From: a virus
Virus record (IMG/VR): IMGVR_UViG_3300034105_003151
Span: 87,301 to 151,300 of that record
Length of the DNA: 64,000 nucleotides
Strand: one strand, 5' to 3'
Under the pieces are notes generated by a model. That model did no database searches, was not told where the DNA came from, and saw only the letters and a program-made list of their open reading frames with translations. A program made the translations under genes and the position numbers. This document shows positions 1 through 64,000 of this stretch, in pieces; position 1 is the first letter of the stretch; each line of letters opens with the position of its first letter.

Positions 1-637
1 AGATATCTTGATTACGATAACAAACTAAAGACCCTAATTCGTATGGTTCTGCATTTGTTCTAGCAATAGACTCTATTATAATACATGGTAGCGGAAGAGA
101 GTGGTTATTTTCCACGCTAGTATTAATATTTTTATAATTTAAAGTTTGTAATATTCTTCTACCTTCATGATCACTAGAGTTCAATACTTTGCACCATTTA
201 TAAGCATAATTCATAGATACAGAAGTTGTTGGAGAAACAGCCTTGTCAAAAACTACTTGACTATTATTATAGTCTAGAGTATATGTCACTGCTCCGCTTC
301 CCGATGGCCCTGGATAAAAAACATTATTTACAGTTAGTCCACTAATTTGTATAGGGGTTTGCGTATTATAAGATATTCCTGTTTCCCAGACCCATGGTGA
401 TTTATGAGTTCCCCAAACAATATTTTCTTTATATGCAGGATCTTTTATTGGTTTTAGTTTATTAAGACTATTATTGTATAAACCACTTGCTGGAGCGACT
501 ATATTTACAAAACCCCCAATATTTAAAAAACCATAGTCTATAAAATTTCGTAGATTTTCTTCTACAGAATTAATATAGAATGTGTCCGATAAGCTCGTCA
601 CAAAGTTAAATTTTCCAAAATCATTATTGACGCTCAT
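1..637 (-). CDS. Virion/neck or tail-completion protein, partial (runs off window)
   Basis: ATG at 637 overlaps the stop of 634..1290; reads MSVNNDFGKFNFVTSLSDTFYINSVEENLRNFIDYGFLNIGGF...; function inferred from position after the head-tail genes only. Confidence 0.55.
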   Translation of the reverse strand, partial: MSVNNDFGKFNFVTSLSDTFYINSVEENLRNFIDYGFLNIGGFVNIVAPASGLYNNSLNKLKPIKDPAYKENIVWGTHKSPWVWETGISYNTQTPIQISGLTVNNVFYPGPSGSGAVTYTLDYNNSQVVFDKAVSPTTSVSMNYAYKWCKVLNSSDHEGRRILQTLNYKNINTSVENNHSLPLPCIIIESIARTNAEPYELGSLVCYRNQDI

Positions 638-1290
638 ATATTACTCTTTATTGTAGACTGTATAATTGCAACTACTTGTTTTTCGCATGTACTTAATGCT
701 CTTGTTATCCAGTTATTAGTGATCGTTCCTGCGTATTGAGGAGGAACTCTCCAATTTGTATTAGAACGTTTCATTAATGCACCACCAGTTCTTGAATAGG
801 TGCTAGGTTCAAGAACCACTTCATAATTTTTTACAATGGGCGAACTACCTTCAAATAACAACCATTCTAACCAAGGTAATGAATACTGTCTTTGTAAATC
901 GATTACTCTAGCATTAGAAGATAATGTAATTGCTTGTAAATCCTGCTTACCTATCATCTTATATACAAAACCTCCACTTATTCCATAGTTTGTAATTTTA
1001 GTATTTTTATTATCTATCTGACCAGTCTCTACCAGGGCTTGTACCAGCTCATCTATACTGTTTGGATTTGCTATACCAAGTTCATATCTAAGGGTTCCTG
1101 TTTTAAGTGAAAGATATTCGGGTTCGTCTCTTAATGCTTTAGCTACTATTTTTTGAATACTCAGATTAATAATAGGTAAACTTTTTTGAATTGTTTTATT
1201 CACTTCTGATAATAAAGAATTAAGAATTAAAGTCCTAACTTGTTTATCACTTTCTAGTATTTTAGCAGATATTCTCACGGTAGGGTCCAA
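634..1290 (-). CDS. Putative neck/tail-completion protein
   Basis: 218 aa ORF coupled to its neighbours in the late operon; function inferred from synteny. Confidence 0.5.
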   Translation of the reverse strand: MDPTVRISAKILESDKQVRTLILNSLLSEVNKTIQKSLPIINLSIQKIVAKALRDEPEYLSLKTGTLRYELGIANPNSIDELVQALVETGQIDNKNTKITNYGISGGFVYKMIGKQDLQAITLSSNARVIDLQRQYSLPWLEWLLFEGSSPIVKNYEVVLEPSTYSRTGGALMKRSNTNWRVPPQYAGTITNNWITRALSTCEKQVVAIIQSTIKSNI

Positions 1291-1784
1291 TTAGTTAATA
1301 AGTAGTCTTGATTACCAAATCCTAAAGGAGTAGGATATCCAGATTTTGTATATAGATTGTTATTAGTAGGTAAAGAAGAATTAAGAACTGCTTGAGTACA
1401 ATTTTCTAATTTATTAAGCAGAGATATCGGGCATAGTGTTTGTGCTGCCATATTAGGAATGTTAACAAATTTTGGCCCCCAGTTCATCCAATATTTACTA
1501 TCAATTATAACTGCCATATATACTGTTTCTTGTGAGTCATAATCTACCTTACCAAAACCACCACAAACGGGACACAAACTACCTTCTTGAAAACTTACTG
1601 GTCCAGAATTATTATACTTATTTAGTGATTGATTTAATATTGTGTCATACACACAGTTATTGCAAAACTTATAATTTGTAGAATTATATTTTAATATACA
1701 AGGTACTGTTAATCCATCTTGTGCTAAAATCATATCTATATGAGTATTAAATAATGCTTTTAGTTCTGGAGTAATTAGGTTCAT
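1275..1784 (-). CDS. Putative head-closure protein
   Basis: 169 aa with CxxC...CPxCGG motifs, directly after the adaptor-like gene. Confidence 0.5.
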   Translation of the reverse strand: MNLITPELKALFNTHIDMILAQDGLTVPCILKYNSTNYKFCNNCVYDTILNQSLNKYNNSGPVSFQEGSLCPVCGGFGKVDYDSQETVYMAVIIDSKYWMNWGPKFVNIPNMAAQTLCPISLLNKLENCTQAVLNSSLPTNNNLYTKSGYPTPLGFGNQDYLLTNWTLP

Positions 1785-2296
1785 GAGTAAAAGTCTCTAC
1801 TTCTAGCGAGATTAGTACGAATACTTCTTGGATCAAACTTATTACCAACGAACGGAGAAAGAACAGCACGAACAGCAGTTGCTTCTTTTACGTCCCAATG
1901 ACTTGTTAATTCGTCATAGAATGCACACGGTCCCTGTTCTATAATTAACTTAATTCCAGTGAGATTTCCAGCAACACTTAATTGTGCCGGTCCTAGAGAG
2001 GCTCTAATGCCTTCGCTAGCGGCTTTTGTTCTTAATGTACTCTGATCTACTAAACACGCAGCTTTAAGACTTACTAGCATAACAAAAATATTGTCATTGC
2101 TAATAGATGGATCAGGAGTAATATTTGGATCAACAACATTTATTTCGTATGGTGTTTCAAGATTAACATCAAACTCTACTTGTTTTGCAGCAACTGTGAT
2201 GACCTGAAGTAGTCTTTCGTCGCTATATGTGGGACTATCTGATAAATCATTAATTAGTGTTCTAACAATAATAGGTATTTCAATATTCCAACTCAT
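1781..2296 (-). CDS. Putative head-tail adaptor protein
   Basis: 171 aa; N-terminal VRTLIND...YSDERL pattern resembles connector proteins; GGAG RBS upstream. Confidence 0.55.
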   Translation of the reverse strand: MSWNIEIPIIVRTLINDLSDSPTYSDERLLQVITVAAKQVEFDVNLETPYEINVVDPNITPDPSISNDNIFVMLVSLKAACLVDQSTLRTKAASEGIRASLGPAQLSVAGNLTGIKLIIEQGPCAFYDELTSHWDVKEATAVRAVLSPFVGNKFDPRSIRTNLARSRDFYS

Positions 2297-2338
2297 ATAG
2301 GTTTCTCCGATAATTTAATTTTTACAATAACAAATACA

Positions 2339-2884
2339 CTAAATACTGGACCCTTCTATAAAAGCTCGGTCAAGATCACTTGCTGATAATCCTAGCTGAA
2401 AAGCCAGAGAGTTTATCCACTGATACGATCTTTCGATATATGGAGCATATTCCCATTCTGTTCGTATACTTTCTCTTAAGACCGGATCTTCTATAGAGTC
2501 TATAACAGAATTTATCATATTGAGATCAATACCATTATGAATTAGCCACAATCTAGCTTGTCTAGCACTAATCCTCTCCCCAGGAACAACAGTCTCTAAA
2601 GAAACTAATTTTTCATTCATGTCAGAAACTTTTTTGTCTAAAACGGATACTGGAGATGCTGGGTCAATTGTGATTAATGGATTTTCCCCAGGGTTTCGCG
2701 GTGTCAGTCCTAGATCTAAACACGCCTGAACGTATTCCTGATGATTTGTGCCTATCCAATACACTGTAGTACCAGCACCAACTGTTGTAACACAATTAGA
2801 GGGAGTTAGTCCGTCATAATAAGACACCCCATCTGATAGTATCCAGTATGTTGGCTCTTTTGGAAAAATAATCTGAGAAGTCAT
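2339..2884 (-). CDS. Tail-fibre-associated hypothetical protein
   Basis: C-terminal SARQARLWL...EWEYAPYIER...LGLS.SDLDRAF pattern is common next to phage fibre genes; probable start is the ATG at 2884 overlapping the upstream stop. Confidence 0.5.
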   Translation of the reverse strand: MTSQIIFPKEPTYWILSDGVSYYDGLTPSNCVTTVGAGTTVYWIGTNHQEYVQACLDLGLTPRNPGENPLITIDPASPVSVLDKKVSDMNEKLVSLETVVPGERISARQARLWLIHNGIDLNMINSVIDSIEDPVLRESIRTEWEYAPYIERSYQWINSLAFQLGLSASDLDRAFIEGSSI

Positions 2885-5877
2885 GCTTGAAACCCTCCAT
2901 CGGTAATCGTCCATCCGTAGTTTACTAGTCGCTGTCTAGCACCGGAGCTAGCGGCGGTATATTTAGCGGTGCCAAAGTTTACGTTTATTCCTGTGGCCCA
3001 GGGCTTTATTGGATTTCCTGTGGAAGTAGTGGCCCATGAATTCAATAATAAGTCATAGTTGCCACTTCCAATATTAGTATTTATCATGAAATTATTAAAA
3101 TTGGTACAATTACATAGATTCCAACCAGTTAACGATACTTGTAGACTACTACAGTTTGTGAACATATTGCTGACTGTTGTTATTCCTGTAACATTCCAAT
3201 TGTTCAAGCCGTTTCCTATAAATGATGCGGCACCGAAAAACATATTAGAACAGACATTATTTCCTTGAAAAGTCCAGTTTGAAAAATCACCAGAAGTCAT
3301 AAGATTTCCACCAAACATATTGATACAATCTGCACCATTTGGTATAGTCCATCCAGTAATCCCGACCTTCAACGAGCCGTTAGTAAACATAGAAGCAAAA
3401 GTCACACTTTTACTAATGTTCCAATTGCTTAGTCCTGAGCCTGCAAAACTAGTACAACCACCAAACATATTAAACAACGTATTTTTGGTAGTATTCCAAT
3501 TGCTTGCATCAAAATTTAGATTAGCGTTGTTAGTAAATATACTATTCATATTACTTATTCCGCTAGTATTCCAAGATTCCAATCCAACTCCTCTAAAATT
3601 TGTACATCCATTAAACATATTGGTACAGTTGATATTATTCCCATTAAAGATCCAGTTTGAAAAATTACCAGAGTTTATGTTAGATGCCCCCTGAAACATA
3701 CTAGTGAGATTAGCTCCGCTTGCTATAGTCCAGCCACTAATACCAACTGTTGACGAATTAGTATTATTCAAAAACATATTGCTAAAGTTTGTGCATTTGC
3801 TTACATTCCAGTTGCTTAATCCACTTTTTGCAAAATTATTAGCTGTTTGAAAAGCATTTGCCATTGTAGTAACATTAGCAACATTCCATCCACTCAAATT
3901 GTTATTAAAATTAGTGTTGCCCAAAAACATATTAGTCATGTTGCTGATACCACTAGTATTCCAATAGTCCAATCCAATTCCTCGGAAGTTTGTACATCCA
4001 TTAAACATACTAGTGCAATTGATTCCGCTTCCATTGAAGGTCCAATTTTGAAAATTAGCAGAATTTATAGCAGTAGAACTTTGAAACATACTAGAAAGAT
4101 TTGCATCACTAGCTATAGTCCAACCGCTAATTCCAACAGCTAAAGGATTGACTTGGTTCATAAACATACTGCTAAAATTTATACACTTATTTGGCCTCCA
4201 ATTACTTAATCCACTTCCCGCAAAGGAATTAGCCCCTCGAAACATATTAGCCATATTTGTAACATTGCTAGTATCCCAACCACTAACATTAGTATTAAAA
4301 TTCCCGCATAACAAAAACATACCACTCATATTGGTAACATTGCTAGTATTCCAATTGCTTAAATTTCCAACAATCATTGTTGAGTTTATGTTTTCAAACA
4401 TTCGATTCATATCAACAATTCCGCTGGTATTCCACGAGCTAAGATCAACATTTAAACTATTGAATGCCGCCGGATAATTAAAACCTGCAAACATTCTAGC
4501 AGTACTACTATTTGAACCAAAAGTCCATCCTGATAAGGAAATAAATTTACTTGCATATGTATCTCCAAACATTCCTAAGCAATTAGCTCCACTTGCTATA
4601 TTCCAGTTGTCTATTCTTATAGAAGCATTTCCTCCAGCATTTAGACCAACAGATCTTAACATAAAATACTGAAAATTGGTTACTTTGCTGACATTCCAAT
4701 TACTTAAATCAGCAACCATAAAATCACTACCAAACTGAAACATACTGCTCATATTTGTAACACCGCTCACATTCCAATCGTTTAATCCACTCTTCGTTCC
4801 ATTCACACCGTAGAACATATTGTTAAGATTTGTTACCCCTCTTAAATCCCAGCTTGGCATATACAAATTAGTTACGCTAGCGGGGGCACTAGTTCCCGCA
4901 TTAAACATACCATTTGCAAGTGATGTTAATCTCCATCCTGAAAGGGTGCAGTTGTTTAATGTGGCTCCAAGAAACATATTTATAGTATTATTTCCGCTCC
5001 AATTTATAAAAGAACAATCGTTTATATTCGAAAAAGAGAACATCGACGGAGCCCCATTACACGCCCATCCACTAAAAGTAATGTTTGACAGTCTGGTATT
5101 TGTAAATGCATTTCCGAAATTCACCACCAGATTAGTATTCCAATTCCAGTCTCCATTAACGGTAATATTACAATTTTGAAAAGATCTTCTCATATCAATA
5201 ACATTCGAAGTGTCCCATTGGGTAAAATTACTGGTATTAAGATTTGAACATCCATTAAAACAATCGGCCAAATTTCTTCTAAAAGGGGCACCAGCAGCAG
5301 GGTCCGTGGGCTTGATATAAGGAGGAACACTCAAAAGACTAGCTCCGCAAGCAGAGTGATTCACGACGGTGGTGATCGTAACTAAATCCCCATAAGATAA
5401 AATAGCAACCGTTGCCAATCCAGCATGTGGAACATTAGTAATCGTATATCCCATTATTCCTTTAATAACAACTGTGTATATACCATGTTTAGGATAAGTA
5501 TGAGACACAGTAAAGAGACTTATAGAAAGTGCAGTTGGCTCAAATCTTGTTTCATAACTTCCAGGTCTTCTAATCTGAGTTGTTCCCGCCGGAATAAGTC
5601 CTCCACTCGTACCGTCTCCCCAGAATATCTCTATAACAGATCCTTGAAGACTTATTCCCATAGATAAAACAATAGTTGTTGATCCACCCTTAGTAGTATC
5701 TATTACCATCACAAAATCTTTACTACTAAAACCATCATTGTTTCCAATCCTAAAGTCATCAATTTTAGGATAATGATAAGGAGTCGGGACTGTTTGCGGA
5801 ATTCCCAATAAAGGTTTTATTCCAACAAGGTCTGTGGCGACAGAAAAATTTGGAGTACCAAGTATGCCGTTATTCAC
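2881..5877 (-). CDS. BspA/DUF285-type repeat surface protein (putative receptor-binding/adhesin)
   Basis: 998 aa; many ~25-aa repeats of the LSNWNVSKVTNMxxMF type; N-terminal WGDG...HTY PKD-like motif; C-terminal WTITDGG. Confidence 0.85.
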   Translation of the reverse strand: MNNGILGTPNFSVATDLVGIKPLLGIPQTVPTPYHYPKIDDFRIGNNDGFSSKDFVMVIDTTKGGSTTIVLSMGISLQGSVIEIFWGDGTSGGLIPAGTTQIRRPGSYETRFEPTALSISLFTVSHTYPKHGIYTVVIKGIMGYTITNVPHAGLATVAILSYGDLVTITTVVNHSACGASLLSVPPYIKPTDPAAGAPFRRNLADCFNGCSNLNTSNFTQWDTSNVIDMRRSFQNCNITVNGDWNWNTNLVVNFGNAFTNTRLSNITFSGWACNGAPSMFSFSNINDCSFINWSGNNTINMFLGATLNNCTLSGWRLTSLANGMFNAGTSAPASVTNLYMPSWDLRGVTNLNNMFYGVNGTKSGLNDWNVSGVTNMSSMFQFGSDFMVADLSNWNVSKVTNFQYFMLRSVGLNAGGNASIRIDNWNIASGANCLGMFGDTYASKFISLSGWTFGSNSSTARMFAGFNYPAAFNSLNVDLSSWNTSGIVDMNRMFENINSTMIVGNLSNWNTSNVTNMSGMFLLCGNFNTNVSGWDTSNVTNMANMFRGANSFAGSGLSNWRPNKCINFSSMFMNQVNPLAVGISGWTIASDANLSSMFQSSTAINSANFQNWTFNGSGINCTSMFNGCTNFRGIGLDYWNTSGISNMTNMFLGNTNFNNNLSGWNVANVTTMANAFQTANNFAKSGLSNWNVSKCTNFSNMFLNNTNSSTVGISGWTIASGANLTSMFQGASNINSGNFSNWIFNGNNINCTNMFNGCTNFRGVGLESWNTSGISNMNSIFTNNANLNFDASNWNTTKNTLFNMFGGCTSFAGSGLSNWNISKSVTFASMFTNGSLKVGITGWTIPNGADCINMFGGNLMTSGDFSNWTFQGNNVCSNMFFGAASFIGNGLNNWNVTGITTVSNMFTNCSSLQVSLTGWNLCNCTNFNNFMINTNIGSGNYDLLLNSWATTSTGNPIKPWATGINVNFGTAKYTAASSGARQRLVNYGWTITDGGFQA

Positions 5878-6272
5878 AGATCTGCCCCTAGTGCTATGAT
5901 ATTAAAACCTTGAGCCGGCCCTACGCTATTAGTAGCACTTAAAATCTGGCCACTCATTAATACAAGGTTATTGTAGGTTGTACTAATTCTTGTGGCCTTA
6001 ACGCTCGCGGAGGGAGCGGCTACTGCGATAGTTATTTCATCAAATAATGGATTACCAACAATTCCAACTCCAGAGATATAAACTCTAGCTAGACCAGCAA
6101 CGGTTGTTCCTGTTGCCTGAATAACAATTTCGGCTATTCTTGTGCCATTACTTGCCCCACTGGCAAATGGAACGTATCCAGACCCTGAGATTCCATCTCG
6201 GTTGTTATTTAGAATCGTTACAAAACCATTTCCAATTTCTGGAATTACTGCAAATGCCGGATTATCAGCCAT
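5874..6272 (-). CDS. Small virion structural protein (beta-rich)
   Basis: 132 aa between fibre-like genes; GGAAAA RBS-like sequence upstream. Confidence 0.5.
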   Translation of the reverse strand: MADNPAFAVIPEIGNGFVTILNNNRDGISGSGYVPFASGASNGTRIAEIVIQATGTTVAGLARVYISGVGIVGNPLFDEITIAVAAPSASVKATRISTTYNNLVLMSGQILSATNSVGPAQGFNIIALGADL

Positions 6273-6283
6273 GTTATTTTCCT

Positions 6284-8509
6284 TTATCTATAAGTTGACC
6301 ATAAGAATAAATTTTTCCCATTGTTCACATTTACACCATTGATAAATAACGAATTATTACTAAAGGTTAATCCGCTTTGACCAATTATGCCCGAGCTTGT
6401 TCCGTCTGAAACTAATACTCTTCCAGAGCCTGGATCGGATACGGAAACACTGCTTCCTCCACCCCCACCAGAAGCGTTAATTGTATAAATTCCGCTAGTA
6501 CTAGTGATAGTTACATTATTACCGGGGAGTAGTTCCTTAACTGGCAACAGCCCGCTGACTCCGCTATCAAAATTTGAAATATCAGAAACTAAATGGGTGT
6601 GTCCACTTAAGCTAACACCCGTATTATTTAGTCTTAGATAATTAAAAACATTCAATCCACTAGATGCAGTACCACTTGCAAAACTTAAACCGTATGTTAC
6701 AAGCATATTAGGTACTATAGCACCTACAAGCGGATTATTATTTCCAATAGAAGTGTTTCCATCTTCGTCCACATTAAAGCTAGGAGTGTTACAGACAAAG
6801 AGGGTATCTACATATAAGTTATTAAATACGGCATCGTTTAACTGAGCATAAGGAGTTAGTAATCCACTAACACTGCTATTAAAATTACCAATATCTGAAC
6901 TTGTTATTCCGCTGTTACGCCAAAGCGATCCGTCATATTTCAAAAATTGTCCACTAATCGCTCCGGTTGTTGCAACATTATGTAGTTCTTCTAGTTCAAA
7001 ACCATTTTGTATAGAAACCTCTATGATCCCTTGATTAACGTGATTTCTAACTATTTTGCCGACAACTACCATATGATTTGGGGCAGTTGGTTTTATGGCT
7101 GTTAAGTTGCCAGAAACACTCGGGCTTAGATATAGAGTACTGCCCTCCACAGCACCAAACTGGTCAGTATTAACATCAATCAATTCTCCAAAAACAACAA
7201 CATCTCCAGCACTATTATTATTTATCTGACTAGCGGTAATGCCGTAAGTTTTACTAGATCCAGCTTCACTAGAAGCGATAGATTTTTGTATTGTTGGCCT
7301 ATTCCCATGACCTCCATTAATATAAACCACAGTCATCTTTGGTAAAGTAGATCCGGTCCTATTTTCGCATCTTGTTATTAATGAAGAAGCACTACTAGCA
7401 GCAACACCATATGCTGTCACAGTATAAATTCCAGAAGTCACCCCTATCTGTATTCCAGAACCGGCGAGAATGTCTTTTACAGAAATAAGATTATTAACCG
7501 ATGTATTAAAGTCTGTTATTTGCGAGCTAGTATGAGTATGCCCGCTTAAACTTACAGGAACTCCGTTTACCCGCAGGGTTATAAAGTTGCCACTATTTAA
7601 TAAAGCATAGGGAGTTAGCAGTCCACTTACTGATGAATTAAAGTTTGTAATATCGCTTGAAGTATGATTATGTCCTACTAAGCTGTAATTGCCACTTGGC
7701 TGTAAACCTGTTACAGAAACAGAGAATAGTCCGGTTGTTGAAACGATATTAACATATCCACTACCAATCACATTTTTAACTGGTATTAATGAGCTAACAC
7801 TAGAGTTAAAATCTGTTATTTGTGAGCTAGTATGCGTATGTCCACTTATGCTATAGTTTCCACTAGGCTGTAATCCCGTGACCGATACCGTAAAAACCCC
7901 TCCAGAAGACGCTACAGAAGCGTATCCGCTGCCCAATATATTTTTTACTGACAATAGTCCACTTACGCTAGAATTAAAATCAGTTATTGCTGAAGCTGTG
8001 TGGGAGTGTCCGCTGATGCTAACAGGAGTTCCGCTTATAGACAGAGAATTAAAATTACCTGTACCAGATATTACGTTTATGGATACTCCACTATTTAATA
8101 GACTCTGTATCTGAGAACTACTAAGACCGAATGTTCCGGTTGTATATATTGTGTATAAATTTCCATTTTGACTTACAGAGATACCGCTGGTTCCTGAAAG
8201 AGTAATATTTTGAGCAAGAGCATTTATAGTTATTGATCCGTCTAGTCCAGAAGCAAATACTATTCCCGATCCAGAATATAATCCACTCACTCTATTTATA
8301 GGTAATAATCCTGTTGTATAACTTATAGGATAGGTGTCTGGAAAATCACTAGGAAGTATTTTATCTCTATTACTAATTTCTAAGTAAACACCACCAGAAG
8401 TAATTATTTCTATAGAAGGAACATCTGTGCCACTAGCCCCAACGGCTACTTCTAAAGAATAAGACGGTTGTTCTATTATTTCAATATTAAAATCTGTCAT
8501 ATTTGACAC
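6284..8509 (-). CDS. Fibre-like virion protein with HxH repeats
   Basis: 741 aa, Ser/Gly-rich; repeated SGHTHTSSQITDFNSSVSGLL units typical of fibre shafts. Confidence 0.7.
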   Translation of the reverse strand: MSNMTDFNIEIIEQPSYSLEVAVGASGTDVPSIEIITSGGVYLEISNRDKILPSDFPDTYPISYTTGLLPINRVSGLYSGSGIVFASGLDGSITINALAQNITLSGTSGISVSQNGNLYTIYTTGTFGLSSSQIQSLLNSGVSINVISGTGNFNSLSISGTPVSISGHSHTASAITDFNSSVSGLLSVKNILGSGYASVASSGGVFTVSVTGLQPSGNYSISGHTHTSSQITDFNSSVSSLIPVKNVIGSGYVNIVSTTGLFSVSVTGLQPSGNYSLVGHNHTSSDITNFNSSVSGLLTPYALLNSGNFITLRVNGVPVSLSGHTHTSSQITDFNTSVNNLISVKDILAGSGIQIGVTSGIYTVTAYGVAASSASSLITRCENRTGSTLPKMTVVYINGGHGNRPTIQKSIASSEAGSSKTYGITASQINNNSAGDVVVFGELIDVNTDQFGAVEGSTLYLSPSVSGNLTAIKPTAPNHMVVVGKIVRNHVNQGIIEVSIQNGFELEELHNVATTGAISGQFLKYDGSLWRNSGITSSDIGNFNSSVSGLLTPYAQLNDAVFNNLYVDTLFVCNTPSFNVDEDGNTSIGNNNPLVGAIVPNMLVTYGLSFASGTASSGLNVFNYLRLNNTGVSLSGHTHLVSDISNFDSGVSGLLPVKELLPGNNVTITSTSGIYTINASGGGGGSSVSVSDPGSGRVLVSDGTSSGIIGQSGLTFSNNSLFINGVNVNNGKNLFLWSTYR

Positions 8510-8898
8510 TCTAAAGCGGTTGTGCTTTGACTAAATCTCTTAACTATAGTAATAACTCCATAGAGTATTCTTTCTGTAAAAAATCCTCCATTAGTATAGA
8601 AATTATCTGGACTTTGTAATTCAAAGTCATATTTTGCAGTATTAAATAGGTAGCTGTTGGTAGTGGTTGCGGGCCATAATAAAGTGAATTTTCCATTAGG
8701 AGCATCTAAAGTAAATTTGTAATCTGGTCCATTATGTCCTGTTTGAAAAATTATTGTATCATTACTATTAGTTTTGCAAATAATTCGACCACACCAATCT
8801 GTTAGATCAACAATATTACCATCAGCATCCTTATATACTAATACTAAGCTATAAGAAGATCCTTGTTCTATATTAAAATCATATTTTGCTGCTGCCAT
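8497..8898 (-). CDS. Virion protein (BppU N-terminal/Ig-like)
   Basis: 133 aa; IEQG...VDLT...KYDFELQ...ILYGVITI pattern seen in baseplate-upper-like domains. Confidence 0.5.
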   Translation of the reverse strand: MAAAKYDFNIEQGSSYSLVLVYKDADGNIVDLTDWCGRIICKTNSNDTIIFQTGHNGPDYKFTLDAPNGKFTLLWPATTTNSYLFNTAKYDFELQSPDNFYTNGGFFTERILYGVITIVKRFSQSTTALECQI

Positions 8899-8953
8899 AA
8901 TTGATCTTTCATAGTTTTAGATAAAAGTACTAGATAATAATACACCTTGATAT

Positions 8954-8989
8954 AAAAAAAAGAACCGCACCTTTTTAGGGATGCGGTTC
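8954..8989 (-). terminator. Rho-independent terminator after the major capsid gene
   Basis: GAACCGCA...TGCGGTTC stem followed by a T8 tract on the minus strand. Confidence 0.85.
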
Positions 8990-9018
8990 AGAAAAGTTTT
9001 AACTTTTAGTTAGAGATA

Positions 9019-10017
9019 TCAGATAGCACCCAAGATAACTCTACGGTTATCTAGAACAGCAAAGCCTTGTTCTGCCCATCCGTAAAAACCGGCTCTCTTT
9101 TGACGATGTAGAGTATCGTCTTCAAAAATCTGAACCTGTTCACGAATTGGCATTATGAAACTATCACGCTTACGAAGATCCAATCCAACGATTAGCTCAC
9201 TCTTAGTACCAACAGATCCGCTCAAGGCGTTTAGATAGTATAGTTGATATTCTTGACCTTCGCCCAACTCGTCTAGGTCGTGTAGGTTAACACCGAAGAT
9301 ACGATTAACAGTACCGTCAGCAGCAGTATAGATTTCTCTACGAGTAAATTCATCGATTTGATCAACGTTCCAGTTACGCATATCTTCCATAGCTTCTGGA
9401 GAAACGTAAAGGTCTGTTAATAGTCCACGATTTGTACTAGCAGAGTTACCACCACCGTTACGGCGCATAGTTGTCTTAAGAAGAGATACAACTCTCTTGC
9501 TTAATAAACCAGTTGGAGCATCACTATCATATACTAGAATATTACGATCTAGACCAGCGGCTAATAGTGTGTGCCATCCATCATCATTCATTTTCTTTAC
9601 AAATGAACCTTCTAGAACTTCCATAGCGCGTCCGACAACGTCCCAACGGGCGTCACGGGCATACTTTAGAAGATAATCGATACTTGAACCAACGTCATAA
9701 GTAGGAACCATAACGTAGTCAGACTCAACGTGCTTTTCTGGAATATATCCGTGGTTAGGAATAGTAAAAGCAACAAAGTCTTTTTCAGTACCAGGGCTTA
9801 GTAAGTCAAGAGGAAACTCTGGAGTAGCACTTTGAGCTAAAGGAATTGGCTCAAAAATACCGTCAAGAATATTTCCATTTAGAACACCCTGACGTAGAGG
9901 TAGTTCTAGAGCTTTGGCGAATTCTGCATTAGCTGCAAGAGATTCTTCTTTTCTTTGTGAACCAGAACGTACTAGCAAATCAGTTAGTTCTTTTGTTGGT
10001 TGAAATACTTCAGGCAT
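9019..10017 (-). CDS. Major capsid protein (HK97 fold)
   Basis: 332 aa; strong GGGAGA RBS; follows the portal-protease-decoration genes; terminator downstream. Confidence 0.85.
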   Translation of the reverse strand: MPEVFQPTKELTDLLVRSGSQRKEESLAANAEFAKALELPLRQGVLNGNILDGIFEPIPLAQSATPEFPLDLLSPGTEKDFVAFTIPNHGYIPEKHVESDYVMVPTYDVGSSIDYLLKYARDARWDVVGRAMEVLEGSFVKKMNDDGWHTLLAAGLDRNILVYDSDAPTGLLSKRVVSLLKTTMRRNGGGNSASTNRGLLTDLYVSPEAMEDMRNWNVDQIDEFTRREIYTAADGTVNRIFGVNLHDLDELGEGQEYQLYYLNALSGSVGTKSELIVGLDLRKRDSFIMPIREQVQIFEDDTLHRQKRAGFYGWAEQGFAVLDNRRVILGAI

Positions 10018-10051
10018 TTTAATTATCTCCCTTTAGTTTTAATTATTAGAA

Positions 10052-10513
10052 TCAAGTGATAACAATTGATAGTTTAGCATAACCATCGGCATCTTTGGCA
10101 CTTAAGAATTGACCAATCTTAGTAGCATTAGTCGAAACAGTACCGATCAAACCGCTATTTCCAACATAAGCATCACTTCCAGCGGTTGGATTAATACCGG
10201 GCACAAGCATATTTGTGCTAACTTGACCGTTGCGTAACAATGTTACCTTACCACCAAGTTGCATTTCATCCTTGAACCAGTTAATGTGCTGACGAGTTAG
10301 GTCATAATTAACAACGTCATTTAGTAGAATACCCATTGGTCTTGCTCCGCTGTTACCAGCAGCATAGGCCACAATAGCATTAGAATCGTCCATTGAAACA
10401 CCGCTATTTGTTTTTGAAGTATCTACAGTAGCAATTCCGCCACGTTCACAAACAGTGTTGCAGAAAAAGCTGATGTCAGTCAATACTTCGATACGATCTG
10501 GTTTTAGAGCCAT
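10052..10513 (-). CDS. Capsid decoration/cement protein
   Basis: 153 aa between scaffold and major capsid genes; GGGAGA RBS. Confidence 0.65.
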   Translation of the reverse strand: MALKPDRIEVLTDISFFCNTVCERGGIATVDTSKTNSGVSMDDSNAIVAYAAGNSGARPMGILLNDVVNYDLTRQHINWFKDEMQLGGKVTLLRNGQVSTNMLVPGINPTAGSDAYVGNSGLIGTVSTNATKIGQFLSAKDADGYAKLSIVIT

Positions 10514-10516
10514 TTG

Positions 10517-11179
10517 TCATTCTCCCTTGTTATTAGAATTAGTTTTACTGTTCTTGCCAAATCTAGAAGACATAAAAGCCGATAGTTCTGAGCGAACACT
10601 AGCCATTGCAGAATTCTCAGAGTCTGATCCAACAGATGGAACAAAATCTTCCGTTGTTTCCGCATTATCTAGAACAGAAGCCTTAGTATTTTCTACTGAA
10701 CACTTTGCTTTCACATCGCCAGCTTCGTCTTTTTTATCTTTCTTTTTATTTAGCCAATCTGGCTTTTGGGCAGCTAGTAGAGTTGTCATGGCGCTAAAAG
10801 CTTCGTCATCTAAAGAATCAAACTTTTCAGAAGCAGCTTCTGCTTCGTCAGTAGATGCACCTAGTTCTGTTAGAGAAGCCATTCTCTTCATCTTCTTTTC
10901 TTTCTTCATCATCTCTTCTTCTTTGCCTTTATATGCGGCAATAGTTTCAAGAGCAGATTCTAGTTCAGACTTAACTTTCTTAAATTCTTCTTCTGACTTC
11001 TTCTGGTATTCTTCAGCACTACCAGCTAAAGTAGATTTTTCGCTATTTAGAGTTTCAATAGTCTTTTCATAAGAAAGAATTTTATTTTGTAGCTCGTCAA
11101 CTGTTGCTTGAGTAGTTGCGGCAGTTGCCAAAGTGTCTATCTTGGCTTTCATTTCGGCAACGTCAATTTCTAAACTCAT
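10517..11179 (-). CDS. Nested in-frame scaffold protein (internal start)
   Basis: In-frame ATG at 11179 with GGAG 9 nt upstream and a GGTGTAT motif about 40 nt upstream. Confidence 0.55.
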   Translation of the reverse strand: MSLEIDVAEMKAKIDTLATAATTQATVDELQNKILSYEKTIETLNSEKSTLAGSAEEYQKKSEEEFKKVKSELESALETIAAYKGKEEEMMKKEKKMKRMASLTELGASTDEAEAASEKFDSLDDEAFSAMTTLLAAQKPDWLNKKKDKKDEAGDVKAKCSVENTKASVLDNAETTEDFVPSVGSDSENSAMASVRSELSAFMSSRFGKNSKTNSNNKGE

Positions 11180-12010
11180 AGTTTGGTTCTCCACGTTAAG
11201 GTTTGACTGAGAAATAGATACACCTGAAAAAACAAATTCACTATTTTTTTCTGTTTCTGTTTTAATATTTGGACTAATACTAAAAATTATACTTTCTGGA
11301 TTAGCTGGTTTATCAACAAATCCTTTGCCGGTAAAAGTAATATTTCTTAATACTCTACCTATTTTATAGTTTTGATGATTACCATTTCCACCATATGCTC
11401 TTAGATATTTAGTTAGGTGGGCAGTACTATTATTTCTAGATAATACCTTATAATTCCCCTGAGCATCCATAATACCGTAATCGAAATTTTTGAATAAACA
11501 TTCCATACTAACATATTTACTTTTATTCTCAATAGAACTTATTAAGTCTTTTGCACGAGAAATTAGTTCTGGATTGGTAAAAGCCTTATAGATTACTGAT
11601 CCTGTTAGGATGTGATATTTGGGCGGCAAGTCTGATATGTTAATGTCTTTTGGAATTATTTTGAAGTCTTCTGTTACTGGAGTATTTGAAATAATATGTC
11701 CAACAATAATACTTTCGTCATGATCTAGATTAGTAGGCTTATCTTCTGGTGTGTCCTTAGCCATCCATAGTTCTACGGGATCAAATATATCATCATTTAA
11801 ATTCCAAGAAGAAGTTACCATAATACTATCTGCATAATATAGATCTTTATCATTATAAGAAGCTAAACTCTTAAAATCTGTTTTGATTTTTTCATTTAGA
11901 ATATTATCTGTAGATGGCTCTAATTGACTAGCAATAAGTATTGATGCAGAAGATTGGATCTTATGCTCTAGTCCATCTTGTATTTCTGATAAATATGTTG
12001 GAATTGTCAT
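10517..12010 (-). CDS. Prohead protease fused to a coiled-coil scaffold
   Basis: N-terminal WNLNDD...NLDH...IVGH...VSMEC...FTGKGFVDKPANPESII protease-like motifs; charged coiled-coil C-terminus. Confidence 0.75.
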   Translation of the reverse strand: MTIPTYLSEIQDGLEHKIQSSASILIASQLEPSTDNILNEKIKTDFKSLASYNDKDLYYADSIMVTSSWNLNDDIFDPVELWMAKDTPEDKPTNLDHDESIIVGHIISNTPVTEDFKIIPKDINISDLPPKYHILTGSVIYKAFTNPELISRAKDLISSIENKSKYVSMECLFKNFDYGIMDAQGNYKVLSRNNSTAHLTKYLRAYGGNGNHQNYKIGRVLRNITFTGKGFVDKPANPESIIFSISPNIKTETEKNSEFVFSGVSISQSNLNVENQTMSLEIDVAEMKAKIDTLATAATTQATVDELQNKILSYEKTIETLNSEKSTLAGSAEEYQKKSEEEFKKVKSELESALETIAAYKGKEEEMMKKEKKMKRMASLTELGASTDEAEAASEKFDSLDDEAFSAMTTLLAAQKPDWLNKKKDKKDEAGDVKAKCSVENTKASVLDNAETTEDFVPSVGSDSENSAMASVRSELSAFMSSRFGKNSKTNSNNKGE

Positions 12011-12036
12011 ATGTTACTCTTTTGTTATAGGTATTG

Positions 12037-14214
12037 CTATTCTGAATACACCATACTATAAAAAGAAGCTTTAGCCTGTTTCATATCTTCCACAGTTAAT
12101 TGCTTATCTAGATCTACTGCAATATCTTGACAGTATTTTTTAAGATCATCAAAAGTAGCCATTCTAATATTTTGAACTTTTTGGAGTGACTCCTGAACAG
12201 AACCTTCATTAATATTTGTAAAGGGCTGTGTAGCAAACAATATTTTTGTTTTTAAGTCTTCTAACTCATCAGTCTCAGAACTAGCCAAACTTCTTAAATT
12301 CTTCTTGTTATACAGATCTAAAATCATAGGATTTACAATTTCGCTTATTTTATCTTGGGCGTTTACTGCCCAAAGATTTAATGAGGCTCCAGTTCTTGGA
12401 CTGAAAGTTTTAGTTTTGCGTTTTGAGCTATCTTTGCTGGTTTTTGGGCGACCTTGACCGGACACTCCTGGCAAAGATTCTGACGAATCTTTTGCCAACT
12501 TTGTTGGGGAAACAGCCTGACGCATTTCAAGAACCGTTTTTTCTCCAGCTTTCTTTTTATCTAATTCTAATCCAACTTGGCTAGGAGTAGCAGTACCTCC
12601 CTGTAATGCTATTTTCTTTAAAGAATTTTCAATTTGTGGATCAAACCAAGGTCCAGTTTTTCTAACCATTCTATTGCTCTTACGTTCGCGTGTCTCTCTC
12701 ATTAATCTAGCTTTTTCCATATCTGGATCAAAACCAAATTTCTTTTGTAGTAATTCATCGCTAATTACATTTCTATCAGCTAATTGAATTAATAGAGCCT
12801 TTTCTGTATCTTCATTACTTAGATCCATTCTATCAAATTCTATTTTAGCCGGGTGTTGAAAACCCATAGCTTTTTGTACTAATTCAAATTCCTTTTCCCA
12901 AAATTCTATAACTAAATCTCTACCATACTGTAGTCTTTGTGTCATAGTTTTTAGACTTATGAAATTATTGGTTGTTCCTGCCGCACCAAATGTGCCCGTT
13001 AAAGTTGGAGGAATACCAAGACCAGCATATACGCTATTTAAGTGAGGAATATATTTTGACTCACCTAAAAATTGATGTACACTAGTTTTACTTTCTATAA
13101 GTTCTAAGTCTGGTCCCCAGATCAAATCCATAGTACCACCACCAACATTATTGCCTAGAATCTGTGCTAATTTAGCAACAGCAGCTTTTGTTGGTGCAAT
13201 TTTATGTTCTAGACTACCTAGTTTAAAAATACGAATATTACTAATAGCTCCATCAAGAGCGGCAAGGTCTGCTAGTTTTAATTTTTCTATTATGAAAATA
13301 TCATCCATAATTGCATATATCATAGGATAAGCCCAGCTTTGCCAATCATCTTTCTTGTAATGAAAAACAATAGTTTTTTGAGGATCTAATGGATAAGGCT
13401 TTTTAGCTTTTGCTGCTTCTACTATCTGTGCTGGTAACTGAGCAACAATAGCCTTTTCAGCATCTGTTCTTGGGCTATTAATTAGTTTTCTCATTTGGGC
13501 CGGAATAGTGATCTCATACTGCTTACTCTGTACAAAAGAGGCTAATCCACCAGCAGACATTTGCACACAAATAGGATCGATAAAAGTATACTTCCAAGGG
13601 ATTTCTCTTTTTTCTACCTTTATTTGATCTATACTATCGATATATAAGTCTGGAGATCCCATACTTTTGTATAAACCATCAATGACTTTAACATTTAATT
13701 TTGCCGTTTGACGATTTAATACAACGCTGCCTGTGCGATAGATGTTGTTCAAAAATCTTTCGCTACGATCCTTACCCTTCACTTTTTTAAACCATTGCTT
13801 ATAAAATCTTTCGATACGCTTATTTCTATGAACAGGAGTAATACCTTGTACTGCAAAATCAGCCATAAGATCAATAACGTTTCTAATCAATCCCATTTTT
13901 TGATAGATATCATCTGCTCTACGACAGATTGCTTTTATTTCACGGGGAACAGTTTCATCTGGACGGAAAAATTCGTAATCTGCACGGGTTAGTCCTGGGC
14001 GACCTCCCGTATTTGAGTCTAGATTGGAAAAGTCAACACCGTATCGTCTATCGGCAACAGACTTGTATATTCCAAACTCCTCTAAAGCACTAGCAGAGTC
14101 ATGTAATGCTTTGCTTTTACTTAATAAGTCATCTCCCCAAGTAACATAAGCATCTGCTCCATCATATTGTGCCGCTGCAACGGCTTCACTTTTAGGGTAT
14201 TTTTGTTTAGGCAT
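12037..14214 (-). CDS. Portal protein
   Basis: 725 aa between TerL and the protease gene; portal-like helical composition. Confidence 0.8.
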   Translation of the reverse strand: MPKQKYPKSEAVAAAQYDGADAYVTWGDDLLSKSKALHDSASALEEFGIYKSVADRRYGVDFSNLDSNTGGRPGLTRADYEFFRPDETVPREIKAICRRADDIYQKMGLIRNVIDLMADFAVQGITPVHRNKRIERFYKQWFKKVKGKDRSERFLNNIYRTGSVVLNRQTAKLNVKVIDGLYKSMGSPDLYIDSIDQIKVEKREIPWKYTFIDPICVQMSAGGLASFVQSKQYEITIPAQMRKLINSPRTDAEKAIVAQLPAQIVEAAKAKKPYPLDPQKTIVFHYKKDDWQSWAYPMIYAIMDDIFIIEKLKLADLAALDGAISNIRIFKLGSLEHKIAPTKAAVAKLAQILGNNVGGGTMDLIWGPDLELIESKTSVHQFLGESKYIPHLNSVYAGLGIPPTLTGTFGAAGTTNNFISLKTMTQRLQYGRDLVIEFWEKEFELVQKAMGFQHPAKIEFDRMDLSNEDTEKALLIQLADRNVISDELLQKKFGFDPDMEKARLMRETRERKSNRMVRKTGPWFDPQIENSLKKIALQGGTATPSQVGLELDKKKAGEKTVLEMRQAVSPTKLAKDSSESLPGVSGQGRPKTSKDSSKRKTKTFSPRTGASLNLWAVNAQDKISEIVNPMILDLYNKKNLRSLASSETDELEDLKTKILFATQPFTNINEGSVQESLQKVQNIRMATFDDLKKYCQDIAVDLDKQLTVEDMKQAKASFYSMVYSE

Positions 14215-14265
14215 AGTTAATTGAACCGTGATAGGAATGTATTCTGATTAATAAAATGTATTACA

Positions 14266-16323
14266 CTAATTTCGATATATTCCTGTGTAAATATCATCAT
14301 TTCCTCCACCTCCAGTAAACCAATCTGGCCCCCTATACATCTGACCATCATGCTTCACAACGTCCGCTCTGTTATTACCCACAACATCATATTCAATAGG
14401 AGATAGTATTCTATTCATTTGTCTAGCTATCATATTAGCAATTAGTAAAGAACTATAACGGTCTTTTCTAAGTCTTCCTTTTTTACCACCGGGCATTTTA
14501 ACTTCTGGAGTATCCCATCTGTCTCTAGCGTTTGGACCTGTACTAGTTTGTGTCATTACTATGGTAGTTAGTTCATCTTTTAGTTCTTCTATTTCTAGAA
14601 TACACTCACTTAAACTATCATATAATGGACTAAGATCAGTTTCTAGAATACTCAAGTCTTCTCCCTGTAATGCTAAACCTAGAGATACAGGATCGAATCT
14701 TGGAAATAATAATACTTTATCTTCCATATCTTTTCTTAATCCGTGATTAGCTTGACTAGTCCAATCAGACTTGGCAAACTGTACCATTTCTAATATATGT
14801 AAGCCTTGTTGATCATCGGTATCTTTAGCTTTTTCAAAATCTATAATAGGCCATATTAGATGTTCACCTTGTTCTAATTTGCTAGGATCGTGTAGTGCTT
14901 CTTCAATAGCTACTCCTCCACCCTGAGCATCTAATCCAATCCGTTCGCAAGGGAATATTTTCATTAGGTTTCTGATCTTCCTTGCACAAAAGGCATAGAA
15001 GTCATGATCGATAGTAGTTCCTGCTTTTTGACGCTCTTTAAAATTGCTTCTATTTGTTGTCCAACAATAAACCACTCTAGAGTGATCTGGATGGATTTCT
15101 AAAATAACTAAGCTAAAATTATCTTTTTCACTAGCAGGATCGATACCGTAAACATAACGGAGAGATGGTCTGCCTTTAATCATTGGGTCAAATATTACAA
15201 CTTTATTATTAATAGTTATAGGTTTTGTATCAGAAACAACACAACCTTCTATGAGTGTTCTTCTAAAAAATCCTTCACTATCATTAACAAAACACGCAGC
15301 ATATTCCATATTATAAATACCGGCATGAATAGTAGCGCGGGCGCGACTTACTTGCTTATCATCCATAAAACCCTTTGGTATTAACTCATAAGGAATACGA
15401 ATAATACAATAGTCTTTCCAGTTAAAATTCTCTGGAACTTCGCCTTTGAATAATTCGTCTAGTTTATTAGGATCACCCTTACTTTCGATAATAGACTTAT
15501 ATCTTCTCCAATATGAAGCAAAGTGTTTAAATGAATAATCTGCGGTTCCTGAAATAATGGCTTGATTACCCATTTTATATTGTAGTGCTTCTAATTCATC
15601 GTTCCAAATACCAGCCTCAATCATGGCTAGTTTTTTTGCTTCGTCTTTTACATTTTGCATAGGAGATGCACTAACTGACGCGAAACCCGCAACAACTGTT
15701 TCATATATTTCTGGTGAAATTGATGCGAACTCGTCAGCGATAATAATATGCGCTCTTAGACCTCTGATTTTAGTCCCATCACCCATAGGAATAGCAATAG
15801 CCACGCTATCTCCTAGTCTCATTGTCCATCTATCAGTATCTTTACGCATACCATCATTTGATCCGTTAAATATGGATCGAAGTATCGGAGAGCCATTCCA
15901 AATAGTTTCCATATACTCTAGAACCAATTTGCTTTGTCTAAAACCCGCTCCTACTACAACTATTTTAGTTCCTGGCTTTAGTATGCATCTGAGGATACAG
16001 TATAGAGCCATAAGAAAGCTCTTACCGAATCCACGACTAGCAATATACATTGGAAAAGCCCTAATCCAGAACTCTTGCAAAATTGCCACCTGCATTGGGT
16101 GCAGTTCTATATTGAATAGTAATTTACAGGTTGTTCCAAAATATAATGGATTACTCAATAGTCTTAGTAAATGGCGATCTGGATATTCAATATCATATTC
16201 TGATCGATCTACCAGCGCACTACGAAGAGAGTCTATAAGAGATGTGTCGCCCAGACCTAACCAAGCATCATCATATGGAGTTATTATTTTTTTATTGGGC
16301 TTTATTATTGTACTCAAGTTCAT
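14266..16323 (-). CDS. terL: Terminase large subunit
   Basis: Walker A ASRGFGKS, Walker B IIADE, nuclease motif YGIDPA, C-terminal KDRYSS. Confidence 0.92.
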   Translation of the reverse strand: MNLSTIIKPNKKIITPYDDAWLGLGDTSLIDSLRSALVDRSEYDIEYPDRHLLRLLSNPLYFGTTCKLLFNIELHPMQVAILQEFWIRAFPMYIASRGFGKSFLMALYCILRCILKPGTKIVVVGAGFRQSKLVLEYMETIWNGSPILRSIFNGSNDGMRKDTDRWTMRLGDSVAIAIPMGDGTKIRGLRAHIIIADEFASISPEIYETVVAGFASVSASPMQNVKDEAKKLAMIEAGIWNDELEALQYKMGNQAIISGTADYSFKHFASYWRRYKSIIESKGDPNKLDELFKGEVPENFNWKDYCIIRIPYELIPKGFMDDKQVSRARATIHAGIYNMEYAACFVNDSEGFFRRTLIEGCVVSDTKPITINNKVVIFDPMIKGRPSLRYVYGIDPASEKDNFSLVILEIHPDHSRVVYCWTTNRSNFKERQKAGTTIDHDFYAFCARKIRNLMKIFPCERIGLDAQGGGVAIEEALHDPSKLEQGEHLIWPIIDFEKAKDTDDQQGLHILEMVQFAKSDWTSQANHGLRKDMEDKVLLFPRFDPVSLGLALQGEDLSILETDLSPLYDSLSECILEIEELKDELTTIVMTQTSTGPNARDRWDTPEVKMPGGKKGRLRKDRYSSLLIANMIARQMNRILSPIEYDVVGNNRADVVKHDGQMYRGPDWFTGGGGNDDIYTGIYRN

Positions 16324-16771
16324 ATACCTTTTTCATTAGAGTAATAGCAATTTTGGAAGCATTTGAGGGATCTCCGCAAAAAAGCACATGAATATTATGT
16401 TTGAGTTGAAGTTCTAAGAGATTCTTTAAAATAAATCCCGATGTAATCTTTAGCTTATCCCACATTCTTTTAGGTACATTAGACCCTATTGGATATCTAT
16501 AAATATCTTCTAGACTAAATTCTAGTATCAAATAAGAGTACTTATATGTTTTCATCCTATCAATAACGTCTTTGAATCTTTTTTCCGTTATATTATTAGC
16601 TATTTCACTAACACTCTTTTTTCTCTCTACACACAATAAATGCTCGTAGCCCTCAACACTATAATCACCCGTATCTAGTTTTCTATTAGCATAAGCCACC
16701 CTATCAAATTCCCAGGGTTGTTGCTCTCTAGTATCTATGATAACTTTAAAATTGTTATAATCTACGTTCAT
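16292..16771 (-). CDS. ERCC4/XPF-family nuclease
   Basis: IIDTREQ...LDTGDYS...VERK signature. Confidence 0.9.
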   Translation of the reverse strand: MNVDYNNFKVIIDTREQQPWEFDRVAYANRKLDTGDYSVEGYEHLLCVERKKSVSEIANNITEKRFKDVIDRMKTYKYSYLILEFSLEDIYRYPIGSNVPKRMWDKLKITSGFILKNLLELQLKHNIHVLFCGDPSNASKIAITLMKKVYELEYNNKAQ

Positions 16772-17037
16772 TTTTTCTTCCCTGCTAATATTTTAAAAAA
16801 CACGGCAGCATATATGGTTTCTAGTCCGCTAATCATTTTATGATGAGCATAACAAAGAGTGATTCCATTTTCGACAACAAACCGCAATGCTGGACTATCA
16901 GCCCATCTAACAATATGATGAGCGTTTAACCGCTTTTTAATATTACACCCAGGCCACTGACAACAGTGATTATCTCTTTTGTATACTTCCTTACGCCACT
17001 TTACATATAGTGGATCTTTAAACCAACGTTTGGTCAT
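16768..17037 (-). CDS. HNH endonuclease (packaging-associated)
   Basis: RDNHCCQWPGC...AHHI...NGITLC.AHH. Confidence 0.88.
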   Translation of the reverse strand: MTKRWFKDPLYVKWRKEVYKRDNHCCQWPGCNIKKRLNAHHIVRWADSPALRFVVENGITLCYAHHKMISGLETIYAAVFFKILAGKKK

Positions 17038-18097
17038 AAGATACCATCTCTTCTACTAATTGTTCAAAGCTAATTTCTGGTTTCCACCCTAGCTGCATAG
17101 TAGCTTTAGTAGGATAACCTCTTAGATAATCCACCTCTGCTGGTCTATAGAACTGGGGATCGATAACTATAAAATCTTTATAATCAAGATCAAACTTACT
17201 AAAAGCAATCTTTAAAAAGTCTTCTACGCTGTGAGTTTCGCCCGTTGCTACTACAAAGTCATCAGCCTCTTTTGCTTGCAACATCATCCACATTGCCCTT
17301 ACATAATCCTTTGCATGACCCCAATCACGGTAGGCTTTAATGTTACCTAGACGTAGTTTTGGAAATGCTATTGGGCCACGACTTGTTGGTTTTCCATAGT
17401 AAATAGTATCAGACTCATCAGGATCAAAAAATCTTCCAATTGTTGCAAACTCTTGATCGCCCCATTTATTAAACTCGCCCAGCCACTTAGTAATCTTGCG
17501 AGTAACAAACTTCTCGCCCCTACGAGGACTCTCATGATTAAATAAAATTCCTGAGCAAGCAAAAATACCATATGCCGAGCGATAGATTCTTACCAAGTTA
17601 TGAGCAGCTAACTTAGCCACCCCATAAGGACTTTGAGGAAGCATTGTTGTCTTTTCGTCTTGGTATGGATTTCCATTTAAATCTTTATCATAATTAAAAC
17701 CAAACATTTCACTAGTACTAGCTTGGTAGAATCTTGTCTTGGGCGAACATTGACGAATAGATTCTAAGATATGTAAAACACCCAAGGCATCCATCTCAAA
17801 TGTAGATACTGGTTGTTCAAAACTAGTACCAACATGACTCTGAGCAGCTAAGTTATAGAATTCATCTGGCTTATATTTATTGACTAAGCTAAAACAACCT
17901 GATGAATCTGTAAGATCGAATTCCTCAAGGGAAAAATTGGGATTGTTTTGCAGAGAAAGGATTCTGCTTTGTGTGTTCGTACTTGACCGGCGATATAGAC
18001 CCACTACTTTATAACCCTTTTCCAAAAGTAATTCGGCCAAATAGCTTCCGTCTTGTCCTGTTATTCCACTTACTAGTGCTGTTTTTTGTTTAGTCAT
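17018..18097 (-). CDS. gmd: GDP-mannose 4,6-dehydratase
   Basis: GITGQDGSYL, NLAAQSHV, QASTSEMFG, SPYGVAK, LFNHESPRRG, RDWGHAKDYV motifs. Confidence 0.96.
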   Translation of the reverse strand: MTKQKTALVSGITGQDGSYLAELLLEKGYKVVGLYRRSSTNTQSRILSLQNNPNFSLEEFDLTDSSGCFSLVNKYKPDEFYNLAAQSHVGTSFEQPVSTFEMDALGVLHILESIRQCSPKTRFYQASTSEMFGFNYDKDLNGNPYQDEKTTMLPQSPYGVAKLAAHNLVRIYRSAYGIFACSGILFNHESPRRGEKFVTRKITKWLGEFNKWGDQEFATIGRFFDPDESDTIYYGKPTSRGPIAFPKLRLGNIKAYRDWGHAKDYVRAMWMMLQAKEADDFVVATGETHSVEDFLKIAFSKFDLDYKDFIVIDPQFYRPAEVDYLRGYPTKATMQLGWKPEISFEQLVEEMVSYDQTLV

Positions 18098-18935
18098 TGG
18101 TTTTAGTCTCCTGATGGTCTTCTTTTACACTGTCTGCTGTTAAAAATGGTCTGTCCACTGTTCCATCTATGTATTGATGATAAGCGTGTAGTTTGGTTTC
18201 TTTTACTTTGTTAGTAGCCAACTTGTATAACTCCATCTCTCGCCCCTCTTTCTCTCTGATCGCCTCGTCCTCTAACATTTTCACAAGCCCCGTCCAACTA
18301 CTCTTACCATCTTCGATTCTTTTGATTCTTTGTTCTCTTGTGGCTTTTAGATCCTTACTAATGTTTTGGGCTTCTTTAGATAATTTAGTCCATTCATTAG
18401 TATAGTTAGATAGGGCATTTCGGGCAAAGCTCAACTGGGTTTCCATACTAGTTAATCGGGGCAAGTCTCTCTGATCTTCTGTTTTTTCATATTCTTTATC
18501 AACACCCTTTTGCAATCTATCTATTTCTTTAACATGACGCTTGCGGTCTTCCATACATCTGTTGAGCAGGATTTCAAGGGTGATGTATTGTTTGATCTGG
18601 AGTTCTTCGGCGGGTAACACATCGTCTTTAAACTGCTTAATAAGACCAATCCATGTATTTTCAAATAGAGTTAGTTCGCCGTTCTCTTCGTCAAACTGTT
18701 TTAAGATTTCGGGCCAGAAGGTTTTACTATGAAGCATCAAACGAATCATTTCTTGCTCTTTGCGAGTTTCTTCGTTAACCAGTAGGGCGTTTTCAGTAAT
18801 AAATCTTCTGATGGGGGCTTCTGTTCTATTTAAAGCCTCCGCTATTTGTTCCATACTTAATTCGTTAACATTGTCACGAATAAAACCCTCTTCATCCAGA
18901 CTCAACTGGCCCCTTTTCTTATTAGCGCTCATCAT
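18090..18935 (-). CDS. HTH/coiled-coil protein, putative terminase small subunit
   Basis: N-terminal HTH-like segment (SMEQIAEALNRT) and long coiled coil, upstream of TerL in the same operon. Confidence 0.45.
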   Translation of the reverse strand: MMSANKKRGQLSLDEEGFIRDNVNELSMEQIAEALNRTEAPIRRFITENALLVNEETRKEQEMIRLMLHSKTFWPEILKQFDEENGELTLFENTWIGLIKQFKDDVLPAEELQIKQYITLEILLNRCMEDRKRHVKEIDRLQKGVDKEYEKTEDQRDLPRLTSMETQLSFARNALSNYTNEWTKLSKEAQNISKDLKATREQRIKRIEDGKSSWTGLVKMLEDEAIREKEGREMELYKLATNKVKETKLHAYHQYIDGTVDRPFLTADSVKEDHQETKTND

Positions 18936-19551
18936 TTTCCCCCATAAGTTCTTTTATATGCTTGCGTAATTTTTTAATTAGTACTGTACTAACTCTGGCC
19001 CCGTTCTTTAGTTTTAAGTAGATTTCTCTAAATTCTGGCTTAGTAATATTAGAATCTAAAAAGTCTATAATTTCTTTTGATCCTATTAAATTAGATGGGT
19101 CATCGGGGGTTGTGCAGGAGTCGGAGATATGTTCTATGCTCTGGGGCACCATGATATTTTTTTTACTTTCATTCCGGCGACTCCATCCAGCAAATGGTTC
19201 ACATTCATTTTTGTCGGGAAATTTTTCACACTGGTTACTAGATTTTAAACAGTGGGCGTCATAGAGAGGACAGCTTAAACAAGGCTTGTCGGGGCGCTGG
19301 TAGTTATTTCTTTTATAATTAAAGAGGCGATTTCTAATGTGGGTCCATAAGAAATTAGCAAGGGGGCGCTTATTATCATATTTTTCTAGCGCTTCTATTC
19401 CGAAGGTAACACCCAATTGCTTCATATCAGCTTCTTCGTGATAGCCGAATCTGAATTTTTTAGCTAATCGGGGCATTACCTTATCTATAGCTTCTAGAAA
19501 ATCAGCTTCTGTCACCCCGTTCGGCATCGTCGCCTTCTTCTGTTTGCTCAT
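18922..19551 (-). CDS. Phage sigma70-family (ECF-like) sigma factor with a Cys-rich insertion
   Basis: Region-2-like DMKQ...IEALEKYD...FLWTHIRNRLFNYKR, then CxxCP..C..C..C and a short region-4-like tail. Confidence 0.7.
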   Translation of the reverse strand: MSKQKKATMPNGVTEADFLEAIDKVMPRLAKKFRFGYHEEADMKQLGVTFGIEALEKYDNKRPLANFLWTHIRNRLFNYKRNNYQRPDKPCLSCPLYDAHCLKSSNQCEKFPDKNECEPFAGWSRRNESKKNIMVPQSIEHISDSCTTPDDPSNLIGSKEIIDFLDSNITKPEFREIYLKLKNGARVSTVLIKKLRKHIKELMGENDER

Positions 19552-19669
19552 CTAATAATTCGGAAATGCTTTTTCCGTCCTGTAGTTCTAAGTCTTGTGT
19601 AACATTAACGCTTCCTACGCAACGCACCTCTAGTACGCTATCAACTAATTCGGGTGTATCATTATTCAT
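19502..19669 (-). CDS. Small acidic hypothetical protein
   Basis: AAGGAG RBS before the ATG at 19669; first gene of the late operon. Confidence 0.5.
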   Translation of the reverse strand: MNNDTPELVDSVLEVRCVGSVNVTQDLELQDGKSISELLDEQTEEGDDAERGDRS

Positions 19670-19749
19670 ATCAGCTCCTTGCAAAATGTGGTCAACATAC
19701 TATTATAAAGGGGTATACACTTTTGTCAATGTTTTTACAAAGGAATCTT

Positions 19750-19977
19750 ATGAAAAGTTATAAAAAATGGACACTAAGCGAGCAGGATTTTATTAGAAAC
19801 AACTGTGTTCTTATGCACGATGCCTTGTTGGCTAGTAAGTTGAGCCAGATGACGGGCCAGAATATTAGTGCTGAAATGGTTCGCAACCAGAGACGAAAGC
19901 AGCAAATTGTTAAAAAGGCGGGACGGCCAACAAAGTCGGGAGTTAAGCCATTAGATAACGAGGGGAAAATCGGCTAA
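19750..19977 (+). CDS. Small basic HTH-like protein, divergent from the late operon
   Basis: AAGGAA RBS; KKWTLSEQDFIR...VRNQRRK...GRP. Confidence 0.55.
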   Translation: MKSYKKWTLSEQDFIRNNCVLMHDALLASKLSQMTGQNISAEMVRNQRRKQQIVKKAGRPTKSGVKPLDNEGKIG

Positions 19978-20072
19978 TTTGTTTAGGGAGTGCCTACTTA
20001 TTTTGAACCACCCGGCGTTTTCCTTGACATTCTTGACATTCCCTTGACAATTGAAAAAACCCCCCCCTTCCA

Positions 20073-20116
20073 CCCCGCCCGATTCGTCATAAGTCTTTAC
20101 GCAGTAAGGGTTTAGG
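20073..20116. repeat. Element A copy 1 (single palindrome plus variant GC core)
   Basis: CATAAGTCTTT-acgcagt-AAGGGTTTAGG preceded by CCCCGCCCG. Confidence 0.75.
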
Positions 20117-20128
20117 TCGAGTGTTGAC

Positions 20129-20143
20129 GCAAGTGGTGTGCCG
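20129..20143 (-). promoter_or_regulatory. sigma54-type -24/-12 site
   Basis: CGGCACACCACTTGC (GG-N10-GC). Confidence 0.6.
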
Positions 20144-20213
20144 TGTGTGGATGAGGAAAAAAAGATTGTGGTTTGGTATGGAAAATTATTTTGAGATTTT
20201 CTAGATTTTTCTC

Positions 20214-20241
20214 TTGACGCTGTCGATAAAAATGGTATAAT
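20214..20241 (+). promoter_or_regulatory. sigma70 promoter, first of roughly 40 similar plus-strand promoters (e.g. 22655, 27218, 28862, 30740, 31955, 38653, 39298, 39909, 45252, 54696, 55319, 57539)
   Basis: TTGACG-N16-TATAAT; the others are TTGACA-N16(17)-TA(T/G/A)AAT or TATACT, usually followed by a purine-rich RBS. Confidence 0.85.
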
Positions 20242-20281
20242 AGAAGCACAAGAGAAAACGAAGGATAGCGGAGAGAAGATC

Positions 20282-20497
20282 ATGAAGAACTACTTTGGCA
20301 AGGCGATTGCCCCTAACGCTGACGTTCAGCGACACAACGAACAGATCGCTCACCTGCGTGAACAACTTGCTAATGCAGAAACTAACAATGATGGGAGTCG
20401 TTGTGCCAAGATGGAAATCGAAGCCTATCAAAACTTCCTTCGTATCGCTCTGGAAAGCAAGGCCAACGTTGCCTCTACCATGTTCAAGAGGAAGTGA
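20282..20497 (+). CDS. Early hypothetical protein
   Basis: GGAGAG RBS, first ORF after the promoter at 20214. Confidence 0.7.
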   Translation: MKNYFGKAIAPNADVQRHNEQIAHLREQLANAETNNDGSRCAKMEIEAYQNFLRIALESKANVASTMFKRK

Positions 20498-21016
20498 GAA
20501 ACCTTACGATTTTGTAAGGAAACTTTCTCATTGACAATCCCTTTCCTAGACGATAAAATACAAGCACAAGAGAACACAAAGGAAAAAGAAATGACTACAC
20601 TCTATCGGGTTGAATTGCATTCGGAAGGCTCTACGGTCTATCTTCTCACGAATAAGGGTTGGGCTGATATCGTCCATTTCAAGGAAAATGCCGAATATCG
20701 TGCCAACGCTTGGGTGAAGAATCAAGAGCGACTTGACCGAATGGACAATGGCTGAACCTTACGGAATTGTAAGGAAAGAAAGCTGTTGACATCCCCACAC
20801 AAAGACGATAAGATACTAGGACACAAAGGAAAAAGACAATGAAGACTTTCTATATGTATGAGGCTGTTGGCAACGAGTACCGATATTGGGGTACGTTGTT
20901 TGCCGACAACTGGGTTGATGCTAGGGCTACAGCGGTTAGCCTTTGGGGTATCTCCTTTGGCAACATTGTTGCTGCTAGTACTCGCCTTCCCTTCTCTATG
21001 GTTACGGAGTGAACAG

Positions 21017-21205
21017 GTGAATAGGTTTGATGGTTACGATACGATAGAGTTGGGTAAGAGGCTTGTGCAGTTCCAGGCTGCTCTGGAGAAGTGTACGCCT
21101 GAACAACCTAACGCTCGTACATATATCAGAGAGATGATTCGTGCTATCGCCCGTGAACTACTGTATAGGTATCGTCAAGAGACTGAGCTACTGTACAGTA
21201 AGTGA
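21017..21205 (+). CDS. Small helical protein, paralog of 23125..23307
   Basis: GGAG RBS and GTG start; YDTIELGKRLVQFQ...ARELLYRYRQET. Confidence 0.7.
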   Translation: MNRFDGYDTIELGKRLVQFQAALEKCTPEQPNARTYIREMIRAIARELLYRYRQETELLYSK

Positions 21206-21239
21206 TCATATGTACACTCATAAGCACCTAAGACCTTGA

Positions 21240-21321
21240 CGTAAAGCCTTACTGCATAAGGACTTGCGACAAGGCGGGCGGGCCGCATTTGACGTAAACC
21301 CTTGTGGCGTATAGACTTACG
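21240..21321. repeat. Element A copy 2 (double)
   Basis: CGTAAAGCCTT-N7-AAGGACTTGCG, GGCGGGCCG, CGTAAACCCTT-N7-ATAGACTTACG; 53-bp period. Confidence 0.92.
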
Positions 21322-21356
21322 ACTGTACTATCTAAATTACGCTACTAGAGCCCTGC

Positions 21357-21373
21357 TTGGCACGGTATTTGCA
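21357..21373 (+). promoter_or_regulatory. sigma54-type -24/-12 site
   Basis: TTGGCACGGTATTTGCA matches YTGGCACGRNNNTTGCW. Confidence 0.75.
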
Positions 21374-21952
21374 CATCGAAAATATTTTGGATTTTCTTGG
21401 ATTTTTCTCTTGCAAGAGGTCGATAGAGTATGTATAATGCACTCACAAGAGAAACGAAGGAAAAAGGAAAAGAAAATGCGAGACATCAAAGTTGGCGAGC
21501 GGGTGGTTTTGGTGGAATCCGATTGGCTGTATGATGACGGTCAAGAGCCGCGTGGTGTGGTCGTTCGAGATTTGGGTCAAGGTGGATTTGTGATCCTGTG
21601 GGATGATGGTGAAGAGGGATCGGTTTCGGAAGAACAACTGGCTCACGAATAAAAAAGAAAAAAGGCTATTGACAGCGGTGAAAAAAGTCGATAAAATACT
21701 AGAACAAGAGAACGAAGAACAAAGGAAAAAGAAAATGTACGCTGTCAAGAATGTCGATTGCAAGTGGGTTGTGGTGGCTGGCAAGGTTGAGTTGGCCTCT
21801 TTCGCCACGGAGAATGAGGCTAACCGCTATGCCGATTATATGGATCGGATGGATCGTCGGGACAACGGTCGATAATTCAAAAAAGCTGTTGACAGATTCG
21901 GATTCGGACGATAAAATCCTAGCAGATCGATAACCCCAAAAGGATTCTGAAA

Positions 21953-22135
21953 ATGGACAACTTCACGGGCGAGATGTTTGCCGATTTTGATGTCTATCAA
22001 GCCAGAATGGAGAATGAAGCCATGCCTTATGAGGATTGCGAAACTTATGACCCCATTATGGGGGGTGATGAGGATTGGACCGAAACGGACGATGATTTTG
22101 CCGCCGATTATTACGGCGAAGAGGAGTTTGCCTAA
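21953..22135 (+). CDS. Very acidic small early protein
   Basis: 60 aa, D/E-rich with only one basic residue; own promoter and AAGGA RBS. Confidence 0.7.
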   Translation: MDNFTGEMFADFDVYQARMENEAMPYEDCETYDPIMGGDEDWTETDDDFAADYYGEEEFA

Positions 22136-22148
22136 AAGGGCAACTTGA

Positions 22149-22194
22149 CCTAAACCTTTGCCTCGTAAAGACTTACGGCGAGGCGGGCGGGCCG
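22149..22194. repeat. Element A copy 3 (single plus core)
   Basis: CCTAAACCTTT-N7-AAAGACTTACG then GGCGGGCCG. Confidence 0.88.
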
Positions 22195-22200
22195 ATTTTT

Positions 22201-22237
22201 TTGGCACGGTATTTGCATTTAGCAAACGGTGTGCCAA
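22201..22237. promoter_or_regulatory. Convergent pair of sigma54-type sites
   Basis: TTGGCACGGTATTTGCA (+) facing TTGGCACACCGTTTGCT (-). Confidence 0.75.
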
Positions 22238-23124
22238 TTACCTCGCCAATTTTCTTTTCTGTTTGGCATGGAAAATAATTTCAAATTTCTTGGATTTTTT
22301 TCTTGAAACTCAAGTTTGTCTCTGTATAATGTCGATAGATAAGAGAGAAACGAAACCCAAGAGGATACGATCATGCGAGCCATCGAAAACGCTAACGTCA
22401 AGGAAAACACCTATTACGAAATCAGCATCGCCTCCCCTATCTGTGGTACTTATACCATACGGGGAATGTTTTTCTTCGTTGACGTTGATGCTAACAAAGT
22501 GGGAATTATTCCCGCATGGAACACCAATATCCTGCTCAACTACGATGCTGATTGGATTGTGAGTGTTGACGGTGTTGACGGAGACACGAAGGGGGATTGA
22601 TATTCCCCACAAGGGGAGGAAGAAACCTTACGGAAATGTAAGGAAACTTTCTTGTTGACACTCAATTCCTACCCTGTATAATGTCGATAGATTCACAAGA
22701 GACACAAGCCCAAAGGAAAAGACCATGCACCCCACAATCCCCAAGCACTTCGAAGCTCGATTTGTTCTCCAGTATGATTCTTCTTTTAATGTCTACAACG
22801 TTTATGAGAAAATGAATGGTGGGGGAGTGCAGATTATCGCAGGTTTTCCTACTTTTTCGCAAGCTGTTCGATGCATGGAACAGAATGAATGAAGGCGAAC
22901 CTTACGAAAATGTAAGGAAAGTTTTCTGTTGACAACCCTTCCCCTAGACGATAGAATACAAACATGACACAACAAATGCAAAACACGCTTAGTCGCCTCA
23001 CCGCTACCCACGGCTATACTCCTACCTTTGTGCAGGATTTGGGCTATGGTATTCATGTGTACAGTATCGGTGGATACTACTACAAGCTTCGCGGCGATGG
23101 TACGATTCTGTGAAAGGGAAAACT

Positions 23125-23307
23125 ATGTTTGAAAGCTACGATACTCACGAGCTTGGTTTGCGGATGGTGCAATTCCAAGAGTCTTTGGCTAAGTGTAAGC
23201 CTGAACAGGTGTTCGTCTGTTCATTCCTTCGCCAGATGATTTCCTCTATGGCTAGGGAACTGTTGTACAGGTACAGGCGAGAGACTAAACTTCTGTGCAG
23301 TAGGTGA
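23125..23307 (+). CDS. Small helical protein, paralog of 21017..21205
   Basis: YDTHELGLRMVQFQ...ARELLYRYRRET. Confidence 0.7.
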   Translation: MFESYDTHELGLRMVQFQESLAKCKPEQVFVCSFLRQMISSMARELLYRYRRETKLLCSR

Positions 23308-23321
23308 ACAAAAGTACTCGA

Positions 23322-23403
23322 CGTAAAGCCTTACCACATAAGGACTTACGACTAGGCGGGCGGGCCGCGTTTTTCGTAACTCCTTATCTGGCAACGACTT
23401 AGG
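23322..23403. repeat. Element A copy 4 (double)
   Basis: Palindromes start at 23322 and 23375. Confidence 0.92.
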
Positions 23404-23415
23404 TCAAATGCTAAC

Positions 23416-23472
23416 GCAAACCGCGTGCCGTTCGTTTTGGCACGGAAAATGCATTTAGCAAAGAGTGTGCCA
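23416..23472. promoter_or_regulatory. Three sigma54-type sites (-,+,-)
   Basis: CGGCACGCGGTTTGC (-), TTGGCACGGAAAATGCA (+), TGGCACACTCTTTGCT (-). Confidence 0.72.
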
Positions 23473-23848
23473 TTCGTGATGAAAATTGGAAAAAGTTGTG
23501 TCAAAATCTCTTGACAAAAAAATCCAAAAAAATCTCTTGCATTCTCAAGTTGGCGTGGTATAATGTCGATATAAGAGTAAGAGACAAAGAAAGAGAGAAA
23601 AGAATGTTTGAGATTGGTGACCGGGTGATTGTGGATTGCGACGTTGTGGGTCGGATTATCGGATGGAGATATGACGAAGGTAATGTGTGGGCCGTACAGA
23701 TCACCAATGGTGATATCATTGAATGTGCCGACGATTATCTCTCTCCAGCTAAGTGATTCCAATCCTTACGATATTGTAAGGAAACTTTTCCTGTTGACAA
23801 ATCGCACAAAAGACGATAAAATAGAAACACAAGAAAGAAAAAACAAAA

Positions 23849-24175
23849 ATGAGCAAGTTGAACAGTATCACGCTTCGTAAAGATAACAGTATGATTGAGC
23901 ATTACATTCGTGAGGATGGTGTTCAAGATATCTATCGTTTCAAGAATGGTTATGGTGCTAGCGTTGTATGTTCTTGCGGTAGTTATGGTGGTAAACAGGG
24001 ATTGAAAGAGTTGGCAGTTCTTGATAAGGATGGACATATCTGTTATGATACTCCGATTACTGGTGATGTTCTTGGATGGCTGACGGATGAGCAAGTAGAA
24101 GAGTATCTGAGTCAGATTGCGAACCTTCCTACTGAAGTGAAAAAGCTCTCTACCGAAGTTAAGAGACTTACATAG
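23849..24175 (+). CDS. Conserved phage hypothetical protein
   Basis: FKNGYGASVV...SYGG..GL.ELAVL...YDTPIT.DVLGWL pattern recognised from phage proteins. Confidence 0.7.
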   Translation: MSKLNSITLRKDNSMIEHYIREDGVQDIYRFKNGYGASVVCSCGSYGGKQGLKELAVLDKDGHICYDTPITGDVLGWLTDEQVEEYLSQIANLPTEVKKLSTEVKRLT

Positions 24176-24683
24176 GTTAGATTAGGACGTTTAGTAAACT
24201 ACAGTTTTTACACAGAAAGAAGAAAAGATGTACAGTTTCATTTGGCTGTGTCGGATGATGCAAGAGCGAACGGAAGTCGTTCTTTTGGGTGGTGATAATA
24301 AGACCTACTATGGTACTATTAATAGTATCGTCATCGATGATGGTAGTGGTAGGAGCTGGGTTGTAACGCTTGCGTTGGTTGGTGGTGGATATAAAACTAT
24401 TCTTGTAAAGGCTGAGTAATGAACGGTTACGAACTGCTTGAACTTTTTGGCCGACAACTGCGTGAGGCTATCGAGGTTCCTAATTCTTGGCTTCCCGAAG
24501 AGTTTAGGGACGAGCGTACCGATAGTGTTACACTTGCCGATCTGGAACATAAGTGTGACATTCGTGATAGTAACAACATGACCGACTACGAATACGAAAA
24601 GGCCGAAAAGGCCAAGCGTATACTGTTGTACACTGAACAGGTGAACAGTGGTGCAGAAGAATTGACCTATCTACAAAAGTGAT

Positions 24684-24765
24684 CGTAAGTGGTTGTTGCA
24701 TAAGGACTTACGACGAGCGGGGCGGGCCGTTTTTAACGTAAACCCTTATCACCAAAGGACTTGCG
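24684..24765. repeat. Element A copy 5 (double)
   Basis: Palindromes start at 24684 and 24737. Confidence 0.92.
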
Positions 24766-24800
24766 ACAAGTGTTTTAGCCAAACTACCCAGATGCCGCAC

Positions 24801-24817
24801 AGCAAGTCTTGTGCCAA
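24801..24817 (-). promoter_or_regulatory. sigma54-type site
   Basis: TTGGCACAAGACTTGCT. Confidence 0.72.
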
Positions 24818-25818
24818 ACAGGCCCAAAATAAGGAAAAGTTTTGTCAAAATCTCTTGACAATATTTTTGGGATTTTTCTCTTGCGTTCTCAAGTGGATAT
24901 GGTATAATGTCGATATGAGAGTTAGAGACAACAAGAGAGAAAACCAAATGAACATCGAAACTGACCACATCATCCGACTTCTGACCAGCCTGTTTAATGA
25001 ACGGGAAAAGGAGTCGGTCATGTCTATGGCCTACGCAAAACTGACGGTGGACATCCTGCAAATCGAAAAGATTCTCGCTCATCGTGGTGTCGATGTTGGG
25101 CAAATCTTCTCAAACCTTACGGAAATGTAAGGAAAGATTTCGCTTGCAATCCTCAAGACCATCGGGTAAAATGTCGATATAGAAGAAAAGAAAGAAAGAA
25201 GAAAATGAGAAAGTTTTACAAAATTTCGGATGATGGATATGATCGTTATAAAGATGATCGTGATGGATATGTTTCTGCTCAAGAACAGCTTGATAGGCAA
25301 GCTGCGTTTGCCAAAGAGATCGGTGATATACAAGCCAAGTCGTTGGCGCTGTTTTGCAAGAAGAATGGATTGAAAGACTGAATATGAGAACTGTATACGT
25401 TTACAAGTGGATTAACCACACTACTGTTTATATGGGAACCGTTAGGATTCCTAGTGATAACTTCCTCGCTCAGTTGAAGGTTATTCACGACACTTTTGGT
25501 GATGATTGTGTGTGGTACAATCGTCCGATTCTTGATCCTCTTGCTCTGAATGGTTGAATATGACTATCTCTGATTTAAATATGGATGATGTGTGCTGTGT
25601 TACCTACACGGCTCCTCATAGGTTGGTGCCTCATAGTAATTATGTTGGTACTGTTGTACGTCTTGGTAAGGCCGGTGGTGGTCCGATCCGCCCTGGATAC
25701 TCCAGCGATAGTGATGATCATTATGTTATTATCCGACTGAATGATGATACTCACCGTACTCTTTCTCAGAGTAAGGTTATCAACATCTCTCTGTGGGAGT
25801 AAATAAAAGAAAACTCGA

Positions 25819-25900
25819 CCTAAACCCTTGTCAGATAAGGACTTAGGGCAAAAACGGCGGGCCGCGTTCGCCGTAAACCCTTACGCGGCAACGACTTACG
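25819..25900. repeat. Element A copy 6 (double)
   Basis: Palindromes start at 25819 and 25872. Confidence 0.92.
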
Positions 25901-25912
25901 ACAAGTCATGAG

Positions 25913-25976
25913 GCAAACCGTGTGCTACAAAAAAATATTCTTTGGCATGGAACGTGCATTAGCAAACCCCGTGCCG
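25913..25976. promoter_or_regulatory. Cluster of sigma54-type sites (degenerate -, +, -)
   Basis: AGCACACGGTTTGC (-), TTGGCATGGAACGTGCA (+), CGGCACGGGGTTTGCT (-). Confidence 0.65.
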
Positions 25977-27112
25977 AACTAGATCAAAATGACCCAAAGT
26001 TTTGTCAAAATCTCTTGACACAAATCCGAGAAGATTTTTCTTGCAAAGTGGATTTTGTCTGGTAAAATGCCGATATACAAGATAGGACACAAGGAAAAAA
26101 GGAAAGAACATGAAAACGGTCACCCTCACCATCGACACCTACAACAAGAGCTTCGCCCTCCATGCGGCTGTCAAGGGTCGGATCGATCATCTCTCAGAGT
26201 TGCTCTCTAGCAAGGGATTGAGCGGTGAAGTCAAGGACATTTTCCGCAAGGATTTGGCCGAACTTAAGGCTATGCAAAAGCAGTTGGACAACTGGGATTG
26301 AACCTAACGAAATTGCAAGCTTGACACCGCCGCGACGATTTGCTAGAATCCAATCTCACAAGAAAACTCCAAAGGAAAAAGACAATGACTGATATCCAAA
26401 CCCTCTCGACTCGCAAGCTCATCCGTTACGCCAAGCGTCAAGCTCGCTCTAGCTTCCTTGGCATGGTTACGGAAAGTGAAGATAAGGAAGTCGATGGTAT
26501 TCCTGTGACGGTTCACACTGTTCGCAAGTTCAATCGGAAGGCTCTGCTGAATCCGCCCAAGGTTAAGAAGGATCGTCCCGCTGGTGATGCTAGTATCATT
26601 CGCGTCGGTAATCCCGGTTCGTCTGAGCGTCTGGATGCCTACGCTGCGTTCTACGCTGCGAATGGTTGCGTTAATAATAAGTACGATGGTAACATTTCCC
26701 CTTTTATGGACATGAATTGAATATGATCAAGGTTTACATTGTGATGCAGACCAATAGTACTACTGACTATGCTGTTGGTGTGTTTCTTTCGTTGGATTCT
26801 GCCCGAAAATGTGTTGACCAATTGAAGGCTCATCCCAATAATAAGTATCTGCATTTCTGGATTGACTCTAATAACACTTTACAGGATTAACAATGACTGT
26901 TTACCTTGTTTTTACAACTATGCTTGATCAAACCTCTTTTGTGGGTGCTTATCAAACCCGCGAACTAGCCGATGAAACAATCAAGATGCTTAAGAGTGTT
27001 CAGTTCGTTGGTAAAGAATACTGGGTGATCGAAGAACCAGTTGTAACAAAACTGTATGAAGTCGATCCTTGGCTCGGAGCCAATCGAAACACTTAGTACG
27101 ATACGAACTTGA

Positions 27113-27194
27113 CGCAAACCCTTGCTGCGTAAGGACTTACGGCGAGGGCGGCGGGCCGCGTTTGACGCAAACCCTTTGGAGGCAACAACTTACG
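27113..27194. repeat. Element A copy 7 (double)
   Basis: Palindromes start at 27113 and 27166. Confidence 0.92.
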
Positions 27195-27554
27195 TCAACC
27201 TTACGGAAAATTCAGAATTGACATTTGAGAAAGTTGTGGTATAATGTCGATAGTGATAGGAGAGGGATGGTTGGAGTAGGACTGTCCAATCTAATCATCA
27301 CCAGTTGGCCCCGTAGTCAGTAGTCAGTGGGCTTGACAAGTAAAGATTTCTTGGTAGAATGTCGATAAAGGAGAAAAGCATGATTCTTGCTCTACAGGTT
27401 GCTGGTCTGTTTTTTGGTATCTGGTTCGCATCTGTGAATATTGCTAATATTATTCATGGATATGCAGTGAATTGGAAGAATATGCTGGTTATGTCTGCGG
27501 CATGGACTTCATTCATTACTGCGACATGGTTGATTTAAAAAAGGGAAAATAATA

Positions 27555-27863
27555 ATGGGACTACAAGCACTGATTAATGCTCTCGCCGCTGCTGACCAAG
27601 ATTACGTCGCTCCGTTTGGGTTTGGATCGCCCGATAGTTATCGTGGTTACTATTTTGACGTAGCTTTCGAACCTGAACGAAATGTGACTGTCGCATCAAT
27701 GCTTGCTCATGCGAAGAGTGCATTGGGAGCAACATTTACAGGATATAAGGGTGGAGAGTATGTGATGGGTCCACATACGGACTGCTATATTGCACAATAT
27801 GGTGAATGTTATGGAGATAAGATTGGCCCCGTCTTGGTTGCTTATCTTACGGGTCAGGCTTGA
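27555..27863 (+). CDS. Conserved phage hypothetical protein
   Basis: SYRGYY.DVAFEP...FTGYKGGEY.M pattern. Confidence 0.7.
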   Translation: MGLQALINALAAADQDYVAPFGFGSPDSYRGYYFDVAFEPERNVTVASMLAHAKSALGATFTGYKGGEYVMGPHTDCYIAQYGECYGDKIGPVLVAYLTGQA

Positions 27864-28759
27864 CTTTTCTGCGTAGCATGATACAATTATCCAAAAGGAA
27901 AACTTCGATGAAAATCAGTATGTGTATTGGCAATTGGGTTGCTTTCAGAGAGATAAAGCCCAACACTCTTTTCCAATTTTGTGAAAGGACATATCTCAAA
28001 CTTGACGAACAAAATCTATGTGGTGTCAATCTTCATTCTGCCACAATCACTCATTTTGAGGAAGAGGATGTTGTTATCCCGCTAGAGTCCAATATTCTGA
28101 TAGTACATCCAGTTGTAGACTAACAAAAAAGGAGAAAGTAATGATTTTTGAACGAGCAAAGCCAAAAGTTACATCTGTGGAGTTTCGGGATCTCCCCTTT
28201 GGTGCTAATTTCATATATGGGGGCGAACTATTTCTCAAGGTGATTAATCCAACCTCCGATAATAATTCTGTTGGTCTTGAGGCCAACCGCATGTGGTGGT
28301 TTGGTAAAGACATTGTGGTTACTCCCACTAAAGTCAAGATAGTTGAGGTGACAGAATGAAATGCTACTATGTTGTTTATAAAGCAACTCCAAATAGTATT
28401 GTCGAGGCGAGAGCCGTCATAACCGAAAATATTGACGATTACTTTCCTACTGGAACAATTATCCTCGATATTTATGAAATGATTAGTATGTCTGATAAGA
28501 CAGGAGTTGTGAAATAATCAAATGAAAAGTATGCTCAAGGTTAGCCACAAAACTGTTATTGAGAATCAGGGGCCGTGCGGAACTGGCTGGGATGATTATT
28601 CTTGGGAGGTAGCATATCATGATGGTACTGATCCATCTTTTACTATCTCATACATTGAAGTATCGGACTACAAGAACAATCAGCACAACAATATGACAGT
28701 GGAGGAAGCCGTCCAGATTGCCCGTGCTATCCTTAGAATGGTGGGAGAAAAAGAATGAA

Positions 28760-28805
28760 CGTAAACCCGTGTGGCGTAAGCACTTACGTCAAATCGGGCG
28801 GGCCG
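28760..28805. repeat. Element A copy 8 (single plus core)
   Basis: CGTAAACCCGT-N7-AAGCACTTACG then GGCGGGCCG. Confidence 0.88.
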
Positions 28806-28820
28806 CGAAAATCGTGCCAA
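28805..28820 (-). promoter_or_regulatory. sigma54-type site
   Basis: TTGGCACGATTTTCGC. Confidence 0.65.
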
Positions 28821-28908
28821 AGAATTTTGCGATTTTGCAGAAAGATTTCTCTAGATTCTGCTTGACGGTGCCGATAAATATGGTATACTTAGAGCATCAC
28901 AAGGAGAA

Positions 28909-29211
28909 ATGAAAGTGGAACATAACGGATTCAAGAACAAAGCAACGTGGCTCGTCTCGCTCTGGCTGAATAACCAAGAGCATATCTATACCCATTGGCG
29001 GAATGTCGCCCACACCATTGGCAGACAATATCCTCCTATGAATGAGGCTGTGGTTCGGCTCGCGGATCGATTGGAAGATTGTTTTCAGAGTATGGCCGTT
29101 GATGCTCTTGAAACCAATCCAATGTTTGTCGATATTCTTCAATCGGCTCTGGCCGATGTTGATTGGAAAACGATTGCTGGACATTTCATCGATGCGGCAG
29201 CGGGTGCTTGA
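28909..29211 (+). CDS. Conserved phage early protein (GWxNxxTW-like family)
   Basis: NGFKNKATWLVSLWLNN...VDWKTIA; AGGAG RBS, own promoter. Confidence 0.7.
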   Translation: MKVEHNGFKNKATWLVSLWLNNQEHIYTHWRNVAHTIGRQYPPMNEAVVRLADRLEDCFQSMAVDALETNPMFVDILQSALADVDWKTIAGHFIDAAAGA

Positions 29212-29500
29212 CAAACTCTTTTCGTGTGTTAGAATACGGATTCACAAGGAGAAAATCATGCGGGACTTTGATGAAATCAACTTGATTCTTGACCAGCTTC
29301 ACGCCGAAGGAATGGTAGAGCCGGTAGTCGAGCCTATTGATGATCCTTCCCTCCAAATTGACTTTTACGATTGGGCAGAAATCGTGGGAATTGATGTTGA
29401 CGAATGGGCACCGGAGGAGTACAATGCCTGAATCATTTCTGGTCTTTGGTTTCTGGATCATGGTTTCAATTATGTTTCTAACCTACAAGGAATAAATATC

Positions 29501-29653
29501 ATGGGTTTTAATGATCATGACAACACGGAACACGATTCCGATTTCTACGATTCCGTGGGCGATGTAATGGACGGAGATCACGATTCCGCCATGCGTGATG
29601 CGGGATGGGGGACGGACGAGGATTATGGATTTTTCGGTGGCGATGACGATTGA
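29501..29653 (+). CDS. 50-aa acidic protein missing from the ORF track
   Basis: AAGGAA RBS; MGFNDHDNTEHDSDFYDSVGDVMDGDHDSAMRDAGWGTDEDYGFFGGDDD. Confidence 0.65.
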   Translation: MGFNDHDNTEHDSDFYDSVGDVMDGDHDSAMRDAGWGTDEDYGFFGGDDD

Positions 29654-30172
29654 CAAAACGTTTTGTTGTGGTATACTTCGATAGTTGTTTGGATTTTCTT
29701 TCACAAAGGGATTTTTTAGTATGAATAATGTCAGTTTTTCTGTTGCTCTTTTTGTTGTCGCTCTTGTTGGTGCGGTGGTTGGTTATCTGGCCTATAACAG
29801 TGCATATGGTGGACTCAAGTATAGGCTGAATAAGGTTAGTCTGACCAATGCCCAAAAGGGTGAGGTTTATAACTTTACTTATTGCCAGCCTCTTAGTGGA
29901 AAGCGTGAACGTTATCTGGCAAGGGTTGAGAATGTTAATCTGCTGACTGCACAACAGATCAGTAGACTTAATACTCATAGTAATTATCGTGCTAATGATC
30001 CTTCATTTGAGCGTAGTAGCACTCTTGTTACTGTTCGTACTTATGATGGTCAGATTCGGAATGTGTATGCTGAACGTTGTGTAAATGTACGCAAGCCTTA
30101 TCTTGGACAAAAGCTGTTTGGTATGCCCAAGGTTGCGGCATATCTGCTCTAAAAACGAGCAACGCTACTCGC

Positions 30173-30254
30173 CGTAAACCCTTTGTGCGTAAGCACTTAG
30201 GGCACGGCGGGCGGGCCGTTTTTGACGTAAGTCTTTATGCAGTAAGGGGTTGAG
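30173..30254. repeat. Element A copy 9 (double)
   Basis: Palindromes start at 30173 and 30226. Confidence 0.92.
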
Positions 30255-30776
30255 TCGAGTTTTTTTCTAAAGGTTCGTGTTGACACTGGACGATAAGATG
30301 GTATGATTCGTAAACGGAGGCTGACCAATGAGTTACGTTTGGTGGGTGATTGTGGGATGTAGGAGAGTTGGGTATGTTGAGAGTCCTAGTGAAATTGGGG
30401 CGACTAGGGCGGCAAAAGAGAAGTTTGGTGATTCCGCCTGGGTTGAGAGGTACTCGGATATGAATGTGTGTAACTTCTAAACCCTCCTGTTTGTGCCGCT
30501 GTGCGTTAGTCAGTTAAAGACTATGGGGTTGACAGGTCGATAAAACGATGGTAGAATGGTGGAAAAGAGGATAAAATGAGAACATTTGCTCAATTTGAAC
30601 AATGGGCCAAAAGTATTGGCTACGTTGTAGAGAGGGTTGGTCGGCGTATTGAATGGTATCATAAGGATAATCATAGTATTATTGGAGTGTGTTCTACTAT
30701 CCAACAAACTATTGATGAAATCTGTGATGATATTCTAGCTTGACAAAAACGAGATCTGGTGTATAATGGAAGACAC

Positions 30777-30847
30777 GGGCTTGTAGTACAATGGGAGTAC
30801 ATTCGGCTTGCATCCGAAAAATGAGGGTTCGATTCCCTTCCTGTCCA
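30777..30847 (+). tRNA. tRNA-Ala(TGC)
   Basis: TTCGG-CT TGC AT-CCGAA; G3:U70; two acceptor-stem mismatches. Confidence 0.85.
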
Positions 30848-30852
30848 CTTAT

Positions 30853-30923
30853 GCGAGTGTAATACAATGGTAGTATGTCTGCCTTCCAAGCAGAACATGG
30901 GAGTTCGATTCCCCCTACTCGCA
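30853..30923 (+). tRNA. tRNA-Gly(TCC)
   Basis: TCTGC-CT TCC AA-GCAGA; GTTCGATTC T-loop. Confidence 0.92.
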
Positions 30924-30935
30924 CTTGATGATTTT

Positions 30936-31006
30936 AGGTGAATAGTATAATGGTAGTACCGCCGTCTCCAAAGCGGCTCGCGTGGGTTCGATTCCTACTT
31001 CACCTG
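30936..31006 (+). tRNA. tRNA-Trp(CCA)
   Basis: GCCGT-CT CCA AA-GCGGC. Confidence 0.92.
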
Positions 31007-31016
31007 CTTTAGTTAT

Positions 31017-31089
31017 GGTCCGTTGGCCTAGCGGTTAAGGTATCTCGTTTACACCGAGAGGATCGGGGGTTCGAATCCCTCACGGACTA
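31017..31089 (+). tRNA. tRNA-Val(TAC)
   Basis: TCTCG-TT TAC AC-CGAGA. Confidence 0.93.
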
Positions 31090-31096
31090 CTTAGAA

Positions 31097-31480
31097 ATGG
31101 TGTATAATTTTGGTATAACAAGAAAGATTATACCAATGACAAAATACACAGAAAAAACTTGTAAGAAACATGGGATTTGTAGATTTGTATTAGAAGGAAG
31201 TGGGTACTACAGGTGTACAAAATGTAGATCTACTGCTGTACATAATAGGCGTAAAAAAGTAAAACTACTATTAGTACAGTACAAAGGTGGTAAGTGTGAA
31301 CAATGCGGCTATAATAAGTGTGTAGCAGCATTAGAGTTTCATCACTTGGACCCTACACAAAAAGACTTTGGTATTGGTGCTAATGGTCATACTTTGGCAC
31401 TAGCAAAATTGAAACAAGAGGTAGATAAATGTATTTTGGTTTGTTCAAATTGTCATAGAGAGATACATGATGCGGGATAG
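31097..31480 (+). CDS. HNH endonuclease inside the tRNA cluster
   Basis: CKKHG...CTKC, GGKCEQCGY...LEFHHLDP...C.LVCSNCHREIH; likely start at 31136. Confidence 0.9.
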   Translation: MVYNFGITRKIIPMTKYTEKTCKKHGICRFVLEGSGYYRCTKCRSTAVHNRRKKVKLLLVQYKGGKCEQCGYNKCVAALEFHHLDPTQKDFGIGANGHTLALAKLKQEVDKCILVCSNCHREIHDAG

Positions 31481-31542
31481 CATAACGGTAATGCGCCAAC
31501 CTGTTAAGTTGTCAGATATAGGTTCGATTCCTATTCCCGTAG
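31471..31542 (+). tRNA. tRNA-Asn(GTT)
   Basis: CAAC-CT GTT AA-GTTG; overlaps the HNH stop codon. Confidence 0.88.
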
Positions 31543-31552
31543 TTTTTAATTT

Positions 31553-31626
31553 GGGCTTGTAGCATAACTGGATAATGCCCCCGACTGTCCATCGGGTGAT
31601 TGCGGGTTCAAATCCCGTCAGGCCCG
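31553..31626 (+). tRNA. tRNA-Asp(GTC)
   Basis: CCCGA-CT GTC CA-TCGGG. Confidence 0.93.
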
Positions 31627-31632
31627 CTTTTT

Positions 31633-31704
31633 GTTGCTCTGGCTGAATGGCAAGGCGAGGGACTGCAAATCCCTTTTTTGTGGGTTCGAATCCCACGGGC
31701 AATT
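31633..31704 (+). tRNA. tRNA-Cys(GCA)
   Basis: AGGGA-CT GCA AA-TCCCT; U73. Confidence 0.9.
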
Positions 31705-31879
31705 CTCAAAGGATAGAATAATGGGAATTAAAACCAATCAATCTATAAAAGCTATCAAAGATTTATGCTTCATGGGCTGCACAACCCGCTGGGCTAAGAA
31801 TCATTCTAATCGCATTTCTAGACGCGATGCTAAGAACGAAATTCGTAAGGAAATACAGTATAAGGTTGAAAATTAAAGT

Positions 31880-31925
31880 CGGCCCGCCGGTTTTGACGTA
31901 ACTCCTTATGCAGCAACAACTTACC
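31880..31925. repeat. Element A copy 10 (single, core inverted)
   Basis: CGGCCCGCC then CGTAACTCCTT-N7-AACAACTTACC. Confidence 0.85.
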
Positions 31926-31997
31926 TCAAGCAAATAATTTCTCATGCTATGGGCTTGACATGGCCGATACCTATGGTAGAATGAACGAGTAAGACAT

Positions 31998-32099
31998 GGT
32001 GAAGGTAGCGTAGTGGTAGCGTGAGAGAAGTTCCGAACTGCGATAGCAGAGTAGGCAAGCAAATGCTCTTGTGATGGTTCGATTCCATCCCTTCACCCC
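31998..32099 (+). ncRNA. tRNA-like RNA with a His-type acceptor and expanded anticodon arm
   Basis: GGTGAAGG/CCTTCACC acceptor, D arm, GATGG-TTCGATT-CCATC T arm; about 38 nt in place of the anticodon loop; own promoter at 31955. Confidence 0.7.
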
Positions 32100-32129
32100 T
32101 TGACAAACACGCAAAGCGTGATACAATTC

Positions 32130-32272
32130 TCGTGGACGAATGCGGTTAGATTGGAGTAGCCTAATACTGATGAACTGTGGCAGGGGATAGAACCCTGGTA
32201 GTCATAGTCTTACTGTTTGCTACGCAGAGTCAGTACTTAGCCAATCTACGGGGAGGTCGCGTCCCCGCCACG
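32130..32272 (+). ncRNA. Candidate structured ncRNA
   Basis: Promoter at 32100; nested stems TCGTGG/CCACGA, TAGATTGG/CCAATCTA, TACTGA/TCAGTA, CAGGG/CCCTG, CGGGGA/TCCCCG; no credible ORF. Confidence 0.6.
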
Positions 32273-33877
32273 ATTCATACACCCTGCGGGTTCGTAGGTT
32301 GTCCTCAAGGGGGGAGGATGTAAAAGACAGTGGGATAGTACTATAGCTCTATTGTTCCATACCCCCACCATACAACTCGTTAGAAAAGGAAAAGATATGA
32401 AAAGATTGACAATAAACGAAAAACAGGCGGCAAACCTAGTGCTTTGGGTGCAATGGACAAAAGAAGATATGGAGAAGATAGAACATCGATATCGATATAA
32501 TTGTAGTATTGGTGCTAGAGATGGTGATCCAAACGCATTCAAAGAAATGATTGATTCTGTTCTGGAATTGGCTGGAAGCCTTGACATTCTCGCGTAGTGT
32601 GGTAGAATAGCAGAAAGAAAACAATGCTTATCCAAACCAAAAATCCCGATCTGTATAGGCTATGGATCGAATACTATGATGCTTTTCGTCCCGACATGAG
32701 AGGATATGAAAAGAGAACCTACGCCTTTTTTAATAGCGAAAAGGGCATTTATCCGGGTTGACTCTCACGCAAAGCGTGGTAGACTTGTAAAAAAGGAGCC
32801 AAAGATGAAGATGAAGATTAAGCGTAGAGGAGAAGAGGAGCAGAGAGTTTCATTTGAGTCTCTTGAACCGGGACAGCTTTTTGAATACGCTAATAGGCTA
32901 ATGATCAAAATGGGTCCATATGAAGATGATGATGCTTTTGATATTGATAACAATATCACATTAATCATTTATCGACTCACTCAAGTACTGCCCCTTAACG
33001 CCACACTAACCATAGAGGAATAAGATGAAGATTCAAGAGAATGAGAAACCCAAGATGGTTCCTTTTCGTGATATTGAACGTGGAGGTGTTTTTCGATATG
33101 CAAATGACATTATCATGAAGACTGATATCTATACGGTTGCAATAGGAACTCTTAAAGCGATCCGTTTGACAGATGGAGCGGGATTCGTATGTGTCTTTGA
33201 TGATGAAAAAACTCTTGTTGAGCCTCTTGACACTACTCTGGTGATTAACTAGGAGAATTGAACATGAAGATTACCAAAAAAAAGCGGGATTGGGTTAATT
33301 TCAAAGATATCCCGGTAGGTCAAACCTTCCGTGATGTGGATGAAGAGCCTTGTCTCAGAATAGAAACGACTGATTCAGGACATAACGCCATTTCCCTCTC
33401 AATTAATCGTGCTTATGAGTTTAGGGAAAATAATCTGGTGACTCCTATTAATGCAGAGTTGATTGTTGATGATCATCAATAAGTACCGGGAGTAAGTATG
33501 ACTTACAAGTGGCTTGACGAAGCGGCAAAAGAAATCCTTGATAAGTTCACTATTGATCCAAATAGCAAGGTGGAGAATGGACTGACCGCGAAAGAAAGAA
33601 TGATTAGTTATATCCTAGCAGCTATTGACAATATCGAAAGGGAGTTAGAATGACTATCGGTCAACTAATCGAAAAAATTGGTAATCTTCAACAGTACAAA
33701 CCTTGTATCAATCATGATTCAGGGTTTCCTTGGGCGGGTATGGAAGAATCTACTAAGGATGGATTTATTTTCGCGGCTGATCTCAAAAACATTCTAGAGG
33801 AGTTTCTTACAGGCTTGACTCTGGAAGCGATTGAAACCGTAATCAACTCTCCTAATAAGAATAAGCCTAAGATTGAA

Positions 33878-33959
33878 CCTAAACTCTTGCCCGGTAAGGA
33901 CTTAGGGTGAACCGGGCCAGCCCGATGTGTCGTAACTCCTTACGCAGCAACGACTTGCA
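33878..33959. repeat. Element A copy 11 (double, variant core)
   Basis: Palindromes start at 33878 and 33931; overlaps the 3' end of ORF 33650..33910. Confidence 0.88.
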
Positions 33960-34476
33960 GCAAGTTGTCAGAACTGACACTTATCCCCCCAAAACAGCCA
34001 TAAATTGCCAGAAGTGACACTCAAGATTTCGCTCTTGACAAGACGATATTGGGGTGTAGAATGATAGAACAAGGAGAGGATTATGTATCGTGTTCGTTTT
34101 CATCTTCAATCTGGCAAAAACTACAAATGCTGGCAGATTTGTCAGATGAATGGTAGTCGGCGTGTCAAAGAAATCTACTACGACCCATCAAAGGTTCAGC
34201 TAGAACTAGTTGAGTGCAAGTTGGTCAACAAGGTTAAGATTGCTCGCAGGGTTCATGCCGAAGGTGTCAGGGATGTGGCAGGATGGGTTGAGTGCTTGGA
34301 AGTGAAAATCTCTGAAAATCCAGTTGACGGTCTTGAGAGATTATTTTACAACCCAATTCTCGATCCAAATTGGCGTAGAGATGGAGACAATGGGGAGTTT
34401 GTGTGGGACGATAGCGAATACAAAACACTGGTTACACAGGGCAAACGGGTTTATATTCTTGAAGAAAGGGTTTGAA

Positions 34477-34869
34477 ATGATTAGTATTGAAATGACCGTT
34501 GCAGAGATTCTCGATCTTTATCGCAATTGCGATGTGAATTACAAGCTTAAGGAGCGTCTTGTTGCTGCTCTGGAGAAAGCTGTTGCTGTTAAGGGTATGG
34601 GTAATAACTATACATTCACTTTTTACTCACTGCGAAATCCAGAAAACTTCATTAACTGCATTAAGATCATCCGTCTTCACACAAAGATGCATCTTAGAGA
34701 CGCTAAAGAGTTTATGGATGTGGTTCGTGGGACGTTGTCTTATGATAATGTCTATCGTGGAGGCACTTCAAAGAATCTCACTGGTTATAGTGAAGATATC
34801 TGTTCTAAAATTGTGAGCGACCTTCGTGATATTGGCGAATGGGATATTAATTATACTCCATCTACTTGA
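34477..34869 (+). CDS. Protein with a ribosomal L7/L12 C-terminal-like domain
   Basis: FINCIKIIRLHTKMHLRDAKEFMD resembles the KI.vIK.vR..tGlgLkeAK.lVe motif. Confidence 0.6.
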   Translation: MISIEMTVAEILDLYRNCDVNYKLKERLVAALEKAVAVKGMGNNYTFTFYSLRNPENFINCIKIIRLHTKMHLRDAKEFMDVVRGTLSYDNVYRGGTSKNLTGYSEDICSKIVSDLRDIGEWDINYTPST

Positions 34870-34877
34870 TCGCTCTT

Positions 34878-34959
34878 CCTAAGTCCTTTCCCCGCAAGGG
34901 GTTAGGGCCGGGGCGGCGGGCCGCGTTTGACGTAACTCCTTATCCCACAACCTCTTACG
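34878..34959. repeat. Element A copy 12 (double)
   Basis: Palindromes start at 34878 and 34931. Confidence 0.92.
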
Positions 34960-34971
34960 TCAACTACTCAC

Positions 34972-34988
34972 AGCAAATCCCATGCCAA
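34972..34988 (-). promoter_or_regulatory. sigma54-type site
   Basis: TTGGCATGGGATTTGCT. Confidence 0.72.
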
Positions 34989-35494
34989 AGATTTTTTCAA
35001 GAAGAGGTGTTGACATGGACGATATAAGAGGTAGAATACAACAGTACGAGCAAGGAAACAGGGACGAGCAAAAAACAAAATCGACCAACTGCCCTTGACA
35101 AGTACACTTTGCGTTGTATAATTTTGGAAATGGTTCTAACACTTTTGAGGAATATAAAAATGGATAAGATCAACGTTTGCGAGTTCAAGGTTAGTGTTTC
35201 GGGTGTTTCTGAGTCTTTCGACTATGCCGATGTGGTTGATACGATCAAGGCCGCTCTTGTCGAGGCACTGCCGGATAGCTACGGTGTTTATGCCCGTGCA
35301 GAGCAGATTCGTGAGATGACGCACCAGGGTTGGCTGAATTGCCGTGCCCGTGTGTACAACGTGACTGCTGTGGAAGCCGGTGACGGTAAGAGTGCCAGCA
35401 AGGTTATCAAGCTGACAGGAAAGAAGGTCAAGGAAGAGGAGACTGCTACGGCTACCGCCTGACTTGACAAACTCGACCCAGCGAGTATAAACAG

Positions 35495-35712
35495 CTTTTA
35501 GGCTGGGTGCGGTGGAACAGTAACCATCCTGTTCCGCGTAAGGATTATCGGCGTGGGATTCGCCGGTCTAGTAGAGTCTAACCAACTGATAAGACAGTGG
35601 TACTCGTTGAAGCGGCTTGCTACTAGTATTATAATGTGGTAAAGTAGTCGCACCACAAAACCGTTAGCCCTCACGGGACGCCGTGGGGGCTTGCGGCATT
35701 AGTAGACCTAAT
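35495..35712 (+). ncRNA. Candidate multi-hairpin ncRNA or structured leader
   Basis: Promoter at 35464; stems GGAACAG/CTGTTCC, CGGCG/CGCCG, CTAGTAG/CTACTAG, TGTGGT/ACCACA, AGCCCTCACGG/CCGTGGGGGCT. Confidence 0.55.
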
Positions 35713-36026
35713 AAACTGGAGAAAAAAATGGCAAAGTCAAAGAGTTATGATCCTAGTACAAAGTTGACAAAGTGTACTTGTAAGCACGCTTTTCAGGATG
35801 CTGAGTATGGCGAAGATATTCGTCTCATGAATAAGAAAAAGGCCGGTGGTTTTTGCTGCACTGTTTGTGGTAAAGACAAGGTATAATCAATAATAATATG
35901 ACGATTAAAGTCGAACGTAATCGTTGAAAGTCGGAACAAAAAAGCTAAATAAAGACTAGTGAGTTAGCCTCCTCCTAGTCTGGTACACCTAATCTACCCA
36001 ATTAGCAAACAAAATCCGACATAAGT

Positions 36027-36108
36027 CACAAGTCCTTATACAGCAAGTACTTAGGGCTGGGCCGGCGGGCCGCGTTCGCCGTAAGTCCTTATCTACCAAC
36101 ACTTTACG
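36027..36108. repeat. Element A copy 13 (double)
   Basis: Palindromes start at 36027 and 36080. Confidence 0.9.
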
Positions 36109-36132
36109 AGTTGTTTCGCCTTCTGCAACAAC

Positions 36133-36149
36133 TGCAAATATCATGCCAA
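36133..36149 (-). promoter_or_regulatory. sigma54-type site
   Basis: TTGGCATGATATTTGCA. Confidence 0.72.
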
Positions 36150-36224
36150 AGATTTTTCAAAGATTTACCCCTTGACTTGCCGATAAGATATTGTAGAATG
36201 ACAGGACACAAGGGAGAATGAAAA

Positions 36225-36944
36225 ATGAAGATTGCTGATGGTAACGATAAGCTCGGCAAGAATTGTATTGTGGTGTCGCGTCCGGTTGGCGATACTTGTC
36301 CAATCGAAGGATCAGACCGTCCGTGTGCCTTTTTTAATAACGGATGCTATGCGGAAGCTACTGAAAATCAGTATAAGAATGCCCGCACTGCTGGTTTTGC
36401 CAATGTGATTACAAAAAAGAATCTTATTCGCTCTATGATTCTTGACGCTATTAAGCGTAAGAAAAGCATTCGTTGGCATGAGCGTGGCGATTTCTTTATT
36501 GACAATAAACTCGATACCGATTATGTTGACAATATAACCTGGGCTTGTGAGAGCGTGTTGGCCGATGGTATTAAATTGCCTAAGATGTGGTTTTATACCC
36601 ATATCTATGACCCTGCTCTGGTCGCGTTAGGTAAGTTTATGAGTGCTTATGCTAGTGTTCATAATGATGATGATATGAATGCTGCTAAGGCTGTTGGTTT
36701 TACTAAGTTTGCGTGGTGCGATAGTGATAAGAAAATTGCCCCTAAGCGTCCTAAGAGTAAGGCTAAGGCTGATGCTTGGCGTAAAGAGTTGCCAAAGTTT
36801 GTTATCCTGAACAACGAGCGTTTTGTTACTTGCCCTGAGATTCGCAAGGGACGAACGTTTGTTACTTGTAGTGGTAGTAAGGATAGTCAAGCGTGTGATA
36901 TGTGTATCAATGGTCGTGCTAGTGTCTTTTTCCCCTGTCATTGA
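36225..36944 (+). CDS. Phage gp88-like Cys-rich protein
   Basis: TCP...C...GCYA, IRWHERGDF, WFYT, TCPE...TC...C..C motifs. Confidence 0.6.
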   Translation: MKIADGNDKLGKNCIVVSRPVGDTCPIEGSDRPCAFFNNGCYAEATENQYKNARTAGFANVITKKNLIRSMILDAIKRKKSIRWHERGDFFIDNKLDTDYVDNITWACESVLADGIKLPKMWFYTHIYDPALVALGKFMSAYASVHNDDDMNAAKAVGFTKFAWCDSDKKIAPKRPKSKAKADAWRKELPKFVILNNERFVTCPEIRKGRTFVTCSGSKDSQACDMCINGRASVFFPCH

Positions 36945-37376
36945 GGATTTACAATGAATAAGTGGATTAAAATTGATGATGAAAAGATTCTGCACTTGTG
37001 GCAGTGTGCGGATTGTAATGAAACTCGCTATGTTTATCCTTGGTTCTATTCAGAAATGGGCGAACCCTGTTGTGAAGGATGTGATGGAGATATGGAATAC
37101 ATTCATACAGAGATGGAGGTTGACAATGGCTAAGTACTATGTTAACTGTGGTTCGGTCAAGGTAATATATGATATGGGACCAAAAGGAAAGCATATGGAC
37201 GCGGCAGTTAGGGCTTTTCTAGATACTAATAAGGATGATAAACTGGACAACTATATGATTGTAAGCGAGCAAGGATTCCGCGATCAATTTGATATGATGC
37301 CCGTACATGATATGGCATACAGTATTACAAAAGTACAAAGAGTGGCAGAGAAAAGACAACGAAAGAAATAACTCGC

Positions 37377-37458
37377 CGTAAACCCTTGCCACTAAACGAC
37401 TTAGGGCGAGGGCGGCGGGCCGGGCTCCTCCTAAACCCTTATGCAGCAAGTACTTAGG
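37377..37458. repeat. Element A copy 14 (double)
   Basis: Palindromes start at 37377 and 37430. Confidence 0.92.
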
Positions 37459-37508
37459 TCAAAATATTTTTTCTCAAGGTTCGTCCTGGGATTGGTCGAT
37501 AAGGGTGT

Positions 37509-37892
37509 ATGGCAGTTCAGTTGACAAGGAGAGAAAAGATGATACAATGGGTAGGGTTGGGTTTGGCTATTATTGGTTTTCTGTATAATGGCTTTAAAGA
37601 TTACCAAAATGGGGTAATTAAAGTTGCCCCCTTGACAACCCAAAATCAGACTGTAGAATATCCTAAGCAAGAGCCGATAAGATACTATCAAGCGGCCTTC
37701 AATCCCAATACTGGAAAGATTTACTTTCTCTATCCTGACGGACAATGGTATGAGCAAATCCCGCAAATACGAACCGATCAAACTCAATATCCGGCCAATA
37801 TGGCAGTTGGGCAAGGGACACAACAGCCATCTGTCGGGCAGCGGATCGCACAACAGCCTGCCCAAACGGCAAAGAACCCGTGGTTCCAGTAA
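37509..37892 (+). CDS. Membrane-anchored Gln/Pro-rich protein
   Basis: N-terminal TM helix and Q/P-rich tail; probable start at 37539. Confidence 0.6.
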   Translation: MAVQLTRREKMIQWVGLGLAIIGFLYNGFKDYQNGVIKVAPLTTQNQTVEYPKQEPIRYYQAAFNPNTGKIYFLYPDGQWYEQIPQIRTDQTQYPANMAVGQGTQQPSVGQRIAQQPAQTAKNPWFQ

Positions 37893-38564
37893 TAGGAAGG
37901 CTATGGAGGATCAGTAGTGTACGTTATCGAAAAGTGGAATGGTTTGATGTGTAATGGCTATACACACATTGTTGCTGGTTTTCCAACCCTAGAAGAAGCA
38001 AATATTTGGTGTCATCAACAATCGCCTACTAATGACTATGGCGAGCTTATGGATATGAAGAAAGCTTTCGATATCTATCGTGTTGAAGGCAAAACCGTGA
38101 CCTTAATTCCTTATCCCTGGGAGGATCAGTAATGGATCTTGACAAGTTAGATAGAATTAATATTGAAATGAAGGACGGTACGGAATGGATTGGAGTAAGA
38201 TTTATCAAAGATGTAACCGATGCGAGTGATAGACTCCTCTCATTTGAGCATAACGTCTTTGGGATGGTGGTCGTGAACTGGAGCGATGTTAAGATTGCTT
38301 ACTTCTATGAGGGAGAAGACTAATGAGTCTAGATAAAGGAGTAGAATATGGTAAGGAACGCCGTAGGGACTATCAGGGAAGTAAAAGATTTGATAGGTCA
38401 TGCCGTAATCATGGTTCCTGTGGTTATTGTCGTACTGGTCGTGAACATAGTGGTAAAAAGCGTCAATTGTCTGCTATGGAAAAAATGAACGATTACGAAA
38501 ATAATGCTTAATAACGGGATGGTTTTGGTGTACAATGGGATAATTGTAAGTATGAAGAATAAAT

Positions 38565-38651
38565 GGCTAGGTGGCAGAGCGGATTATTGCATCGGTCTTG
38601 AAAACCGAAGACGCCTCAAAACGTCCGTGGGTTCGAATCCTACCCTAGCCG
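38565..38651 (+). tRNA. tRNA-Ser(TGA)
   Basis: TCGGT-CT TGA AA-ACCGA; long variable arm. Confidence 0.93.
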
Positions 38652-38708
38652 CTTGACACCGGGAGAGTTTTGGTGTATAATGAAGACACGGGTTTTCCCG
38701 GTAAATAT

Positions 38709-38782
38709 AGGTTTGTAGTATAACGGATTTAGTACACTGGTCTACGAAACCAGAGATTTGGGTTCGATTCCCAACAGACCTA
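38709..38782 (+). tRNA. tRNA-Arg(ACG)
   Basis: CTGGT-CT ACG AA-ACCAG. Confidence 0.92.
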
Positions 38783-38793
38783 CTGTTAGTTTT

Positions 38794-38880
38794 GCCCTAT
38801 GTTCCACACGGCTGGCTGTAAACCAGTTGACATTAATTTGTGTGGTGGTTTGTCAAGTAGTTCGATTCTTCCATAGGGTA
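38794..38880 (+). tRNA. Non-canonical tRNA-Tyr(GTA)
   Basis: GCTGG-CT GTA AA-CCAGT; acceptor GCCCTATG/CATAGGGT; no D hairpin; long variable arm. Confidence 0.65.
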
Positions 38881-38885
38881 CTTTT

Positions 38886-38956
38886 GCCTGCATAGTTCAA
38901 CGGTAGAACAGTGGTTTTGTAAACCTCTAATGTCAGTTCGATTCTGACTGTGGGCT
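38886..38956 (+). tRNA. tRNA-Thr(TGT)
   Basis: GGT-TT TGT AA-ACC. Confidence 0.9.
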
Positions 38957-38969
38957 CTGGCTGATTTAT

Positions 38970-39044
38970 CTAGGTATAGCGAAGTCTGGCTATCGCACCT
39001 GCTTTGGGAGCAGGGGATCGGGGGTTCGAATCCCTCTACCTAGA
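38970..39044 (+). tRNA. tRNA-Pro(TGG)
   Basis: CCTGC-TT TGG GA-GCAGG. Confidence 0.93.
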
Positions 39045-39055
39045 CTGTTAGTAAT

Positions 39056-39143
39056 GGAAACGAGTTAGATATTGGCTTTGCTTTACCTCTTTGCTAAAGA
39101 GGGCCGGTTAATCCCGGTGAGGGTTCGATTCCCTCCGTTTCCG
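39056..39143 (+). tRNA. tRNA-Ser(GCT)
   Basis: CCTCT-TT GCT AA-AGAGG; long variable arm; atypical D arm. Confidence 0.85.
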
Positions 39144-39145
39144 CT

Positions 39146-39222
39146 GTGACTATAGCATAGTGGTATTAATGTGATCGGCTGTGAACCGATAGAGACGAGT
39201 TCGAATCTCGTTAGTCACCCCA
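39146..39222 (+). tRNA. tRNA-His(GTG)
   Basis: ATCGG-CT GTG AA-CCGAT; C73 and encoded CCA; T rather than G at -1. Confidence 0.92.
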
Positions 39223-39223
39223 T

Positions 39224-39296
39224 GGGACAGAGGATGATGTGGTCAAATCGCTAGTCTGAAGAACTAGTAATGTCGGTTCGATTCCGACCTGTCCCG
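39224..39296 (+). tRNA. tRNA-Phe(GAA)
   Basis: CTAGT-CT GAA GA-ACTAG. Confidence 0.88.
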
Positions 39297-39335
39297 CTTG
39301 ACAAAGTAAAAACGTACTGTATAATGAAATAACAC

Positions 39336-39408
39336 GCGGGCGTAGCTCAACGGATAGAGCAACAAGTTTCTACCTTGAAGGTTGGGGGTTCGAATCCCTT
39401 CGCCCGTA
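39336..39408 (+). tRNA. tRNA-Arg(TCT)
   Basis: CAAG-TT TCT AC-CTTG; A20. Confidence 0.88.
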
Positions 39409-39434
39409 CTGGTTTGGTGTAGATTAGATTTAAT

Positions 39435-39515
39435 GCGGAAGTGGAGTAATGGCAGCCTCGCGGGTCTTAGAAGCCCGTGCCGAAAGGCGTGTGGGTTCAA
39501 GTCCCACCTTCCGCA
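39435..39515 (+). tRNA. tRNA-Leu(TAG)
   Basis: CGGGT-CT TAG AA-GCCCG; variable arm GCC-GAAA-GGC. Confidence 0.93.
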
Positions 39516-39521
39516 CTTTTT

Positions 39522-39592
39522 CCTCGCTTCTGCTAGTGGTAAGCTGTAACTCTGATAAGGTTATAACGGTAGTTCGATTCTACCAGCGAGGA
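39522..39592 (+). tRNA. tRNA-Ile(GAT)
   Basis: TAACT-CT GAT AA-GGTTA; short atypical D arm. Confidence 0.82.
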
Positions 39593-39593
39593 C

Positions 39594-39664
39594 TCAGGGA
39601 TTGTGTAACGGTAGCACGGAAGGCTTTGAACCTTCTTGTCTGGGTTCGAATCCTAGTCCCTGAA
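39594..39664 (+). tRNA. tRNA-Gln(TTG)
   Basis: GAAGG-CT TTG AA-CCTTC. Confidence 0.92.
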
Positions 39665-39675
39665 CTTTTGATTTT

Positions 39676-39747
39676 GACCCCATAGTATAGCGGTTAGTAC
39701 CACTGGCTTTCAACCAGTAGACCGGAGTTCGACTCTCCGTGGGGCCA
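39676..39747 (+). tRNA. tRNA-Glu(TTC)
   Basis: ACTGG-CT TTC AA-CCAGT. Confidence 0.92.
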
Positions 39748-39748
39748 T

Positions 39749-39822
39749 TGTGGAGTAGAGTAGTCTGGCAACTCGTTAGGCTCATAACCTAAAGATCGGC
39801 GGTTCGAATCCGTCCTCCACCA
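39749..39822 (+). tRNA. tRNA-Met(CAT), initiator-like
   Basis: TTAGG-CT CAT AA-CCTAA; 1:72 mismatch. Confidence 0.88.
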
Positions 39823-39833
39823 CTTGTTAATAT

Positions 39834-39907
39834 AGTGGGATAGAAAAGTTGGCTAATTCAACGGTTTCATAAGCCGTCATGCGTGGGTTCGAATCCCACT
39901 CTCACTA
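39834..39907 (+). tRNA. tRNA-Met/Ile2(CAT)
   Basis: ACGGT-TT CAT AA-GCCGT. Confidence 0.88.
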
Positions 39908-39944
39908 CTTGACATCGACAGGACGGTATGTATAATGGATTTAT

Positions 39945-40017
39945 GGGGCGTTCGTCTAATGGTCCAAGACGCAGGTCTTATTAACCTGCTATGGGAGTTC
40001 GATTCTCTCACGCCCTA
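39945..40017 (+). tRNA. tRNA-Ile(TAT)
   Basis: CAGGT-CT TAT TA-ACCTG. Confidence 0.8.
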
Positions 40018-40030
40018 CTGATGATTACAT

Positions 40031-40103
40031 GGCGACGTAGACCAAAGGTAGAGTCAAGGGATTTAAAATCCCTGTAGCGTGGGTTCGACCCCCACCGTCG
40101 CTA
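40031..40103 (+). tRNA. tRNA-Leu(TAA), short variable loop
   Basis: AGGGA-TT TAA AA-TCCCT. Confidence 0.9.
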
Positions 40104-40107
40104 CTTC

Positions 40108-49145: not shown

Positions 49146-52100
49146 CTACCCCGCTTCGCGTGGTAGAATAAAAGAACAAGGAGACAAACAATGACAATTA
49201 ACGAATATATCGAACAACTACAGCAACTAGCAAAACAATACCCGGATGCCGTATTGATTTGTGAATCCAATGATTCATTTCATACTGTTTATAATAGCCC
49301 AACAGAAATGTATTTTGACATACGAAATGGCGAGGCTTATGGTAAGGAAGAAACATGGTGCGATGAGGATGAGGCTTTTCAAGTAGCAATTTGTATTAAC
49401 TTGGAATTATAGGAGTAGAACATGATTGATAAAGAAATTACAGATGATTTTTGTGAAAGCTTTTCAACTAAGGAAAAGTGCGTAGGTGCTTTTGCTATGA
49501 TGGTTCCCTATATGTTACCAATAGGCGTTGATCCCGATGATGAGCGGGTAATTAAGATTGTTTCTTGGTGCGTAGAGAATGGAGAAAACAATGAATAAAG
49601 AAGATAAACAGGATATGATAGCAACTCTTAATGAACAAATGGGCTATATTATGGATCTAGAGAAGTATATGGGAACAATTCCCACTCCGGGCCTTAAAGA
49701 TATTCTAGAGTGTAATAAACTAATGATGGAAATAATTAACCCTCCCTCTTACAAGCTCGTAAAACTATTTGACAAGGATGAAAATGAGAGCAACTAAGTG
49801 GATTCCTATTATTGAGGCTATGCCACCAATCAATCAAATTATTCTTCTTGAATTTGGTGGTAATGAATATTTGGGTCCACCTCACCACACAATAGTTCTT
49901 CCTGCCTATCTAACATACAATCCTATCCTTAATCAGTATGTGTGGATAATTTTTTCATCTGACGCTTTTCTTTTTGGATCACCTTCACCATTTAAACCAC
50001 AAGAATTTGAATCAATTCATATCATTGGTTTATCATCTACTCATATCTGGACAGAACTCCCGTTTAGTTCTTCTGAGAGTCTAAACTGTATTTATTATCA
50101 GGAGAAAGAAAATGAAAGACTTTTTGGAGAAACAATGACTGATAACATCGGAGACGAATTAGCTAATCGACTAAAAGCTTTCAATGACAGACTCATCACT
50201 GGTGAATCATTTGAACGGATCACACGGATAAAGTGTTGTGTGTGCAATGGGTCATGTTATCAGACATTTGGCGATTATCACTGTGGTTATTATCCCATCG
50301 TGCCGTGCCAAGAATGCGGAGGAACCGGATCAACTGAACGCAGAGAGAGGATTGACCCCTCTCGGGTTATTATTAAGGACAATCTATGACCAAGGTAAAT
50401 GAAAAACAAAAACGAGTTATAGCCTATCTAAAGGAACAATTAGATCTTTGGGAACATACCAACGATATCCGTTCTCCTACTCATGGGTGTGAAATCCAGT
50501 CATATTCTTGCAAGCTGGACGATGTTCTATATAATCTAGAGATTGCTGAACTAGAACATATCTCTCTTTGTATGTATCTGTTTTTGCGGGGCTTGACATG
50601 GAGTTGATGGGGTGGTATACTGTCCTTCGGACAGACAAACAAATAAGGAAAAGAAAATGATTATCTCCACAGTCTTTAATTCAGAACCAAAACCACTAAA
50701 GATTCAAACTGAAACACTATATATTTCAAAAACATCAAACGATATTGTTGTAGTAGTATCCATATGTCAGACGGCCCCATGGGTTAATATTGCGAATATT
50801 CGTGGACCACAAACAACAGGATATAATTGGGCACTTAAATTAGCTGATTTTGAAGATCAATATACGGTATTTACTGGTGAAGTTAACTTAAGGAATAAAG
50901 TATGAAAATCGAAACTATTGAAAACGAAAAGAAGCAGTCGGAATGGACGGTGCCTTGTCTTGTTCATAATGATGGCATTATCGTTTTTATTTCAGCCAAA
51001 AGTAGTTGGGCTGGATACGAAGGATTCATAATTAAATCAGAGAATGCAAAAGTAATCGGTGAACAGATTGACTATGTGATGATTGAAAGCGGCTGGACCT
51101 TGTATGATGGTAAAGTAATTCTTAGTAACAACTAACCGGAGGTAAAAATGATCACGTTTAAAGAAAAACCCAGCGAGCCTAAAAAAACAATCACGTTTCA
51201 GTCCTTAAATATCACTGATACTTTTACTTGTTATAATTATGACGAGGATGAAATTTTTATAAAAATTGCAAGTACTGAAACTACTAATGCTGTATCGTTG
51301 ATAACAGGATATCATTATTTTTTTGTGAAAGAGACAGTTCGGCCAGTTGATCTCGTTATTGAATACTCATTTAGGACATGACTAAGGTGTAGCTGTGGAT
51401 TCTTCATTACTTCAAACTTTAGTTCTAGAGAATAGCATTGTTGAAATTCACTATAATGAAAACTTGAACAAGAGTCCTTATCTAATACGAATGTTTAGCT
51501 ATATTGATGGTAAAATTGAATGGAGAACTGACGCATTAGGCGTAAAAATATTAATTCTTTTTATAGGAAGTAAAACTTTATGATACATTATATTGTAGAA
51601 TATCTTAAATGGGATGAAGAACGCAATTGGGCGTATTGGGAAATAGAAGCTTGCTATGACAATCTAGAACAGGCTATTACATATTGTGCAGACAAGCATC
51701 ATGATTATTACAATATCAAGGCTTTTCAAGAAGATAAGCTGATTCAAGAATATGAGCCGAATGGGGAGATTTTTGAGGAATGAAAACTAAACTGAAAAAT
51801 GATAATCAGAGGAAAAGACTTCACTTTCTGGATATTAATCCTAGCGAGACATTCATTGTTGATGATGCTAACGTGAAAAATGAGTTGCGTGGCGTTATTT
51901 TAATGAAATTACTGGATAATACATTTAGTCCTCATAATGCTGTAACATTATGTAAAGGAGAACCACATCTTATACTCACAACGACAAAAGTAATGAAAAT
52001 CGAAGGAGTATTTGAGTGGAACTACATATACGAATGACTCAGAAGGTTATTACTAAATTAGAGGAATAATATGACTAGAGAGCAATTAATACAATCACTA

Positions 52101-53705
52101 GATAATCTATCTGGGGCAATGCCGCCAGACACTAAGATAACATCAATTACTATGGATAATTACTACTGTTTTATACAATTCAGTAACGGAGTACTATCAA
52201 TAATCCCCCGATAAGGAACAATATGCATAACCATTTCTTTGACTGCTATGACGCGACTCTTGATACATTCTCTTTGATTTGTAAGAATCGACGTTTTGAA
52301 GAAAATCACCCTAAGTTTGGTGACGTTGTGCATCTTCGTTTTGGAGATAGTTTTATTATCGGCACAGTCTATAGCTGTGAAAAGATTGACGAACACGCTC
52401 ATCTTGTTAAGCTGATGTATAATTATCCTGAGATTCGTGCTTTTGATGGAGATGCTAAAGAGATTCAGCATAAGGTGCATGAATGAAAAAATTTCTAGTA
52501 ACTTATGACATCCGTATGGATAACAGAGAGCCACACTGGTATGTTTCTCATTATTCTTTCGTAGAAGCGGAAGACCAATCTTCTGTTATAGATAAATTCT
52601 TAGCTGATTTTCCAGTATGTGATTACTTTAACTTGAGTAAGATGATGATTGTTGATCTATTTTATGTATATAAGGTGCCAATATGAGCAAGTGGAACAAG
52701 TGGAAACTAATCCATAAAGAAACCGGGCTTTCTTTTAATCAATATCGCAATACACATCCTGTACGGTCTAAAAATGGATTAGGGCCGTATAGTCTTGCCG
52801 GATCTAAAGTAGAGCCTGTTATGTTGACATCAGGAGCGTTAGCTGTTTATGTAGACAGCGAGTACGAACCGTATATGTTCTTCCTTGACAACAAGGAATG
52901 GCGAGTCATAATGACACCGGCTTCGCCCTTACCAACAGAGCAGGAGAACTAATGTTAGGAAAATATAGCCCAACAGTTAATGCCGCATATGATGCTGGTC
53001 AAAACTGGCATGATATATACTCCGGGACTTCTCGACAGGATATTGAGAATGAATGGTATAATCAATATGATCCAGAAGGCTATGATGAATACGGATATAA
53101 CGAAAAAGGTATTGACCGTGCCGGAAACCATGAATACTCTTATTCTTCTGTGTGTGAGTGCTGTGGACAAGTAAAGGATAACCTGTATTTTTCTGTATTA
53201 TCTGATTGGGGATTTGATGGTGTTAAGCCAGTGCGGAGAGAAAATGACTAATAAAATTCAGTTTTATAAAAGAACTTGGGTATTAAAACAACATGGGGGA
53301 GGATTTGCTGGTATTTATAATACAACAGCGGTTGAAATAGATCCAGTTTCTTTTGATGTTCTAAGTGTAAAAAAAGATGAAAAAACACAAGCATCTACTA
53401 TTCATGTTTGGTCACAGAACGCTATGGATGGATATAATACTTATTTGATTAATGTCCCTAACGGGGTTTATAAAGAAATTAACGAGGAAAAAGATAATGA
53501 AAACACTAATTGAATCACTAGCTATTTTTGAGAAATACATAGATAAAAAATATGAAAAATGTCCTATTGGTTGCTCATTAGGTTTCTTGCACGTTTATGC
53601 TCATCCTAACAATGTTTCAGATGAAGATAAAATTAGACTATATGATCTAGGTTTTTCTACTAATGATGATCACTTTGTTTGTATAGCCGGTATGGAGATT
53701 GAAAA

Positions 53706-54056
53706 TTGAGAAAGATTAAATTCAGAGTTGTATACAAGAATGAAATACAGCATCCTACTTATCCATCTGATTTTGATATAGATACAAATGGGGATCTTAT
53801 TGATGGACATGACTATATAGAAAATGATGACTATTACACCCAACAATATACTGGCATAAATGACATTCACGGTAATGAAATCTACGAGGGAGATTTTGTC
53901 AAGTCTAAGATATTTGTCAGCGATGATGATGAACAGAGTATTACTGGAAAAGTTGTATTCATAAAAGGTGCATTTGGAGTAGAATGTTATGAAAACGAAG
54001 TACCAGTGGAATTTATCTATATCTGTGAATTTGAATACTTGGAGATTATCAAATGA
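53706..54056 (+). CDS. YopX-family protein
   Basis: RKIKFR...QYTGINDIHGNEIYEGD. Confidence 0.85.
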   Translation: MRKIKFRVVYKNEIQHPTYPSDFDIDTNGDLIDGHDYIENDDYYTQQYTGINDIHGNEIYEGDFVKSKIFVSDDDEQSITGKVVFIKGAFGVECYENEVPVEFIYICEFEYLEIIK

Positions 54057-54744
54057 GTGATCTACAAGAAAAAATTAAAGAGGTTCTAGAGCTTAAAGAA
54101 AAATGCTATAACTTGGCACTAAAGTTCTCTAGCTCTATGATGCAATCCGGTGGAACTCTATATAGCGATATCGTATTCTTAAAAAATGGCTTTAGTTTTA
54201 GTTATGGACCAGCAACACACGGAATGAGTACAGGTTTTACCATGCCCTATTCTGTATTAGAAAATCCCGAATCTCTTAATGATATAGTAAAATCAGAGAA
54301 ACAAAGAATAGAAGACTTTAATAAAAAGAATAGATGTGAAACCTGTGGACAGCTAAAACCCTATGCCTGCGATTTCAGACAATACAAAATTCCTATTACT
54401 TATGAAAATATGGAGATAAAATGAACGCATACAAATTATTCAGACTAGTAGCATTAGCAATAGGATTATTCTGTTTGCTGTGGCCCGCCCCAATGTTTTT
54501 ACTACCAAAAGAAATGGGCGAGGTTTATGCGGATTGGTTATTTGGTATGAGCGGTTCAAATGATCCATCAAGATTCGCGGCATTACCATTTGTTTATATG
54601 TTGTCATTTCCTGTTGGAGTAATTATAACTCTAGGAGTAATTGTTGAGATAATCGGTTCTTATCTTAGAAAGTCCGAAAAGACTAAAGAATCCTCTTGAC
54701 AACGCCGATACATACGGTATACTGAAGATAAGGAGGCTAAACAA

Positions 54745-55311
54745 ATGAAAAATCTACTTCATTGTCATACAAAAAATGTTCATTCTTTTCCTCTGTCTTA
54801 TCAGGACGGACTATACAAAAGAATCTTTGTTGCAACAGAAATTCATAATCTTTGGCGATCTTGTGAAATAGCTATTCATCCTCACCATGTTGATCTCAAA
54901 ATAACCGTCCTAGAAGGCGTACTATATAATAGTTTATTTAGAGTTGTGAATGATGAAGCTTATCTCTATGTTGATAGATTCAAAAAATATAAATGGAATA
55001 GCCACATTCTTAATGGTTCTGGTAGCTTTGAATTTATTGGAGAAGAAGATTTACAGTTATTAGACTCTCTTGAATATGAACCTTTTGAATCTTTCACAAT
55101 GAAAGCTTGTGAGTTACATACAGTTCAAGTAGCTCAAAATAAAAAATGTGTCTGGATGGTAGAAGAGTTTAAGCCATCATGTGAATATTCTGGATTCAAT
55201 TATTCTCATCATGATCTTACAGAATGGAAATCAGATGGACTCTATATTGAAGTCGATGATTCTGTAGCAGAAGAATACATTGGTAAATACCGTAAAGTGC
55301 TGAATATTTGA
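54745..55311 (+). CDS. Cupin-like protein
   Basis: IHPHHVD.....LEG...ELHTV; own promoter and AAGGAGG RBS. Confidence 0.5.
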   Translation: MKNLLHCHTKNVHSFPLSYQDGLYKRIFVATEIHNLWRSCEIAIHPHHVDLKITVLEGVLYNSLFRVVNDEAYLYVDRFKKYKWNSHILNGSGSFEFIGEEDLQLLDSLEYEPFESFTMKACELHTVQVAQNKKCVWMVEEFKPSCEYSGFNYSHHDLTEWKSDGLYIEVDDSVAEEYIGKYRKVLNI

Positions 55312-56784
55312 TTTTGGCTTGACAACGCCGACAGGCGTGGTATACTCTAAGAGAAGGAGAAAACGATAACAGAGGAGTGAACGTGCAAATTACAGTTCAT
55401 GGATTCGATGATTGGACTCCTACCCTCGCAGAATGGCAGGATATGCTAGATACTGTTCAGATTGGTGCGAACCAAGATTGTGATGTAACTATTGACGGTG
55501 TAACTAAAACTATGAAGGAGTGGCAGATGAATGGTCTATCCGTTAGGCGTGAGAAGATTCGTAATGTTCCTAGCATTGAGGGGCTTGGACATGACTGACC
55601 CAGTAAAAATTTGCGATATTGATATAACTGGTGATAATCTGGCACCAATCAAGGTATCTGAAAATACCGATGGATCATTTTCTCTAACTTGGGATGAAAA
55701 TCATCCGGGTCTACAGTTTTTAAATGACATGACAGAAACTGAAATTCAAGAATGGTTTACTAAAGCAATTGAGGACGCACTAAAATACTATGAAGATCAT
55801 CCACAAACCTAGATTCAAAACAGGTGCTGTTATCAAGCACTACAGTCAAAAAGATGGTGTTCCCATCCAGTATGTTTGCTCGTCTGAATGTAGCAGAGAT
55901 AACGAGGTAGAGGATATCTTCTATCGGGAAACTCCTCATCCAGAGTTTGGTAATAGATATTTTGGACTAGTAATCTCTTGGTTGGGGGATGATATGTTTA
56001 ATGGTCAGGTTTGTATCAGAAACGCCGACGCTATTGAAAACAAAGTATTTGGTTGTGTCGAGAATGACGAGGGCGATCTTGAATACAGTGAATGTCGATG
56101 GGACTATAAGAAGTTCACCAATGGCAACATGATCGATGGCGGTCGAGCTTATATCAAAAGTACTGGAAAAGTGTACCTTTACAAAGCAAAGGATGGAGTC
56201 CTACAAGAAGTGAAGTAACACTCACCACCGGGTTGATCACCGGGAGGTAACGTCCTTGACCTCTGTCTCCCGTATTTTAGGGTTTCAATGTCAGATAATA
56301 GGGGCGTTTCAATACAAAAAGGAGAAAAAGATGAGTTGGAACTATCGTGTAATAAAGAATAGACCTGATACTTTTATGACAGAAAGATGTATGTATACAA
56401 TCAATGATGTATACTATGACGATAATCAGGATATTGTTAATGTTGGCAGAGAATCGCCAGTGATAGGTGACGATATTGAAGAACTCAAGTGGGTATTGCA
56501 AAAAATGTTACAGGCTTGCGATAAACCCGTTATCGATTACGATACAGGAGAGGAAGTATGACTTTTGAAGAGTGGTTCAAGATCGTAACTAAACAAGACT
56601 TTGATACAATGCTTAAAGAAACTATTGATCTAGTTGCATGGGATCATGGACTAGGTTGCGATGCCAAACATAACCTAAAGGAATGGATTAGGAATATCTA
56701 CAATGTTGGATGGAACGATGGAAGAGGATCTAAAGGAACACGAGATATTCTATCTAGTTTTATATCCGATGTGAAAGGGCAAAC

Positions 56785-57210
56785 ATGAGTCCAGAAAAAG
56801 AACAAGAATTATACGATAAGTATCCAGAACTATTTCAAAATAGACTATTACCGCCGTCTAAAAGCCCAATGTATTTTGGGTGCGAGCATGATGATGGTTG
56901 GTACGATATCCTATCTAGCCTTTGTTTTATGATTAAACAACATGAGAGAAATATAGAGGGACAAATAAAGTATAAGCAGAAAACAGATCCCGAATATAAG
57001 CTAGATTATACTCCTGTCAGATTTACTCAAATAAAGGAGAAGTTTGGTGGACTTAATGTTTATCATCATGGTGGAGACGATTATACTCATGGTCTAATCA
57101 GTATGGCAGAAGCCATGAGCTATCAAATCTGCGAAATATGTGGAGAGAAAGGTAAACCAAATAAGGGTGGCTGGATCAAAACAACTTGTAAACTTCACAT
57201 GAGGGTATGA
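56785..57210 (+). CDS. Conserved phage hypothetical protein
   Basis: GW...QIKEKFGGL...ICEICG..G...WI.T.C..H pattern. Confidence 0.7.
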   Translation: MSPEKEQELYDKYPELFQNRLLPPSKSPMYFGCEHDDGWYDILSSLCFMIKQHERNIEGQIKYKQKTDPEYKLDYTPVRFTQIKEKFGGLNVYHHGGDDYTHGLISMAEAMSYQICEICGEKGKPNKGGWIKTTCKLHMRV

Positions 57211-57787
57211 TAATGGGATATTGTGTTACAGTAGATGGTGATAATTTCTCTATTGTTGAATCAAATATTGACAAGAAGATTTATCGTTATTTAGAGGATC
57301 TTAAAGATGAAGGCTGGTATTTTGTTTATGATTCGGATCAAAATGTCGTGGCAGTAAACTATGAAAGAGAAAAGTGGCATTTTGATGAAATAGATTCTTT
57401 TAAGAATATTGCTTCAATAGTTACCGCAGGGAGTTATATTAATTTTCACGGAGAAGATGGCGATTTGTGGCGTTGGGTTTTTGATGGAGCATCTGTTAAA
57501 GAAATTGAGCCTAAGATTATCTGGGAATAGTCCGGCTCTTGACAGGTCGTGTCGATGTGGTAGAATAACAGAGTTCTAAGAGTTTACCTTTTAAGCAGAA
57601 AGATCATGAATCAAGTAATCCTTAAAGTTAGTGGTGGTATCGTTGAACCTGTTAAAATTCCCCGTGAAATGGAAATTATAATTCGTGATTATGATCTCGC
57701 GGAAACGGGCGATGTTCCAACAGAAATTATTCAAATTGATGAGAATGGAGATAAGTTTGTGGAAATTCTATTTGGAGATTTCGACTC

Positions 57788-58390
57788 ATGATTGACCCCA
57801 AAAATATCACAAAGTATGACCAGACCACTAAGGAACTAGAAGAGTTTATTCTTTTTTGGGTTTGTGCGGCTGGTAAGAATGCTCAAAATGCAGCAAAAGG
57901 TTTGGATAAATTGTTGCGTATTACTGATGCTTCGTCTCCTTTTGAAAAAATTAAAAAACTTTCTGGATCAGAAAATAGTCCTAATCTTCTTGGAGTTTCT
58001 TACTTAGCGTATGTCTTAAAACAATGTGGAATAGGATGCTATAATCAAAAAGCACGCACTTTTTTGGAATTAGCTTATTCCGGCCTAAACCTACACACCT
58101 GTTCTGCACAAGAATTGGAGACTATTACTGGTATTGGTATGAAAACCAGTCGATGTTTTATTCTTCATAGTAGGCGTAATGCTCAGTATGCTGGATTAGA
58201 TGTTCATATTTTGCGATATTTGGGTAATCTAGGCTATGATGTTCCCAAGCAAACTCCAGCTAAAAAGAAGTATCTACAATTAGAAGAGATTTTTCTTAGT
58301 ATTGCTAAAGAAAATGGGTTGTCTCCCGCTGATCTTGATCTTATGATATGGAAAACGTATAGCTCCAAAACAAAAGAAAAAGTAAAATGA
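57788..58390 (+). CDS. HhH-GPD DNA glycosylase (Ogg2/8-oxoG-like)
   Basis: ITGIGMKTSRCF HhH motif, LDVHILRYL, Y..LE..F, DL..W. Confidence 0.8.
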   Translation: MIDPKNITKYDQTTKELEEFILFWVCAAGKNAQNAAKGLDKLLRITDASSPFEKIKKLSGSENSPNLLGVSYLAYVLKQCGIGCYNQKARTFLELAYSGLNLHTCSAQELETITGIGMKTSRCFILHSRRNAQYAGLDVHILRYLGNLGYDVPKQTPAKKKYLQLEEIFLSIAKENGLSPADLDLMIWKTYSSKTKEKVK

Positions 58391-58762
58391 GTAAAGAAAA
58401 TACTCTCAAGATATTGAGTGAATTAGAGACTAGTTTAGCAGAAGATTGGGCTAAACTTTCTCGTAGTACGGAAGAGAATAGTAGACTAGTTAAGATTATC
58501 GGATCAATTCGTTCTAGTTTGGAACGAGCAGTCAAGACTAAAGATTTGTCTAAGATTTTTCCGGCAGTTTGTGATTGTGTTGATTTAATTCGTAAAGAAA
58601 TCCCCTTTCATGATTATTCATCAGGTAAGGTAATGCGTGATCCGCCCTTGACAGAAGCGGAAAAGAGTTTATAATAGGGAGGAAGGAAGGAAAGACAGAA
58701 TGGATTTTGTCTGATATTACTAAGTTAGTTTTGATTTCTAAACTTTAATTAGGAGAATAATT

Positions 58763-58978
58763 ATGAAGAGTGTTGCTCTTTGTGCATTGCTTATGGTTTT
58801 TAGTTCGACAGCTTTTGCAGGAGAATGTTCTAATGGTTCTTGTCAGCTTCGCAGTCGCGTTGTGACAGCCACTAGGGAAGTAGTTAGTGTTCCTGTACAG
58901 GTGACGCGGAAGGTCGTTGAAGTGACTCGTAGTGGAGTTCGCCGTGCTGGTGCTAGGGTTCGTAGCGTAGTTCGTTGA
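58763..58978 (+). CDS. Small secreted Arg/Val-rich protein
   Basis: Sec signal ending in AFA, CSNGSC motif, basic tail; AGGAG RBS. Confidence 0.7.
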   Translation: MKSVALCALLMVFSSTAFAGECSNGSCQLRSRVVTATREVVSVPVQVTRKVVEVTRSGVRRAGARVRSVVR

Positions 58979-61393
58979 TCCCCATGAGGGGCTTTCAAGA
59001 CCACTTTTGTGGCATTCCCGTGGGTAGATACCGGGTTGGGCCTATAATACTGCTCGTCAGTTCCCATCTGCCCACGGGATTTTTATATACTTGAGGAAAT
59101 AATATGAAACATTTGTATGAGAATAGTGAGTGGATAGTATATCAAAGCGATATTAATGTTGACGTAGTAGTGATCTGTCAAAAAAATAATCAGCTTGGTT
59201 CTCTTAACTTTAGTGTTGAAAAGAAACAGCTAGAATCTTTATGGGCAGCAGTACAAATTATTGATTTCAAAGAAAGGCTTGGTTATGACCACCCAGTATA
59301 CGCTAGTAACAAATGACGAAGAGTTTATTCAAGCTGATCCTAATAAGGGAAAAGTGGATATGCCAATAGGATATCCTTGTTTATTTATTGTTGCTTATGG
59401 ACTCGACCTTGATCAAATCAAGAAGGGAGCTATTCCTGTACCGGGATATACATATAGATTCATTTATATTCCTCCCAAAGTTAAAGACTTAGATAGTTTT
59501 GTTGAGGGAGTAAATGCTGTATGTTAATTAAATGTTATGGTGGGCCATGTGACGGTCAGGTTATTGAAATTCCTCAAGAAAATGAGGATTGTAGACTTCC
59601 TAGTAGTATTCCTATGCCCATAAAGGTTGATGACGAATTTAGATTTGTCGATTATGTTTTGACAGTTGAGTATGATAACGGTTGGACAATAATTAAGTAC
59701 AAACACATTTAGAAAGGTTTTTATGATTAAGAAGATTTTTGTTGCTTTGGTGATTGGTTGCGGACTCTTTTCATTTACAGAATGCGATGCTGCTCCTAAA
59801 AAGTTTGCTAATATTTCTAACATCAAGCCCGGCGATGTTATTGCTGTTCAAATGACTCTTATGGGAAAAACTCAGATCGTTCTAGTGTATGTGCAAGAGG
59901 GCTTATTTTCGGACTATATGTACAAGGGACAACTTTATCCTTTTATGCTAAGGGATTTGGATAAGTATACCTGGGCTTTTTATATTAAGAAATAATATGA
60001 CTATTCTAGAGTATTTTCAAAAACACACATCAGTAATTAGTTTACGGTTTTCAGCACCCGAAGAAGTCAGTGATTATGTATGTAATAACTTCATTATAAA
60101 TGATAAGTTATATCTGCTTAATGAAAAAGGTAGGGTTGACTATATCATTCCACTGGATACAATGGTAGAGGAAAACGATGATGGATTCTTGATGAAGAAT
60201 AAATTCTATCCAAGTCCAATCACTGTTAAAACCTTTTTTGGTGGAATTAAATAAATATGGTTGAAGATTCTACCATAGATAGGCTTTGGAACGAGTGGCT
60301 TGACAAGAAGCGACCAGTTGTTACACTAGGGGATGACTTGATAAGCAATAGGGAAAGATACGAAGATGTGCTGGACTTTATGGAATTGGCTTTTCATGCT
60401 GGATTTGAATCTAAAATAAAATATTCTTCAGAAGAACAATTACAGAAATAATATATGTTGATTAGCGAAGTAAAAAGATGGGCTAAGGATAAGGGCTATA
60501 TTGTCACCAAAGAAAAGGGTGAATCAACATCCTATACTTGGTATAAAATAGATGATCCAACTATTAGTGGGATTGCCCCTAGTGTTAGTAAAGTTGCCAC
60601 AGCGGTTTTTAATCACATTACAAATAATAAATGGTTAGAATATCAACAAAACTATAAAGAGGTAAATGATGACAAAGGTAAAGTTAGTTTATCAAACTAT
60701 TGATAAAGAATATGAATTTGTAGGCTATGAAGTCCTAGCCAAATCTGATGGAATTGTTTTTCGTTCTACTGAAAATATTAAATCTATTTTTATAGGCAAT
60801 ACTAGATTTATTTTTAATCAACTCTATTATTGTTCAATGTTCTTATCTAACATGGACGGAAAGTTATTTGCATATTGGACACCAGTTTACAAAGAAGAAT
60901 TTGATATGGATAAAACTTTTAAAGAGTTGATTTATCTAACTAGCGAAACAGCATCAGACAATACAGGATTTTACCAATGAGTAGTAGTGTTATACCAGCA
61001 GAAAAAGCTAAAGAAATTACCGGGCGTTTTCAAGACACCCTAGATGCAGAAATATTATCTCAGATAAATACCAAGATAGAGATAGAAGCTAACAGAGGTA
61101 ATTGGGCCATATCTTTTGGTGACTGTATAACTTCGATTAGTCATTCCGCTAAAGCATATCTTGAAAGTAGAGGATATAAAGTGAAATATATTTCCAGTTC
61201 TGATCCCAGAGAGGATTACTCTTATTATGTTATTTCTTGGGGGGAACAAGCTTGACAGAAGATACAAGTCCAGAATTACAAAAAGCAATACAAAATCTAT
61301 TATGTGACTTATGGCGTAGATATTTTGGTAATGATATCAAGAGTGTTTTTTGTATAACTAAAATAGAAAATGAGGAAGGATTAAAAAAATTAG

Positions 61394-62056
61394 ATGAACA
61401 CAGTTGAATTATTAGGATACTATGGTGACGATAAGACTCATGCTAGTTCTGCTTGGACTAGCACCTCCCGAGATTTATCGCAGGATAAAATTGAGAGAAT
61501 CCCTAAGCTGCTAAAAATGCTTGCTAGCGAGGGTCATCATACTCCTTTTGAGAAGTCCACTCTGCATTTTCTAGTAACAACAGATATCGCCTCTCATATC
61601 CATATTATTAAGCATAGGATTGGGGTTAGTGTGAATGGTGAATCTGCCCGATATAAGGAAATTAAAGAGGATAAGTATTACATTCCAAAGGATTGGGGGA
61701 ACGAATGTCCTCAAGTGATGGATGACACAAGAATTGACCCTTCTAAATCTTGGGCGAAACAACTTGAAGAATATACTGAACTTGGCAATACGTTATATCA
61801 TCAATGCCTTGAAGATTTAACACCAGTTCTTGGTCGCAAGCGAGCAAAAGAATCCGCTCGATTTTTCAAAACTTATAATTCTCAGATAACAGCAGACGTT
61901 AGTTTTAATTGGAGAAGTTTTGCCCACTTCTTATCCTTGCGTAACAAACCTAATGCTCAGTTAGAGATTAGGGAAATCGCCCAACAAATGTTGGATTTAG
62001 TTAAGAATATCGAAGACAATCCTTTTAAGTATACCATTGAAGCATTTGATCTATGA
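61394..62056 (+). CDS. thyX: FAD-dependent thymidylate synthase
   Basis: GHHTPFE, KHRIGVSVNGESARY, NWRSF.HFL.LR....AQLEIR. Confidence 0.93.
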   Translation: MNTVELLGYYGDDKTHASSAWTSTSRDLSQDKIERIPKLLKMLASEGHHTPFEKSTLHFLVTTDIASHIHIIKHRIGVSVNGESARYKEIKEDKYYIPKDWGNECPQVMDDTRIDPSKSWAKQLEEYTELGNTLYHQCLEDLTPVLGRKRAKESARFFKTYNSQITADVSFNWRSFAHFLSLRNKPNAQLEIREIAQQMLDLVKNIEDNPFKYTIEAFDL

Positions 62057-62436
62057 AGCGAGAGGAGCTAGAATGGAAGTCGATCTAGAAGAATTTCGCC
62101 AATCAATTATCGACTCATATATTAGCTACACTAGCGTTATGTGTAATTTTGATATTAGTTGGTGTGAAGATGGAATCAGACGAGCAAAAGAAGCCAAAAC
62201 AATACAAGAATTAGAAAAAATTGACGAAGTTATTGAAAAGGCATGGGACAACATTGAATAAAAAAATAGAAGAAATAATTAAATTGTGTCAAGAAAAAAT
62301 TGAAGATCAGAAGGATAGAGAAAAAGGAACCGTCTATGGTATTGATGATTATAATGATGGACGCATAGTAGGAGCAGCAGCACTTGCTAGAAAAGTTTTA
62401 TCGTTATTAAAAGTTAACTTTCACTAGGAGTAAGTT

Positions 62437-62859
62437 ATGATTATAGGAGTAACAGGAACTCGTAACGGAATGAACGAGATTCAGAAACGTAATGTTACAG
62501 AATTTTTGAGAAAGTCGCGGGAAGAATTAGAATATGAAATGTTTACCTTGCGTCATGGAGATTGTGTGGGAGTTGATGCAGAGGTAGCGAAAATTGCCCA
62601 TGATCTAGGATACGTTATATTTTGCCATCCTCCTGTTGATGATTCCCTAAGAGCATTTTACGACGCTGATTTCACAGCTTCTCCTAAAAATCATTTTGCT
62701 CGTAATCGTGATATTGTTGATAATAGCGACCTACTAATAGTGGTTCCTATGGACAACGAGCGTAAAACCAGGGGTGGCACTTGGTATACTTATGATTATG
62801 CAATGAAGAAGAGGATTGCTATTAGCGTGTTCTATCCAGATGGAAGGATCGGACCATGA
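62437..62859 (+). CDS. SLOG/DprA-like Rossmann-fold protein
   Basis: IGVTGTR, HGDCVGVD, RNRDIVD.SD, GGTWYT. Confidence 0.75.
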   Translation: MIIGVTGTRNGMNEIQKRNVTEFLRKSREELEYEMFTLRHGDCVGVDAEVAKIAHDLGYVIFCHPPVDDSLRAFYDADFTASPKNHFARNRDIVDNSDLLIVVPMDNERKTRGGTWYTYDYAMKKRIAISVFYPDGRIGP

Positions 62860-63782
62860 GCCGCGTAACTAATGTAATAGTTACCCTGGATATTTTAGAC
62901 CATAAATTCATTATAGATAGATTAAACACTTGGCTAAGGCTAGGAGATCATTCTACTCTATTAAAAGTAGATGAATATTGTGGAGGAAAAGCATTTGAAG
63001 CTCATGTATATATGGGTGCTTTTAATTATTTCAATAGTTATAGATTCTTAGAATTCTGTAAATTAATTAAACAAAAACATAAACATCATCATATACATTT
63101 TAGTTTGCTGATTGTTGATCCAGAAAATAGTCATTATTTTTTGGAAATAGGAGAACCTCTCTAGTGAAAAATGGTATAGTCTGCGATATCTGTGGTCAAA
63201 ACACCACCATCTATACTAAAGTTCATAAGACTGTTCCTTTTGTTGATGGCAGAAATTATGAAAAGGTTTGTTTCGGATGTTTTAATGTGCCTAGAACAAG
63301 CAATCAAACATACCAGTCTGATGGATGCTTAAAAGATCATATTGAATTAGATTACTCCCCCGAATATCTTCACTCAGCCAAGGAGTTGACAAACGAGGGT
63401 TGTTGTGATACTCTTAAAGAAGCAAAGGCTTGTTTAGAAGCGGTCAGCAAACTTTGTTCCAAAGCAAAGCGAAGTGTTAAACTAAAAGGAAAGCCTAAAC
63501 CAGAATGGATAATAACATGAAAAAGATCGTAACAGAAATAGGCAGAAAAGATATTGATTTTGAAGACAGCATCGATAATGTGATTTCTATGCTTCAAAGA
63601 TACAAAGAAGAGGGATGGACAAATATTACTTGCGAGTACATTTACGATACAAAAATTTATCATTTTTGTAAGCAGCGACATGAAACAGACAATGAATACA
63701 ATGAGCGTATTTTGCTGGAAGAATCCATCAGGGAATATCGACGCAAACACTATGAGGATCTCAAAAAGGAATCTATCTGGTA

Positions 63783-64000
63783 ATGAATAAAGATCAAATG
63801 ATAGAAGCATTCAAGAAAATAATGGAGAAACAGAGCAAACACGATCTGTATTGGAATACCACTACAGTAATCTCTGCTTTCCCAGGAACAGGAAAGACAT
63901 TTTATTTTCAGAGATCGAAATTTAAGAAGGTATTAGATAGCGATAGCTCAAAATTTGATAAACAATACTTTCCAGAAAATTATATCGAACATATCAAAGA
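63783..64000 (+). CDS. P-loop kinase-like protein, partial
   Basis: VISAFPGTGKT...DSDSS.F...FP.NYI.HIK. Confidence 0.75.
   Translation, partial: MNKDQMIEAFKKIMEKQSKHDLYWNTTTVISAFPGTGKTFYFQRSKFKKVLDSDSSKFDKQYFPENYIEHIK

What the first reader, a model, noticed from the sequence alone, without database searches (positions are those of the whole stretch)
38794..38880. The only tRNA-Tyr lacks a D arm and may form a D-strand/variable-loop pseudoknot
Seen: only about 9 nt (TTCCACACG) link the acceptor and anticodon stems. The variable arm TGACA/TGTCA has an 18-nt loop containing GTGTGG, exactly complementary to CCACAC in that linker. The acceptor and T stems can be drawn 8/4. The other 19 amino acids have recognisable tRNAs and this is the sole Tyr in the window, which argues for function. 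Inference: a novel tRNA architecture.
Basis: partly seen in the sequence, partly recalled or inferred. Interest (0 to 1): 0.75.

Follow-up and report, generated by a model that had tools for sequence, protein, structure and literature searches.

The report
Pseudoknotted phage tyrosine tRNA, no D-hairpin
This phage's only tyrosine tRNA gene is not a cloverleaf: it has no D hairpin and rebuilds that helix by pairing with a strand inside its variable arm, a conserved design in many phage and bacterial tRNA arrays that gene finders miss and that I found in no paper.

Summary
Window 38794-38880 (+) has an 8-bp acceptor stem, a 9-nt linker instead of a D arm, a normal anticodon arm (CUGUAAA, anticodon GUA), a 5-bp variable stem, a 4-position T stem and discriminator A. 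The variable loop carries GUGUGG, complementary to CCACAC in the linker.

ARAGORN and Rfam's tRNA model miss the gene. No other tRNA-Tyr exists in the complete 151-kb phage genome, which encodes tRNAs for the other 19 amino acids.

Pattern scans and nhmmer recovered 181 distinct relatives from phage, metagenome and bacterial contigs. On an 83-sequence alignment the linker/variable-loop helix is paired in 99.8% of cells, and all six pairs show compensatory changes (28 helix versions). The variable stem covaries too, so the core is a pseudoknot.

In arrays of at least 15 tRNAs, a cloverleaf Tyr is present in 3 of 34 viral loci, against 25-33 for every other isotype.

The best reading is a working, non-cloverleaf tRNA-Tyr charged by the host enzyme. 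Charging and expression are untested.

I found no published description. This scan has already reported the same class on at least eight other genomes. New here: most bacterial (GTDB) genome hits lie in Planctomycetota tRNA arrays, a Cys-anticodon paralogue exists, and two ~96% relatives carry an identical gene.

The parts
38653..38681 (+). Perfect-consensus sigma-70-type promoter (TTGACA-17-TATAAT) ahead of the Arg / Tyr / Thr / Pro / Ser / His / Phe block
   Evidence: 12 of 12 matches; consensus match only, not shown to fire
38709..38783 (+). Upstream neighbour, cloverleaf tRNA-Arg(ACG), 10 nt before the element
   Evidence: 62.4 bits
38794..38801 (+). Acceptor stem, 5' strand (8 nt)
   Evidence: 8 pairs all covary in the family
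38802..38803 (+). Two-nucleotide linker UU; the second U is present in >=90% of members
38804..38809 (+). Helix A, 5' strand CCACAC (takes the place of the D stem)
38810..38810 (+). Junction purine G17 (G in 165, A in 14 of 181); may pair with U35 like the 26.44 pair
38811..38827 (+). Anticodon arm: 5-bp stem and 7-nt loop CUGUAAA, anticodon GUA at 38818-38820
   Evidence: stem 100% paired with compensatory changes
38828..38832 (+). Variable stem, 5' strand UGACA
   Evidence: 96.3% paired, covaries
38833..38839 (+). Loop L2, A/U-rich (UUAAUUU); 3-11 nt and 88% A+U in the family
38840..38845 (+). Helix A, 3' strand GUGUGG, inside the variable loop
38846..38850 (+). Loop L3: UGG then UU; the last G is invariant even where no pattern forced it; proposed stand-in for G18 G19
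   Evidence: the role is inferred
38851..38855 (+). Variable stem, 3' strand UGUCA; crosses helix A, which makes the pseudoknot
38857..38871 (+). T arm: 4-position stem GUAG/CUUC with U.U at the second pair, loop UUCGAUU
   Evidence: the U.U is shared by the nearest subclade
38872..38880 (+). Acceptor stem 3' strand and discriminator A; no CCA encoded
   Evidence: A73 in 174 of 181 members
38886..38957 (+). Downstream neighbour, cloverleaf tRNA-Thr(UGU), 5 nt after the element

Best explanation
The element is a functional tyrosine tRNA gene with a non-cloverleaf core. It is transcribed with its neighbours from the consensus promoter at 38653. It is cut out by the usual tRNA-end enzymes, which read the intact 12-layer acceptor/T minihelix (8 + 4). 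The host then adds CCA and host TyrRS charges it.

In place of a D hairpin, the six nucleotides after the acceptor stem pair with six nucleotides in the variable loop (helix A). Helix A stacks directly on the anticodon stem. This gives about 12 stacked pairs where a normal tRNA has the D stem plus the anticodon stem.

The variable stem forms across helix A, giving an H-type pseudoknot, and should lie alongside it. The UGG that follows helix A sits at the elbow end, where it could contact the T loop as G18 G19 do.

Shown here: the sequence anatomy, conservation, covariation of both crossing helices, and occupation of the Tyr slot in tRNA arrays. Inferred: simultaneous folding of the two helices, the elbow contact, processing, charging and decoding.
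For: - **Anatomy:**
- **Missed by finders:** ARAGORN misses it in every mode tried. Rfam RF00005 misses it. The only weak hit is tRNA-Sec at 21.1 bits against a cut-off of 47. None of 12 other members reaches any Rfam cut-off, while their neighbours do.
- **Sole Tyr:** it is the only Tyr tRNA in a complete genome that carries the other 19 isotypes.
- **Family size:** four IMG/VR scans, one metagenome scan, one GTDB scan and nhmmer gave 181 distinct members.
- **Covariation (A2, 83 sequences):** 96.9% of cells are paired, against 72.3% in shuffles and 38-54% with slid partners. Helix A is 99.8% paired, with double changes at all 6 pairs. The variable stem is 96.3% paired and also covaries. There are 28 helix-A versions, and 176 of 181 members have 6/6 pairs.
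- **Independent prediction:** RNAalifold predicts helix A stacked on the anticodon stem.
- **Identity elements kept:** GUA is in all Tyr-type members, A73 in 174/181 and G1-C72 in 167/181. This matches the bacterial set listed in PMC9976931.
- **Tyr-specific scaffold:** with the anticodon loop left free in the pattern, all 8 family hits still carry GUA.
- **Slot filling:** in arrays with at least 15 other tRNAs, a cloverleaf Tyr is present in 3/34 viral and 1/24 GTDB loci. Every other isotype is present in 25-33 of the 34 viral loci.
- **Retention:** two ~96% relatives from other metagenomes carry it 87/87 identical.
- **Energetics:** helix A adds about -5.9 and the variable stem about -4.3 kcal/mol to the three-stem frame.
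Against: - No RNA evidence exists.
- This copy has G1.U72 instead of G1-C72, and a U.U in a T stem of only four positions.
- Each pattern scan fixed four of the six helix-A pairs, so only the two free pairs per scan are unbiased.
- Covariation shows that both helices are selected. It does not show that they form at the same time.
- The nearest-neighbour minimum-energy fold of the single sequence is a different, non-tRNA fold (-26.9 kcal/mol), although this is common for tRNAs.
- No clear member was found in a cultured phage.
- The phage encodes no TyrRS or CCA-adding enzyme, so everything depends on a host that is unknown.
Confidence: 0.74

Rival explanations
1. It is a tRNA-Tyr look-alike that is not used in translation. 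It would act as a decoy or sponge for host defence nucleases that cut tRNA-Tyr, or as some other regulatory RNA.
For: Septu and retron-Eco7 PtuAB cleave the variable loop/stem of E. coli tRNA-Tyr, and phage tRNA-Tyr genes counter them (PMC13096335, PMC11555353). The fold is far from the cloverleaf that the ribosome normally handles. In 10 of 114 viral loci a cloverleaf Tyr sits beside it, and all five Planctomycetota genomes checked also keep a cloverleaf Tyr elsewhere on the chromosome.
Against: A decoy need not keep a perfect CUGUAAA loop, A73, G1-C72, a TΨC-type loop and an exact 12-layer acceptor/T helix across 181 versions. It is the only Tyr gene in this phage and in most large arrays, which otherwise carry full sets. 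That pattern fits a decoder. The Cys-anticodon paralogue changed its discriminator to U73, the CysRS determinant, as expected if charging matters.
Confidence: 0.12
2. It is a working tRNA-Tyr, but helix A and the variable stem are alternative folds (a switch between two nested structures) rather than a simultaneous pseudoknot.
For: Each nested version is about equally stable on its own (-22.6 and -21.0 kcal/mol). Covariation cannot distinguish 'both at once' from 'each at some time'. Loop L3 is short (3-6 nt).
Against: The loop lengths are compatible with an H-type pseudoknot in which the two helices lie side by side: L2 is 3-11 nt, L3 is 3-6 nt, and the anticodon hairpin serves as loop 1 (geometric inference). 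Without the variable stem, 20-25 nt would hang loose in the core. Without helix A there would be nothing in place of the D stem.
Confidence: 0.1
3. It is a decaying tRNA-Tyr pseudogene that lost its D arm, and the 6-nt complementarity is chance.
For: Gene finders reject it. This copy has G1.U72 and a U.U in the T stem. A 6-mer match has about a 1% chance expectation.
Against: There are 181 distinct relatives with the same layout and compensatory changes in every helix. The gene is identical in two diverged relatives. The U.U is shared by its subclade. There is no other Tyr gene in the genome.
Confidence: 0.02

Closest known systems
Canonical bacterial and phage class II tRNA-Tyr(GUA), Rfam RF00005 cloverleaf (for example the Tyr genes of the related phage loci L002, L005, L008)
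   Same: GUA anticodon in a CUGUAAA loop, A73, usually G1-C72, a base-paired extra arm after the anticodon stem, a TΨC-type loop, and a place in phage tRNA arrays.
   Different: There is no D hairpin, and the D-stem position is filled by a long-range 6-bp helix with the variable loop (a pseudoknot). Acceptor/T is 8/4 instead of 7/5. It scores below the RF00005 cut-off.
(8/4) allo-tRNAs and (8/4) tRNA-Ser / tRNA-His of bacteria and phages (Mukai et al. 2017, PMC5389517)
   Same: A 12-layer acceptor/T branch split 8/4, a long variable arm, occurrence in phage tRNA clusters, and discovery through tRNA-Sec-like searches. My only Rfam hit was also tRNA-Sec.
   Different: Those tRNAs keep a D hairpin and remain cloverleaves. 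The paper reports Ser, His, Cys and Sec species. Its text holds no pseudoknot and mentions Tyr only in its reference list.
D-armless mitochondrial tRNA-Ser(AGY) and other truncated metazoan mitochondrial tRNAs (PMC4013460, PMC7609411)
   Same: A short connector replaces the D arm between the acceptor and anticodon stems.
   Different: Those are shrunken, flexible organellar tRNAs with co-evolved factors, and their connector is not paired. Here the tRNA is full-sized (83-92 nt), bacterial or phage in origin, and the connector is a strand of a conserved helix.
tRNA-Sec (RF01852)
   Same: An extended acceptor stem, a 6-bp helix at the D-stem position and a long extra arm.
   Different: tRNA-Sec has a 13-bp branch (8/5 or 9/4), a D hairpin and a UCA anticodon. 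The score here is 21.1 bits against a cut-off of 47.
Plant-virus tRNA-like structures (TYMV, BMV TLS-Tyr; discussed in PMC9976931)
   Same: A pseudoknot is used to build part of a tRNA shape. BMV TLS is charged by TyrRS.
   Different: Those are 3' ends of RNA genomes, they use the pseudoknot in the acceptor arm, and they do not decode.

Membership tests
tRNA, Rfam RF00005 cloverleaf | Acceptor stem joining the 5' and 3' ends, with an unpaired discriminator | tested here: met
   8 pairs plus A; all 8 covary
tRNA, Rfam RF00005 cloverleaf | Anticodon arm: 5-bp stem, 7-nt loop with U33 and purine 37 | tested here: met
   GCUGG / CUGUAAA / CCAGU; 100% paired in the family
tRNA, Rfam RF00005 cloverleaf | T arm with a UUCRAnY-type 7-nt loop | tested here: met
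   UUCGAUU loop; the stem has only 4 positions, with one U.U
tRNA, Rfam RF00005 cloverleaf | D hairpin between the acceptor and anticodon stems | tested here: not met
   Only 9 nt lie there and no local stem is possible; true of all 181 members
tRNA, Rfam RF00005 cloverleaf | Score at or above the curated cut-off (29 bits) | tested here: not met
   No hit at gathering nor at E<=10; 0 of 12 other members pass
tRNA, Rfam RF00005 cloverleaf | Aminoacylated and used by the ribosome | not testable with these tools
Bacterial-type tRNA-Tyr identity set (PMC9976931) | Anticodon GUA | tested here: met
   38818-38820; all Tyr-type members
Bacterial-type tRNA-Tyr identity set (PMC9976931) | Discriminator A73 | tested here: met
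   A38880; 174/181
Bacterial-type tRNA-Tyr identity set (PMC9976931) | G1-C72 first pair | tested here: not met
   This copy has G1.U72; the family has G-C in 167/181, and its nearest subclade has C1-G72
Bacterial-type tRNA-Tyr identity set (PMC9976931) | Long, base-paired variable arm | tested here: met
   5-bp stem UGACA/UGUCA that covaries
(8/4) allo-tRNA-type tRNAs (Mukai 2017) | 8-bp acceptor with a 4-bp T stem | tested here: met
   The 8th pair covaries (GC 59, AU 15, UG 5, UA 3)
(8/4) allo-tRNA-type tRNAs (Mukai 2017) | Cloverleaf with a D arm | tested here: not met
D-armless mitochondrial tRNA type | Unpaired D-replacement connector in a shortened organellar tRNA | tested here: not met
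   The connector is one strand of a covarying 6-bp helix; the gene is 87 nt and lies in a phage
tRNA-Sec RF01852 | Score at or above 47 bits and a UCA anticodon | tested here: not met
   21.1 bits, anticodon GUA
Pseudoknotted array-type tRNA-Tyr (class defined by this scan, unpublished) | 8-bp acceptor, YU linker, 6-nt strand, purine, CUGUAAA arm, variable stem, A/U-rich loop, 6-nt complement followed by YGG, 1-2 nt, 4-position T stem, A73 | tested here: met
   All elements are present; nhmmer gives 62 bits against the family profile and finds only one such gene in the genome

The most novel reading that the evidence does not exclude
Phages and mobile tRNA arrays have evolved a second, non-cloverleaf way to build an elongator tRNA. 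By burying the variable loop in a pseudoknot that also replaces the D stem, this tRNA-Tyr keeps what TyrRS, EF-Tu and the ribosome need. At the same time it escapes host nucleases that disable tRNA-Tyr through its variable loop (Septu and retron-Eco7 PtuAB) or that read the D arm. The scaffold is general enough to have been re-used for cysteine.
Probability: 0.25. Interest if true: 0.92.

Novelty: new variant of a known kind. Interest (0 to 1): 0.8.

Why it matters
The cloverleaf with its D hairpin is treated as universal for cytoplasmic and phage tRNAs. The known exceptions are shrunken mitochondrial tRNAs with co-evolved partners.

A full-sized, widely conserved tRNA whose D helix is made by a pseudoknot would show that the L shape can be reached by a different wiring. 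It would give structural biologists a new natural tRNA core.

It would also explain why tRNA-Tyr looks rare or missing in phage and bacterial tRNA arrays (about 2% of array genes in PMC4758250). That would call for a new model in tRNA finders.

It offers a testable link to the tRNA-Tyr-directed defence systems described since 2023. It also offers a possibly orthogonal scaffold for genetic-code engineering.

Tried and rejected
- **Protein-anchored relatives.** The 71 loci found through the DUF932 protein are only <=68% identical and carry ordinary cloverleaf Tyr genes or none. The closest proteins (87%) sit on contigs too short to reach the array.
- **Early pattern attempts.** An exact 19-mer from the element found nothing in IMG/VR.
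- **BLAST against isolates.** Four family members against 50,697 GenBank phage records gave no clear member. The one partial match, Nitrincola phage 1M3-16, is a degenerate look-alike with a CUUCUAA loop and an imperfect acceptor stem, so I do not count it. BLAST against plasmids found nothing.
- **Possibly the same family in print.** Supplementary files of PMC10690425 are not held. I could not check whether its csRNA 'DNAVirus_1423', which sometimes overlaps ARAGORN Tyr calls, is this family.
- **Sole cellular tRNA-Tyr of Planctomycetota: rejected.** All five genomes checked also have a cloverleaf Tyr elsewhere.
- **Alternative genetic code: rejected.** Coding density is normal under table 11.
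- **Phage-encoded enzymes: none.** No TyrRS or CCA-adding enzyme was found.
- **Anabaena trn-operon paper.** It does not mention Tyr, so it gives no charging evidence for this class.

Full report
**What is there.** Window 38794-38880 (+) lies in a dense tRNA array of a tailed phage. Terminase and portal genes are in the window. The record is 151.3 kb and 36.5% G+C, uses the standard code and is rated complete.

The element starts 10 nt after tRNA-Arg(ACG) and ends 5 nt before tRNA-Thr. It lies 113 nt downstream of a 12/12 consensus promoter.

- an 8-bp acceptor stem with G1.U72 and discriminator A;
- a 9-nt linker, UUCCACACG;
- a 5-bp anticodon stem with loop CUGUAAA;
- a 5-bp variable stem UGACA/UGUCA, whose 18-nt loop holds GUGUGG;
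- a T stem of four positions (one U.U) with loop UUCGAUU.

No CCA is encoded.

**Gene finders.** ARAGORN does not call the element in bacterial, relaxed or mitochondrial modes. Rfam's tRNA model gives nothing. Only tRNA-Sec gives 21.1 bits against a cut-off of 47.

The whole genome has 27 ARAGORN tRNAs covering 19 amino acids, a tmRNA and no other GUA tRNA.

**Relatives.** Protein-anchored relatives were too distant (<=68% identity) and carry ordinary class II Tyr genes.

A pattern requiring only CCACAC, CUGUAAA and GUGUGG at the right spacing returned 21 IMG/VR stretches. Seventeen were clearly the same kind of gene, with different acceptor, anticodon, variable and T stems.

I then freed two helix-A pairs at a time in three further scans and collected members with an nhmmer profile. 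This gave 85 distinct viral sequences in 114 loci.

One metagenome scan and one GTDB scan raised the total to 181 distinct sequences.

**Covariation.** On the 83-sequence alignment A2, the five-helix pseudoknotted structure is paired in 96.9% of cells. Column shuffles give 72.3%, and sliding the partners gives 38-54%.

Helix A (linker against variable loop) is paired in 99.8% of cells and has compensatory double changes at all six pairs. At its two central pairs, C-G, A-U, U-A and G-C all occur. The variable stem that crosses it is 96.3% paired and also covaries.

Over all 181 sequences there are 28 versions of helix A, and 176 have 6/6 pairs. RNAalifold was given no structure, yet it predicts helix A stacked on the anticodon stem, joined by a G.U between position 17 and the first variable-arm base.

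The caveat is that each scan fixed four of the six pairs. The evidence therefore rests on the freed pairs, which stayed complementary almost without exception.

**Is it the Tyr tRNA?** With the anticodon loop left free in the pattern, all eight family hits still carry GUA.

A73 is kept in 174/181 members and G1-C72 in 167/181. These are the bacterial Tyr determinants listed in PMC9976931.

In 34 viral loci that hold a member plus at least 15 other tRNAs, every other isotype is present in 25-33 loci, but a cloverleaf Tyr in only 3. In 24 GTDB arrays a cloverleaf Tyr is present in 1.

The phage has no TyrRS or CCA-adding enzyme, so host enzymes must serve it.

**This copy.**
- Two contigs from other metagenomes (L292, L348) are about 96% identical to the window and carry the gene 87/87 identical. 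Several neighbouring tRNA genes on them have been swapped for diverged versions.
- The next relatives (84% identical; L309, L338) have fully compensated stems. They share the U.U at the second T-stem pair, so that mismatch is a lineage trait and not decay.
- That subclade has C1-G72, whereas the window has G1.U72.

**How it probably works (inference).** The 8+4 acceptor/T helix keeps the 12 layers read by RNase P, the CCA enzyme and EF-Tu.

Helix A enters from the acceptor side at its elbow end and runs towards the anticodon. Six pairs, the 17.35 pair and five anticodon-stem pairs make one continuous stack. Its length is close to that of the normal D-stem, tertiary-layer and anticodon-stem stack.

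The invariant G of the YGG that follows helix A lies at the elbow end, where G18 G19 normally meet the T loop.

Loop lengths (L2 3-11 nt, 88% A+U; L3 3-6 nt; 1-2 nt to the T stem) fit a variable stem lying beside helix A.

Each helix adds 4-6 kcal/mol to the three-stem frame.

**Known or new.**
- Seven full-text searches found no description of this design. Five targeted the design itself (D-armless or pseudoknotted tRNA in phages). The other two, on tRNA-Tyr-directed defences and on tRNA arrays, did not turn one up either.
- The 2020 review of non-canonical tRNAs mentions neither phages nor pseudoknots.
- Mukai et al. 2017 describe 8/4 tRNA-Ser and tRNA-His in phages, but these have D arms.
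- PMC10690425 lists a candidate structured RNA that sometimes overlaps ARAGORN Tyr calls. I could not check it.
- This scan has already reported the same class on at least eight other genomes. I reached it independently before looking.

- About 50 of the 67 GTDB hits are 30-40-gene tRNA arrays on Planctomycetota chromosomes, including the complete chromosome record of Schlesneria sp. T3-172 (NZ_CP172346.1, not labelled MAG). Those genomes also keep a cloverleaf Tyr elsewhere. The class therefore belongs to accessory arrays, which are known to spread horizontally (PMC4758250, PMC8421152).
- Four planctomycete arrays hold a paralogue with a CUGCAAA loop, U73 and its own compensated helix A (CCUCCC/GGGAGG). 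This is a Cys version of the scaffold.

**A possible reason for the design.** Septu and retron-Eco7 PtuAB cut the variable loop or stem of tRNA-Tyr, and phage tRNA-Tyr genes counter them (PMC13096335, PMC11555353). This offers a testable rationale: a variable loop locked in a pseudoknot. It is a hypothesis only.

**Verdict.** The structure claim is strong. Function as a charged, decoding tRNA-Tyr is likely but untested.

Noticed in passing
window 31999-32097 (+): A 99-nt tRNA-like gene with normal acceptor, D and T arms (Rfam tRNA 41.3 bits). About 38 nt sit where the 7-nt anticodon loop should be, and ARAGORN misses it.
   Followed up: partly
window 35471-35543 (+): A full-length Pistol ribozyme match (55.2 bits against a cut-off of 34.5) between the two tRNA blocks.
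   Followed up: no
G000:C1:8785-9138, 11454-11538 and 15739-15839 (outside the window): The phage also encodes a tmRNA (tag GETQLALAA), a tRNA-Leu(CAA), and a third odd 101-nt tRNA-like sequence (RF00005 25.6 bits, below the cut-off).
   Followed up: no
window 39056-39144 (+): ARAGORN draws tRNA-Ser(GCU) with a 4-bp T stem and an extra acceptor pair (8/4-like). It scores only 31.5 bits in Rfam and lies next to tRNA-His, recalling the phage (8/4) tRNA-Ser/His clusters of Mukai et al. 2017.
   Followed up: partly
window 38653-38681, 39298-39325, 39909-39936 (+): Three perfect 12/12 TTGACA/TATAAT promoters sit in the gaps of the tRNA array and split it into blocks.
   Followed up: no
L356:1057-1142 (-), L364:1202-1287 (-), L374:995-1080 (+), L391:4788-4873 (+): Planctomycete tRNA arrays hold a paralogue of the pseudoknotted scaffold with loop CUGCAAA (anticodon GCA), discriminator U and helix A CCUCCC/GGGAGG. 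This looks like a Cys version. ARAGORN calls no cloverleaf Cys in these loci.
   Followed up: partly
L368 (Schlesneria sp. T3-172 chromosome), L366, L370, L386, L414, L416 and about 45 more GTDB loci: Planctomycetota chromosomes carry 30-40-gene tRNA arrays that include the pseudoknotted Tyr, and one MAG has three such arrays. The five genomes checked also have a cloverleaf Tyr elsewhere.
   Followed up: partly
L292 and L348 compared with window 38500-40400: In two ~96% relatives, single tRNA genes are replaced by diverged versions (Arg 38709, 21 differences; His 39146, 14; Ile(UAU) 39945, 30; Leu 39435, 11). Neighbouring genes are identical, which suggests cassette-like exchange inside the array.
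   Followed up: partly
L084, L286, L309, L338, L201, L229: A subclade of the family, the nearest to this window, has C1-G72. That is the archaeal/eukaryal-type Tyr first pair, not the bacterial G1-C72.
   Followed up: no
L433:1495-1583 (Nitrincola phage 1M3-16, KJ534580.1 about 4479-4567): An unannotated stretch just before tRNA-Met in a cultured phage resembles the scaffold (CCUGAC ... GUUAGG UGG, T arm). However, it has loop CUUCUAA, a mismatched anticodon stem and an imperfect acceptor stem.
   Followed up: partly
L001-L071 (related phage loci): ARAGORN calls a tRNA-Ser with anticodon ACU in most of these arrays. An A34 Ser anticodon is unusual.
   Followed up: no
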